64,000 nucleotides of DNA. Origin: Leucoraja ocellata. Lineage: Eukaryota. The stretch is taken from contig JAWMAR010000463.1 of NCBI GenBank assembly GCA_036785375.1, positions 744,001 to 808,000 of the forward strand, given 5' to 3'. This document shows positions 1-64,000 of the stretch, piece by piece. Below the pieces are notes generated by a model that did not search any database, had not been told where the DNA came from, and saw only the letters and a list, made by a program, of their open reading frames with translations. The position numbers and the translations under genes were made by a program. Position 1 is the stretch's first letter, and every line of letters begins with the position of its first letter.

Positions 1-1351
1 TATTAAGCAGCAAGTGCTAAGGTAGTTGTACTGAAGAGGTGCGCTTAGTGTGTGGTTTGACACCTCTCCGAATCAAAAGTGACATCAAGGTTGCAAATAT
101 CATGTTCAGTCTAATACATTTGCCAGTGGAATCGATGCCTTGTGAACAAATATTGTGACAGAGCCCAGAGAAAATCCCTTTTTTTGGTTCATTTTAATGT
201 CTCGAGTTATATTTTGAATGCGTCCCTGACTGACAGGATGTAGAAGATTGGTGACAATCTTTTAACTGGCCAAAGTGGACATAGTTGAGTAGTTCCCCAG
301 CCAATCATGCCAAGTGCTGCAAATAACATAAATTAATTTGTTGCAAAAATTAATCTATGCTTTGTGTCCTCCATTTCCTTTTTGGAGAAATTACCGCTTT
401 GCGTTGAGAAAGTTGTGATAGTTCAGTCTGCTCTTCAAAAATAATTTATTGGGTCATTTAAACTTGCTTTAATGTATGCCTTGCTGTGGCTCCTGTGGTA
501 TGTTCCATCTATTGACATGGCATTGGTGGTGAAAAAAGAGTAGCGATGTTCTCTCTGTTATCCTGGCTAATACTTTTTCATCAACATTTCAAAAACAGAT
601 AATCGGTTCATTTTCTCGGTGCTACTTGTCTTGGTGCTACTTGCTGCAGGCAAAGTAGCATCTTGAGACATCTTGGAATGCAAGGACCAGTTGGGTTGAA
701 GGGCTTGTTTGTGTGTTGCAGTACTGTGACTATTTTCTGTACTACTATGGTGATATTATATTCTGATACTATTTCTGATACTGTTCTTCGGTAAATCAAA
801 TCGAAATTTTATTGAAAATTGCTGAGATTTTTGAAATAAAAACAAAAAATGCTGTATTTATTTAGCAGGTCAGGCCCCATTTGAGGGTTGATACTGTTAA
901 GCTCTGGAACAAATTTACAGTATCTCATTGATTTTTAAGGGGTTTATGATGTATTGCAAGAAATGTGAAGGTGCTGTATAAATGCAAGTCATTCATTTCC
1001 CTAATACGGAGTGTTCTGCTATAATGTGGTTGATGCGTCCTGAGAAACCTTGTTATATAGAAAATTGTGTTTTAAGAACAATTGCATCAATGGGGAAGAG
1101 TTGGAGGGGCTAGAAAGTTTCAGACTTGCAATAACAAAGTTATTTTTCATGCATGATTTTCAAAAACAAATGTCTTTTTATTAGCTATAATTTTATTTTT
1201 GTTACTGCAAGCTAAAAATAAAGGCTGTATGTTACATTGCTTAATAGGTTATCATTGCACAAGAGTCAATAGAAGTGATTGCTTGTCAATAGAAGTGTTT
1301 CCCAGCAGTGAAACTGTTGGACTGTGCTCTTAAGAGACAATGGTGTTAGGA

Positions 1352-1840
1352 TGTTTAAGAAGGAACTGCAGATGCTAGAAAATCGAAGGTAGACAAAAAT
1401 GCTGGAGAAACTCAGCGGGTGAAGCAGCATCTATGGAGCGAAGGAAATAGGCAGCATTTCGGGTCGAGACCCTTCTTCAGTCTGATGTGAGGGTGAGGGG
1501 GGCAGGAAGAGGTGGAGCCAGTGGGCTGAGGGAGAGCTGAGAATGGGAGGTGAAAGTAGGGAAATTAGAGAAGTCAATGTTCATAACGCTCAGGTGCAAA
1601 CTGCCCAAGCGAAATTATGAGGTGCTGCTCCTCCAATTTACGGTGGTCCTCACTCTGGCCATGGAGGAGGCCCAGGAGAGAAAGGTCGGATTCGGAATGG
1701 GAGGGGTAGTTGAAGTGCTGAGCCACCGGGAGATCAGGTTGGTTATTGCGAGCCGAGCGGAGGTGTTCGGCGAAGCGATTGCCAAGCCTACGCTTGGTCT
1801 CACTGATGTAGAGCAGCTGACATCTATAGCAGCGGATCAG
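1352..1840 (-). mobile_element. Penelope-like retroelement 3' fragment (GIY-YIG endonuclease plus terminal repeat)
   Basis: ORF 1574..1888 reads YLIRCYRCQLLYISETKRRLGNRFAEH...VAQHFN...EQHLI, typical of Penelope GIY-YIG domains. The terminal region carries CTGAAGAAGGGTCTCGACCCGAAA on the - strand (1457-1480). Confidence 0.85.
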
Positions 1841-2685
1841 GTATTGGGTATTAGGCAGCAGTATTAGGATTACTGCAGGAAACAACATTTTTCCCCCAAG
1901 ACTCTTTTTTTCATGGATTCCTTTATCATTTTTTCCAAAAAAAAAACAATTAAGAATAAATAAAACATATAGAAAACAAAAAATCTTGAGACCTTCTGAG
2001 CATCTACATATTCAGTCGTGTCATACACGATAGTGTTTGCATTCGTCTTTAAACAACACCCTTGCCACTCGTGCTCCCCTGGTGTGATATCTATTCCCTT
2101 GCATGAGGGATGTCCCAGCCAGACTCTGCCCCTCCATGTTCAGCAGTGGAGGCCCCTCCCCCACCCTAGTCATCCTGCCAGTTCCACTGTTCGCATCCAT
2201 ATATCCCCTCGTTATCACCACTTCCACAGCTGGACCATCGACCATGGTGGTCTACTCCTTTCCTTGGTCATTGGTGCGGCTCTGATTTGTTCTGAACCTC
2301 AAGTAGCCCGAAGGGTTTTGTCCTGAAACGGACCTATTCTTTTTCTCCAGATACGCTGAAGGACTCCAGACTGTTGTCCTCCCCAAGGGATTCACGTCTA
2401 TCCCTGTAGCCTGTATTTGATCTGTCATTTGTGCTTCCTCTTTCCTCACCAGATCTTCAATATCTCTTTTCAGTCAGGGTTCGCTAATTCTGCCAGCTTT
2501 GCCCTTCACTCTAACAGGACTTGGCCTTGAACGCTCGCTGTCTCCATTGTAAAAGCATACTCTGTGCCAGCAGTCCCGTTACCTGCTATTATCATTGCTG
2601 CTGCCAGGCGGTGAGGGGAGGGGAGGGGCCAGGCGGTGCTTCAGGGGGAGAGCGGGGGCGGGGATCCGGGCTGCTGTCGCCGGTC

Positions 2686-2744
2686 ATGTGCCTGTCGAGC
2701 CCGCTGCTGCAGGGGCGGCCTGCGGCGCAGAAGGGAGGGAAATG
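2686..2744 (+). CDS. PISD: PISD alternative first coding exon A (MCLSSPLLQGRPAAQKGGKW)
   Basis: ATG at 2686 and donor TG|GTGAGA at 2745 (phase 2). Joining to G8866 gives KW-LHFPQ, parallel to human isoform 2 (MMCQSEARQGPELRAAKW-LHFPQ). Confidence 0.85.
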
Positions 2745-2914
2745 GTGAGATGTCGAAAACCTTTACCGAATACTGCTGCCTGTTATAACCTGCACGGGGT
2801 TGACAAACGCGTCCGGAGGGCCCACCGCACCGATGCAAGGCCGGCAGATCAGCAGCAGGCCGGCGGCTCGCTGGCGTCTAACGGGGCCGCCGCTAGCAGG
2901 CAGGCTCGCTTCAG
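2742..2914 (+). CDS. PISD: PISD alternative first coding exon B (MVRCRKPLPNTAACYNLHGV...ARFR), different frame from A
   Basis: ATG at 2742, open to donor AG|GTACTC at 2915 (173 nt, phase 2). AG+G8866 gives R-LHFPQ in frame. Resembles the MVRCYK...CYNLHKV...RFR-LQFPQ N-termini I recall from non-mammalian PISD models (not verified). Confidence 0.7.
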
Positions 2915-4019
2915 GTACTCGGGAGCAAACCTCCTCATCTCTCTCCCGTCCGATGATCGGTGGGGCCGGCCCGAGGGGCAGTAATCAGCCGGGGATGGGG
3001 TGGTGGGAGGCGGAGGCAGAGGCCCAGAGCGGATTATCCGAGCAGGAGGGACGGCCCGCCCCGCGGGGAGAGTTTAGGAAACACCGCGGGCTGCCCGGCG
3101 TCCGTGGGGGTCAACTGGGCCAGACCGGAGGAGGGAGGAGAGGTCAGCCGGGCCGGACAAGGCCGTGGGGGGCTGGTCGTAGTCTAGTGACACCCGGGCA
3201 AGAGACAGGGAAGTGGGGGCTGTCGTATGGGTTATCTGGGCAGGAGAGGTGAGCACTCCAGCATCAGCTTAAGTTACTTAGAAGACGGGGTGTGTCTTCG
3301 CAGGAGTTATGAAGGGCAGGTTCCTCTTCGAAGGGGGGGGGGGGGGGAGAGAGATGAGAGGAGGTGGGAAGGAAGAGACTGGCATTGGCAGGAGGCATCT
3401 GTGATAGAGGTTGAGCACATTAACTGCAGCTCATGCCGCTGGGACAAGAGAAGATGCTAGAGGGGTTGGTTACAAGTGACCCAGTTGAAGAAGGGTGAGT
3501 TTGGAGAACTTAGTGGAGAATCCTGGAAAGGGAGAGGTACCTACAAGATATTCTGTTTATCTGTGGTGTGAAATGGGGCAAAGTGGGAAGGCAAGATAGT
3601 AGCTTTTAATCAACGTTCGAGTTGGGAGGGAGATCCATATTCAGGTATCTCAAAAGAGGGAGGAATGGAGGGGGGGGGGGGGGGTTGCCATTTGATTGCT
3701 GAGGGTGAAGTGCTCTTAGGTTGTTTGGGGGTTGGAGGTGAGGGGGTTAAGGGAGGAAAGGGGAGGGTCTGTTGGGTATTGCTGGGATGATGGTGCCGGC
3801 AGGAGAGCTGTGATTCATTGCTTGTAAAGCTGTGAATTTGGATGCTGAGGAGATGCAGGAGCGGGTGATTGGTGTTTTTATGCAGTGATGCTACTTGCTG
3901 ATGATTGGCCGGGTACTCTCTGCAGTGGAGAGGGGAGGGAGGGAGATGGCTCATGTTTGGGGAAGCGCGGCTAAATCAGAGTGCACGGCAAATGCGCAGT
4001 GTGCCAGCCAGGCACAGAG

Positions 4020-4033
4020 ATGGTGCGTTTCTG
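4020..4033 (+). CDS. PISD: Candidate third PISD first coding exon (MVRFW)
   Basis: ATG GTG CGT TTC TG|GTGAGT, a strong phase-2 donor compatible with the 8866 exon. Two inverted CCAAT boxes lie upstream (3868, 3904). Confidence 0.35.
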
Positions 4034-7000
4034 GTGAGTGATGTTGGCTTTCCTCTCAGTAGTTGAGCAAGGTGTTACAAAGATGGCAGCAGTAATGCAG
4101 ATGAAGGAAGTTTTATTTTTTTAATTTTTAAATAATTCCGAACAATGTTACTGTATGTACTAATCAAAAATAGGGGAGGAGTAAATACACCCCATCTGTC
4201 ATGGAAATGTACAGGATGTCACAAAGAAGAATACAGAATTAAATGGGAGAATTAAAGAGCCTGGCTATTGTGTGGGCTAATCAGGGAGATCTGCATACAT
4301 TTCGCACTCGCGATTCTGGCATGAATGCATCAACATTCTGTTTGAAGAACAATCTTGGTTCCTCTCATTAAGATGCCGTACCCTCCTTGACAAGAAAATC
4401 CTCTAAAATGGAGAGTGTGCACTGCCACTGCCCGTTGGTCTGTCCTACAGGTTGTTAGATATTTAAAATGTTCAGACATTAGACCCAACATGTTACCCCA
4501 ACTGTGGTTCTTTCATAAAACTTGGCTCCTCAATCAAACTGCATTGCCCCGAGTTCATTTCCCTGGCCACTTGATAATTTAACCATTTGAGGACAAGGCA
4601 GGGCATCTCAAACAAAATGCATTCTTCAGATGATGCTTGCAGCTTTTGATTTGGGTGTCCTGGGTTGTACAACACCTAATTTCCTTCCAATCCTCAAGAT
4701 ATTTGATTGAGAGTTGTGTGAAATCAGTGCTATGAGTATATAATATTACATGTTTGATACAAAATTATTTGTGATTATTGACCTGTTGTGCACTAGGAAA
4801 GATATTCTTGTCTGCAGTTGTGCTTGACACTGGATTTAAAAAATAAATTGTTGAATTGAAAATGAGACAAATTTAACTAAATTGACTTGACTAAAAACTT
4901 GGCTATTTCCCCCCCCCCCCCCCCTCTTGCTGCATGCGTTGCTCATTTATTCCTGCCCCACCTGTAAAGTTCACACATAAAGTTTGTTCATGCATTTCAT
5001 ATCCTATAGCACACTGAAGTATATAAAATTTGACTATCTGTCGAGACATCCTGTCCCCCTCTAGCAATGAACATCGTCCAGCTTCCTTTGGGCAATTCTG
5101 TTATCATACGGTCAAAATCCTTTTTAGCCTAGCCCAATGTTTCCCTTTCTGGGCTTGTGGATAAGCCTATCTGCTTGTCCAGTGTTTCTCACCATTACTG
5201 CTGGTGTCACACCATGCAACATTTACAAACTGCATGCCTTAAATTGACTTAATTATTAAAGTTCCTGCATATTGCTGTTTCCAAGTGATGTGTGTTGCAT
5301 TGTTTTTCCCCACTGTCGACCACCTGCTTTCATACAGCAGGAATTCATAGTCTTTAGCCTTTGCTTAAGACATGAGAACATAAGAAGTCACAAAGTGCTG
5401 GAGTAACTCATCAGGTCAGGCAGCATCTCTGGAGAACATGGATAGATGAGATTTTGGGTCTGAAGAAGGATCCCGACCCAAAACTAGGAGCAGCAGTCAG
5501 CCGCATGGGTAGACTTGAGTCTATTATGATATTCAATAAGATCATGGCTGATATGATTTGGCCTCTGCTCTCCTTCCAGGCCTGATCCCATAAGCCTTTA
5601 TTTTCCCACTAGTGCAAAAAAAAAATCTTTCATCCCTCTACTTAATGACTTGGGATTAGAGAAGCCTAAAAACTCCCAACTTTCTGAAGGAAGATGTCTC
5701 TCCTCATCTCTTCTTTATTCTGTCACTATGGCCCTTTAATTCTAGATCTATTGCACGAGGAATATGTGCCCCTAGCAATCATGTGCTGCCATGTGTTCAC
5801 CTTTCTCCAGTACCAACACGCAAGCTGCTCGTCATGCACTGACACGCTAGCAGAGATAAGGTCATCCCATTACTTCTCCTGGTAAAAATGTACCTTTAAC
5901 AACAACAGAGATCAGTTCCGTACTGGGATGGTACTCCCATAGTTCCTATTCCAATCACCAATGTGCTTCACTGCCAGTCTGCCTGCTAGGTGCTGATTTG
6001 TTCCACCTTTTGTGAAGGATTAACCAACCGCTTCTAATTTATCTATGGGCATAGTGTGTTAGTCATTGTAGCCTGAAGGGATCTTACTTGAATTAACACA
6101 TTGACTACACTAAAGTCTCTGTTTATACAATGGACACATACCACAGAACTCACGAGCTTTGCAATGGATCTAAAATGGCCTGGGGTAAAACTCCTTTCCC
6201 CTTTATAATTGGTCATGCCTTTCTAGGCAAATGGAGGAAGTGTGTTAGGGATCCCAGTCCAAAATGTGTTCCAGTAACGTTTGCTAGAATTTGTAATCAT
6301 GTGGATGTCATCAAAGATGACTTGAGCTAGGTGGCCAAATGCCTTGCCAAATTTCACTTTCAAGGTTCATGTGGAATTGGGTGGTACTGAAATCTGTAGG
6401 ACAGCATGGTTATTACCTTCAGTAGAGGAGAAACTGTTTAGGCACTAGTGTTGGTTCTATGAATCTATTTTGTTAATGCTGTTAATTATGTGGGTCTGGC
6501 ATCCATTCAGCATTTTCTCTCCACCCCATGGACAGCGTCAGAGACTGGCAACTCTCCACATCCCTTGATAAGCCATTCTCTCATGAGATGTTCGAATTAG
6601 CCCAAACTGTTGCCAGCAATGTTAGATAAATTAAATCAACAAATTGGGTGAAGATAGTGACACGCAAAACCAGAAATTAAACAATAACAGTTAGAAAGAT
6701 GCATCAATCTGAGCAGAATTTCAGGCAAGAGAAAGGTTTAGTCTTTCAGATCAAAGACTCTGGGAAGAAATAAATAAACCTTAACTTTAACATAGTGATC
6801 GGGGGAAAGAGTTGGAGCAAAGGGACCACTGTGACTGACTTGTAATTAAATATAAAATGGTGTACTACTGAGACTGCTTCACAATACAAAGTGCTTTGGC
6901 AACTGTGTAGTACAGCTCCTCTCTGTCCTTTTTCCTGAGTCACTTTAAAAATGTTTTGTTCTATTTGGACAAGATAACTTTTATTGCCAAGTATTTTGCT

Positions 7001-7904
7001 GCACTTACCAGTGTTGTTGGCATTGCCACATTTTAATTACCTATTTAAAAAATAGAATTCATTTCTCTCAACTCTTCCCTTCATTTTTTTCTAATCGTGA
7101 ATTTGTCCACTTGCATCTGACTTGTTAACAAGAGAAAAACTGCCTCTTGTGCACTTTAAAATGAACTCTTAACATTCATTGTTCAGAGGTAACGACTCAC
7201 ATTTCCTGGTGAATGTTTCTCAGAAACCCTTAACTGAGGTCAGCCTTTGACATTGCTGAGTATAGTTGGGCACAGCCTCACACTTTCCATGCTATTGTCG
7301 ATGGAGGATTTGCTTCAGACCACATGCTGACCTAAATGCGGAAATGCCATTTTGCTGTGTCATTTATCCTGCTATTTAACAGAGAAAATAGCTCCACATT
7401 TTTAATAACTAAACTTAGCTGAAAATTCTGAATAACCCAACTTAGCTCCCACAAAATTGGTTCAAATAGATTAATTTGGGGGTTATTTTTATGGAGGCCT
7501 GTTTGATTTGTGCTTCTGCTCAATTACCTGATGAAGCGTTCAGCCAGAAAGAAACTTATTTTAGTTTAATTGTCCAACCGTGCTGTCTTTAAGAGAATAG
7601 AGGCAATATTGTGGAATGGAATCTGTATACAATCTCTGGAATTTCTATTATATTGTAGAGTAAATCTTTTTGAGAACATGATTCACAAAGTTGGCAAGAA
7701 GCATTGTGAGCAAAGTCATACATGCTTAGAGTGGAACTAGTTTTGCAAACTCATCCTTTTTTGTTCCAGAGTATAGAAGAATTAGATGAGATCACAAAGA
7801 TGATTGGGGAAAAAAAAATGGACAGTTTAAATGCAGGGAGGAGCGTTCCCCTAACTGAGGATCTGGGACCAGAGGGCACAGTTTCAGAATGAGGGGTGGT
7901 TTGT

Positions 7905-8410
7905 TCAGCAACCAGCAGTTTATTGGAACAACTCAGCAGTTTGGAGGGAAATGGAAAGTCGATGTTTCTGTGGGGGACATATTCATCTGCAATGAGAGTG
8001 TAGGGGGGAATAGCCAATATAAAGAGGTGAGGAGGGTGGTAAGTGAGAAGAGTTTGGTTGAAGATGGGGTCGGGTGGGGAAGCAAAAGGTGGAGATAGTA
8101 ACAGAGGCTGGGAGATGTTAAGTGGAGGCAACAAAGAGCTGCCGATGATGGAATAGGACAAGGAAAGGAGTAGCATGGAATCAAATAAGGGAGGTAGGCT
8201 GAGCAGATGGGACCAACAGGGGAAGGGGGCACAATGGAAGGAAGATCTGGTTGATGGACAAATGTAGATGGGGAGTAAATGTGATCTGGAAGTGAGGATT
8301 AAAAAGTAGGATGTGCATGAGATTAGAAGGAGAGAGAGAGGTGGGGATTGGAGTCGCGGCTTAGCTGAAACTAAAGATTTAATTGTTCATGCCGTTGGCT
8401 TGTAGATGAG
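7905..8410 (-). mobile_element. Degenerate Penelope-type terminal fragment
   Basis: Same layout as the 1352 element: aactcagcag..., purine-rich body, then tgaaactaaagatttaattgttcatgccgttggcttgtag. Confidence 0.5.
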
Positions 8411-8865
8411 GAGAAATATCTTTACTTGTGGTAATTGTGCTAAGTTTGTGAAAACTAAGCCAGGTTGCTCAAAATTGGGAACACGCTCCTCTGATTAAAA
8501 GAAACATGGTTGTAAATATGAACCTCGAAGATCAATAGATGGGTTTTTAGAAGCATCACGATAAGCAATGTTAAACTTTACTGATTTGCAGATCAGTAGG
8601 GAGGTTCAGCTGTCACCCTCCTTCATGGCTTCATCAACTGAAGTTCCCCGAGTTGCACATGGTTTTTTTTTTTAATAAGATAAAGTATAGTTGGGTGAAG
8701 TGATGACAAGAAACTTCAAAAACATTGTATTTGTCTCACCACTAAAGCAATTGAGTATGAACAAGCTGTGTAGCAGTGTGGTTTGTGTGTGAGGTTCTGT
8801 TTAGGCTATAATTTGTGTTTGGGATATCCCCATGCCTGATCAGCTGTGTATGTATGATTCCACAG

Positions 8866-9031
8866 GTTGCATTTCCCCCAGCTGGCTTTGCGGCGCAGGT
8901 TAGGCCAGCTGAGCTGTATGTCCAAGCCCGCACTCAAGCTCCGTACCTGGCCTCTGTCTTTTCTCTATTTCTTCCTGCCATTTAGTGTCCTTAAGCCTCT
9001 TGCAAAGGTAGGATGGCGGCCAACAAGCAGG
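8866..9031 (+). CDS. PISD: PISD short-isoform-specific exon
   Basis: ccacag|G...AGG|GTAAGT. Encodes LHFPQLALRRRLGQLSCMSKPALKLRTWPLSFLYFFLPFSVLKPLAKVGWRPTSR, close to human isoform 2. Confidence 0.95.
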
Positions 9032-11639
9032 GTAAGTGTGCGTTATTTCTAGGTTTGTGACGGGATGGGGAGTGGGGTTGATGAGAGGGTAAATCCAGCA
9101 TCCATAGGTTGCTTGGTGATTAAATTAATGTATACTTCTGCTGTATATTGATGTGCTGTGATACTTGCCATCTTTCTCTGTGCCTAGTGGTGGCATGTAG
9201 GTAACAACATGTTAAGATTTGTTTTGATAAAGTGAGCAACTGTCTGTATTTCTACTCTGTTTTTCTATTGTGCATTTATTCAACTCATTGGGTCCCAGTA
9301 CTGGCCAACACAGGTTGGTGCCTCTGATTTGGCTGGGTTTCAAATAGTAGAAATGCAGTCATTAAAATCTACCTCTGTATTGACCATTTCATATACAGAC
9401 TTGTTTAATTTTTATCTGATTACCCAACTGAGAAGCAAGTTGGTAAATTTTACCCATTGGAGGTGCTATATAAATGTGGGTCATTATTATAATTGAGGTT
9501 GAAAATCAGCAAACTGCAGATGATGGAAATCTGAAATAAAAACAAAAAATGCTGGAATATTCTAAAGCCAGGCAGCATCTGCGGACAGAAAACGGAGTTG
9601 GTGTTTCCCATGTTTGTTGAAAGTTCCTTCATCGAAATCCTAACTATTTCTCTTACTGTAGGTACTGAGCATTTTTAGAGCAGATAACTAAGATGGAAAG
9701 GAAAGGTTTGAAGGAATGTGGGATTAGGTTGGTTAGGCAACCTGGTTGGTATGGACCATAGGGCCTGTTTCAATGCTGCATATCTAGCTCTATGATGTAG
9801 TCAGCCTGCTATGTTGAAAGGCACTGACATCAAATTGTAGCTGTGGAATTGTGTTCATTAGAAATAGACACACAGTAGCATTGGAACCTTTGTTGGTATT
9901 CAGCAGGTAGGACAGTGGGAGGCCAGCTCTGTGGCTACTCAGCATTTACGTTGTTCACTTTCACGATACAGATCTATAGAGTTGAGTACAATAATGGCCC
10001 AAATAACAAGACTGAGATAATTTGTCAGTGCAGTGGGTGGCTGTAAATTAAGATCAGACCATCTTCTCTTTTCATAGAAACGCAAGGTATGGCCCAGAGT
10101 GTTGCAATGTGCGGGCATTATGATGCCAGCATTAAAACATTCTTGGCTCAGCTCTACCTTCAAGCACCTACTGCTGTCAGTACTAACAACATAAGCTTGA
10201 CTAAAATTTAAAAACAGGTCACTGGCCTCCATCCAGTTCTGTTGCTGGGGTATTGCATTTGATTCAAAATATGACCTACGGTGTTTTCTTCTTCTGGAAC
10301 ATCTAAATTTGTATCTGGATCGTTGCATTTGACATTGTAAGAGTGATTGGTCATCTAATTTATATATAGTCTTTGTGTTCATTTGATGAAAGATTGCCTG
10401 AGAATTTGTGGTATGTAACTGATTGGTTCATGTACCATGTCCTGGATATCATTGTTAGTTTAGGGATCTGGGAATTAAACTTTGATAAACTCTCAACCTC
10501 AGAACCTATTGCATTGACTAAGCTCTGGTCATTCTTCCCAATATATCTTCTGGCTCGCTGCTGTGTTCCATTGATTCGAGTCTAAGCATTGAATTGTCCT
10601 GAGGTCTTTTCCAAACCTAACGGCTCTAGCAAGCTTTTTGTAATTAAGTGTTTAAGAACTCCGTTTTAAGATATTTTATCAGAGGGATTAACAGTTTATT
10701 GATGATTTAAAAAGAAGCCTCATTCCCCTGTCATTAAAGAAAACAGCACTCAAATCCAATTCTGATGAATAGAGGGCAACATTGTACAGAATGTGACTTG
10801 AAATGAAAGCATACGCAGGATTGAGAGACTGGCTTCAGAACGTAGATTGACGGGTCTTGAGGTAAACCACAGACCCCAGTCTGGAAATTCCCAATTTAGG
10901 AACATGGATAGTAATATGAATCTTCTGCATCCCAATATTGGGCATTCCTCTCAATCCTTGAATACTTTCTTGATTAGATACTGTTGTTCCGAGAACTCCA
11001 TGCCTGAATCGCTCTAATCAGGTTGAATGCTAGACAAATTGCTGTCGTCCATTTTTGAAGAAGTGTAAATCCTAAAAAGATGAAGCAGAATCCAAGTGGT
11101 TTGCAAAAGGACAATAATGTTTGACAAATGTAATAGATTTTTGATGATGTAACTAGCAGTGTGGGCAATGAGGAACCAGGGTGCAGTTTATTTGGATTTT
11201 TAAAGCAAAGCCTTACACCCTGACCCAAGCTTCTGTTGTGGTTGTCTGAGGCATCAACATAATATCTCTCGGGTCACAGGATGAGCAGACTGCAAGAACA
11301 CTCTCATCTTAACAACAGCAGGAGTGCTCGAGATAACTCTGAAGCATTTGTTGATCCAGAAGTAGGTATTCTAGGCATCCTCCCGAGAATCGTACTATCG
11401 CAGAACCCAGTCCTCGGCCGATTCTATTCACCACGTTACAACAAGAAACAGTGGAGAGCAATGGACGTGCAAAGACGACTGATCTGGTTGTGTTACTGAA
11501 ACCTGTGCTCTTGAATTGGCCCATTCTCAATCATCAGCCAAGTGATATCATCATCATCAACAAATGCATCATCAACAGCTTACCAAGTTATACTTAATTC
11601 CTGCTCATTGATAACCCAGTTTGAGGTTTGGACCAGTTG

Positions 11640-12560
11640 TCTCCAAAGCTCATGACATGGACCAAAGAGCTGAATTAAGAAGTGAGGCGAGAGTGACTGC
11701 CCTTGACATCAAGAAGGCAGTTGGCTGAAAGTGGCATCAGAGATCCCTGGTAAAACTGAAGTAACCAATGGGTAAACACTCTGGTGGGGCCCATTGAGGG
11801 ATTATTCCTAGGCCCAACCGTCTTCAACTGTTTCAGCAAAGACTTTCCTTCCACTTTAAGGTCAGAAGAGATGTTGGCTAAGGATTAAAGTGGTCATTTC
11901 CATTCACAACTCTTCAATTAAAGCAACACCTAAATATGATACGGGCATTGTCTAGGAAATGGCAGTAGCATGAGTCGGGCAATGACTACCTTTGGCAAGA
12001 GTAACAACCTATCCAATACTTTGTGGTATTATTGTTGCCAAATTACCTCTGCGCTAATTAACTGGACCAGTGCCTTCCCAAGCAGGTCAGAATCTGGGTG
12101 TGTTGCAGCAAATAATTCTTCTCTTGACATCCTAAAGCCTTTCATCGTCTACAAACAGTGCGGTGGAATGGTCTTCACATGTCTGAATGAGTGGATTTCC
12201 AACAATACCGAGGAAGCTCTGCACCATCTGGCACAAAGCAGCCCGAGTCAATGAAACCCCAGCTATCACCAGAAATGTTCCTTCCTTTCACAACCAAGGC
12301 ACAGTGCCTACAGTGTGTACCATATATAAAGTGCACTTATGGAAGTTACTTGCCCTGGCTACTCTGACAGCACCAGTGTGCTGGGCATTCTAAAATCAGC
12401 ATTCTTTGCCAGCAAGAGGGATAAACATCAGATGCATGAGCTCGCCACCACCTGCAGGTTCCCTCCAAGTCGCGCACCATCCTGCTTTGCAAATCTATCG
12501 CCGGCCCTTCATTGTTAAATCCATCCCTGGCCAGCAGCAATGTGTGAGTAACTTCACCAG
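11640..12560 (+). mobile_element. Degenerate LINE (CR1/L2-group) reverse transcriptase fragment
   Basis: gtgactgcccttgacatcaag (VTALDIK) at about 11693 resembles the RT xLDxxKAFD motif. The frame is broken by stops and frameshifts. Confidence 0.6.
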
Positions 12561-12589
12561 GGGGAACTGTGGTTAAAGAGTGGTGGTGG

Positions 12590-13075
12590 AGTACTTAGTG
12601 TGTTGTATGCAGTTCTGATTGTCACACTATAGGAAGGATGTGGTTGCACTGGAGATTCACGGGATATTGCCTGGATTGGAGGACTTTAGACATGGGAGAA
12701 ATTGGGTAGGCTGGGCTTGTTTTCCCTCATGAAGGAGATGGGGAGAGGGGAGTCGAGGCATATCAAATTATAAGAGATGTAGATAGTGACGATGGTTAGA
12801 ATATTTTTCTCATTGTGTGGTGTCAAAAGCAAGAGTGTGTGGGTCTACAGTGGGAGGTAGGAGTTTTAAAGGAGATTTGACGAGAGTTTTTTACACAGTG
12901 GTTGACATCTGGAATTTGCTGAGGTCGTGGAGTCGGATCCAATGACTACTTTTCAGACACTGACAGGCATTTAAATAGACATGGCATAAATGATTCGGGA
13001 TTAGTGTAGATGGGCAAAAAAGTCAGCATGGACGTGTTGTGTTGAAGTACCTGGTACTATGCTGTACATCCCTAT
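12590..13075 (+). mobile_element. Degenerate CR1 LINE 3' end
   Basis: gtgttgtatgcagttctg...cactataggaaggatgtg...ttttacacagtggttg... follows the CR1 ORF2 C-terminal pattern. Confidence 0.65.
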
Positions 13076-13633
13076 AACTAATATGGCTCACCATAAATGC
13101 TGCAGATCCTGAAAAAGATTCAGGCTGGTTGTGGTCAGGCTGGATTTAGATTAGGTTTTAAACTTTACATCTGAGCAAATCTCTACTTGGATAGAGATCT
13201 GGTTTGCTGACAGAAAGCCAAGAATAGGGAGAATCTCTTTGAGGAAGGACCACAGGTTAGGACCTGGCTATTGCACATAAATTATTTAAAATTTTGCATT
13301 AAAACACCATTAAACATTTATGATGTGATGTACTAATGTTGAATAATGGAATAACGTTAGTTGTGAGAATGTAATGTTCTGTACTAATATATTTTAGAAT
13401 TTTCTTATGAATTAAATATATTTTCACACTTAAAACGGGTAATTTTAGGCTGGTGAACTTTAATGAGTGTGATGCCGCAGAAAATGCCATTTACAATCTA
13501 AATAAAAGTTGTAGACAAAGGCACTGGGTGATGATGGTGTTCAGCTGGGTGGAAAAGCGAGGAGAATGCAGAGTGTGTAAAGGGCTATAAATGGACTGTG
13601 TAGATAACGTGCAGAAATACAAAATCATCTACT

Positions 13634-13878
13634 AGGTGCAGGAGCAGGCCATTTGGCCCTTCGAGCCAGCACCGCCATTCAATATGATCATGGCTAATCA
13701 TCCAAAATCAGTACCCCGTTCCTACTTATTTCCCCATATCCCTTGATTCCGTTAACCCCAAGTACAATATCTAACTATCTCTTGCAGTGAATTGGCCTCC
13801 TGCCTTCTGTGGCACAGAATTCCAGATTCACAACTCTGGCTGAAAAAGTTGTTCCTCATCTCAGTCCTAAATGGCCTG
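13634..13878 (-). mobile_element. HER1/CR1 LINE 3' end
   Basis: Reverse complement of ...ccatgatcatattgaatggcggtgctggctcgaagggccaaatggcctgctcctgcacct. Confidence 0.85.
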
Positions 13879-14004
13879 GGAGAAATAGAAAAGCAGATTA
13901 TTTAAATGCAGCGAGACTGTTTAATGCTGGTGTCACCTTGTTACCTTAGAGCCATAAGATTAAATTGGAGGTACAGCATATGAATTGAAAGGCAGATTGG
14001 ATAA

Positions 14005-14181
14005 GTAAGAGTTAGATTTAGCTCTCGGGGCTAAAGGAATTAAGGGATATGGGGGGAAAGCAGGAATGGGGTACTGATTTTAGATGATTAGCCATGATCA
14101 TATTGAATGGTGGTGTTGGCTCGAAGGGCCGAATGGCCTATTACTACACCTTTTTCTGCACCTTTTTTCCCATGTTTCTAT
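14005..14181 (+). mobile_element. HER1/CR1 LINE 3' end
   Basis: gatatggggggaaagcagg...gccatgatcatattgaatggtggtgttggctcgaagggccgaatggccta. Confidence 0.85.
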
Positions 14182-16077
14182 GTCGGCCCTCTGACCTGAA
14201 AGACCCTCAAGATACATCTTTCTTATGTACGTGCAGATAGATAGTTATCAGGTGCACCTTGACAACATCAATCTCACTGTCACTAAGATCTCTCCAAGCA
14301 TCCCCCTACCTCCCGAGACTGAATCAATGTGGTAGCAGCATTGGGGTGAACAGATTGGTTTTCCCTGACTATTACTGCTTTGTTCTCCCTTTGTCTCATC
14401 ACCTCCCTCCAGGTTTATTTGCTCCTCAGAAACTTCATTCATGCTTCACTTACATCCAAGATTTCTATGACTGTCCTGGATAGCATGCTTCCTCTGAGCA
14501 CATCTGCAGCCACTTCCAGCTTGGACCAGGCATTGTCCCATCACCCTAAGCTCCCTGGCTCCTCCCATTCAAATTTCAAAATTTATATCCATGTTTTCAA
14601 ATTCTTCTGTGGCTTCCCCACTTCCAATCTGCAGCCTCCCACGGCCCGACAAACCTGCAGAACCCAATCTTTCTTTCCAACACTGGCATCTTGTGTGTGG
14701 CTTAATTTTGTTTGCTTCACCATTCTGGTGTCTGGGTCCCACGCTCTATAATTCTCCCTTTAAACTGGTCTGTCTTTGAGGTACTCCTTTAAACCCATCC
14801 AATTCACCGTGCCTTTGTCTAATATCTTATGAGATTAATGAATCTTCTTTAATTACATTTTTGTACAGCAATTTGGGACAGTTTATATTTTAAACGGAAC
14901 TTTACAAATGAGAAATGTAAATTAATATATCGTGACTGATGAAAGTTTAATTAAAATAAAACTTAAGTAATCAGCAGATCAAGCAGCATCTGTGGAGACC
15001 AAATATTTAACTTTCCAGATATCTCTCCTCCCCCCCCCCCCCTCTTGCCACCCTTGCTTCTCTGCATTGTCTCTGTTCACACTACTGCCTCTACCCCCAC
15101 CCCCTTGCCATAATTAAGCAAAAGGAAAGTTCCAGAACTGCACAGGAGGTCACTTTTTGATGCTGGAAAAGATAAGACAATTCTCCAGTACACCCATTAT
15201 CCTTGTTCTGGCAATATTCTTCAGATGGAACATTAACTCTACAGATGCTGAATGTCCCCTGTATGTTTCATGTTTTGGATTTATAATGACTGATGTTTGT
15301 ACACTAAACAGATGCTAACTGAGGCTGCGCTCTGTCAAAGGTGAAGCAAGCAGACAGGGCAGTGCGGCTCCTCTCCCAACCCAGCACATATACACAGGCC
15401 CCTGTAGTTGCCATCACTGGAGCATCCAGTAATATTTCCTGTTATTTTTGCACCCATTTGAGAATCACTCAATCAGTTCAGATAAACTGTGTAAAAGCGA
15501 GGAATCTCCCTGGGTGCTGCCCATCTCATCCAGGTCCCTGGGAGCACATGAAGAAAATGATTTGGCGTGAACTATCAGGGGCAGCCTTGTAACATTTCTG
15601 CAGGGGTAGTGCTTTAGAGTTCATATGTGATAGGAGCAGAATTAGTCCATTTGGCCCATCGTCTAATCTGCCATTCAATCATCTATCTTTCCCACTCAAC
15701 CACGTTCTCCTACTGTCTCCCCTTAACCCCTGACACCCTTAATAAATTAATTTTCAAATGCAAAATACCACAGCTGCAGGTAACAACCTTCACTCATTGC
15801 TTCAATGCTTGGAAGTACTTCCAAATAAGGAAGGTACGATGTACACATTTGGATTTGAAAATTTTCCTCTGGTAGCTTGTGAATCAGTCTCGTATGTAAA
15901 CCCATTCTCCTAAATGTATGTTTTTACATTTGCTGTCCTCTACCACATAAGAATAGGTGCTGTTTCTCCATGTATGGTGGTGCTGCCTGAGACCTCAGCC
16001 ATTGCTCTCTCTCCCTCAGCCAGTGCATCAGTCCCACTGGTGTCAGGACTTTAATGATACTCGTCTGAATCTTGCAG

Positions 16078-16314
16078 GTTGGTTTGTATAAAACGATTCC
16101 CACCCGGCTGCTGTCTCGGGCGTGGGGCCGGCTCAACCAGGTGGAGTTACCCACCTGGATGCGAAAGCCAGTCTATAATTTGTACATATGGACGTTCGGG
16201 GTCAATATGAAGGAAGCTGCAGTAGAAGATTTGCAGCACTACCGAAACCTCAGCGAATTCTTCCGCAGAAAGCTGAAGCCACAGGCACGTCCTGTTTGCG
16301 ACTCTCACTGTGTG
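16078..16314 (+). CDS. PISD: PISD common exon ([17 protein letters not shown]...PVCDSHCV)
   Basis: ttgcag|GTT...GTG|GTAAGT, 237 nt. Matches [26 protein letters not shown]...[14 protein letters not shown]. Confidence 0.97.
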
Positions 16315-17490
16315 GTAAGTTGCATTAAATCCTTCCAGGTATAACAATGAAATCCTGAAGAAAGTACCAAAACAAAATACAAGGTCACCGGGCCCCCTCT
16401 CACATTCTGATTCTACTTCAGATTTATTTCCTTCCAGTGCTTGAATTTTGATTGGGTTGTAATTCCCCGTGTCCATTGGGTTGTAATCCCCCCTGTCCAT
16501 TGGGATGACTACCTGGGTTTTAGGTATATTCTGTGTGGCATGCCAGAGGAGCTAGTTTCTGGTCTAAAGTGGAGATGGGGGGGAGAAATCAGAAGAGGTT
16601 CCTGTTCCCACTTGTTTAGTGACTAGACACGGATAGGTACCCACCCCAACCCCTCTGCGGCCCATGTTCATGGCTGTTGCAGGCAGAGAAGTTGGACTGT
16701 CCATGGACAGGAGAATTACAGCCCAGTCTATCCAAACTACACCAAGATCTTGCACTTGGCGTGAAAGACTTCCAGATGATATCTGATAGCAGTGGAAAGA
16801 CCTCGGGTCCCCCACTTGGTAAAATCCGGGTTTTATTCTGCCACATTTAGGGAGCACAGTGTTAAAGTTCATTAATCACCTTGCAACAGGAGTAAATCAC
16901 TTCAACGTGTCCGCAATGCATTTGTTACAAACATCAGAATATGTTTATCACATCAATTTGGTAATTTCTATTCAAGCTGGTTCACTGCTTAGAGAGAGAT
17001 GAGGATAAAGCTCTTTTTGTTTTTTTTTAATATTATTTATATAGCTTCAGTCACCTCAGGCTATCCAGAACCACTAAATGGCCAATGAAGAATTTTGGAC
17101 AATGTAGTCACTATTGTAAGGAAACGTAGTAAAATATAAAATGTACATAATGAAGCATTAAAGACTAAGAATAAAGAACCCCTTTTTTCAGCAAAGAGGA
17201 AAGCATGTGAATTAATGGGACAACCCCTACAGCACCAAACCATAATCTCTTTAATGTTCAGTGGGATAATTGGGTGATGTGGTATTAACATGTGGGTGCA
17301 TTAGATACAGCCCAGGATATCCTCCATATCCAGCCTGTGTCCTAAATCTGAGCACTTGCTTATGTTTTGTCCCGTGCGATGGATGAGAAATTTAACGTTA
17401 GTTTTGTCGTGGAGAGGTTTCTTGACTATTTTAACTCAACGACGATCGGGTTGTGTGTTGTTGGTCACTTTTCTCATTGTCTTTTCCTAG

Positions 17491-17629
17491 ATCAGTCCTT
17501 CTGATGGAAAAATCCTGCACTTTGGGAGGGTGAAGAACTGTCAGGTGGAGCAAGTGAAAGGTGTGACTTACTCATTGGAGACTTTCCTAGGCCCTCAGAC
17601 CTGGTCAGAGAACCTGGAGATTAGAAACA
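17491..17629 (+). CDS. PISD: PISD exon ([14 protein letters not shown]...LEIRN), contains catalytic Asp
   Basis: ttttcctag|ATC...A|GTAAGT, 139 nt. Contains the SPSDG and QVKGVTYSL motifs. Confidence 0.97.
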
Positions 17630-17709
17630 GTAAGTTCATTTCTCAATACTGGGTTGCACATCTTCTTGGATATTTCCGAATTTTAAGTTATCTCACAAAG
17701 CTCTCATTT

Positions 17710-17985
17710 AGGGGGAAATTCTTTAAAACCGAGATGAGAAGAACTTTTTTCACACAGAGAGTGGTGAATCTCTGGAACTCTCTGCCACAGAGGGTAGTTG
17801 AGGCCAGTTCATTGGCTATATTTAAGAGGGAGTTAGATGTGGCCCTTGTGGCTAAGGGGATCAGGGGGTATGGAGAGAAGGCAGGTGCGGGATACTGAGT
17901 TGGATGATCAGCCATGATCATATTGAATGGCGGTGCAGGCTCGAAGGGCCGAATGGCCTACTCCTGCACCTAATTTCTATGTTTC
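17710..17985 (+). mobile_element. HER1/CR1 LINE 3' end (young)
   Basis: Encodes [20 protein letters not shown]...[10 protein letters not shown], followed by a 3' stem-loop ggtgcagg...cctgcacc. Confidence 0.9.
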
Positions 17986-18002
17986 TATTTACCTTCTCAC
18001 TT

Positions 18003-18010
18003 CTATCTAC

Positions 18011-18046
<36 letters not shown>

Positions 18047-18078
18047 ATATCTATCTATCTATCGGATTGATCTATCTA
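18003..18078. repeat. (TCTA)n microsatellite
   Basis: Tandem tcta units seen directly. Confidence 0.95.
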
Positions 18079-19342
18079 CTTGGTCCAGAAATATATCCTT
18101 GAAATCCATTGTGTAGTGTAAAATTGGGCAATGTTTCACTGCAGCTGAATATGGAAGGCAGATGAGGAGGCATTTTTATAGGGCCTTCATAATCTATGTT
18201 TCCGAGTGTGATACTGTGATGCAAAATGGAACTAACGATGGATTGACATAAACACTAGTTGATTGTCAGTGTTACATTGGTGTGCTGAAGGGCTGGTAGC
18301 CATACTGCGTCTTTCTACAATTCTCTGCAGTGGGACAAATGTTATTCTCCACACGTGACAGCACAGAGTGAGGGATGTGTGGCAAAAATTGGGAATGCTT
18401 TTCAAAGTCATTTGTAAAATGTAATGTCTTTTTGTTTAGAGGTGTTTTCACAGGCAGGTTTCTGCAAGGATTGTATTTTAATGACGGGAAAAATACTGGC
18501 ATGCTTTTTTTGGCAGTGGCCGTGAGATTGGGAGAGGGAGGCGATTGAGTGTGTTTACCCACACTGAAACGCCAGGTTTAATATAAAGTGTCTCTTTCCA
18601 AGGCCCTGTAGTTCGAAGGCTTCAACTAGGCTTAGAAACAGAAGGCAAACCTGCAAAGGATATTTCAGAGAACAACCAATATTTCAGTCAAAGTAATGAT
18701 TTTTGATAGTGCAGATGGCTAAAAGCTTTACCGCTGAATGGTACCGTTGAAAATGATTGAGTGTGCACCAGAGGCAATCGTTTTTGAAGGGAGGGGTATG
18801 TAATGCTGTGTGAGATTGAACAGATAAGATAATGAGGCCATGGTTGGTTTGAGGAAAAGGGGTTTAATTGCTTAGATCTTGGACTGATTTGATAATACCA
18901 AGTGGACCTGAAAATGCCGAGGTGTCTTGCAGCTCATGAGGCTATCAGAGACCATGAGTTTGATCTTGCCAATAGAGTTGGTGGAATTTTGAAATCCAAG
19001 ACCCCTGTCAAAATGATTGGGAATGCTAGAGATGTAAGGTTCTCATATCTATGTGTGGAGTTGAGTCATGTCAGTGGTTCAGTGTGTCTGAATGGGGTGA
19101 TCAAAAGAGAAGGAATCTAGTGCACAACATATGGGGTGCTGAGATCTTCAAACCACCTTGTTGAATTTAGGATTGTGTTCCCTAAGAATATAGATTGCAA
19201 GTAAAATGCAGTCAATTCACTTCCTCCAATCTATTATCAAAAATCATACTTACTGCACAGTTGCTAGGTTTATGCTGCTGATTTTCTTGTTGGGCAACAC
19301 TGATTTAGTATAAAGTACAAAACAACGGTGATTTGTAGAATG

Positions 19343-19520
19343 TGTAAGGAACTGCAGATGCTGGTTTAAACCGAAGATAAACACAAAAAGCTTGAGTAAC
19401 TCAGCGGGACGGGTAGTATCTCTAGAGAGAAGGAATGGGTGACGCTTCTTCACCCATTCTTTCTCTCCAGAGATCCTGCCTGTCCCGTGAGTTACTCCAG
19501 CTTTTTGTGTATACCTTCGG
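19343..19520. mobile_element. Palindromic non-autonomous Penelope-terminal-derived element
   Basis: Arm ccgaagataaacacaaaaagcttgagtaactc...gaatgggtga and arm tcacccattc...gagttactccagctttttgtgtataccttcgg are inverted repeats. The element is flanked by a cggtgatttgt(a/g)gaat direct repeat. Confidence 0.75.
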
Positions 19521-19580
19521 TGATTTGTGGAATCCTATTTTGATCTACTGTTTGCTGCATAATTTGTTGTAATCCAGCAG

Positions 19581-19727
19581 ATAACACAGAGACAACGTTC
19601 CAGGAGCACCTGGTTACAAAGGAAGGCAATGATCTCTATCACTGTGTTATTTACTTGGCTCCCGGAGATTATCACTGTTTTCATTCACCTACTGATTGGC
19701 GAGTCTCACACAGGCGGCATTTTCCAG
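19581..19727 (+). CDS. PISD: PISD exon (…[32 protein letters not shown]), contains catalytic His
   Basis: ccagcag|AT...G|GTAAGA. 147 nt, or 150 nt from the alternative acceptor at 19578. [11 protein letters not shown] motif. Confidence 0.96.
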
Positions 19728-19979
19728 GTAAGAAGTTTATTGTTTGTTTGGGTTTTACTCTGGAATTGAATTGATATTGTTAAAAGTGACCTTTATCAGA
19801 TTTGCCCATTAGCAACAGTTAGTTGAAAATCAAGCCAATTCTTTGTATCCTGTTAATGAAAATTAGTGAGAATAAAAAAAATATCAAACAAGAATCAAAT
19901 TCAGACAATTTGGAAGGCAGAAAAAAGGCAGATGTTGGTATGAAATTAAACAAAGTGCTGGAGATACTTGGGCAGTATA

Positions 19980-20415
19980 TAACCATATAACATAACCATA
20001 TAACAATTACAGCACGGAAACAGGCCATCTCGGCCCTACAAGTCCGTGCCGAACAACTTTTTTCCCTTAGTCCCACCTGCCTGCACTCATACCATAACCC
20101 TCCATTCCCTTCTCATCCATATGCCTATCCAATTTATTTTTAAATGATACCAATGAACCTGCCAACACCACTTCCACTGGAAGCTCATTCCACACCGCTA
20201 CCACTCTCTGAGTAAAGAAGTTCCCCCTCGTGTTACCCCTAAACTTCTGTCCCTTAATTCTGAAGTCATGTCCTCTTGTTTGAATCTTCCCTATTCTCAA
20301 AGGGAAAAGCTTGTCCACTGTCTATCCCTCTCAACTCTGTCTATCCCTCTCATCATTTTAAAGACCTCTATCAAGTCCCCCCTTAACCTTCTGCACTCCA
20401 GAGAATAAAGACCTA
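19980..20415 (-). mobile_element. CR1 LINE 3' end (second subfamily)
   Basis: ORF 20067..20318 reads TRGH...FFTQRVVAVWNELPVEVV...GMEGYG, with an (aaccatat) tail. Confidence 0.85.
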
Positions 20416-22603
20416 AATATGTCGAGAGAGAAGCAGTTCACAGCCTGACCTGCAAAATGCTCCAAGCCATTCAACCTTGCAAGATCCTCTGTAAACATAA
20501 GGACACTGGTGTTTAAATAGGGAGAGGTTCCACAGCTGTTCAGGCAAACTGTGGAGTTAACTTTTAGATTGATGATAAAAGGCTGTCAATGTCCATTCTT
20601 CTATCACCATAGCTGCTACATGGAATGTTGAGAATTTCCCGTGCTTTCTGGTGGCGTTTGTTACGATTTCAAGCATCCACTGCATTTTTCCCTTTTAGTC
20701 AGGAAAGTCAGAGGCTGTTAATGATGTGGTGGTAGCTTAGTAGTTGAGTCACTGGACAAGCATCCAATGGGACAGGTGAGTGAATACGTGAATTTGAATC
20801 CACCTACAGCAGATAGAAAACTTCAATTAATTAAAATATTCAATTAATTAAATATGGAATGAAAAGTAAGTACAAGTAATAGTGACCTTGGATTGTGTTC
20901 AAATCTCCGTCCAGTTAATTTCCTTTGGAACTGAAATATACCTTGTGACTTACTTTTGACCCACATTAGTGTGGGTTGACCCTAAGCTGCTCCCTGAAGG
21001 CCACAGAAAGCCAATCAGTTCATCAATACTGGTCACACCAGTGCTTCTCATGTTCCAGTTACATCACATATTAACAAAAAGAAGCACATTGAGCACCATG
21101 GTTGTATAATGGAATGGGTATGGAGGCATTGGAGAGAATGCAGAGAAGATTTGCGAGATGGTACATAAATGTGGGTACACATCAATAAAGGACCTGACTT
21201 AGTTACTCTGCGTGAGGAGAGAAGCTAGAGGGGTAACATAATGGTATTGGCAGAATGAATACAGATGTTTTCAGTTATGGAGAAGTGGTGAAGAAAGACC
21301 GTAAGTATATGGCACCAAATGTCCAACAAGGAACTGAAAGGGGACCTCATGTCCGAAGGAGGTGAGAATGTGTAACTCTGCCACAGAGTGGTTGGAGACA
21401 ATATTACGACTATTTAAGGGAAGACAGGGCAAGCAGATGAGGGAGAAGGGAATGGATCATTAGTCCATAGACCCTGCGTTCAGTGCCTTTCCACTCGCGG
21501 GCAGTTCCACTCTGAGAGGGAAGCAATGGCTGGACTAGACCATGCAGCTACCCTGTGGAAAGTAGCATGTCTGAAACTTTCCCAGCAACCAGCTCTCGTG
21601 TTGTGGGTCAGATACTCTTCACCCAGCTCAATGCTTTGCTGTCAGGTAACATCCCGTAACAGGTAATGGATATAGATGAGCTCTCTGATCTAACATGCTA
21701 GTTTCCACGACACAGCCTTGAATCCAGCTGCGTGTGCTAGCTTAGTCTGGAAGGGTATGAATGAGATGGATCTAAAAATGACATCAATCAGAGATCACTT
21801 TAATATTAATGCCATCTCCTTGACGGTCAAAAGAGATGCATAAATACAACCTCTTTCCCTGAAGATTGACAGCAGGATGGGTCTGTAGGTTAATCTCTAA
21901 ATGAGATTAATGGAGCCATTGGTAATCAGCTGGGTCCTATATTTAAATCTCATACAGTAAAAGGTGGAAGAGACTATCTTGAATAAAAATGATTTTCAAC
22001 TTTATTCTTGTACAAAAATCAAAAACTCAGATAAAAATGGAAGGTTTCTTGCTTATCAATTGTAGGGTCCATCAACGTGATGCGAGTGAAGAAGTGGATC
22101 ATACTTCTTGGAGCATAGTGGGTTAAAATGAGCTTTAAAGATCTAACTGATTCGGGATTTTGATAAGAGAAAAACCTCTTTCCACGAGCAGGGTATCGGT
22201 CACCAAAGAAGACGGTTTTGCGATAATTAAAGACAGGATCAATAAGAGGAGGGAATTAGATTTTTTTTAACACTCTGAGCAACGATCAGGAATTCACTGC
22301 CAGAAAGTTGAAAAAAGATTCAATAAACAAGGAAATTGTCTGATTTTTTAAAAAAATGCTCAGGGAAAAAACAAGGGTGTGATATTAATTTATATCTATT
22401 TTACGATACAGTCCTTCAGATTAAAAATTCTGTAATTATAAAAGATAACAGCGTTGGGCCATTTTGATTTCTACCCAAGCAGGAATCAGGATGACATGCA
22501 GTTAGACAAGGGTGTTGAATCATGGTTGGTATTGGCACGTTGCGTTAGCTAACAGTGGTCGTGTATTGGCAGCTGGGAGGATAAACCCAGATTGCATTTT
22601 TGA

Positions 22604-22870
<267 letters not shown>

Positions 22871-23919
22871 TAGGACGAATGGTAATCAAAGAAAGTTGCC
22901 TGAAAGCCTGAAATAAAATCAGAAAATTATGGAAACTTAGCGGATCAATCAGGATCTGTGGAGCCAAAATGAGTTAACATTTCAGGTCATCTATTATGTA
23001 GGAGTTTTTTTAGCAATGTGGGTATAGCACTTGATACTGGTAGATGGTAGAGAAGGGCAGAATATACATTTATGCCCTTGATCGAGGGTTATCAGTGAAT
23101 TAGCAACCAATGGATTGGAAATTCATCTCTCTAAAATTACTGGGTGGACGTTTGTTGTCAGTCTGTTGTACGTATTTCATATCCTGGGAAGCGGGCCAGA
23201 GGTTCTCACTCTTACTGTGCCCACTTACATGAATGGACATTTTGTACAAAAATGAAATAGAAATGCCTGAATCACTGTATATCTACAGGTATAATCCTCA
23301 CAATTGATGTGATAAATGAACCTGCAGCGTTTCATCAAATTCTTATGAGAAGTGGGGTGGGGAAAGTACTTGCAAGGTATCTGTGGGCACCAGTGATCTT
23401 ATGGCAAATTGTGGTTTGATGGTTTGAACCTTGAATGGGCAAAGCTTGATGAAGAGCATTACCCGATTCAACATATTTTCTGCGCCTAAGGGGCCGAGGC
23501 TTGGGACAATTTGGCACAGGCTAAAATTTCCCCTTTTCACCCAGAAAACCACTGGCACGAAGGCTGGGACATCTACCCTGTGGACCTGCGCTAGGTTAGA
23601 CCTGGCACTAGGATGGTGGTTCCATCAAAAGCAATGGGAAGAAACAGACTGTTGACAGCATTGCAAAACACTGTCGATATTGGAAATACTGAGCAGGTCC
23701 GGCCGGCAGCCCCAGTGGAAAGAGAAACAGACTATGGTTCTGGTTGGTAACCAGTTATCAGATTGTGAAAAACAAATTGTCGTTCTGCAGGTCCCTGACT
23801 CATCAGTGCAGTGTTACTTTTAGTTTTGGTGCAGCAGCTGTGATATGTGTAAATGACTCAGTAATATCTGTGTGGATACTGGTCAAGTCCCTGTGGGAAA
23901 TAGATTACCGGAAAATCCT

Positions 23920-24090
23920 TGGCACATGCTTGTTCTCATTTCTGGGCTTTCTGCTCTTCATGTTTTATTATTAATGTTTTATGTGTCATTCCTCACTGTC
24001 ATTGTATGTCATGTTGTCACTTGTGGGCGAAGCACCAAGGCAAATTCCTTGTATGTGAATACTTGGCCAATAAACTTATTCATTCATTCA
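23920..24090 (+). mobile_element. LINE 3'-tail fragment ending in AATAAA-(TTCA)n
   Basis: gcaccaaggcaaattccttgtatgtgaatacttggccaataaacttattcattcattca. Family not determined. Confidence 0.5.
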
Positions 24091-24486
24091 TAATCTTACA
24101 TCCATTTCGACGGATTCCCAGATCCTCCTCTTTCCCTTGTTGCATGTTAGGCTATTTCCATTTCCCAATTCACTTACTTTGACCTACTGTTAAAATAAGC
24201 AACTCAATTTCCTTTATTGTTTTTCGCATTTCATTTCTTGTTACCATTAAGCTTATTGTGGGACAGGCATCTTATTTTTATTGTTCAATTGGAAGTGAAA
24301 GCTGAAGAGCTACGGTACACAATTGCTCCTCAATGGCAGCTTCATGCTTAGTTGATGAATACCAATGTTAAGCCCTTAAGACTGTCAAATTGTTGAAGCC
24401 ATTATCCATCAAGACTTTGGTTGACTATGGAATGGGATGGTACTGCAGGAACACGGCATTTTACTGTATTATTTTATTTTGCACAG

Positions 24487-24711
24487 GATCTGCACACCAA
24501 CAGCCCTCGCTACATGAAGGGCTCATACAATGACTTCAGTTTTATCACAAACAACAACAAGGGAGGGGTTACGATGCAGAAAGGAGAGCACCTAGGCGAA
24601 TTCAACTTGGGCTCCACCATCGTTCTCATCTTCGAGGCACCAAAAGACTTCACCTTTAACCTTAAACCTGGACAGAAGATCAGGTTTGGAGAGGCGCTGG
24701 GGTCCATCTAG
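24487..24711 (+). CDS. PISD: PISD last coding exon with LGST pyruvoyl-generating self-cleavage motif
   Basis: gcacag|GAT...TAG. Encodes DLHTNSP...[16 protein letters not shown]...GEALGSI*, with LGST at 24607-24618. Confidence 0.98.
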
Positions 24712-26152
24712 TAGAATCACTGTCAAAACATCTAATTGGAATGGAGTAACGAGGAGGAAGTTCAGACTGGGAAATATGAGAAATTGCCATAACGAAATAT
24801 GGTTTAAGTTCTGGCTGCTCCTCCTCTCGTTCTAACTGCAGAAGCATTTCCCACAGCCTCCATCTAAGGGAGCAGCTGGACCACGACTGGCGCAACGGTT
24901 TCCTTTGAAACATGTACTGACCCTACCCAGTTACTCCTTTAAATAGGAAGCTGATGGGAGGATAGGGTTTGGAACATGTGCAGTGCCATACTTTCCGTGC
25001 AAAGAAGAAACCTGGCAGGTCACCAGGATTAAAAGAACTTTGAGAGATGAACTGAGATTTTAGGACCCAAGTCAAAATGGGCTTAGCAAGGGGATCCCAT
25101 AGAACATTGCAGGAGTTGGTGATGCAAGAATGTTTGCTGAATAGCTCCATGCAGGTGAACAAGTGGGTCATTCTAACTTAGTTCATGCAGTATTTTTATA
25201 TCCTTAAGAAAAAAAATTCTCATCCAACTACATTTCAGAGAAAATAAAATAACGACTGTACCAAAACCTACAGCTGCTGAACTCCTTTTGTTTTCTAACG
25301 CTGAGGGCAGCAATGCTAAAACTTGAGTGCTGTCTTGTGTTGTAAGTGTTTATTGAGACATCAGTTTTGCGGGTGGGCAGTGAACAAATGAGGGTAGGGT
25401 GGAAAAAAAGCAAAATCAGGTGCAATGTGTGAAACAAGTCACAGATTAGGATTTAATATCCAAATAATGGAGATGAATTTATATTTTTATAAATTCATAA
25501 TTTGGCTTCAGCCGTTTAAGCTGCTGCGTTGGTGATCCATCCTCTATACTGTATCTCAATCTGAGCCAAGGGGAATGACCAGAGTGACTGACCTTGTTTT
25601 GTAGACCTCGATGACAGCATGTAAGAAATAGTGTAACATTGAAGACAATACAACTAGCGTTGTAGGGTCCCAACAATATCCAAGAGACAATTATTTATTG
25701 CTCTCTCTCTTACTTTAAATGCATAATCATGTAATTAAACGAGGTTTCAAAACATGGAGGCAAACCACAGGTTGTTGAATTTTCCCAGAGTGTCAGCATG
25801 CTTTTATATCAAACCACCACCAAAGAGGTTACGGGCAAGCCCTTGGTTAACAGTGTTGCTAAATTCTGCTAGTACTGGTGAAATCTGCATGTTCTGAAAA
25901 TCACTATTTCAGTTATTGGCTTCAGCACTAAACAAATGCTATTTTGAAGCTAGAAACACTTCCCTTAGATTCTCTTCCACAGTTTGGTAGCAAACATCTT
26001 ACCTGCAGCATTAGAAGGAACAGGAGATTTAAGACAATTGTTGGTTAACAGTATTTTTTGTGATGTTTTTATAATTCAGGAGTGTCTGGTTCAAACCTGC
26101 TGCTATTGACTGCAGGATTATTTTCATGTGGAATGGTGAACAGTGACCAAGG

Positions 26153-26158
26153 AATAAA
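26153..26158 (+). terminator. Candidate PISD distal poly(A) signal
   Basis: AATAAA followed by U-rich sequence. An earlier AATAAA is at 25243. Confidence 0.45.
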
Positions 26159-26179
26159 ATGAATTAGTATTTCACAAGA

Positions 26180-26193
26180 TTTATTTATTTATT
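26180..26193 (-). terminator. Candidate SFI1 poly(A) signal(s)
   Basis: tttatttatttatt gives three overlapping AATAAA on the - strand, the first canonical signal I found downstream of the SFI1 stop. Confidence 0.5.
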
Positions 26194-26914
26194 TGAGAAT
26201 TGCTTTCAATATTCCTTCTTGCTTTGGTATGAAATCTTGAATGCCTGATTGGATTTTGTGCGTGCGTCATTGTCCATCATTTGAGATTGCTGGTGAAAGT
26301 TTGGAAATGTCAACGTTCCCTTGGGCAGTTTCTCCATTTGCGCCCTTGTCTTACGCTCATTGGGGATTGAGAATTAATCTTGGTTCGTGTAGTTGCTTCA
26401 CCACAGGGATCCTCTAGTGAAAGCAAGCAAGAGGGGGGTTTGGAAACAATGGTGTTATACGCTTTATATTAAAAGACTTTTATAAATTATAGTAATCAAT
26501 TTGAGAATTTGGTTAAGTATTATCACTGAAATGCTGCACTGGGCCACTGCAAAAGATGCAGTTGTCACAGCTATGTATTTTGGAGTCCACACAGTTAGAC
26601 ATTTACATGTGCTTTATATTTTTACATGTTATTTTGACATAAACTACAGGCTTTGAAAAAACCCCAACTCCTGTACTCTCGTTCCTTAGATGTCTCATGA
26701 CCTCACGTAGTCCAGATGATAGACGTAAATCTGTTCATTGCATGATGAAGATTCCAGAAACATTTCACATCATTTGCTGCTTCCACAATTGCATCCCCAA
26801 AAACAGGCCCTGAGGTGGGAGGAATTCAAGATGCAAGCAATCTGCTTGTGATTGAAGAATCAAGTTTCCTTATGCACCAATAAAGATTGCAATTTGCTAT
26901 GGTGATAGATACCA

Positions 26915-27022
26915 TCACACAGTCAGGATCTCCCGAATCTCCTGCACTCTGGCAACCTGGTGCTGTATATGGGGCGTGTCTCTTTTCAGCTTCATCGAAA
27001 GCGTTTTGATGTCTATCTCCAG
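26915..27022 (-). CDS. SFI1: SFI1 last coding exon (LEIDIKTLSMKLKRDTPHIQHQVARVQEIREILTV*)
   Basis: ttcacttcaag|CTG...TGA. Aligns by eye to the human SFI1 C-terminus VEMQIQLLAEEL...VARIQALRQALC. Phase 0 matches the preceding exon. Confidence 0.85.
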   Translation of the reverse strand: MEIDIKTLSMKLKRDTPHIQHQVARVQEIREILTV

Positions 27023-29149
27023 CTTGAAGTGAACATAAGAATAAAGTCAAAGCCTCTCACCACATCAAGAATCAAAGTTAAGCCCACATGATTACATATC
27101 CAGTATTTGAATAGTATTTCTTGGAATAAACATGACATACATGCAAAGATACGGCGCTGAGTGTAATTTAAGCAAATTATGTAAAGTTGAGGCATTATAT
27201 CAGTGATGCTTTTCCAAGCAATATCAAATAGCAGGAAACAAATAACCTCAGCCAAGGTTCATGCAGGAGGACATGCATGAACAATTCTGTAAACTTAGCA
27301 ATCAAGTTGGATCCATCTCCAATACCACGCAGGTGTCCGCCGTCAATTTACTATGTGCATATTTTTCCAATATTAGACATCATGCTGAATATAAATTCTA
27401 ATTAAAAACCATACCAAAGGGCTTTCTCACTGGGGCCGTGTCAGATGCAAGGTGTTCTGTTACACTATGTAATGACACAACCCTCACAGTAACATGACTG
27501 CTGAAGTAAGCTTGTAATGTTTGGAGCAGTCCATTATGGAAGAGGAAGTAGATGATGCATTATGTACAGTTGGGTCATCTTATGTAAAAGTAGGACTTGC
27601 TTGCATTGGAGGCAGTTCAGGAAAAGTCTCCAAGCTTTGTGGTAAAGCAAAAATCAAACTGCGGGTGCTACAAACGTTTAGTTGCTGCATTCCATTTTCT
27701 CTCTTCTATTATTGATCTCCCTCTATTTACATCTCCACACAGATCAGCTGTCCCTGACAAGTCTTCACCACCCTCTCTAAACCAGCAACACCACCACTTA
27801 AATGTCATTCAATCCCGCCTGGTCTTGACCTTGTCAAACCTTCTGGTCTGTTCTTTCTACCCACCCTATCTATGCTGTTCCTTCACCATTGTTGTGCCAA
27901 AATCCAACACTGGGTATACCCCACAGCTCCAGTTCTGCGGCAGCTTGCCACCACCTTCGCAAGGGCAACTGAACACTGTCTTGTCTGGTTAAGCCAACAT
28001 CCCTTGACTATTTTACCCCTCATAATTTTATAAACCTCTGCTATGTCACCTCCAATATTCCAGTGAGAATAAACCCAACCCATCACGTCCACATCGTGTC
28101 TTGTTATAACTGCAGCCTATGTTCCAGCAGTGAAATTTTGTAACGATAGTTTCACAGGATGGAAACAGACCCTTCGGCTCAACTCAGCCATGCTGACCAA
28201 GATGTCCCATTTTAACAAATCCGATTTTCAATATCCGATAGCCAGAAAGAGACGGATGAGAAAAATAGTGGTAGGAAATAACAGCTAGGGTGTAATTTTT
28301 CTACTGTGGTTTGGGGCCTAACAAGGGAAGTATCACCACCAAGCCCAACCCATTCCCTCCCGCAAAATCTGCTTCCTCCTTACATACGGGAAGCACTACA
28401 TTGTATTATCAACATTTTTAAGCCATCTGAATGGTTCCCGAAATCATCTGTAAGACACGTTTGACCTTTCCAGCACTGATTTTCCCTCTCGGAGATTCTG
28501 CTGCGTCAGTAACTAAGCCTGCTGAATAGCTTTAGCATTGTGTGGTATCCTTTTGTGTTCCTGCTGTTTTGGAATAAAATCTGCTTGGCAGAGAACTGAC
28601 TAAGTCTGCTGCTGGCAGTGAAGGGTATGAGGGTTTTGCACTATGTTCATTTGTTTTGTTTGTCTGCCTGATGCAACACAGCTGCAGGGAATGGCACATT
28701 GACAATCCATCCCCACAGTCCTTCAATGTCCGATAACCAGAGTTTTTCTGCTGCAGTGGACTGGAACCAGAGAGTGGACTATAAATCACAGTCCAGCGTT
28801 CCTGCTATTGTCTGTAACTCCATCTCCACTGTCAGCACTTAACAGACAGAGATAATGATAAATCCCATCAATTGACAATAGATTAAAACCAATATACACC
28901 ACTGCAAAGCATGAACAATCGCAATCAGATGCTCCAGTAAAACAAAAACCGGTAAGTCTCTACAGAGTATACATAACGCACACCAGGAACAAAGATGTGT
29001 AGAAATAGTTCCCCTATTATAAGCCCTTCCTACACTGACTTGCATCCCCGTGGCAACTGGTTGCTGACGTTACCCCAACAACAGCTGGATTATGCTGCTG
29101 GGATGTGATGACTAGTTTTCTCCTCAAGCACATCCTTATTCTTGGAAGA

Positions 29150-30200
29150 ACAAGAGATTGCAGATGCTGCAATCTGGAACAAAAAAAGTAGACCTGCTGG
29201 AGGAGCTCAGTGGAGCAGGCAGCATCTTTGTGGGGAAATGGACTGTCAACATTTTGGGACGAGACCTTTCATCTGGACTGAAAGGAAACAGCCAGTATAA
29301 AGAGTTGGGGGACAAAGGTCAAGGGATAGATTGGAACAAGTGAGGTGGAAGTTCATTGGCAGATAAGTCAGGTGGGGGAGAGGAGGGTGGAGATAGCAAC
29401 AGAAACAGAGATAAGTGAAGAATAAAAGTGCAAATTCTGGAATCTGATGGGAAAGGAAAGTAAATGGAATCAAATAAGGGTGGCTTGTGGCAGATGGGAA
29501 GAACAGAGGGAGGGGATCCTGTGGGAGGTGTGTGGGTGATGGATAGGTGGGGTTATTGTAGGAAGTAGTGGGCGTGTGATAGGACCAGGCTAGATGAGAA
29601 GTGCGAAGGAATTCAATGTTGATGCAATGCCCGACTGGACAGTGTGGGAATGGAGAGGGGAATTAAAATCCAAATAACCAGCAGATACAGAACACAGGCA
29701 CTTGGTAAATCTGTCTCACCAATGTACAGCGGGCCACATTGAGATGACCAAATGCAACTGATGTTTAGATTGTAGGAAGGACAACTGTTACGCCGTCTAC
29801 ATTTGCAGAAGGGGAAGGGGAGGGATGAGCGAACCAGGGAGTCACAGACTGGGTTATCACTGCGGAAAGCAGGAAGGGATAAGGAAGGGCAGATGTGAAT
29901 GGTGCTGGGATCAGGTTGTGGCCGGCAGAATTGTTGATGAATGATGTGCTGGGTGCAGAAGCTGGTGGGCTGACAGATAAGGACTAAGGAATCTGCTCCT
30001 ATGGGGAGGTGGGGTGAGAGGGTGCAGGACATAAAGGAGGTACAGTAGAGGCGATGGTTAACCACTGGGTGTGGAACAGCATTTCCTGAAATAGCAACAC
30101 ATTTCTGATTTACCGGAGTGAAAAGCCTTATCTTGAGAACTGACGTGGCAAAAGAGAAAGGTATGGCATCCTCAGAAGAGATCAGGAGATGTGGTCTATG
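29150..30200 (-). mobile_element. Degenerate Penelope-like fragment
   Basis: ORF 29613..30065 contains PAFRSDNPVCDSLVRSSLP, CKCRRRNSCP and GPLYIGET. A terminal-type sequence lies at 29155-29280. Confidence 0.7.
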
Positions 30201-30609
30201 TAGCTGTGGGAGATAATTGGTTTGTGCTAGATCCTCATTCTAAATGGCAACTTTCCAGAAAGATTGTGTTGGGACAATGTTGCAAGAAGTCTTCCCAGTT
30301 TCTGCATCCTCCAACGCATGACCACAACAAGCTGATCATTGGCCATATCAACCTATTTCTCGTGTTACATTTTTTTCACCATTAGTCCAATTTTTGCTCT
30401 CAAGTGACTAAATCTGAACTGGGAACCAGATATTAATGTAGAGACTAGTTCTCTTCCTTCAACAGTTGTCTGCCTCTTACTGGAGGGAATTCAAGGTGGA
30501 AAGATATACCTCTACATGATTAAGTAATATCTATAAAACGTTAAATGTTTTAATCCCAGTCTATTCAATGTATGTGAATGGATCTGCTGTTGGACATGCG
30601 GTGATTTAC

Positions 30610-30706
30610 CTGCTTTAGTTCCTGCCTCATCTGTGGCGCTTCTCCATCTTCTGTTGCATTTACCTGAAGCCAATTCTGTAGCACAGAAGCCTGTTTCTGC
30701 CAGATC
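30610..30706 (-). CDS. SFI1: SFI1 penultimate exon (R-IWQKQASVLQNWLQVNATEDGEAPQMRQELKQ)
   Basis: tttctctgcag|G...CAG|GTAAAT, 97 nt. Resembles human SCRRQASSLRRWLEL...QVQKELEQ. Confidence 0.9.
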
Positions 30707-30879
30707 CTGCAGAGAAACGCAATGGAACATTTCCTTATGATAAGGGAAGCCATTTAGTTCCAGCTCATAAAGCAATCCTGTTACCTCACTAATTTTGCTT
30801 GCCCCTATGAGGTAACATTCTTACCCCATTCCCATGGGATATTACTTACTACACACCACAGCATTCAAACGTCCAAAGA

Positions 30880-31130
30880 TTGTCCCTAGTGTGCAGGATA
30901 GAACTTGTGCACGGGTGATCGTTGGTCAGCGTGGACTTGGTGGGTCGAAGGGCCTGTTTTCCACACCATATCGCTAAACTAAATGTATAGTGGCCAATTA
31001 ACTTATCAACCAGTACTTCTTTGGCATGTGGGAGGAAATCACGTGGTCACAAAGACATCATCAAACTCCAAGCAGACAGCAGCCGTGATCAGAAATAAAC
31101 CATGAGGCAGCTTCTCCACTGAGCCGCCCG
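30880..31130. mobile_element. Two V-SINE (HE1-like) fragments in opposite orientation
   Basis: A + strand 3' tail (gggtcgaagggcctgtttt...ctaaactaaa) abuts a - strand body (ttggcatgtgggaggaaa...). Confidence 0.55.
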
Positions 31131-32599
31131 CTGAGCATTCTTTTCAACAATTTCATTTCAGGCAGCATTGTTAAATGCAGATTAATGTTTTATCCACACT
31201 GCCAAACCATGGGATGTCCAGAAGGATAAGCATTAAATTGTGTTAATAGGAGAGTTGAAGCAGTCCACCTTGTAATAAGCGATTTTGATCTAGTCTATAA
31301 TTGATCTCAAAAGCAAGAAGTTGCATCTACACTGGAGTCCTGAGTAGTCATCTCACTGAGTATACGAGTGATACTTGGATACCAGCCAACATAAAACACC
31401 AGATTATTTGCCTGAACCAGAAAGTATATTTACAGAGCTGTTCCCCTGAGAAATGTCGTTCATCTGTGTATTGTGAGGCTAAACAATCTATTCTGAGCAT
31501 AACTGGGGCCAGGTGACACCTTTATATTCCCATAAAATAAAAGTATTCAAGTCAAAGTCACCTTCAAAAGTGTGCTGATTTTCTACTAATCTTAACAAAG
31601 GGGAACCCGTCTCTGTTTACTCGAGATATTTGAGTATTGTTGACTTATTTTTTTATTGGAATCAACCAACTTATTCTTTTCCAAAATGGGAACCTGGAAA
31701 GGATGGATGTGTCCAGAGAAAATGATTAGAAAATCTTGAAATATATTCTTGGCAGAGTCAAATGTTGAGAACGGAGCCTCAAAAAGTGGAAACATGACCA
31801 GAAGTGTCAGAAACAGATGAATGAGGTAATTAAGGCAAGTTAAAAAAAGAACATGACTGAACAATGCTAAAATTATACTGAGAAGATCAAAGGGATTCAA
31901 TGAACCGACCAAAAGCCTCACAACTACAAAAGTAGCTGTAGAGGTAGGGACAAGAAGATGCTGAAAACAATATTACACATTTTTCTAAAACTAATAACTC
32001 CTGGCTTTGGAAGGAGAGTAATAGAAACTTACAAGACTGATACCCGGATAAAGGTCATCAGTCATTGGAGAAACACTGCAAAATGTCCTCCGGGGAGCAA
32101 AGGCATACATTAATAATGAAGCAAATCAAAGGAGGCCGAAACGGAATGGGATTACTGGGGGGTGTACGTGTGGGACAGCTAGTCATTTTGTTTTTAACCA
32201 GAGAGTTATGATAATCTGAAGTGCGCAGATTGAGACAGTGAAAGAGACTTAATGATGGTTTTGTAAATGAGTTTAGACATATCTCCATCATGCAGGGACT
32301 CAAAAGGAAGATTTAAGAGTATTTCCTGACCATACAGGTCTGACTGCACGTGACTATGGAAAGGGAAACAGAATTAAGGCCAAAGAATCTGTCAAAATAG
32401 TATTAATGAGAAAAACAAGTTACCTGTGAAAGGGTGAGGCTGGCATTGCTGTGGGGATCAGTGGAGGTTAATTGCAACAATTAGAGTGATAATACAAAGG
32501 GCACACCCACAGTCAGCCAGTGCTAATGAAGAAAAGACAACTAACATCAAGGTTGGATGACTTTCAGTAGAAATGGCCGGTTCTAATACAAATACGGCA

Positions 32600-34200
32600 A
32601 ACCAGTTAGCCAAGCTGCAGACTTCGTCATTGAGTCTAGATGGCTGCAACCTGGTCAGATGGAAGATGAGGTGCTGTTCCTTGATCTTGAATTTGGCTTT
32701 GGTATAAAGTGCAGGGGGCCAAAGGAAGCATGTGGGAGTGACCACAGTGGACTGAAAACAGGGTTCTCTGGAAATCTTCATTTGGTTGCTGCAATGTTGA
32801 GGAGATCACATTGCCAACGCCATATACAGTACCATAGATTAGAAGGGTAAATAAATCACTGCTTCACCCTGGGAGAATTACCTGATTCGCATGATGGGAA
32901 GGAAAGATGTGAAAGGACAAGTGTTGCATAGCTTGCGGTTGCAAGGGAAATTGTCATTAAAAAAAATAGACGGATGGGTTGGAAAAGAACTGCAGACCAT
33001 CAAGCAATCATTTTGAAATGTTGAAAAGGAGGAGGAAAGACACCAGAAACTGTTGATACTGGAATCTTGAGCAAAGGTTAAATCGCTGGAGGCAGGTGGA
33101 GGGAACGGACCGATGACGCTTCATGGCAGGATTCTTCTTCAGACCGTTTGGACTCAGCAGAGAAAGTTTGAAGAGAGGTGGGGGTGGCGCAAGGCCTGGT
33201 AAGTGATAGGTGGATAAAGGTGAGGGGAGTGGGTGATTGGGGGGAGGTATTACTTCAAAGTGGCCAATTCAATGTTCACACTACTGGGTTGTAAGCTACC
33301 CAAACAATAGAGCAGGTTGGAAGAGGTGCACATGAGTGTCCGTCTCACTGGAAGGAAGTAGGAGAAGAGGTGCAGGGACAGGCATTACATCTCCAAGTGG
33401 TTCTACTGTATCCTTGGCCTCCTCGATTGTAAGCGAGAAGAACAGCATCTCATATTCCTTTGGGTAGCTTTCAACTCAACGGTATGAACATTAAATTCTC
33501 TAATTTCAAGTAATACCCCGGCACATATTTCCACCCCTCCCACCCCGTTGCCTTACCACACATCTTATTTCTCCCACAACCACCGTCACCCTGCACCTTT
33601 TCCCACTCCTTCGTACACTCGTGTTCCATCCTAGAGTCCCACAGTTCTCTTTTATCGCCTCCGTTTCTCCCCCCGCCTGTCGCCTTCAACGCATTTCACT
33701 CCTCTTCTCTCATTGTGTGTTTTGTCTTATTTTCATCTCTAGTCTTTGCCACCGTCACTTCAACTATTACTTCCCAGGCTTGTCCCACCACACCTCTCAT
33801 TTCCAGCTTTCTCCCCCCACTCCCCCACTTCTACCAGAGGAAGTGTCCTAAACTGAAAAAGTAATCCATCCACAGATGCTGCCTGATCTACTTAGTACTT
33901 CCAGCACTTTTTTTTGCTTAAGGGAACCTGGAATATGCGTCTGTTCATATTATTTGAGCTGGCAGAAATATGGCAAAAGATGTTCTGATGAATGCAGAAG
34001 CTGGTGGGGTGGAAGATGGAGATAAGGGAAACACTATCTTTGCAATGTCCAGGAGGAAAGGGGATGAGAGCAGAGGTGAACAAATAGACGAGACACAGCT
34101 AAGGGCACTATCAACTATGGTACAGATGATGCCACAGTTCAGGAACATAGAAGATATCTCAGAGACTCCTGCATGGAAAGTCTCGTCGTCAGAGTGAATA
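32600..34200. mobile_element. Cluster of degenerate Penelope-like fragments
   Basis: IKEQHLIFHL motif on the - strand at about 32660 and aacagcatctcatattcctttggg on the + strand at about 33440, plus terminal-repeat remnants. Confidence 0.6.
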
Positions 34201-35138
34201 CAACAGAGATGAAGGAACTGGGAGATTTTCCTCAGGGCTGGTTCTCAGTAAGTGGAGGGCTGGAAATTCATATGTTAGAGGTTAGAGCAAGCAAGGAAAT
34301 ATCAAGGTGTTCAACGTCACATCAGCAGTTAGCAATGAATAGATCCAGAGAGGTATCCAGCTGGATCTGGTGTTTTGGAAATGCAAGAAAGAGTCGACAG
34401 TCTGGAGTGAAGACTGGCTGCAGAGGCAGGGGAAGGACGTTTGGTGCCATGTTGAGGCGCGACTTCAACGTGGGGGCAAAGCTGAAGCCTCGGATCAATG
34501 AGGAGAAAATTTAAAGAAATTGTGACAACACAGCAGTAGGGAGAGATAGGGGTCAGAGGAAAGTGGAAAAGGCGAAAGGTCTGGATGGGTAACGGAGTTC
34601 AAAAATTGTTGTGAGCATGATGGCTTTGAGATAGTCATTTGATGTTAAAGAGAGGCAAAGAACATACATGTTCCAACACCTGGCATCAAGGTTGGATCTG
34701 AGAATACCAAGAAGACATGTGATAACTGCTGAATAGTTTAAAGGGAAGGGGAGCAGGAAGGAGATAGCGAAGGGGAGCAAGTGTAGCAAGGGAAGGGGAG
34801 TGGTGGGGGGGGGGGGGGGGCAGAGGAAAGGGAAACGGGCAGAATGTGGATGCAGGCAAATCAACATACTGAAGGGATGTCAGCGGTGTCCTTGATCATT
34901 TTCTTCCGAATCAATAATTCCTTTGATGACATTCTATGTCTGGGAATAGAGTCTCTTCTCTAGGGCAGAGATGAATTTGAAGGGTGGGAGGGGGGGGGGG
35001 GGGGAAGACAGGCTTCATTGCACACCTGACCTCCCTAATGTTGGGAGAATTTGACAAGGTTGTCAGCATTTGGCCCACTTGGTTTTGCAGCTGCAGGTAT
35101 TAGTAACAGCTAAATACAGTGCCTCCTTGACAACCTAC

Positions 35139-35241
35139 CTGAGCTGCTGCTTGCTGTCATGGAAGCTCTGCATCTGCTGACGTATTCCATGCAGTTCAGC
35201 CTTCAGTTTACGTTGCTGATCACATTCAGCAAAGTCGGCAT
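35139..35241 (-). CDS. SFI1: SFI1 exon (ADFAECDQQRKLKAELHGIRQQMQSFHDSKQQLR)
   Basis: cccacaaatcag|AT...AG|GTAGGT, 103 nt. Resembles human [23 protein letters not shown]. The phase-2 end fits the 30706 exon. Confidence 0.9.
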
Positions 35242-35500
35242 CTGATTTGTGGGAATGGAATAGAAAGGATTAATCAGAGGCAGCCCTTAAACCATCACAG
35301 CTGTCTTTCCTCTCAAAAGAATTCTGACCTTCACATTAAGCTGCAGGACACCACAGCAAAAATCTGACACACATCGCAGTGTGCATTCTGTGCAATGAGA
35401 GCGATTCGGTGGATGTAATAGATTAAAGATTAGCTTGGCTGGCTTGATGTAACTACATATTTACACCGTTCATAGAAACATGCTCATGATGTCAGATCTA

Positions 35501-36983
35501 CAGTGCCCTCCATAATGTTTGGGACAAAGACCCATCATTTATTTCTTTGCCTCTGTACTCCACAATTTGAGATTTGTAATAGAAAAAAAAAATCACGTGT
35601 GGTTAAAGCGCACATTGTCAGATTTAAATAAAAGCCATTTTTATACATGTAGAAATTACAGCAGTGTTTATACATAGTCCCCCCATTTCAGGGCACCATC
35701 ATGTTTGGGACATAGCAATGTCATGAAAATGGAAGTAGTCATGTTTAGTATTTTGTTGCATATCCTTTGCATGCAATGACTGCTTGAAGTCTGCAATTCA
35801 TGGACATCACCAGTTGCTGGGTGTCTTCTCTGGTGATGCTCTGCCAGGCCTGTATTGCAGCCATCTTTAGCTTATGCTTGTTTTGGGGGCTAGTCCCCTT
35901 CATCTTTCTCTTCAGCATATAAAAGGCATGCTCAATTGGGATCAGATCGGGTGAATGACTTGGCCACTAAAGAATTTACCATTTTTTAGCTTTGAAAACT
36001 CCTTTGTTGTTTTAGCAGTATGTTTGGGATCATTGTTTTGCTGTGGAATGAACTGCTGGCCAATGAGTTTTGAGGCATTTGTTTGAACTTGAGCAGATTG
36101 GATGTGTCTATACACTTCAGAATTCATTATGCTACTACCATCAGCAGTTATATCATCAATGAAGATAAGTGAGCCCAGTACCTTCAGCAGCCATACATGC
36201 CCTGGCCATAACACCCCCACCACCGTGTTTCACAGATGAGGTGGTATGCTTTGGATCTTGGGCAGTTCCTTCTCCCCTCCATACTTTGCTCTTGCCATCA
36301 CTCTGATATGTTAATCTTCATCTCATCTGTCCACAAGACCTTATTCCAGAACTGTGGTTGTTCTTTTAAGTAGTTCTCGGCAAACTATAACCTAGCCATC
36401 CTATTTTTGGGGCTAACTAGTGGTTTTGCAGTGTAGCCGCCGAATTTCTGTTCATGAAGTCTTCTGCGGACAGTGGTCATTGACAAATCACACACCTGAA
36501 GCGTGTTTCTGATCTGTCGGACAGGTGTTTGGAGATTTTTCTTTATTATATAGAGAATTCTTCTGTCATCAGCTGTGGAGGTCTTCCTTGGCCTGCCAGT
36601 CCCTTTGCAATTAGTAAGCCCACCAGTGCTCTCATTCTTCTTAATGATGTTCCAAACAGTTGATTTTGGTATGCCTAAGGTTTGGCTGATGTCTCTAACC
36701 GTTTTATTCTTGTTTCTCAGTCTCATAATGGTTTCTTTGACTTTAATTGGCACAACTTTGGTCCTCATGTTGATAAACAGCAATAAAAGGGTCCAAAGGT
36801 GAAGGAAAGACTGGAGGAATGACTGCTGAGCACAATCCTTACCTGCATGAAGGAGGCAATTAAACACACCTGAGCAATTACAAACATCTGTGAAGCCATG
36901 TGACCCAAATATGTGACCCAAATTGTGGAGTACAGAGGCAAATAAATAAATGATGGGTCTTTGTCCCATTATGGAGGGCACTG
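35501..36983 (-). mobile_element. Tc1/mariner DNA transposon, IR/DR type, inactive
   Basis: TA|CAGTGCCCTCCATAATGTTTGGGACAAAG at the left end and ...ctttgtcccattatggagggcactg at the right end, with an inner direct repeat near 35691. Transposase starts at ATG 36768 (paired-like HTH, GRPRKT). The catalytic region is frameshifted and the second Asp reads QQNNDPKH. Confidence 0.92.
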
Positions 36984-37513
36984 TCTGTGCAGGGTGTTGT
37001 GGAAACTGTAAAGCTAAACAGTCCTGGGATATCATTTGATGGGGAAAAGAAACGGTGTGCATCATAATCTGTCTGCAGATTCCGCCAAGTTCTAGAACTG
37101 TGAGGGATATCATCTGCACCCATTTCCTTATTGTATTTTCAGTTGTGAATGGCTATTTTAACTCCCTGTCAGTCAGGACCGGCAGTGAGACTGGACCTGA
37201 AAGTCTACAGTGGAATGGGAGTTGATGCACCTATGAAGGCAGAGCTACAGTTCAAGAAGTCTTCTACGCTTCCTTCCAACAAACAATAACCAGCTCCCTG
37301 TCCATGACAAATTCGCCCTTAGGTGTCATGGTGTTAGAAGATTCTAAATAATCCTCACATTATCTGCAAATGGTTTCACCTTCTGTAATCTATCCAACCA
37401 CCATGTTTTTTATGTGTTGAAAGAAACTGCAGATGCTGGTTTACGCCAAAGATAGACACAGTGCTGGAGTAATTCAGTGGGTCGGGCACTGAATGGTCGA
37501 GAAACAGGATGAT

Positions 37514-37541
37514 GACGTTTCAGGCCGGGACCCTTCTTCAG
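37514..37541 (-). ncRNA. Minimal hammerhead ribozyme-like core in Penelope terminal repeat
   Basis: CUGAAGA-A-GGGU-CCCG-GCCU-GAAACGUC on the - strand. Confidence 0.5.
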
Positions 37542-38069
37542 ACTAAGATTAGCGGGGAGGGAATTAGAGGTAAGAAAAGTCACAGGTTTTCACATAAACA
37601 CAGCTTTCCAACATTCATGGACATGATTCACAATTATCTTGCCTACCCTGAGGCAACGTGGATCTCCCAGTGCTATTGAGATTGCAGTTAGGGAGAGAAG
37701 CCAAGGCTATCTTTACCAATGCTAATTATGGTGGAGTTCAGGACAGTATAGGTATTGTAGTTCATTTTGGTTAGGATCAGCAGCTGTCTGAACAAGAACT
37801 GCAGGATCTTTGAGATTTTCCAATTAGATTTTCTTGCCTAAGCGAACATTCAGAGACCAAGCTCCAAGTCAACATCAACTCAAGTGGATCGGACCTGCAC
37901 TTAATATTTTCAAAATAAAGGTAATTAAACAGCCCACTCCCAACGTGCAACACCATTCTCTGACATAAAGACTGATGTCCATGATGAAATTGCATTCAGT
38001 GGGCACAGCCGTAGGAGAAGAGAGCATCTCAAATCCAGTACAATGATTATGGTTTACCAGGTTACAACA

Positions 38070-39157
38070 TTACCTGTGCCCTCCTCCAACCTCATCTACT
38101 GTATCCGCTGTTCCAGATGTCAACTTCGCTACATTGGCGAGACCAAGCGCAGGCCCAGCGATCGTTTCACTGAACACCTCCACTGAATCCGCCTTAACCT
38201 ACCCGATCTCCTGGTGGCTCAGCACTTCAACTCCCCTCCCATTCCCAATCTGACCTTTCTGTCTTGGGTCTCCACCATTGTCAGATTGAGGCCCAGCACA
38301 AATTGGAGGAACAGCACCTCATATTTCGCTTGGGTAGCTTACACTCCAGCAGTATGAACATTGACTTCTCTAACTTCAGATAGCCCTTGACTTCTCTCTC
38401 CATCCCCTTCCCCTTCGCAGTTCTCCCACTCGTCTTACTATCTCCAACGACATTATATCTTTGTCCGTCCCCTCCCCTGATATCAGTCTGAAGAAAGGTC
38501 TTGAACCGAAACGTCACCCATTCCTTCTCTCCAGAGATGTTGCCTCACCCGCTGGGTTATTGTGTGCAGTTTTGGTCTCCAAATTTGAGGAAGGACATTC
38601 TTGCTATTGAGGGAGTGCAGTGTAGGTCCTCAAGGTTAATTCCCGGGATGGCGGGACTGTCATATGCTGAGCGAATGGAGTGGCTGGGCTTGTATACTCT
38701 GGAATTTAGAAGGATGAGAGGGAATCTTATTGAAACATACAAGATTATTAAGGGTTTGGACACGCTAGAGGCAGGATGCTCTCGATGTTCGGGGAGTCCA
38801 GAACAAGGGGCCACAGTTTAAGAATAAGGGGGAAGCCATTTAGGACGGAGATGGGAAATACTTTTTCACACAGAGTTGTGTGTCTGTGGAATTCTCTGCC
38901 ACAAAGGGCGGTTGAGGCCGGTTCTCTGGATACTTTCAAGAGAGAGCTAGATAGAGTTCTTGGAGATAGCAGAGTCAGGGGATATAGGGAGAAGGCAGGA
39001 ATGGGGGTACTGATTGTGGATGATCAGCCATGATCACATTGAATGGCGGTGCTGGCTTGAAGGGCTGAATGGCCTACTCCTGTATCTATTGTCTATTGTT
39101 ACTCCAGCATTTTTTGTCTACTTTCGATTTAAACCAGCATCTGCAGTTCTTTCTTAC
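38070..39157 (+). mobile_element. Penelope-like 3' fragment interrupted by a HER1/CR1 insertion (about 38560-39097)
   Basis: IYCIRCSRCQLRYIGETKRR GIY-YIG at about 38095. The terminal sequence ccgctgggtta|...|gttactccagca is split by CR1 sequence (YCVQFWSP...SHRVVCLWNSLP), with gtta duplicated. Confidence 0.85.
38488..38515 (+). ncRNA. Minimal hammerhead-like core (stem II partly mismatched)
   Basis: CUGAAGA-A-AGGU-CUUG-AACC-GAAACGUC. Confidence 0.4.
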
Positions 39158-39480
39158 AGATTACCTGTGCCCTTGTGTATTTCCTACAGCAGACACCTCA
39201 AAGCACTGGAGAGGAAACCTTCCAGTGGAATTGGTGATAAGCAAACTAACATCAATATCGTTTGCGAGAGTCACATCCCCATCATCAAGACGCTGATTAC
39301 ACTTGACTCTGTTCCGTTGACCATGTCACTTGCATGATTTGTCAATCATTGTCAAACATTCAAGGATATGCTTAAAGCATCTTTGAAAAAGTGCAACATG
39401 TCCAATGGTTCGTTCGAAAACCTGGTCCACGATCACCGCAACTAGGAAAGGTTGATTTGGATCAGCTGTTATTTGTTTAC

Positions 39481-39634
39481 CTTTCTCCTGGAAAGATGGA
39501 CTGAGGAATTCTGTTCTGTCCCTTTAAATGATCTGGAGAAAGCAGCTGTCGAGTTGTGTGTTTAGGCAAAACTCGCTTGTCCTTTTGAACTTGGTGAGCA
39601 CCAAACCGTTGTTCCTGTATTCATCCTCATTTGT
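39481..39634 (-). CDS. SFI1: Probable SFI1 exon with a disrupted frame
   Basis: ccattttgattttag|ACA...AAAG|GTAAAC, 154 nt, phase 0 to 1 exactly as the flanking exons require. There is an in-frame TAA at 39526-39524. Another frame gives RQLLSPDHL, reminiscent of human HLLLPGDF. Confidence 0.45.
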
Positions 39635-39839
39635 CTAAAATCAAAATGGGTATAAACAGTTAAATACATTTATTTTCTGTCTCCTGTGATGGTGGCTGGT
39701 AGATTAGGGATCCAGTTTGACAGATTCACACCCCCCCAGTCAGTAACAACAGCACTTTTAATTGCCTTTTGTTTTAAGATGTTACGGTAATGTAATAAAT
39801 ATACCAGCTAATTCGAGAAATTTAAAAGGTGTGAAAAAT

Positions 39840-40500
39840 GGGGCTTTGGTGAGTTTCAAGGGAGTGTGGGAACTGCAGCTCCTGAATGTTAAAGGGAACG
39901 AGAGAACCAGAGCTCTGGTATGTGAAAGGGAGTGTGTGATTCAGGGTCCCTGCATGGTCAAGGGAGCGTGGGAACCAGGGTGAGGAGAAGTGTTTGAAGG
40001 AGTGAGGGAACCAGGGTTTTTAAAGGGAATGTAGGATCCAGGGCCAGACTACTGAAGGGAGTATGCAAACCAAGGCCATGGTGTGTTAAAGGGAGTGTAG
40101 GAATCAGGTCCCAGTATACTGAAGGAAGCTTGGGGACGGGCCTATAGTGTGTTGAAGGAATTGTTGGAACCAGGGCCCAGTGTATTGTAGGAAGTGTGGG
40201 AACCAGGGCCACAGTGTGTTGAAGGCAGCATAGGATCCAGGGCGACAGGTTAAAATGTATCGTGGGATTCAGGGGACCAGTGTGTTAAAGGGAGAGTGGG
40301 ATCAAGAGCCCCGTGTGTTAAGGGAATGTGGAATCAGGGGCTCAGTATGTTAAAGGGAGTGTGGGAACCACAACTTCTGTATGTTAAAGGAAGCATGGAA
40401 TGAGAGGGCTGGTGTATTAATGAAAACTTGGGAACTTGGACCACAGTGTGTTGAAGTGAATGTGGGGTCTAGGACCCTGGTGTGTTAAAGGGAGTGCAGG
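39840..40500. repeat. Degenerate minisatellite, unit roughly 30-37 bp (gtgtgttaaagggagtgtgggaaccagggcc)
   Basis: Many diverged tandem copies visible by eye. Confidence 0.85.
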
Positions 40501-41289
40501 AGTGAGCATATAGTGAGGCAAATGCCAAACATCAGAATGTCTTAACAACTGGATAGCAGATTAATAAAATGTTATAGTATTGAGAATTGATAATAATTTA
40601 TCTGTTTTGAGACAGATAAAATGCAATGTGCAAGAGAGAAGGAAGCATATGTTAATAAGCTCAAGTATTGCTGCACATGTGGTTTACTAGCAAAATAAAT
40701 ACAATTACATTTTTTTTACTGATGCACTATCAGATATCATGTTTCCCACAGATTTTCTCACTTCCCATTTTAAAGCAATGTTCTTATCCTACGGAAGGGC
40801 AACTCTGTGTGTTCCAAGCCAGCCCTTAAATCATCACCACCCAGCCCTTTCAGCCTTAATATTTTCAGCTGGAGAGTGGAATGGGAAGAAAGCCTCTGCA
40901 AATCAGCAGGCCCCCATCACAGACTTTGTGAGGGCAAGTGACAAGTTTGAGAGGGAGCAGATGGCCCAGACCGCCTAGCTCTGGCTGGCTCAACAGTTCA
41001 CTGTAAATGGAAAACTTCACATTTCCATCGCATTATTGGCATCTTAAGCTCAGCCAAACCTGAAACTCAGCTAAACCTCCCATATACCTGCGTTTTGAAT
41101 TAGTTTTTGTCACTAAGCTACTCTGAACACAGTTTACGTATTACCAAGACCCAAGGACACGGCAATCAAGTTCTAGAGTAATGATGGAGGCACAGATTTC
41201 TGGGTTATGTCGCTATTTACAAGCATGAATGATCGACTATAAGGGCATTTCAATAATTGAGCCATGGTGAAGAGGGTGTGCTTGAGTAT

Positions 41290-41636
41290 TCGAGCAATGT
41301 ACAATGAGGACTCGCCAAGGACTGCTCTCACCCCAACCATGGACTGTTTACCCTCCTACCATCCGGGACGCGCTACAGGTCTCTCCGTTGCCGAACCAGC
41401 AGGTCGAGGAACAGCTTCTTTCCGGCCGCTGTCACTCTACTAAACAACGTACCTCGGTGACTGCCAATCACACCCCCCCCCCCCCCCCCCCCCCCGGACA
41501 CTTATTATTATTATTATTTTTTTTAATTCAAATCGTTTGCTATGTTGCTCTTCAAGGGAGATGCTAAATGCATTTTGTTGTCTCTGTACTGTACACTGAC
41601 AATGACAATTAAAATTGAATCTGAATCTGAATCTGA
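41290..41636 (+). mobile_element. Rex1/L2-like LINE 3' end with (GAATCT)n tail
   Basis: HGLFTLLPSGTRYRSLRCRTSRSRNSFFPAAV-type C-terminus, followed by gacaattaaaattgaatctgaatctgaatctga. Confidence 0.75.
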
Positions 41637-42283
41637 GATTCTGGTGAAGTTCATTCAGTGATGAGGTTTAAAGCTCATCCTTTCGTACTTAAGGTTATGC
41701 CCAAACTACCTTTGGCAAATAGAATCAACATCTGAGGTAAAAATATAATGTTGGGTGTGTGATAACTTGCCTTCAGTCCTGTTGCTACTTAACGGAAGGA
41801 GATTTTAACTGATCTACCTTTCAAGATTGGGTGGCAAGACAGGTGTAGAATCAAGCAGAGTATAGACAGAAAGAGCTGAATATGAGGAAGCTAATTTCAT
41901 GCATGTTACCACCTCTCGAGTACAAGTTATTGGATTTAACACATTTACTACACCCTGTTGCAGATGATTATTTTTCAAAATATGGGAGACTATTTTACAT
42001 TCCTTATACGATACGATATAACTTCATATAAAAGACAAGTAATTCAACCAATAGGCAAAGACAATAGCTTTTCGAATGACACAACAGCTTTTGCACTGCA
42101 GTAGATATCAAACCATTTTTGAGCCATTATAATCTGTGAAGAGCGCAGCAGAGGATATGCAGGCATTTAGAATGGAAACCAAGCAAAGGCAACCTGGTGT
42201 TAGGCAGTGTGCAAGGATCAGAATCAACATCCTCAGAACAAGCGAGATTAGCAGGAGAGTGCAGCAGAATAATAGTGGCTTAC

Positions 42284-42608
42284 ATTCCCTCTCTCCTTCC
42301 CCAGTGACAAGAATGCTGAAGGGGGTAGAAGCACATCCTTTCGCACTGGCTGCTCCTGCAGAGTGTCCATGGTGGGCCATGAGGGAACAAAGTGGGTAAA
42401 GGGTAAGGTCATCTGTGACTGCACAGCCTGTAAAGTTGCTGCTTGTGGTTGCCAGGTAACATGGTCAACAGTATCCTTCATAGAATTGTTCCTTTGGCTT
42501 GTGTGAGTCCTTACTTCATGAACTTTGGACTGTGTTGGAGTCTCCACTTTGTCTTCTGATAGAGAGGTTAGAGTTGACAATGATGAGCCCAGAATCAAAG
42601 CATTGCCA
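42284..42608 (-). CDS. SFI1: SFI1 exon (…KDVLLPPSAFLSLGKERGN)
   Basis: tcttgattacag|T...AAT|GTAAGC, 325 nt open. LLPPSAF resembles human LLLPPSSF. The phase-2 start fits the 47874 donor. Confidence 0.85.
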
Positions 42609-44019
42609 CTGTAATCAAGATGAGGATAAATCAGAAGCAGAAAAAAACGTCAGATGCTGAAAATTATTAAATAAAAACAGAAAACTGCAGAAACAGTCAG
42701 CAGAACCGGAAATACCAGTGGAGAGTAAAAAAGTAATCACCAAAAAGTTGTTCTGTGAAAACTGGAATGGTATACAATTCTCTCCACAATTGCAGCAAAT
42801 TCTTAGCAGCATTGCCTGAATTTGTAAACCTTACCCAAATCAACATTCGTCCAGATTTGTTGGACCCCAACCCACCTCTGCTGGAGCTCTAACCTACCAC
42901 TGGTCCATACCCGCTGGATCCCGACCCCCTATCAGGTCTGCCTTGATAAAAGAACCTGTTCTCGTTTTTTCTCTCTCCGTGTGCTTACTAATTTCAGCAG
43001 GGTGTCTGTCTTTTCTCTCCTCTAATGAAATTTATCTAGCAAATATTTTTGTGTAGGAAGGAACTGCAGACCACATTTTAACCCAGAGTCAATCCTCTGC
43101 TTTGATCTGTGTTATTACACCATACCCCTTCATATCTCGACTCCCTCTCCCCTGAAGTCTCAACCTGAAACGTCACCTGCTCTCCAGAGATGCTGCATGT
43201 TCCACCACTAAGTTACTCCAGTATTTTGTGTCTAGCAAATATTTTTATTTTCCTTTTTTACTCTAAGATTTCATACATAATGCCTCACATGCTGCTCTCT
43301 CCAGACTTTGAACTGTTTTTATTCTTTGACAGGGTGAATGTTTGTATTCCTTGTATTGCTCCCTCAGTATAGTTTCATTTAGTTTATTAATATCACGTGT
43401 GCCGGGTGCAGTGAAAAGCTTTTTGTAGCGTGCAATCAGTGAAAATATTACGCGATTACAATCAAGCTGGTTTTATGTTCTGCGGTTACTTTCTTGTTAC
43501 TTTTGCATTCTACTTCCCCTTTCCTTATCATCTATTTTGGTCATGCTATGCTGAATTCTAAAATGTTCCCAATCCACAAGCTTCTTGAAACAGAATAAGC
43601 TTTATCCCTTGATCAAATACCATCTTTACCTCGTGAGCCACAGCTGGAGCATTTTTCCAGTTTTTTTTTTGTCTTGGATTTGTATTTATTGTAAACTATA
43701 CATTAATTCTTTAAATGTTAGTAATTCTTTATTTCCTGCCACAATTTTTCATGCAGTTGTCCAACCTACCATAGTCATCTTGAAAAAAAAATTAAACTCG
43801 CCACATCCTCATTTATAAACGTAAAATAGTGGTTCCAGCAAGAAAATGGATGCTGTGCAGGTTTGTGCTCAGACTCTGCTGTGATATTCTGCATGGTCAG
43901 CTCAAGTTGCTAGCGGCCATTAGTGGGTATAGGCTATCCCTCTGGACAGGCGTGCCGGGGGAGGGGGGGGGGGGGGGGGAAGGGCTGCTAATGTTGTACC
44001 ATTATTTATGAAGGGCAGT

Positions 44020-44760
44020 AAGGACAAGCCAGGGAATTACAGGCAGGTGAGCCTGACATTGGAGGAGATTCTTTGGGACAGGTTCTACCAGCATTTGGAA
44101 AGACACGGACTGATTAGGGACAGTCAGCATGGCTTCGTATGTGGGAACTCGTCTCACAAATCTCATACAATTTTTTGAAGAGGACACCAAGAGATGATGA
44201 AAGCAGAGCAGTGGATGTTATCTACATGGACTTCAACAAAGCCTTTGACAAGATTCCTCATGGTAGGCTAGACTAGAAGGTTAGATCGTATGGAATCCAA
44301 GGTGAGCTAGCCACTTAGATTCAAAATTGGTTTGGAGGAAGAAGCCAAAGTGTGGTTATGAAAGATTGATTTTCTGATTTACGATGATGAGATGCAGGTA
44401 CTGGATGCCCTGCTATTTGTTATATACATTAATTATTCGGATAACAGTGTTGTTAAAACTGTTAGTAATTTTGCAGATGACAAACAAAATTTGTGGTATC
44501 GTAAACAGTGAGGAAGGATATCTAAGTTTACAACAAGATCTAGATCAGCTGGGAAGGTGAGCCAAGGAATGGCAAATGGAATTTATCTCTGACAAGTACG
44601 AGGTGTTGCACTTTGGAATGTCAAACCAGGACAGAACTTCTACAGTAGGTGGTAGAGCTCTGGAGAGTATTGCAGAGGAGATCTGGGAGTACACATGAAT
44701 ACAAAGTGAAAAAAGAGCATGGGCTTAAAAGTAGAGGGATGATTAAATTTGCTGATGATA
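44020..44760 (+). mobile_element. Degenerate CR1 reverse transcriptase fragment
   Basis: PGNYRQVSLT, SQHGF, VDVIYMDFNKAFDKIPH and FADD motifs, with stops. Confidence 0.85.
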
Positions 44761-44789
44761 CCTAAATTAGTAAATGAGGTTAAGAGTGA

Positions 44790-45450
44790 GGAATTCCGTG
44801 CATTCAGTGCTCCCAACGTGTAATATCAAGTGTACATTCTGTGACCATTTCACTGAGGACGCACTTTGTCTGCCAAGGCCTGCTGGATCTCAGGTTGCCA
44901 ACCATTTTAATTCCCTTTCCCATTGCGACCTTTCTGCTCTTGGCCTCCATTGCCAGAGTGAGGCCACACATAAACAGAGAGCAACATCTCATATTCTGCT
45001 TGGGTAGCTCACAACCCAAGTATAAACATTGAATTCTCCAATTTTAAGTAATACCCCTCTTTCCGTGCTCCCTCCCAACCCAGTGCACACCCATTTCTCC
45101 CACAATCCTCACTGTTCCTTTCCCTTGCTGTGTGAACTTATCTCCCATCCCTGTCCCACATTTCTCTTTTCTCTCTGCTCTTTCCTCTCCCACTGTCCCC
45201 TTCCACGTACCCCTCCCTTACCCAACGCCTTTTTGACTTATTTTCATCTCTTACCTTTGTCACTTCCACAACCCATCTGCCAATCATACACCCTCCTGTA
45301 TCCCCCATCACTTGCCAGGTTTTGTCCTGCCCCAACTACCTTTTCCAGCTGTCTCCCCCCTACTGCAATCAATCTGAAGAAGGGTCCCAATTTGAACCAT
45401 CATCTGTCCATTCCCTGCTGCCTGACCTGCTGAGTTCCTCCAACTATGTT
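44790..45450 (+). mobile_element. Degenerate Penelope-like 3' fragment
   Basis: VANHFNS and EQHLIFCLGS motifs, a pyrimidine-rich spacer, then a ctgaagaagggtccc terminal. Confidence 0.75.
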
Positions 45451-47387
45451 TTGACAGTGATGATGATGAGTCTCGACTGCAGAAAAACATAAGTGAAGGT
45501 GGCTACTGTGGTAGTGAATAGAATTTCTTTGAGAGAAACATGTGAGGTAATACATATTTGGAGAGTAAACAAGACAATAGAATATGTAATAAATTAAAGG
45601 ATACAAGGAAGCAGAATATTAAAATGCATGTCCATTGATCGAGGAGTGAACTAGTCTCCACAAGACCTCATCCCTTCAAAATGCTGAAAAGGAGGTGAGG
45701 GGAAGGATTTATTGTTATCATCTTGCTGGAGGAGTCATCATTAACAGAGATTACAAAGAAGACAATATGGTGAAAGACGAGGACAAAGGAAGTAAGAGGG
45801 CAGGAAGTGGTATAGTGTGAGAGGAAGTCCTGCTAGAATTGCATTAAACAGTATTTGTCATAGTACAGAAGGATGGTTGTAACACCACAAGAGGGGTGGA
45901 GAAAAGATTGCCAGGACTAGTGAATTTAAAGTTATCAGAGACTGAGTAGGCTCAGATTGTTTTATTTGCACAGGACACAGAGAGAACATATAATTAAGGA
46001 TAAAATTGAGAGGCGACGACAAAGTAACTGACTTTCCCTTAGAGTGAATGATAATTAGAAAAATTAGATTTACGTTAATTAATTGAAGAATTAGAGCAGA
46101 GGTGAGGGAAAAACAATTTCAAAGAATGGTAAATATAAATGCTCATCTTGGCAGGTGGCATCTTGCTCGACATAGATGAGTTGGGCCACACGGCTTGTTT
46201 CCATGCCGTATGACTATTGCATTGTGCTGTTTGCTGCACATTTCACTTTCAGTGGTGCTGATGCTAGATTGGGAAAGGTAAGGGGAAATTTGTGAGTGAA
46301 TGAGAAAAGAGAAAGGGGAGAGGAAAAAAGGGCAAACAGGATAGAGGACAAGAAATGCTATACAGAAGTTAAATGGTACACCACCTAATATCATGAAATG
46401 TTCATTTCCAGGATGGATTTGGGGATGGATCACATTTTAGAATTTTGTCAGTGTCCTGTGTTGGCAAGAACTACTTAATAATGAGAAAGAGAATACAAGG
46501 TAAAGTAGCTTTTGAAATCGGGATTAAAGCCTGGTTATCTGGCACTTTCCGGCATTCATTTCCTGAATTACTGTTCCCAATAATACAAAGAACCGTCAAA
46601 GACAAGGAGTGTGACTGGAGATCTTGAGCACTCCTTCACAATTCTTGTGACAAGTACAAAAAGAAGAAATTAACATTGGTTTTAACCATGTATAAATACA
46701 GATACTTCTATTCTAACACATCTTTTCAATAACACAAATGTGATTGAAGAATTAATGAAACACTTGTATTACACGGGCTGACATTGGTTATAACACGATT
46801 TTGATCAGGAACCGGAGAACCACTTAAAAGTTACTTTGCAAATTGACAAGAAGAAAAAAAAGATGTCTGGAAAAAAAAGTCAAGGGGAAAAAAAACATCT
46901 CCAAGTACCTATTGCATCTGAGAAATTAAAAATCACTGTCAGTTTCGCCTCAGGTGGCTATTGAAAATGACAAGCAGTTACCTCTATTGATACTTGTGCG
47001 ATGATTCACTTATTAAACAATTTATCATACAGCCTTTGGTATTTTTAGCATGCAAAAATGAAAATAAACATAGCTATTATAAAGAACTTTATTTCTGAAA
47101 ATCTGGATGAAATATAACTTTGTTATTGTGAGGCTGAAGCTCTTTAGCCACTAGCCCCTTTTTGGACATTGACAATTGTTTTTATAATGCGATTTTCTAC
47201 AGCACGTTTTTTTCCGAATGCAATTATTGCATTATCGCAGAACTGACCGCACTGCTTAGACAACAGGAGTGTCAAGATCTAGATGAAGGCAATAATTATC
47301 ATATTTGCTAAAAAAAAAAAAGCAAAGTCTATGGGTCAAATCTGAAATAAAATGGACACAACAAAATAAGAGAGGGAACACAACAGT

Positions 47388-47525
47388 TTGTTTAAGAAGG
47401 AACTGCAGATGCTGGAGAATCGAAGGTACACAAAAAAGCTGGAGAAACTCAGCGGGTGCAGCAGCATCTATGGAGCGAAGGAAATAGGCAACGTTTCGGG
47501 CCGAAACCCTTCTTCAGACTGATCG
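47388..47525 (-). mobile_element. Young solo Penelope terminal repeat
   Basis: Near-identical to 1352-1485: tttaagaaggaactgcagatgctgga...cccttcttcagactgat. Confidence 0.8.
47490..47517 (-). ncRNA. Minimal hammerhead ribozyme-like core
   Basis: CUGAAGA-A-GGGU-UUCG-GCCC-GAAACGUU, sense in the SFI1 pre-mRNA. Confidence 0.55.
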
Positions 47526-47873
47526 GGGTTGGCTTGATTGTGTTCATGTATTATCTGATTTGATTGGGTAGTATGTGAAACAAAGCTTTTCACTGTACAT
47601 GTGACAATAATAAACCTAAATGTACTAAAGCATCAGCAAAAATGCAACAATAGGTAAGGGTCAGAATAAGGATATGAAAGGGAATAAGAATATCGAGGGA
47701 GAACAAAATGGAATGATGGAAAATACATTGTAAGATCATGGAATATTTTTTCTCAAAGTGAGTGCAGCTTAGACAGAAAGTCACTGCTCATGTTTAGTTC
47801 TTGAATTAGTGACGACCTCTTATCATGGAACAATTAACAATACTGGGCAGTATTTAACAATAGATAGACATAC

Positions 47874-47969
47874 CCATTGTTGCCTCTGTCCAGTAGCTCT
47901 TTCTTTTCAGGTGGTTTAAGCAGGAACTTTGGTTTTCTTGGTTGTAATCTCACCTGACGTGCAAGGTAT
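47874..47969 (-). CDS. SFI1: SFI1 exon (YLARQVRLQPRKPKFLLKPPEKKELLDRGNN)
   Basis: tcaatag|A...GG|GTATGT, 96 nt. Resembles human ARKQPRRPHFLLEP. Confidence 0.9.
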
Positions 47970-49828
47970 CTATTGATACATTGAAGGACTGAATTAATCT
48001 TCAAAAGATGGATGCCAAAGTCTTTCCTAAAAATCATTTGCAATTAACTTCCCTCTTACTTTATTCACATAATTCTGCTGTGGAGCTTCAGTTGGTGCTC
48101 ACAGCCTATTCCAAGCATTCATTACCATTGAAGAACTTGTAATAATACATTTAATTCTAGAATTATGTGCCAACAGTTCTCGCACCACACTGTCCACTCC
48201 GCAATGTGCTGCCAACAGCCCTTATCTTTAATCTCTGAACCTTGGCAGAGCAATGGTACATGAAACAAAGTTGTGTTTCTTTTTTCTTTTAATTTGAAAG
48301 AGACAGCATTCTCTTACAAGTCCCGAAAACCAATTTAAACATGCCTCTTTAGGTGCACCAAGTAAACATGCAGTATGTCCAATATGACCTGTATTATGTG
48401 CTGACAGAAACATTTTAATACAGTTAGCTTATTTGCAAAATTACATTGTTGCCCTGGAGGCCTATCTAATTAACATTAAACTTTCATTGAAGTGTTGATA
48501 ATTTTGCTCTTCAAAATAAACTCTGTTCATAATCTAAGCATTGTAAGAGCAGAGAAAATTAATTAAGCCCATCCAAAACAATCTCTCTCAACAGGTCCCT
48601 AAATTCATTTATTCTCCAAAAACATTAGTCATAATTTGAATCCATTCTGCAGCATACACGATCCTGTGCATCTCATTCTCAACATGAGAATGATCCATTT
48701 TGGGCCAATTATCTGAAATATTTAAGTTACTCCAGACAGGTCCTCACACGTAGAAATGTATCAATATCAAAACATGCGGTCTGTTTGCAGTCCTTTCCTA
48801 TGCTTTTCATATAGTTGAGAACAGACAAGCTTCTCAAATAATCTAAAGCAATAATACTGCTGGAAAATTATGGCTTAATAATGATTAGTATCAAATAGCT
48901 CTGGGCTCAACTTAAGGGCATAAATAAGTCAAATTTATATTATCATGAGCTGATGGAAGTTCAATTGTTATTTCAGCTCTTGTCCAAGGGTCTGATTTCC
49001 CCCTAATTGGAGTGTTCCTGAAATGTCATCTTAAAGTCGGTGATGTTAGCGTTCTAAAATAGCAGCTTAAACTGGACCATATACAATCCCACACTGGTAA
49101 CTCTTTCACGAACGATCAATTTGCCAACCATTTCTAAGGAAGAGTCCCTGGGACATACAGTGGCACCAATATAAATTAAGCATCACGCTACATCACTCAC
49201 TAACATTTCACTGCACTAACATATCACCTTCACCTCCAGATTATTAGAACAAAGATTCAATCCAGGAAGAACTTGAAATGGCACTCGGTGAGGCAGCATA
49301 GCATGCACTCTTTGCACCACTAAATTTTCACTAGTCAATGCAGCAGTAGATTACTGCAGCGTTAAACTAGGCAGACTGAACGTGGATTTTGTTGATTGGT
49401 TATGTAAGAAAAGACCAGGACTCAACTGCTGACGAAGACTGAACAGCTCCTTTTATTCATGCACCTATGAAATCAGCTCATCCTGAGCAGGGTTTTATCA
49501 AAGAATACTTCCTGAATTTTAGGAATTACCTTCATGGGTATTTTCTGCATCACTTGTGGGTGCGAGTAAGCATGCATCATTTGTAAATGTATATAGACTT
49601 CAAATTTAGTTATGTAAACAGGCTGTTGGTCAGCAACCAATGTATTTCCATCAGCTTAGTTAGGGTTGCTTTTATTTATCATTTTTACAGAAAGGATTCG
49701 CTCTGAAGTTTTGCAGACATTGTGAAATTGACACTGGGGAAAATGAGGTAATCTCTTCATATATTATGTACATATTTTTTTAGTTAATGACTTTGTAGCA
49801 AAGGTGAAAGGGTAAAAAGTTCACTTAC

Positions 49829-50118
49829 AAATTGGCGAAGTCCATATCACTACCAGGCAGCACTGCTGAAAAGTTAAGACATTGGACTGGATCTGTTGCG
49901 GGTTTTGCAATCATTTTCTGAGATGCACTATTCAAGATCCCAGTCTTTGTACTGGCATCTTTCTCTTTGCAAACATCAGTAACTGGAAACTTGAAAGCCA
50001 CATTTTTTTTTCGTGTCACAGCAGCAGACCTCTGTTTCAGCTTCTCACTTTTGCAGAGCACTCTTTGCTTCCAAATCATTGCACAGCGATAGACAACCTG
50101 GTGAAGGCTATAAGCAGT
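49829..50118 (-). CDS. SFI1: SFI1 exon (TAYSLHQVVYRCAMIWKQRVL...KKNVAFKFP...FANL)
   Basis: ctatctcctcag|ACT...TT|GTAAGT, 290 nt. Resembles human [21 protein letters not shown]...RKVTFEGP. Confidence 0.93.
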
Positions 50119-50829
50119 CTGAGGAGATAGGTTTGGAGTTCAATGAATGCTAAATTAAAAACAAAATATCATGACTAATAGATTGCTCAATATACAGAGT
50201 TTTTGCAATCAATTTTACTTTGTGGGCATCAGTAAGGGCCAGCACTTCTTGCCATGCCGAACCCCCTTGAAGTGGTTGTCAGCCACCTTCTTGAACTAAT
50301 GTACTCCCTCTCGAGAAAGTACTCTAACATTGTTTTGTGACAATTTCAGAACATCGACCCATCAACAACCAAAGAAACAATTATACATTTGCAAATCTCC
50401 TTCCTGATCGATTGTGGTCAATTTCAGCAGACTTTAAGCTGCTTATCTTTTCTTTGCTGCACTGGAGTGTCAGTTCAAAAGTTGATGTTCCACAGTACTT
50501 GCTGTACCTTCCATCAATGCATGTAAAAAAGTCCCATGTCATCTCCAATGCTCTACTTAATGTTTGTCATTCAACTAACATTGTTTCTTTCTTAAACATG
50601 GCTTCCCTTCTACTTATTTGACAGTCCTCAATTGTATCTCAGCCATTTACTGCACCTTCTCTCTCCTCCCAGATAGAGCAAGGATGTTCTCCTGATCCTC
50701 TCTCTCCACCCCATCAGGTTCAAGTTTATTGTCACATGCGTGAGTACGGTAAGCACAGATATAATGAAACTATCCTTTGCAATTTCTATCTCCTTCAATG
50801 AAATTCCATTACAATTAGTCTTTGGTGAC

Positions 50830-51280
50830 AATCCTTTCAGCATTCTTAGGAGTCATTCTCTCTACAACTCCCTGGTTTGTTCTTCTATCTCCACAGGCCA
50901 TTCCCATTCTCTCAGCACTGTCCCATATAATCAGAGGAGATGCAACACCTGATCGTTTACCTAAACAGTCCTTTCAGGTGTATCACTGATTCACTTGCGT
51001 TTCTTACAATCTAGCAGACTACATTTGGTCCTCATGGTATTGTCTCTGCATTGGGGAAGCTAAAAGCAGATTGGCTGACCATTTTGCAGACTGTCTATGT
51101 TCTGTCCATGAAGGTGATCCTGAACATAAAGTTGCCTGACACTTTCAATTTCCACCCCAGTCTGATGTTCTACATGTGCCTTTTTACATAACCTTGAGGA
51201 TCAGCATCCTATTTTCTGTCTGGGCATCACACAACATTAAAGACTCTGTATCAAATTCAACAATTTCAGATAACTTATTT
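50830..51280 (+). mobile_element. Old Penelope-like fragment
   Basis: ctctacaactccctggtttgttc, tgcattggggaagctaaaagcagattgg (IGEAKSRL) and cagcatcctattttc remnants. Confidence 0.6.
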
Positions 51281-51780
51281 TTTTGTCTGTACTAGAACTG
51301 GCTGCTTCTGCTTTAATGTTATCCATGTGCAAGGTTAACGCAGTTGCTTTCTCTCCACAGACACTGGGTAATTCTAATATTTCTTTTTTGCTTTACACTC
51401 TCTGCAACAGTTGCTTTTCATAGTTTTACAAGTCACTTTGTTTGTTTTATTCCCTAACTGTCTTTGGACAGTTCCATAAACAATGATCACCACATTAGAT
51501 ACTTCCTTTGACCTGTCCATTCCTCCCCTTTGCTCTCACCAACTTAAAACTAGCTTGCTTTTCACTTCCCAGTTCCAATAAAGGGATTTGACCTGAAACA
51601 TTTGCTCTTTCGCTTTACACAGATGCTGCCTGCCCTGCTAAGGGTTTCCAAATAATTATATGTTTTTATCACTACAAATAGATGTTCTGCTCCTTAGAGC
51701 ACTGTTGCTTGTGAGTGCAACGGTTCAGTGAGATGCACTGATGACAACATCAAATGTGACAGCCTGTTTCAATCTCTTAC

Positions 51781-51957
51781 CTTCACTTGATGCTCAGCAG
51801 CAATTTGGTTGCGAAACTGCATCATGTCAGAGCTATACTGAAGAACTGCAGCAACTCCCATTCGTAAAAGTTGGCCCCGATAGTTGTCCGCTGCTTTTGC
51901 AATGCGTAACTTTTTTCTTTGCTGTTCCTGCGCGTGCATTAGCCAAGCATCAAATAC
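51781..51957 (-). CDS. SFI1: SFI1 exon (VFDAWLMHAQEQQRKKLRIAKAADNYRGQLLRMGVAAVLQYSSDMMQFRNQIAAEHQVK)
   Basis: ttctatttcag|GTA...AAG|GTAAGA, 177 nt. Sfi1-repeat-like FxxW. Resembles human RRKKARL...YQGQLLQEG...QQVQ. Confidence 0.95.
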
Positions 51958-52584
51958 CTGAAATAGAAATGAGCTAAAGACTTAACTACAGGAAATGTAC
52001 AACTTCAGTTTCCTAATTCCAATGAGGAAACAGACTCTGTAAAATACAAGAGTTGATGCAGATAATATCACTGCCACCCGTATATTTGATAATTAGTAAT
52101 AAGATTGTCACAAGAAAAGAAACATTAATAGCACACATGACTGCAACCCTAACAAACTGAAATGTTCATTTCATCCACCACCAGGCCACTGGATCTGCAG
52201 TGTGTGCCATTTCCAAAATGTACAGCAGTTACTCTCCTTGCAGTTACTCCAACAACACCCCCCCCCCCCCCAAACTCCTATCACCAAAAAAAAAGTGCAC
52301 ATTAGTCCAACTTGGAAATAGTTCACCATTCTTTCATCATCCATAGTGGGCCAAGTCCTGTAATTCATTGACCATTACCCTTATAGAATAAAAATTGCAG
52401 AATTTAGAAAGGCCCTGCACCAGAATTATTGCATATTAGCATATATATTGATATAACATATATATCTTAAATATATATTTTATACATCTGTTCGGTTCCA
52501 TAGTACATTCATTAAACTTCATTTGATAGTGATTAACAGTCTTATGTTTAATTTCAATTGTATTTGATGTTAATTCGATGCCTT

Positions 52585-53110
52585 ACTGAGGTCACCGTGT
52601 TGGAAGCTCTGGAGTGCTGGGACTGCCGACTTTAGCACTGTGGAGCTGTGGTCTGCGAAGCTCCCAGCCGCGGGTGGCGCTGACTTTAACATCGCTGAGC
52701 CCTGGGATTTTTCGTCGAGGTCGCCAGTGTTGGAGCTCTGCCCAGCTCGGCCTATGGACTTCGGGAGCCGCGGTCTCCAGTAGGAAGCAGCCGATTCGGA
52801 ACCCCAAGCCGCTGAGAGTGTTCTTCGATTACGCCATCATCCGGCGAGAGGGCCTGAAACATCGGGCTGCCCGCCGTTGCGGCGACTGCGGAGGCATCAA
52901 TAGGCCTCCGACCACGGGTGAACAAGAGGAAGAAGACTGAACTTTGTTGCCTTCCCTCTCAGTTGGAAACGTTGATTCCGCTGTGGGGGATGTTTTATGT
53001 TTAATGTTAAATTCTATAGTGTGGTATTTATCTTATTTGTATGCTGCATGGTAAATCAAATTTCACTGCACCAATTGGTGTATGTGACAATAAATGTCCT
53101 TTGTCCTTTA
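52585..53110 (+). mobile_element. CpG-rich interspersed repeat with AATAAA-type tail, unclassified
   Basis: GC-rich block ending tttcactgcaccaattggtgtatgtgacaataaatgtcctttgtcc. No exon signature found. Confidence 0.5.
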
Positions 53111-53519
53111 TGATTCTATATCACCTGATCAAGATAATAGTTTAACTTTCTCAGATGCAATAAATGCTGCCCTGCCAATAATGCCCACATCTCAAAAAAG
53201 CAAATAGGTTTGACCGTAAATAGGTTGAATGTCATTACTATGAAGTAACATAGATCTGTGCAAGAACACATGAAAATAAGAGCTGGAGTAAACCATCAGG
53301 CCCATTAAGCCAATCCCATCATTCAATATATTCATCTTAACTGTCCTCAACTCCTCTTCTGTGCCAGTTCCCCATAACCAATTCAAATAATTTTAAATAT
53401 AAATGTAAGATCTGGGTGGCAGAGAATTCCAGAGATTCACCACCTTCTGAGAGAAGGAAATTCGACACAACACAGTTCTAAATAATTGGCGGCTTATTTG
53501 GCAGATTTGCCATGGATGC

Positions 53520-53950
53520 CCTCCACCGAAAACGGTGTCTGAGACGGGCCGGGAAAATCATCAAAGACCCCTCTCACCCAAACCATTGACTGTTTGCCCT
53601 CCTCCCATCAGGGAGGTGGTACAGGAGCCTCAGGTCTCGCACAAACAGGCTGAGGAACAGCTTTTTCAACAACACCATTACACTGCTGAACTCGGAGTCC
53701 CAACGCTAGCCATCCTTAGACTCTCCCACTTGTATACAGTTATCTGCCTATGTATCAGTTTTAATTCATCCACAATCCACACATTGTTAACCAGTATTTT
53801 TTTTAACTTTTATTGTATGCCAACTTTGTATTTTTATTTTTACTTCTACTATCTTGCACTATGACATTGACCAGACGCTAAACTGCATTTCGTTGTACCT
53901 ATACTTGTATTTGTGCAATGACAATAAAGTTGAATTGAATTGAATTGAAT
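53520..53950 (+). mobile_element. Rex1/L2-like LINE 3' end with (GAATT)n tail
   Basis: IIKDPSHPNH.LFALLPSGRWYRSL...RLRNSFF, followed by gacaataaagttgaattgaattgaattg. Confidence 0.75.
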
Positions 53951-54749
53951 ATGTCTCCTTATTTGTGACTACAATATTCCAATCTTTTCTTTAAGAGCCA
54001 AAATGAGTAATCATTCAGATTTTGTTTTTAAATCAATTCTTGTATGGAATGGATCGCACAAAATATTGAAAACAGCACTCTTCCCTCTACAAAATCGAAA
54101 AACATTTGATCTAACACAAGACCAATGAAATAAACATATCCCTTTGGTGTGAGTAAAGGTATCAATGTTCTTTAAGTACAGCGAACGGGCTTTCGTCATG
54201 CCCACTAATTTTACACACTCCTCCACCATATATCATGATCAAATTCCATAACTCTGAATGGATTCAAACCCACTTTAGATTCAGATTGGCTCCTGAATCA
54301 ACACCTGAGCCAGGGATATTGACAATAACTCTCTTTACTAATGTGCTGGCTTCACACAACAATTTTATATTTATGTTTATCTGTGTTGTGCCTGAATTAG
54401 CCTAAGATTTCAATTTCTGAAACAAAAACTGGTACCTTCTCCAAGATGCATTTTTAATTCCTGATGATACAACAGTGAGCACAAATTCCACCACTTACAC
54501 TGTGAGAAATGTTTACATCAGGCTGCAAATGCAAAAATATACAAGAACAATCATCCTCTTTCATGAACAAGGTTAATTCAAGGATACAATTTACATTCTG
54601 TATTCTCCAGTGAACTTCAAGTCTGACTGTCTGTAAAGTTTCAGTACAGTTTTTTTGTTAACTGTCCAGGTGCTGATAAACTTTCCTGAACAAACAACCA
54701 TTGAATTATAAAGGAATAAAGTAGACATAGAGGGGATAATCATAAAGAT

Positions 54750-55368
54750 TGGCCGTGTCATTCAATTGTTACCGGTGGGTGGAACATAGCAGGAGACTAT
54801 GCAGCCGCCACATGTTCATGGGTGGTTGCCGGGGAGTCGCCTTCATGGTCATGAGGAGTTCCTGCATTCTGGGAACTAGTCGCGGCTTCACTATGGTCAA
54901 CGTAAATTTTTCAACACGTTGAAAAATTAGTGACATCTAGAATGAAGCCGCCATGGAGAGTAGCAATAATTCTCGTGCTGTAGGTGGGTCGCCAAGAGGT
55001 TCTTGTGGGTTGCCAGGAGATTGAAGGTTCTCGTAGGATCTTGTAGGTTGTAGCCGGTACGGACCGGTGAATTTCATTGGCTCATTGGGGAAAACAAACG
55101 TAAGTAGTAGTTTTCAGAACCAAGGATAATCGCCGAACTTCACAACCGTGTATCTGGCTTCTTAAAAGTTGTCTGGCTTCTTTAAAGATGTCTCCACTCG
55201 TTTTGCCCCCTCTCCCCCCCCTCTTTTAAAGGACTTACCATATACTGTGCTTTAGCCATCTTAATTACAGCGCCAACCTTCCTGTTCATCGCGGTGTGTG
55301 TCTGTATCACCTTGGTTTAGCACCATGTGAATTTCAGACAGCGCTCTCCCCGCTTGCCCTGTCCCCCG

Positions 55369-55408
<40 letters not shown>

Positions 55409-55501
55409 CACTCTGACAATCGCCGTTCCAGTTGCCGCTTTTTCAGGCAACTGCCGGCAACTTGACAGTCGCCTGAAAATTTGCCTATGTGGGACAGGCC
55501 C
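54750..55501. mobile_element. Truncated PIF/Harbinger-like non-autonomous element containing a (TG)n microsatellite (about 55370-55405)
   Basis: Ends in gtgggacaggccc, the same terminal repeat as the adjacent MITE. Superfamily assignment is inference. Confidence 0.55.
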
Positions 55502-55589
55502 ATTAGGCAAACATTGGCAATTTGCCAAGGCAACTGTGAATAAGTCTGATTAATGTATACATCTTAAATGGGGTAGGTTGCAGAGCAAA

Positions 55590-55807
55590 GGGCCTGTCCC
55601 ACTTTCACAACCTAATTCACAACCTTTTTTACTCATGGACATTTTTCATCACATTAGAAAAACGCCACGAGTACCTACGATTCGCATCACGGCATGCTAC
55701 GATCCACCAACGACCTCCTAAGACCTTGTGACAACCATGGTGCAAGTATTAGTCAAGGGCAAACTCGGCAGAGGTCGTGAATTAGGTCGTGTACGTGGGA
55801 CAGGCCC
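55590..55807. mobile_element. MITE with GGGCCTGTCCCAC terminal inverted repeats
   Basis: gggcctgtcccac...gtgggacaggccc, with subterminal acctaattcac / gtgaattaggt inverted repeats. Confidence 0.8.
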
Positions 55808-56114
55808 TTTAGGACTGATTATATATATGGGAGTTGAGGTTAAAAGATGTGCAAATTGTTGAGAACATAAACTGTTGTAATGCATGATAATGTGTTACAA
55901 TTTGTAGCAGTTGCTATCATAGGATCACATGGTATATTATTCTTTTAAAGTTTCCTGTAAAATTACTATTAACAGCATGAGCTTAATTAAAATGCATTAG
56001 TTTTAATAAACTTTTAAAGAGAGTTTTGGATTGGGTAGTTTAATTTTTTACCCCACCCAAGCGTGTTTGATCCAAACACAGTAAACACATGTCAAGGAGA
56101 ACTATCAGAAACTT

Positions 56115-56880
56115 TAAGTTCTTTTCTTTTTCTTGAAGAGGGGCACAATATATTTAATCTTTGATGCTGTGATGTTGGGGATTACGATGACGCTGGGTCT
56201 ACAGTCGCAGTAGGGTGAACTTGCATGACGTGATTTATTTATAGTGAAGGGCAATATTGACATGAAGGTTCGGATCCGCGTGGGGGTACAATCCCTCATC
56301 ATCGGTGTGCATGTGAGGAAACGCTGGCGATCTCGGGCTTGTCCCAGCAGAGGGGTCTTGAATTCGAAGGAGGAATGCTGTTGGGCTAGTCGAGGTGGCT
56401 AAGCCCTGGCCTTGAAGGAAGAGGTGCAGCAATCTCAGCCTTGACTTTAAAGGAGCCGCTGATTGTCTCGGGCTTGTCTTGAAGGCTCACTCTTGACCTT
56501 GAAAAGAATGTGCAGGCAGTCTCAGGCTTGTCCTGACGGCTCAGTATTCCTCCAAGCCTGCAAAAGGAGAACACAGCTAGTAGGGAGGTTCCCCACTTTC
56601 TCTCTCTTCCTCTCTTCTTTCTTCCTTTCTCACCTTCTTCCTTTCTCTCTCCCTCTCCCTTTCCCTTTTCCCTGGCTGGAGGGTGCCGAGGTGCAGATGG
56701 GCCAATCCAATAACAGCTAATTGGCCATAGCTATTGTTCATTTGGCTGTGGCCTCAACTCAAACCAGAGCTCTGTCCAGGGTCGTTTTTAGCAGCCAAGT
56801 GCTGTTCGTGGCACTGCTTGTTGTCTTCTCTTGACCTATCTGCCGCCGGTGACAGGGATCAGAGCGGCACACCAGGAAGG
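56115..56880. repeat. Unclassified interspersed repeat, copy 1
   Basis: Colinear with 61575-62345, sharing gccaat(c/t)caataacagctaattgg...tttggctgtggcc. Confidence 0.7.
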
Positions 56881-57074
56881 AGGTGCTGTCACAATGCAGA
56901 GAAATAACAAGATGCTGTTGAGAGAATGAGATTAGAAAAAAAGTAAAGGATTCACATAGGCTGTGAGGAATAAAAATGTCAGTGGACGTGGCAACCACTT
57001 TGTCCACGGATAGATTCCCCAGCCATGGACCAACTGGCAAAAGTGTTTGTGGACATGTTTAACCTCTCTCTCCG

Positions 57075-58510
57075 TTCCACTCTGAGATTCCAACCAGCTT
57101 TAAGATGACCAGTATCATGCCGATGCCAGAAAAACAAAGTAGCTTGTCTTAATGACTACCATTCAGTGGCTCTGACATTGCTGCGGTGAAGTGCTTCAAG
57201 TGGCAGGTGCACATTAACTCTCCTCCAGCCAGCCTTGACTGCAATTCGCCTACTGTTGCAACTGGTCCACATCAGATGCCATCTCATTGGCCCTTCACTC
57301 ATCCCTGGTACATTTGGATATCAAGGACACGTTCATCAGATTCCTGTTTATTGACAATAATAGCTTTGCCTACAACACCATAATCATAACCAAATGCATA
57401 TTTCCAAAACCCACAATATAGGACTCAGCATCGCTTTTGAAAATGAACCATTGACATTGACTCATAGACCCTAATAAATAAGCCAGGCAACAAATATCCT
57501 CTACATTAATTCTCAAAGCAATGATCTGCAAGGATGCTTTCCCCGCGCCCTACTATACTCCCTGTACAATCATTACTGTGAGGCCAAATTCTGCTGTAAC
57601 TCCATTTACACATTTACAGATAACACCATCATAGTGGGTCAGATCTTGAACAATAACTAGAAGTGCAGGAAGGAGATACCGATCTTATGATGCCAAGACT
57701 GCAACCTCTCGCTAAATGTCAGCAAGACAAAGGAGCTGGTCACTGACTTCAAGAAGCAGTGTGGTGCACCACCCAAGTCTGCACCAATGTGTGATGAAGT
57801 GCAGATAGCTGAGAGCTTTAAGTTCCTGGATATAAATACATCAAGAATTTGTCCTGGTTTAACCACATTTGCGCTATGGCCAAGAAAGCACACAAAATTA
57901 CACATCCTCAGAAGCTAAGTAGTTTGGCATGTCTTCAACAAGCTTTATCCATTTCTATTGATGCACCATTAAAAGCATCCTACCAGAATGCATCACAACT
58001 GTTTGAGTGTAGTTTAGAGATACAACGTGGAAACAGGCCCTTCAGCCCACCGAGTCCATGCCAACCAACGATCACTGGATGCTTTCAAGCGAGAGCTAGA
58101 TAGGGCTCTGAAAAATAGCGGAGTCAGGGGATATGGGGAGAAGGCAGGAACGGGGTACTGATTGGGGATGATCAGCCATGATCACATTGAATGGCGGTGC
58201 TGGCACGAAGGGCCAAATGACCTACTCCTGCACCTATTGTCTATTGTCACCCATACACTAGTTCTATCATGCACACTAGGGATAATTTACAGAGGCCAAT
58301 TAAACTACAAACCTGCATGTCTTTGGAATGTGAGAGGAAACCCACACAGTCACTGGGAGAACGTGCAAATTCCATACATACTGTACCCATAGTCAGAATT
58401 GAATCCGGGTCTCTGAAGCTGTAAGGCAGCAACTCTACTGCTGTGCCACTGTGCCGCCCAAGACCGCAGAAAGTTGTGGATGCAGACGAATCCATCGTTT
58501 GAACCAGTCT
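57075..58510 (+). mobile_element. Rex1/Babar-like LINE RT fragment with a nested V-SINE (about 58010-58458, -) that itself contains a CR1 tail (about 58077-58246, +)
   Basis: LNDYHSVALT, FTDNT and SKTKELVTDF motifs. The LINE resumes at gaccgcagaaagttgtgg after the SINE, and the SINE is split at gatcac|...|tcaccc. Confidence 0.7.
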
Positions 58511-58541
58511 CAGACTGGCCTCAGAGCAGCGTCACCCGCTT

Positions 58542-58569
58542 CTGAAGAAGGGTCTCGACCCGAAACGTC
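58542..58569 (+). ncRNA. Minimal hammerhead ribozyme-like core in a solo Penelope terminal repeat (about 58540-58640)
   Basis: CUGAAGA-A-GGGU-CUCG-ACCC-GAAACGUC, with a perfect stem II and a GUC triplet. Confidence 0.6.
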
Positions 58570-59119
58570 GCCTATTCCTTCGCTCCATAGATTCTGCCTC
58601 ATCCGCTGAGTTTCTCCAGCTTTTTTGTTTACCTTCAATACCGACAGTAAAGCCCAGAAGGTGAACGGCCATGCCGGCGGCTTTGTGCAGGATGCGGTAT
58701 AGCCAGAGCTCGGCGCTCCTCGCCGCTCGGCCATTGCGGCGAGGAAGGTACCGGAGAAGACAGAAATCTGCGGGCCGGATAATTTCTGGGGAAAGAATAT
58801 GCCTGCGGACCGGATGATTTCGGGTTAGGGGCCGCATTCAGCCCGGGGGCCATGGGTTGCCGACCCCTGCTGTAGCACAATATTCAGCACTCTGGTTATT
58901 TTTCTCTTTACGTGACCTGTTGTTCTTGTGTATGGCTTTTTAGTTCTCATGTTTAGTACGATTTGACTGGTTAGCACGCAAACAATGTTTTTCACTGTAT
59001 CTCTGTGTACATCATAATAATAAATCAATATCAATCAGACAAAAAACGTTTGCTGCTTGACCCGATGAGTATTTCCAGCAACTCAAATGTGTGTCAATTC
59101 GTCATTTCTGATACTTCTC

Positions 59120-59910
59120 CAGCATTTTATCGGGATGCATCACACCATGGTTTGGGAACAGCTCCATCCAACACCATAAGAAATTGCAGAGAATTGTGGA
59201 AGTAGCCCAGACCATCACACAAACTAACCTCCTTTCCATCGACTTCATCTACACATCACGCTGCCTCATGAGAAAAACATTTTTTACAGAGAGTGGTGAA
59301 TCTGTGGAATTCTCTGCCACAGAATGTAGTTGAGGCCAGTTCATTGGCTATATTTAAGAGGGAGTTAGATGTGGCCCTTGTGGCTAAAGGGATCAGGGGG
59401 TATGGAGAGAAAGCAGGTACAGGATACTGAGTTGGATGATCAGCCATGATCATATTGAATGGTGGTACAGGCTCGAAGGGCCGAATGGCGTACTCCTGCA
59501 CCTATTTTCTATGTTTCTATGTTTCTCAGCAAGGCCACCAGCATAATCAAGGGCGAGTATCACCCCAGACACTCTCTCATCTCCCCTCTCTCATCAGGCC
59601 AGAGGTACAGAAGTATGAAAATGCATACTTGCACATTCAGATCCAATTTCTTCCCAGCTGTTATCAAGGCAACTGAAGCATCCTAACATCAACTAGAGAG
59701 CAATCCTGACCTACCATCTATTTCAAACCCTCGGACCATCTTTAATCAATTTACTGGGTTTTATCTTGCACTAAATATTGCTCTCTTTATTCTGTATCTA
59801 CATACGGTAGACGCCTTGATTGTTATCATATATATTCTTTCCATTGACTAGATAGCATGCAACAAAAAAGCTTTTCACTGTACATCGGTACACATGACAA
59901 TATACTAAAT
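59120..59910 (+). mobile_element. Rex1/L2-like LINE 3' end interrupted by HER1/CR1 (about 59270-59525)
   Basis: gctgcctca|CR1|ctcagcaaggccaccagcataatcaag, with a PLSSGQRYRS...FFPAVIK C-terminus. Confidence 0.75.
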
Positions 59911-60627
59911 CAACATTTTATCTGTAATATTTATTTAAATGTTTATAACTTTTTTTTGGTTCTTACTAGATTATTGTTATTATCTATATTCCCTTTGCTT
60001 ATGAATGTCTTGGCCCCTTTTGTTTAGTTCTTTTTTTTCCAATCCTCGGGCTTACTGCTAATTTTGGCAACTACAAGCCTTTTCTTTTGATCTAAAGGTA
60101 TCTTTAACTTGTTAGTTACAGCTGTACCACTTTTCTGCTGGAATGTTGTGCCTTAAAGGGATATATAATTTGCTACATTTTAATTTCTTAAATGTCAGGC
60201 ATAGTTTCAATACGTTTTACTGACCTACCATTACGTTCAACTGACTTTATATCATCGTTTATAATCCGGGAACAAATCATTTTCCATTTTGTATCAAGAT
60301 TAATTATCCTGAAATAATGACTATTTTTACAGTAAATGTCACCCATTACTTTTTCCATTGCTGTCATTAATTAATCTGTCTTGTTATGAACATTGCAAGC
60401 ATTCAGAGAAAAATCCTTCAGTTCTGCCTTGCAACTATTTTTCCATGCAACAACTTTAACTGTAAATATACGAGCACTTGTATGCTCTGGCTCTTCCTGA
60501 TGATTGGCTGCCATTACCCTTTCTGTCAGCCACAAAGTGCATTGTGTTTTCTCTAACTTACTAAATTTCTATTCACTTGAACCCAGTCCTCAGTTTCAGC
60601 TGTATCTGAAACCATAGTTATTCAGTT

Positions 60628-60922
60628 TTGTTTTAGTTTTAGAGATACAGCGTGGAAACAGGTCCTTTGGCCCACAGAGACCACGGCAACCGTGATCACC
60701 CGCACACTTGTTCTATCCTACACATTAGGGACAATTTACAGGAGCCAATTAACCTCCGAAAAATGCATGTCTTTCGAATGTGGGAGGAAACCGGAGCACC
60801 CGGAGGAAACCCACGCCGTCACAGGGAGAATGTACAAACTCTGCTCAGACAGCACCCGTGGTCAGGATCGAACCCCGGTCTCTGGCGCTGCAAGCAGCAG
60901 CTCTACGGCTGCGCTCCTGCGC
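60628..60922 (-). mobile_element. tRNA-derived V-SINE (HE1-like), near full length
   Basis: On the - strand: A-box-like gcgcagccgtagag, B box GGTTCGATCC, central gggtttcctccgggtgctccggtttcctcccaca and a CR1-like tail ending (ctaaa)n. Confidence 0.85.
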
Positions 60923-61574
60923 TTTAGCTCAATAGTTCTAGATCAATACAAGTGACGTCCATCGCAATAGAACATTTTCCTTTTTGTACGGTGTCAGTGC
61001 TCCATAAAGTGACATCCATTTCTCCCACCCAATTTTTCAGCCACACATTCAACTCAAGTCCTGTGGCCTTTCTTGTCTTCTGCACTCTCAGAATGTTCTT
61101 GACATCATGTGGAATTACATGAATTGGGATTGTTTTCTGTGATGAGGTTCATGGGAGGAAGATGAGATGGATCATCCACTTCGCAACTGACTTATTGTGG
61201 GTGTAAATGCTTCAGGCGTGACTTTAGCACTTACAAACTGGATCTTCGCACTTACAAACTGGATATAAGAATGGCAATATTCTTGAAGCTTCCTGCTCCA
61301 TGTGGTTTAATTATCTACCACTGCTCTTGATTAAACGTGTTAGGAAGTAGAGTTTTGATGCGATCCGGCAGTTTAATTTATTTTGTTTATTATTTACAAT
61401 TTATTTGAATACTTGAAGCAACAGTAACAAGATAGATGAACTGATGGCACTACTAGAGATAAACTGGACTGATTCAGTAGCCATCGGAGAGACAGGGTGA
61501 CTAAGGCTGGCATACAAAAGGGTATGGAGAATGGGAATGAAACTGGAGCAGCTCTGCCAATAAGAACCATATTA

Positions 61575-62345
61575 GAACTTTTGGGAAAAATTGTCTTCAA
61601 ACAAAAATTGGCCGGGTCCACAACAACTACATTGACACACTCGCTGTAGGGTAAACTCACGCGATAAGGTTTGTTTATAGGGAATGACGTCAGTGGCAAG
61701 AAGGTCCAGGACCACTTGAGGGTGCAGTCCCTCGTCGTTTGTAGGCAAGCAAGGAGGAGCTGGCAATCTCAATCTTGTCCCTGTAGTGCACTCTTGCCTT
61801 GAGAAAAGGTGCCGGCAATTTCATGCTTGTCCTGGTGGCAATGTCTTGGCATTGAAGAGGAGACGCTGGAGGTCTCAGGCTTGTCCTTGAAGCTCAGCCT
61901 TGGCCTCAAAGCAGGTGCTTGCAGTCTTGGGCTTACCACAGCACCTCAATCTTGGCTGTCGAAGGCTCGTCCCTGTCTTCCTCCAAGCCCGTAAAAGGGA
62001 AACAAAGCTAATAGGAAGGCACCCCACTCTCTCCCTTCCTCTTTCTTCCTTTGTCTCCAGCTTCCTCTTTCTTGCTTGTTTCCTCTCTCCTGCTTCCTCT
62101 CTCCCTCCTGCTGTCTGAAACTGCCTTGACTTTTAGGGAAGGGGGTGAAGAAGAGCAGATGAGCCAATTCAATAACAGCTAATTGGAAACAGCTGTGCTC
62201 CTTTGGCTGTGGCCGCAACTCAGTCCAGACCGCTATCCAGGGAGCCTGATGTTTTCCAGCAGCCATGCACTGTCCAATGTGCTGGTTTGCGGCTCCTCAT
62301 AGCCCATCTGCCATTTACGGGGATTAGAGCAGCACACAATGGATG
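61575..62345. repeat. Unclassified interspersed repeat, copy 2
   Basis: Same orientation and motif order as 56115-56880, with internal ctcaggcttgtcctt subrepeats. Confidence 0.7.
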
Positions 62346-62789
62346 ATGCGCCATCACACACAGAAATCAAACTAGCAAAGATGCACTGGAGGACAAGTTC
62401 AGGGGATGTATTTGAGTCCAATTCGTAGAAAAATACTGCGTGGACCAAACTTTGGAGGAAGCTATTTTCCAACTCATCATGTGGGATTAATTACTGAACT
62501 CATAATGAAACATCGTTCACGTAAAAGGAAAGAATCTCACACTAATTAGTGACAGCAAGATTCCAAAACTAGGTGTTTAACTTAAATAAAGATAAACATA
62601 AATTGGGAAACGGAATTCAAAGGTCTAGAGGTATTTTATTGTCATGTTTACTAGTTAAAAACCATGACAGTGGATAAACTGTGGCAGACATTAAAATAAA
62701 TAACTCTCAGAGGAGTAAATATCGCAAGAATCACGACATTGCACACAATGTTAAGTATGAGAACTGGATGAATGTTAGCGGGGAGAAAA

Positions 62790-63075
62790 AAGTGTTGTAA
62801 GCTACTAAGGGAAATATGAGGTGCTGTTCCTCCAGTTTGCGTATGGCCTCACTCTGGCAATTCAGGTGGCCCAGGACAGAAAGTTCAATAGGGGAATGGG
62901 AAGGGGAGCTAAAATGTTCAGCAACCAGAAAATCCAGCAGGTCTTGGTGGACCAAATGCAAGTGTTTGGCGAGAAGGTCGCATAGTTTTCGCTTGGTCTC
63001 ATAAGAATATGTCTTTGTAAAGAAGGTCACATGGGCATCAAATACAGTAGATGAGGTTAGACAAATTTGAATCTA
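62790..63075 (-). mobile_element. Penelope-like GIY-YIG fragment
   Basis: ORF 62731..63030 reads ETKRKL...VAEHFSSPSHS...CQSEAIRKLEEQHLIF. Confidence 0.8.
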
Positions 63076-63908
63076 TGTAGAGACCAGTCATTGTGTGCAC
63101 GTATTTGGACCATTGGCCTTTTTTCTTTTTATTAACGACTTAAGAGATTGCAATATGAGAGTCAGCTGATGATTGGAACGGTAGGACACATTTTAAGAGT
63201 ATAGATAAGGAGGTGTGTTGGGTGATTGACTCAGCACTAGCAAATGATCTCTAACCCTGATAGGCTGAACAACTGTGTGTGAGAGGAGTATAAATGCACA
63301 AAATCGCCACCCCATCAATCACTAAAGCATTAAAGGATAAACAAAAATATATACACAAACATTTGCTGCACTGATAGAAAAACAGTGAAGCAAACCAGTG
63401 ATATACCTAGTTCTGGCTGCCAAAGTAATACATCTGAAAAGAACTATCGGCATCCAATATTAAAGTACATCTAACCACATCTCAGTCCTAAGTAACACAA
63501 TGTGGATTTTATCCTTAAACAACAGTAGCTAGAACAGGCGGTCATCTCACTCACTGAATGCCAACTAGCATCAGTTTCTGGTTTGGGCAGACATCACCTC
63601 ATTGACAAAAGGTGCATACTGCACAAATCCACGACTAAATTGATCTCCACAATTAGTTAGGATTTTTTACACCAGTTCACCCACATCAAATCCACCTGCC
63701 TAACAGGGCACTGTCCAAATTCTTCACTCACTACACACTAAATTTGCAGATCATGAAGCCTTGTTGAAAGCCTGATACAAGCTTGCGTCATTTCCCATTA
63801 ACATTCTGATAGCAACTAATATTTCAAGTGTCGTAGATAAGAATGACCTTCAGAAGCCTAATTAAGATTTAGCTGGGAACTGAAAATTTGATTTACGTGG
63901 TCTTTTAC

Positions 63909-63983
63909 CTTTCCCTGAAGTAAGAGAGACCAGTGCCATAAAGCTGTTGCTGTCTGCTTGTCCTCTTGACGTTTTTCCAACAG
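63909..63983 (-). CDS. SFI1: SFI1 exon (LLEKRQEDKQTATALWHWSLLLQGK); gene continues beyond the window
   Basis: gacttatgcag|CTG...AAG|GTAAAA, 75 nt. Resembles human [22 protein letters not shown]. Phase 0 joins 51957. Confidence 0.93.
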
Positions 63984-64000
63984 CTGCATAAGTCACAAAA

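Follow-up and report, generated by a model that had tools for sequence, protein, structure and literature searches.

How is phosphatidylserine decarboxylase (PISD) divided between compartments, and does a skate exon in which two splice donors and two start codons are interleaved take part in that division? PISD is the single phosphatidylserine decarboxylase of vertebrates. It is essential in the mouse (PMC7938800), mutations in it are found in Liberfarb syndrome (PMC6892740), and its division between compartments has been called an outstanding question (PMC8886813). Two isoforms of human PISD are described (PMC8886813, PMC11021183), and Kumar et al. 2021 (PMC7938800) report that the lipid-droplet form, PISD-LD, occurs from fishes on. 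Their human data place the LD-type protein at lipid droplets and mitochondria; lipid-droplet targeting lies in residues 36-103, encoded in exons 2-3, residues 1-73 go to mitochondria, and competing weak signals were proposed.

We analyzed a window of 64,000 nucleotides from Leucoraja ocellata (GCA_036785375.1, contig JAWMAR010000463.1, positions 744,001 to 808,000). Coordinates below are those of the window, and all features lie on its plus strand apart from the CpG-rich region, which has no strand. The original prediction held that one 11-mer in the first exon of PISD serves as splice donor, uORF stop and second start codon, and that the choice of donor exchanges the protein's N-terminus.

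Results

The gene in the window is of the LD type of PISD (PF02666). A first coding segment (MC…KW) is followed by the LHFPQ exon, which we call exon 2 (8866-9031), and by five matches to the common catalytic exons (16078-24708), and in all three parts the skate protein, form A, resembles human PISD-LD (isoform 2), of which it is the orthologue. The exon region is single-copy and lies in the only PISD locus found, and a paralogue or duplication was rejected on these grounds. The mitochondrial-form exon falls outside the window, ~40 kb upstream of 2686 (G000:C463:705874-706029); it ends in phase 0 and can join exon 3 directly.

All coordinates of the predicted arrangement were confirmed on the sequence, including the 11-mer AAATGGTGAGA at 2740-2750, both donors, both frames and their joining to the exon at 8866. 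Frame A (2686-2744, 59 nt) is the first coding segment of the PISD-LD-type form, and its start has G at -3 and T at +4. The overlap element (2740-2750) contains the Lys-Trp end of frame A, the ATG of frame B at 2742 (G at -3, G at +4), the proximal donor ATG|GTGAGA (U1 duplex -8.1 kcal/mol) and an in-frame TGA. Frame B (2742-2914, 173 nt) encodes an MVRC…RFR N-terminus with a conserved basic core (about residues 1-28), a variable linker and a conserved RFR end. It runs to the distal donor CAG|GTACTC (2915-2920), which is weak past +3 and whose U1 duplex, at -7.1 kcal/mol, was the weakest of the five donors scored. From ATG2686 to donor 2745 there are 59 nt and from ATG2742 to donor 2915 there are 173 nt, both ending in phase 2, and at the acceptor AG|8866 frames A and B both join in frame and are open throughout exon 2. 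With the distal donor, frame A terminates at TGA 2746-2748 after 20 codons, which makes 2686-2748 a putative uORF that is out of frame with ATG2742 and stops downstream of it. A scan of 2301-2686 found no further ATG. The prediction had assigned ATG2742 a role only with the distal donor; this has to be amended, since ATG2742 is exonic in the short form as well, where it opens a 40-codon out-of-frame ORF that stops at 8983-8985 and overlaps an internal Met at 8918.

Frames A and B share only the ATG, that is 3 nt, or 7 nt if the uORF end is counted. A long dual-coding exon with an extended two-frame stretch was ruled out on this basis, and to call the exon "dual-frame" was an overstatement. The in-frame stop simply comes with the donor consensus: by sequence logic, any phase-2 GT(G/A)A donor makes one. 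Our literature search found no citation for stop codons within the donor consensus. A designed third function of the stop was rejected because it follows automatically from a phase-2 GTGA donor, and the three roles claimed for the 11-mer thus reduce to two, donor and second start. When the segment 2745-2912 was shuffled, it was open in 20% of 5000 shuffles. Since the stop is automatic and chance openness is this frequent, the pattern in a single genome is weak; what exceeds chance is its conservation across species.

RNA reads from four runs were compared over 1500-17600; the species match of these runs is uncertain, and repeats swamped the joint and loose-end tables. The only informative joints in the runs compared were exon 2-3 (32 reads in X23 and 55 in X24; also present in an X10 contig) and exon 3-4 (78 reads in X23 and 83 in X24), and the joint 16314>17491 of the catalytic exons was seen in reads. 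Neither 2744>8866 nor 2914>8866 was among the 15 joints listed of 312. In the three raw-read runs, depth in the bin holding the frame A/B exon was 0/0 (X23), 0/0.52 (X24) and 0.03/0 (X21), values whose dips are not reliable as findings. Interspersed repeats of high copy number, where read depth is very high, occur at about 1340-1850, 5389-5460, 13630-14090 and 15620-15700.

Annotated models agree with the prediction that two donors yield two N-termini. The two N-termini of the window are identical, letter for letter, to those of Leucoraja erinacea RefSeq X1 (P0132, frame B) and X2 (P0122, frame A), Leucoraja XP_055511952.1 is identical to frame B of the window, and Amblyraja has the same X1/X2-type pair. 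With two GT donors leading to one acceptor in the sequence and such pairs in two skates, the exon is probably an alternative 5' splice-site exon. Introns in alternative RefSeq models are usually backed by reads, and the support that such models lend is indirect.

We assembled 360 proteins from a search with exon 2 (142 matches, best 120 listed), three cluster look-ups (at most 15 members listed per cluster) and one N-terminal search, and sorted them by pattern. Frame B joined to exon 2 was found in 110 of the 360, nearly all of them predicted models, among which only intact frames get annotated; they comprise 92 different segments, which take 15 lengths between 55 and 72 aa. Frame A was present in 87, two were A-B hybrids and 10 were of the MVRFW type described below. 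The remark in the original prediction that both N-terminus types exist in other vertebrate gene models was right. The remainder consisted of one MVRC protein without the RFR junction, 59 proteins without the start of exon 2 and 91 others; among the latter are several partial B models and two from caecilians whose B-like segment, at 50 aa, fell short of the length cut. Form B occurs in chimaera, sharks, rays, bichir, sturgeons, teleosts, coelacanth and lungfish, and among tetrapods in amphibians, turtles, birds, marsupials, bats, shrews, donkey, macaques and chimpanzee/bonobo. Zebrafish NP_001073170.1 is form B. In P0173, encoded by a Logan contig, B leads into exon 2 and the sequence after it; because the contig has 1651 bases, we infer that it is too short to be genomic if its introns resemble those of the skate. 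Form B was absent among the human and muroid rodent records listed (15/38, 15/28 and 15/102 cluster members, among others). N-terminal homology searches returned no jawless-fish match (7/27 and 8/26 candidates returned, all PISD-labelled or unnamed), and the age of form B is a lower bound because the sensitivity of such searches is low. P0332, a gray-whale model, has MVRC, lacks the RFR junction and shows a run of glycines in frame B, where the tail is shifted. Its tail fits the shifted frame at 9/10, in a weak test where other offsets reach 8; the frame is probably shifted, by real loss or by assembly error.

The overlap of the two starts was followed in 14 models that read through upstream of MVR. 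For thirteen we chose as partner a frame A from that species or a relative, and P0233 was left unpaired; each pair was scored for codon compatibility in the geometry of the window against 1000 shuffles. The shifted frame was matched at 14/16 to 20/20 codons in 12 of the 13 pairs (0/1000 shuffles each), and the pairs cover mole, bats, shrews, pangolin, catfish, bonefish, salmonids and stingray. The pair that failed was a frog model against crocodile (6/17 codons, 159/1000 shuffles). The residue before the B start was E in 13/14 read-through models and K in 1/14, in lineages that are not independent; therefore the second ATG has a purine at -3 in all 14, at a base that is a free third position in frame A. 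In bird models P0206 and P0209 the proximal donor is joined, across a short intron, to an acceptor that lies within frame B, which gives a hybrid A-B N-terminus. As these hybrids splice A into the interior of B, both frames lie in one exon. Lack of conservation of the MVRC…RFR frame among vertebrates had been named as one of the outcomes that would tell against the prediction; frame and overlap are kept across jawed vertebrates.

We then profiled the conservation of peptide B over 78 segments and 13 clade representatives. Identity among the 13 representatives was 56% over residues 4-28 (core), 25% in the linker, 76% over residues 53-57 and 85% in exon 2. Mismatches in the core averaged a BLOSUM62 score of -0.24 as against -0.77 in the linker and -0.80 in a neutral simulation, in which 35% of runs gained a stop. 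Within B, splice signals bear only on M, V, the first R and the last R. The core of the skate is one of the more diverged and differs from the consensus of vertebrates at several residues (19, 21-23, 28). Frame B with both of its ends is kept over distant species with conservative exchanges, as read from protein records that are biased toward intact frames, and it is probably a conserved protein-coding alternative N-terminus. The core pattern in these protein records points to protein-level constraint on B, and a conserved basic core with a length-variable linker is what would be expected of a selected peptide; nucleotide-level constraint near the donor could explain part of the core conservation. 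These data also bear on whether form B might be an annotation artefact, a read-through of the GC-rich start of the intron spread by homology-based gene prediction. Such an origin would fit the many XP or ab initio models, the 20% chance that a frame of B's length is open and the lack of either exon-1 junction among the read joints listed. However, prediction cannot make 56% identity between shark and macaque cores, and the zebrafish NP record and the contig protein P0173 also speak against it, so that we regard an artefact as very improbable.

The first 30 residues of B contain 6-11 R+K and at most one D/E in all 92 segments (means 7.7 R+K and 0.5 D+E); form A is also basic (5.3). The helical moment of B N-termini was 0.64, equal to that of seven PISD-M N-termini, but the strand moment of B was higher (0.73). 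From its composition, the B N-terminus is predicted to favour mitochondria, and it is short and likely disordered.

The exon with frames A and B may be internal rather than first, and it is not the sole entry to exon 2. In mammalian models the upstream mitochondrial-form exon is spliced into it (P0223, P0080, P0084, P0096), and skates have other entries to exon 2; the designation "first exon" was therefore too strong. Acceptor-like pyrimidine tracts with AG ending at 2452, 2473 and 2477 (2433-2477) match as a pattern and could make the exon internal. A CpG-rich and GC-rich region around the exon (2601-3200; GC 0.68-0.70 and CpG o/e 0.80-0.82 in 400-nt windows starting at 2601 and 2801) is a possible promoter. 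A third entry to exon 2 is a short MVRFW coding segment at 4020-4033 with a near-consensus donor CTG|GTGAGT at 4034 (feature 4020-4039), which matches RefSeq shark and ray models (10/360 proteins); exon 2 therefore has several upstream partners. The end of the MVRFW entry (4008-4039) resembles the start of frame B, and stingray and sawfish models show GR[K/E]MVR in both, a likeness that possibly reflects an old duplication.

Further models reach exon 2 in other ways. RefSeq ray and skate models P0146, P0145, P0123, P0136 and P0148 begin with "MR" immediately ahead of exon 2. The source exon of this start was not located, the only pattern match lying at 1617 in repeat-covered DNA; in runs X23 and X24 it could be the exon to which exon 2 is mainly joined. 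Human (isoform c), dog, mouse, marsupial and fish models (P0182, P0177, P0310, P0112, P0238) apparently continue into exon 2 from the mitochondrial-form exon read in a shifted frame, and PISD may have another dual-frame region there. Many models, such as the 340-aa P0126, P0140 and P0191, start at the internal Met of exon 2 (8918). This Met is the counterpart of residue 36, where the human minimal lipid-droplet signal begins, and a natural short form could arise from it by reinitiation.

The splicing of the mitochondrial-form exon into the long exon also fits a role of the latter mainly in dosage control. Distal splicing would then cut PISD-LD output through the overlapping uORF, or the exon, when included in transcripts from the mitochondrial-form promoter, would be a poison exon; the B peptide would be tolerated and its conservation would reflect splicing signals in the DNA. 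The automatic stop, the weak distal donor, the low read depth over the exon and the lack of a B record among the muroid rodents listed are in line with this. It accounts poorly for a frame that stays open with both ends kept over 15 lengths, for conservative core exchanges, for a conserved R-F before the donor-forced R, for a purine at -3 in 14/14 models and for a zebrafish NP record that is form B. We consider dosage control as the main function unlikely.

Discussion

The account we favour, and think probable, is that this exon, with two phase-2 donors 170 nt apart and two starts in different frames, is conserved in jawed-vertebrate gene models, and that the donor used likely decides whether the protein begins with the known PISD-LD N-terminus or with a third, the basic MVRC type, which is predicted to contribute a signal for mitochondrial import. 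It stands directly on the geometry in the sequence and the conservation in protein records, from which we infer the rest. Form B is a real and ancient third N-terminus of PISD, annotated and apparently unstudied, and is most likely made by alternative donor choice and leaky scanning. With the proximal donor, ATG2686 would give PISD-LD, and ribosomes passing it would start out of frame at ATG2742 and stop after 40 codons. With the distal donor, ATG2686 would open the 20-codon overlapping uORF, and form B would come from ribosomes that leak past its weaker context and initiate at ATG2742, whose context is strong. The two AUGs would exchange roles with donor choice, and each mRNA would thus have one productive and one damping AUG.

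Overlapping uORFs that control a main start through leaky scanning are known from ATF4 uORF2, in which the upstream ORF stops past the main AUG. The long form of PISD is alike in this respect. It differs in that the upstream AUG of PISD is the main start of a sister splice form, with AUG roles that reverse with donor choice.

Form B might instead be made without leaky scanning, from a separate transcription start downstream of ATG2686 or by reinitiation after the uORF, which ends four bases past the B AUG, with donor choice following the promoter. A nearly coincident stop and start is a geometry used in termination-reinitiation, and that of the uORF stop and the B start is of this kind; the CpG-rich region, moreover, spans the exon. 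Against a separate start, the 14 read-through models extend B transcripts upstream over the ATG of frame A, several species have multiple accessions for one B protein, which suggests longer 5' ends, and a start between 2686 and 2742 would leave a leader of <56 nt. We give these routes a small chance, below that of dosage control, and retain donor choice with leaky scanning.

An exchange of the lipid-droplet signal by donor choice was rejected, since the human signal (residues 36-103) lies in exons 2-3, which are common to A and B (PMC7938800), and falls outside the skate exon with two donors. Form B would add 58 residues ahead of the shared lipid-droplet/mitochondria segment. Both forms keep this segment, so B would shift the balance toward mitochondria and not replace an address. 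The regulated switch of localisation in the original prediction is a hypothesis. The extra presequence may change little, because residues 1-73 of human PISD-LD already go to mitochondria (PMC7938800). We can offer only tentatively, as something we would not expect to hold in full, the wider proposal that form B is a third ancient PISD proteoform, from sharks to apes and probably also in human, with a start codon formed by the final three bases of the PISD-LD exon, and that one donor choice both reverses the productive AUG and sets the split of anchor-free PISD between mitochondria and lipid droplets.

In the available text of PMC7938800 two forms, PISD-M and PISD-LD, are described, with no mention of form B, the second donor or the overlapping start. 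RefSeq PISD models of the "isoform X1" type and zebrafish NP_001073170.1 already encode the MVRC…RFR N-terminus. In the literature searched, nothing beyond annotation was found on the function, localisation or overlap of these models, and no paper on the MVRC form was found in what were mostly titles and abstract starts, with subscription papers missing. Tress et al. (bioRxiv 10.64898/2026.05.28.727796) describe ancient splice-derived dual-coding regions, many of which date to early jawed vertebrates. These regions and the PISD exon are alike in that alternative splicing picks the reading frame. They differ in that the regions of Tress et al. produce different C-termini from long dual-coded stretches, whereas the PISD exon exchanges the N-terminus, has an AUG for each frame and shares 3-7 nt. 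PISD has 0 occurrences in the main text of that preprint, whose supplements may bear on it.

The arrangement with its MVRC N-terminus is already known from annotation; as a case of alternative-donor N-terminal switching it is apparently unstudied. Constructs, siRNAs and variant calls near the exon with the proximal and distal donors may affect form B, which is apparently unexamined. The reference protein of zebrafish carries this third conserved N-terminus, chimpanzee and macaque have it in annotation, and it offers a concrete, testable handle on how PISD is divided between compartments.
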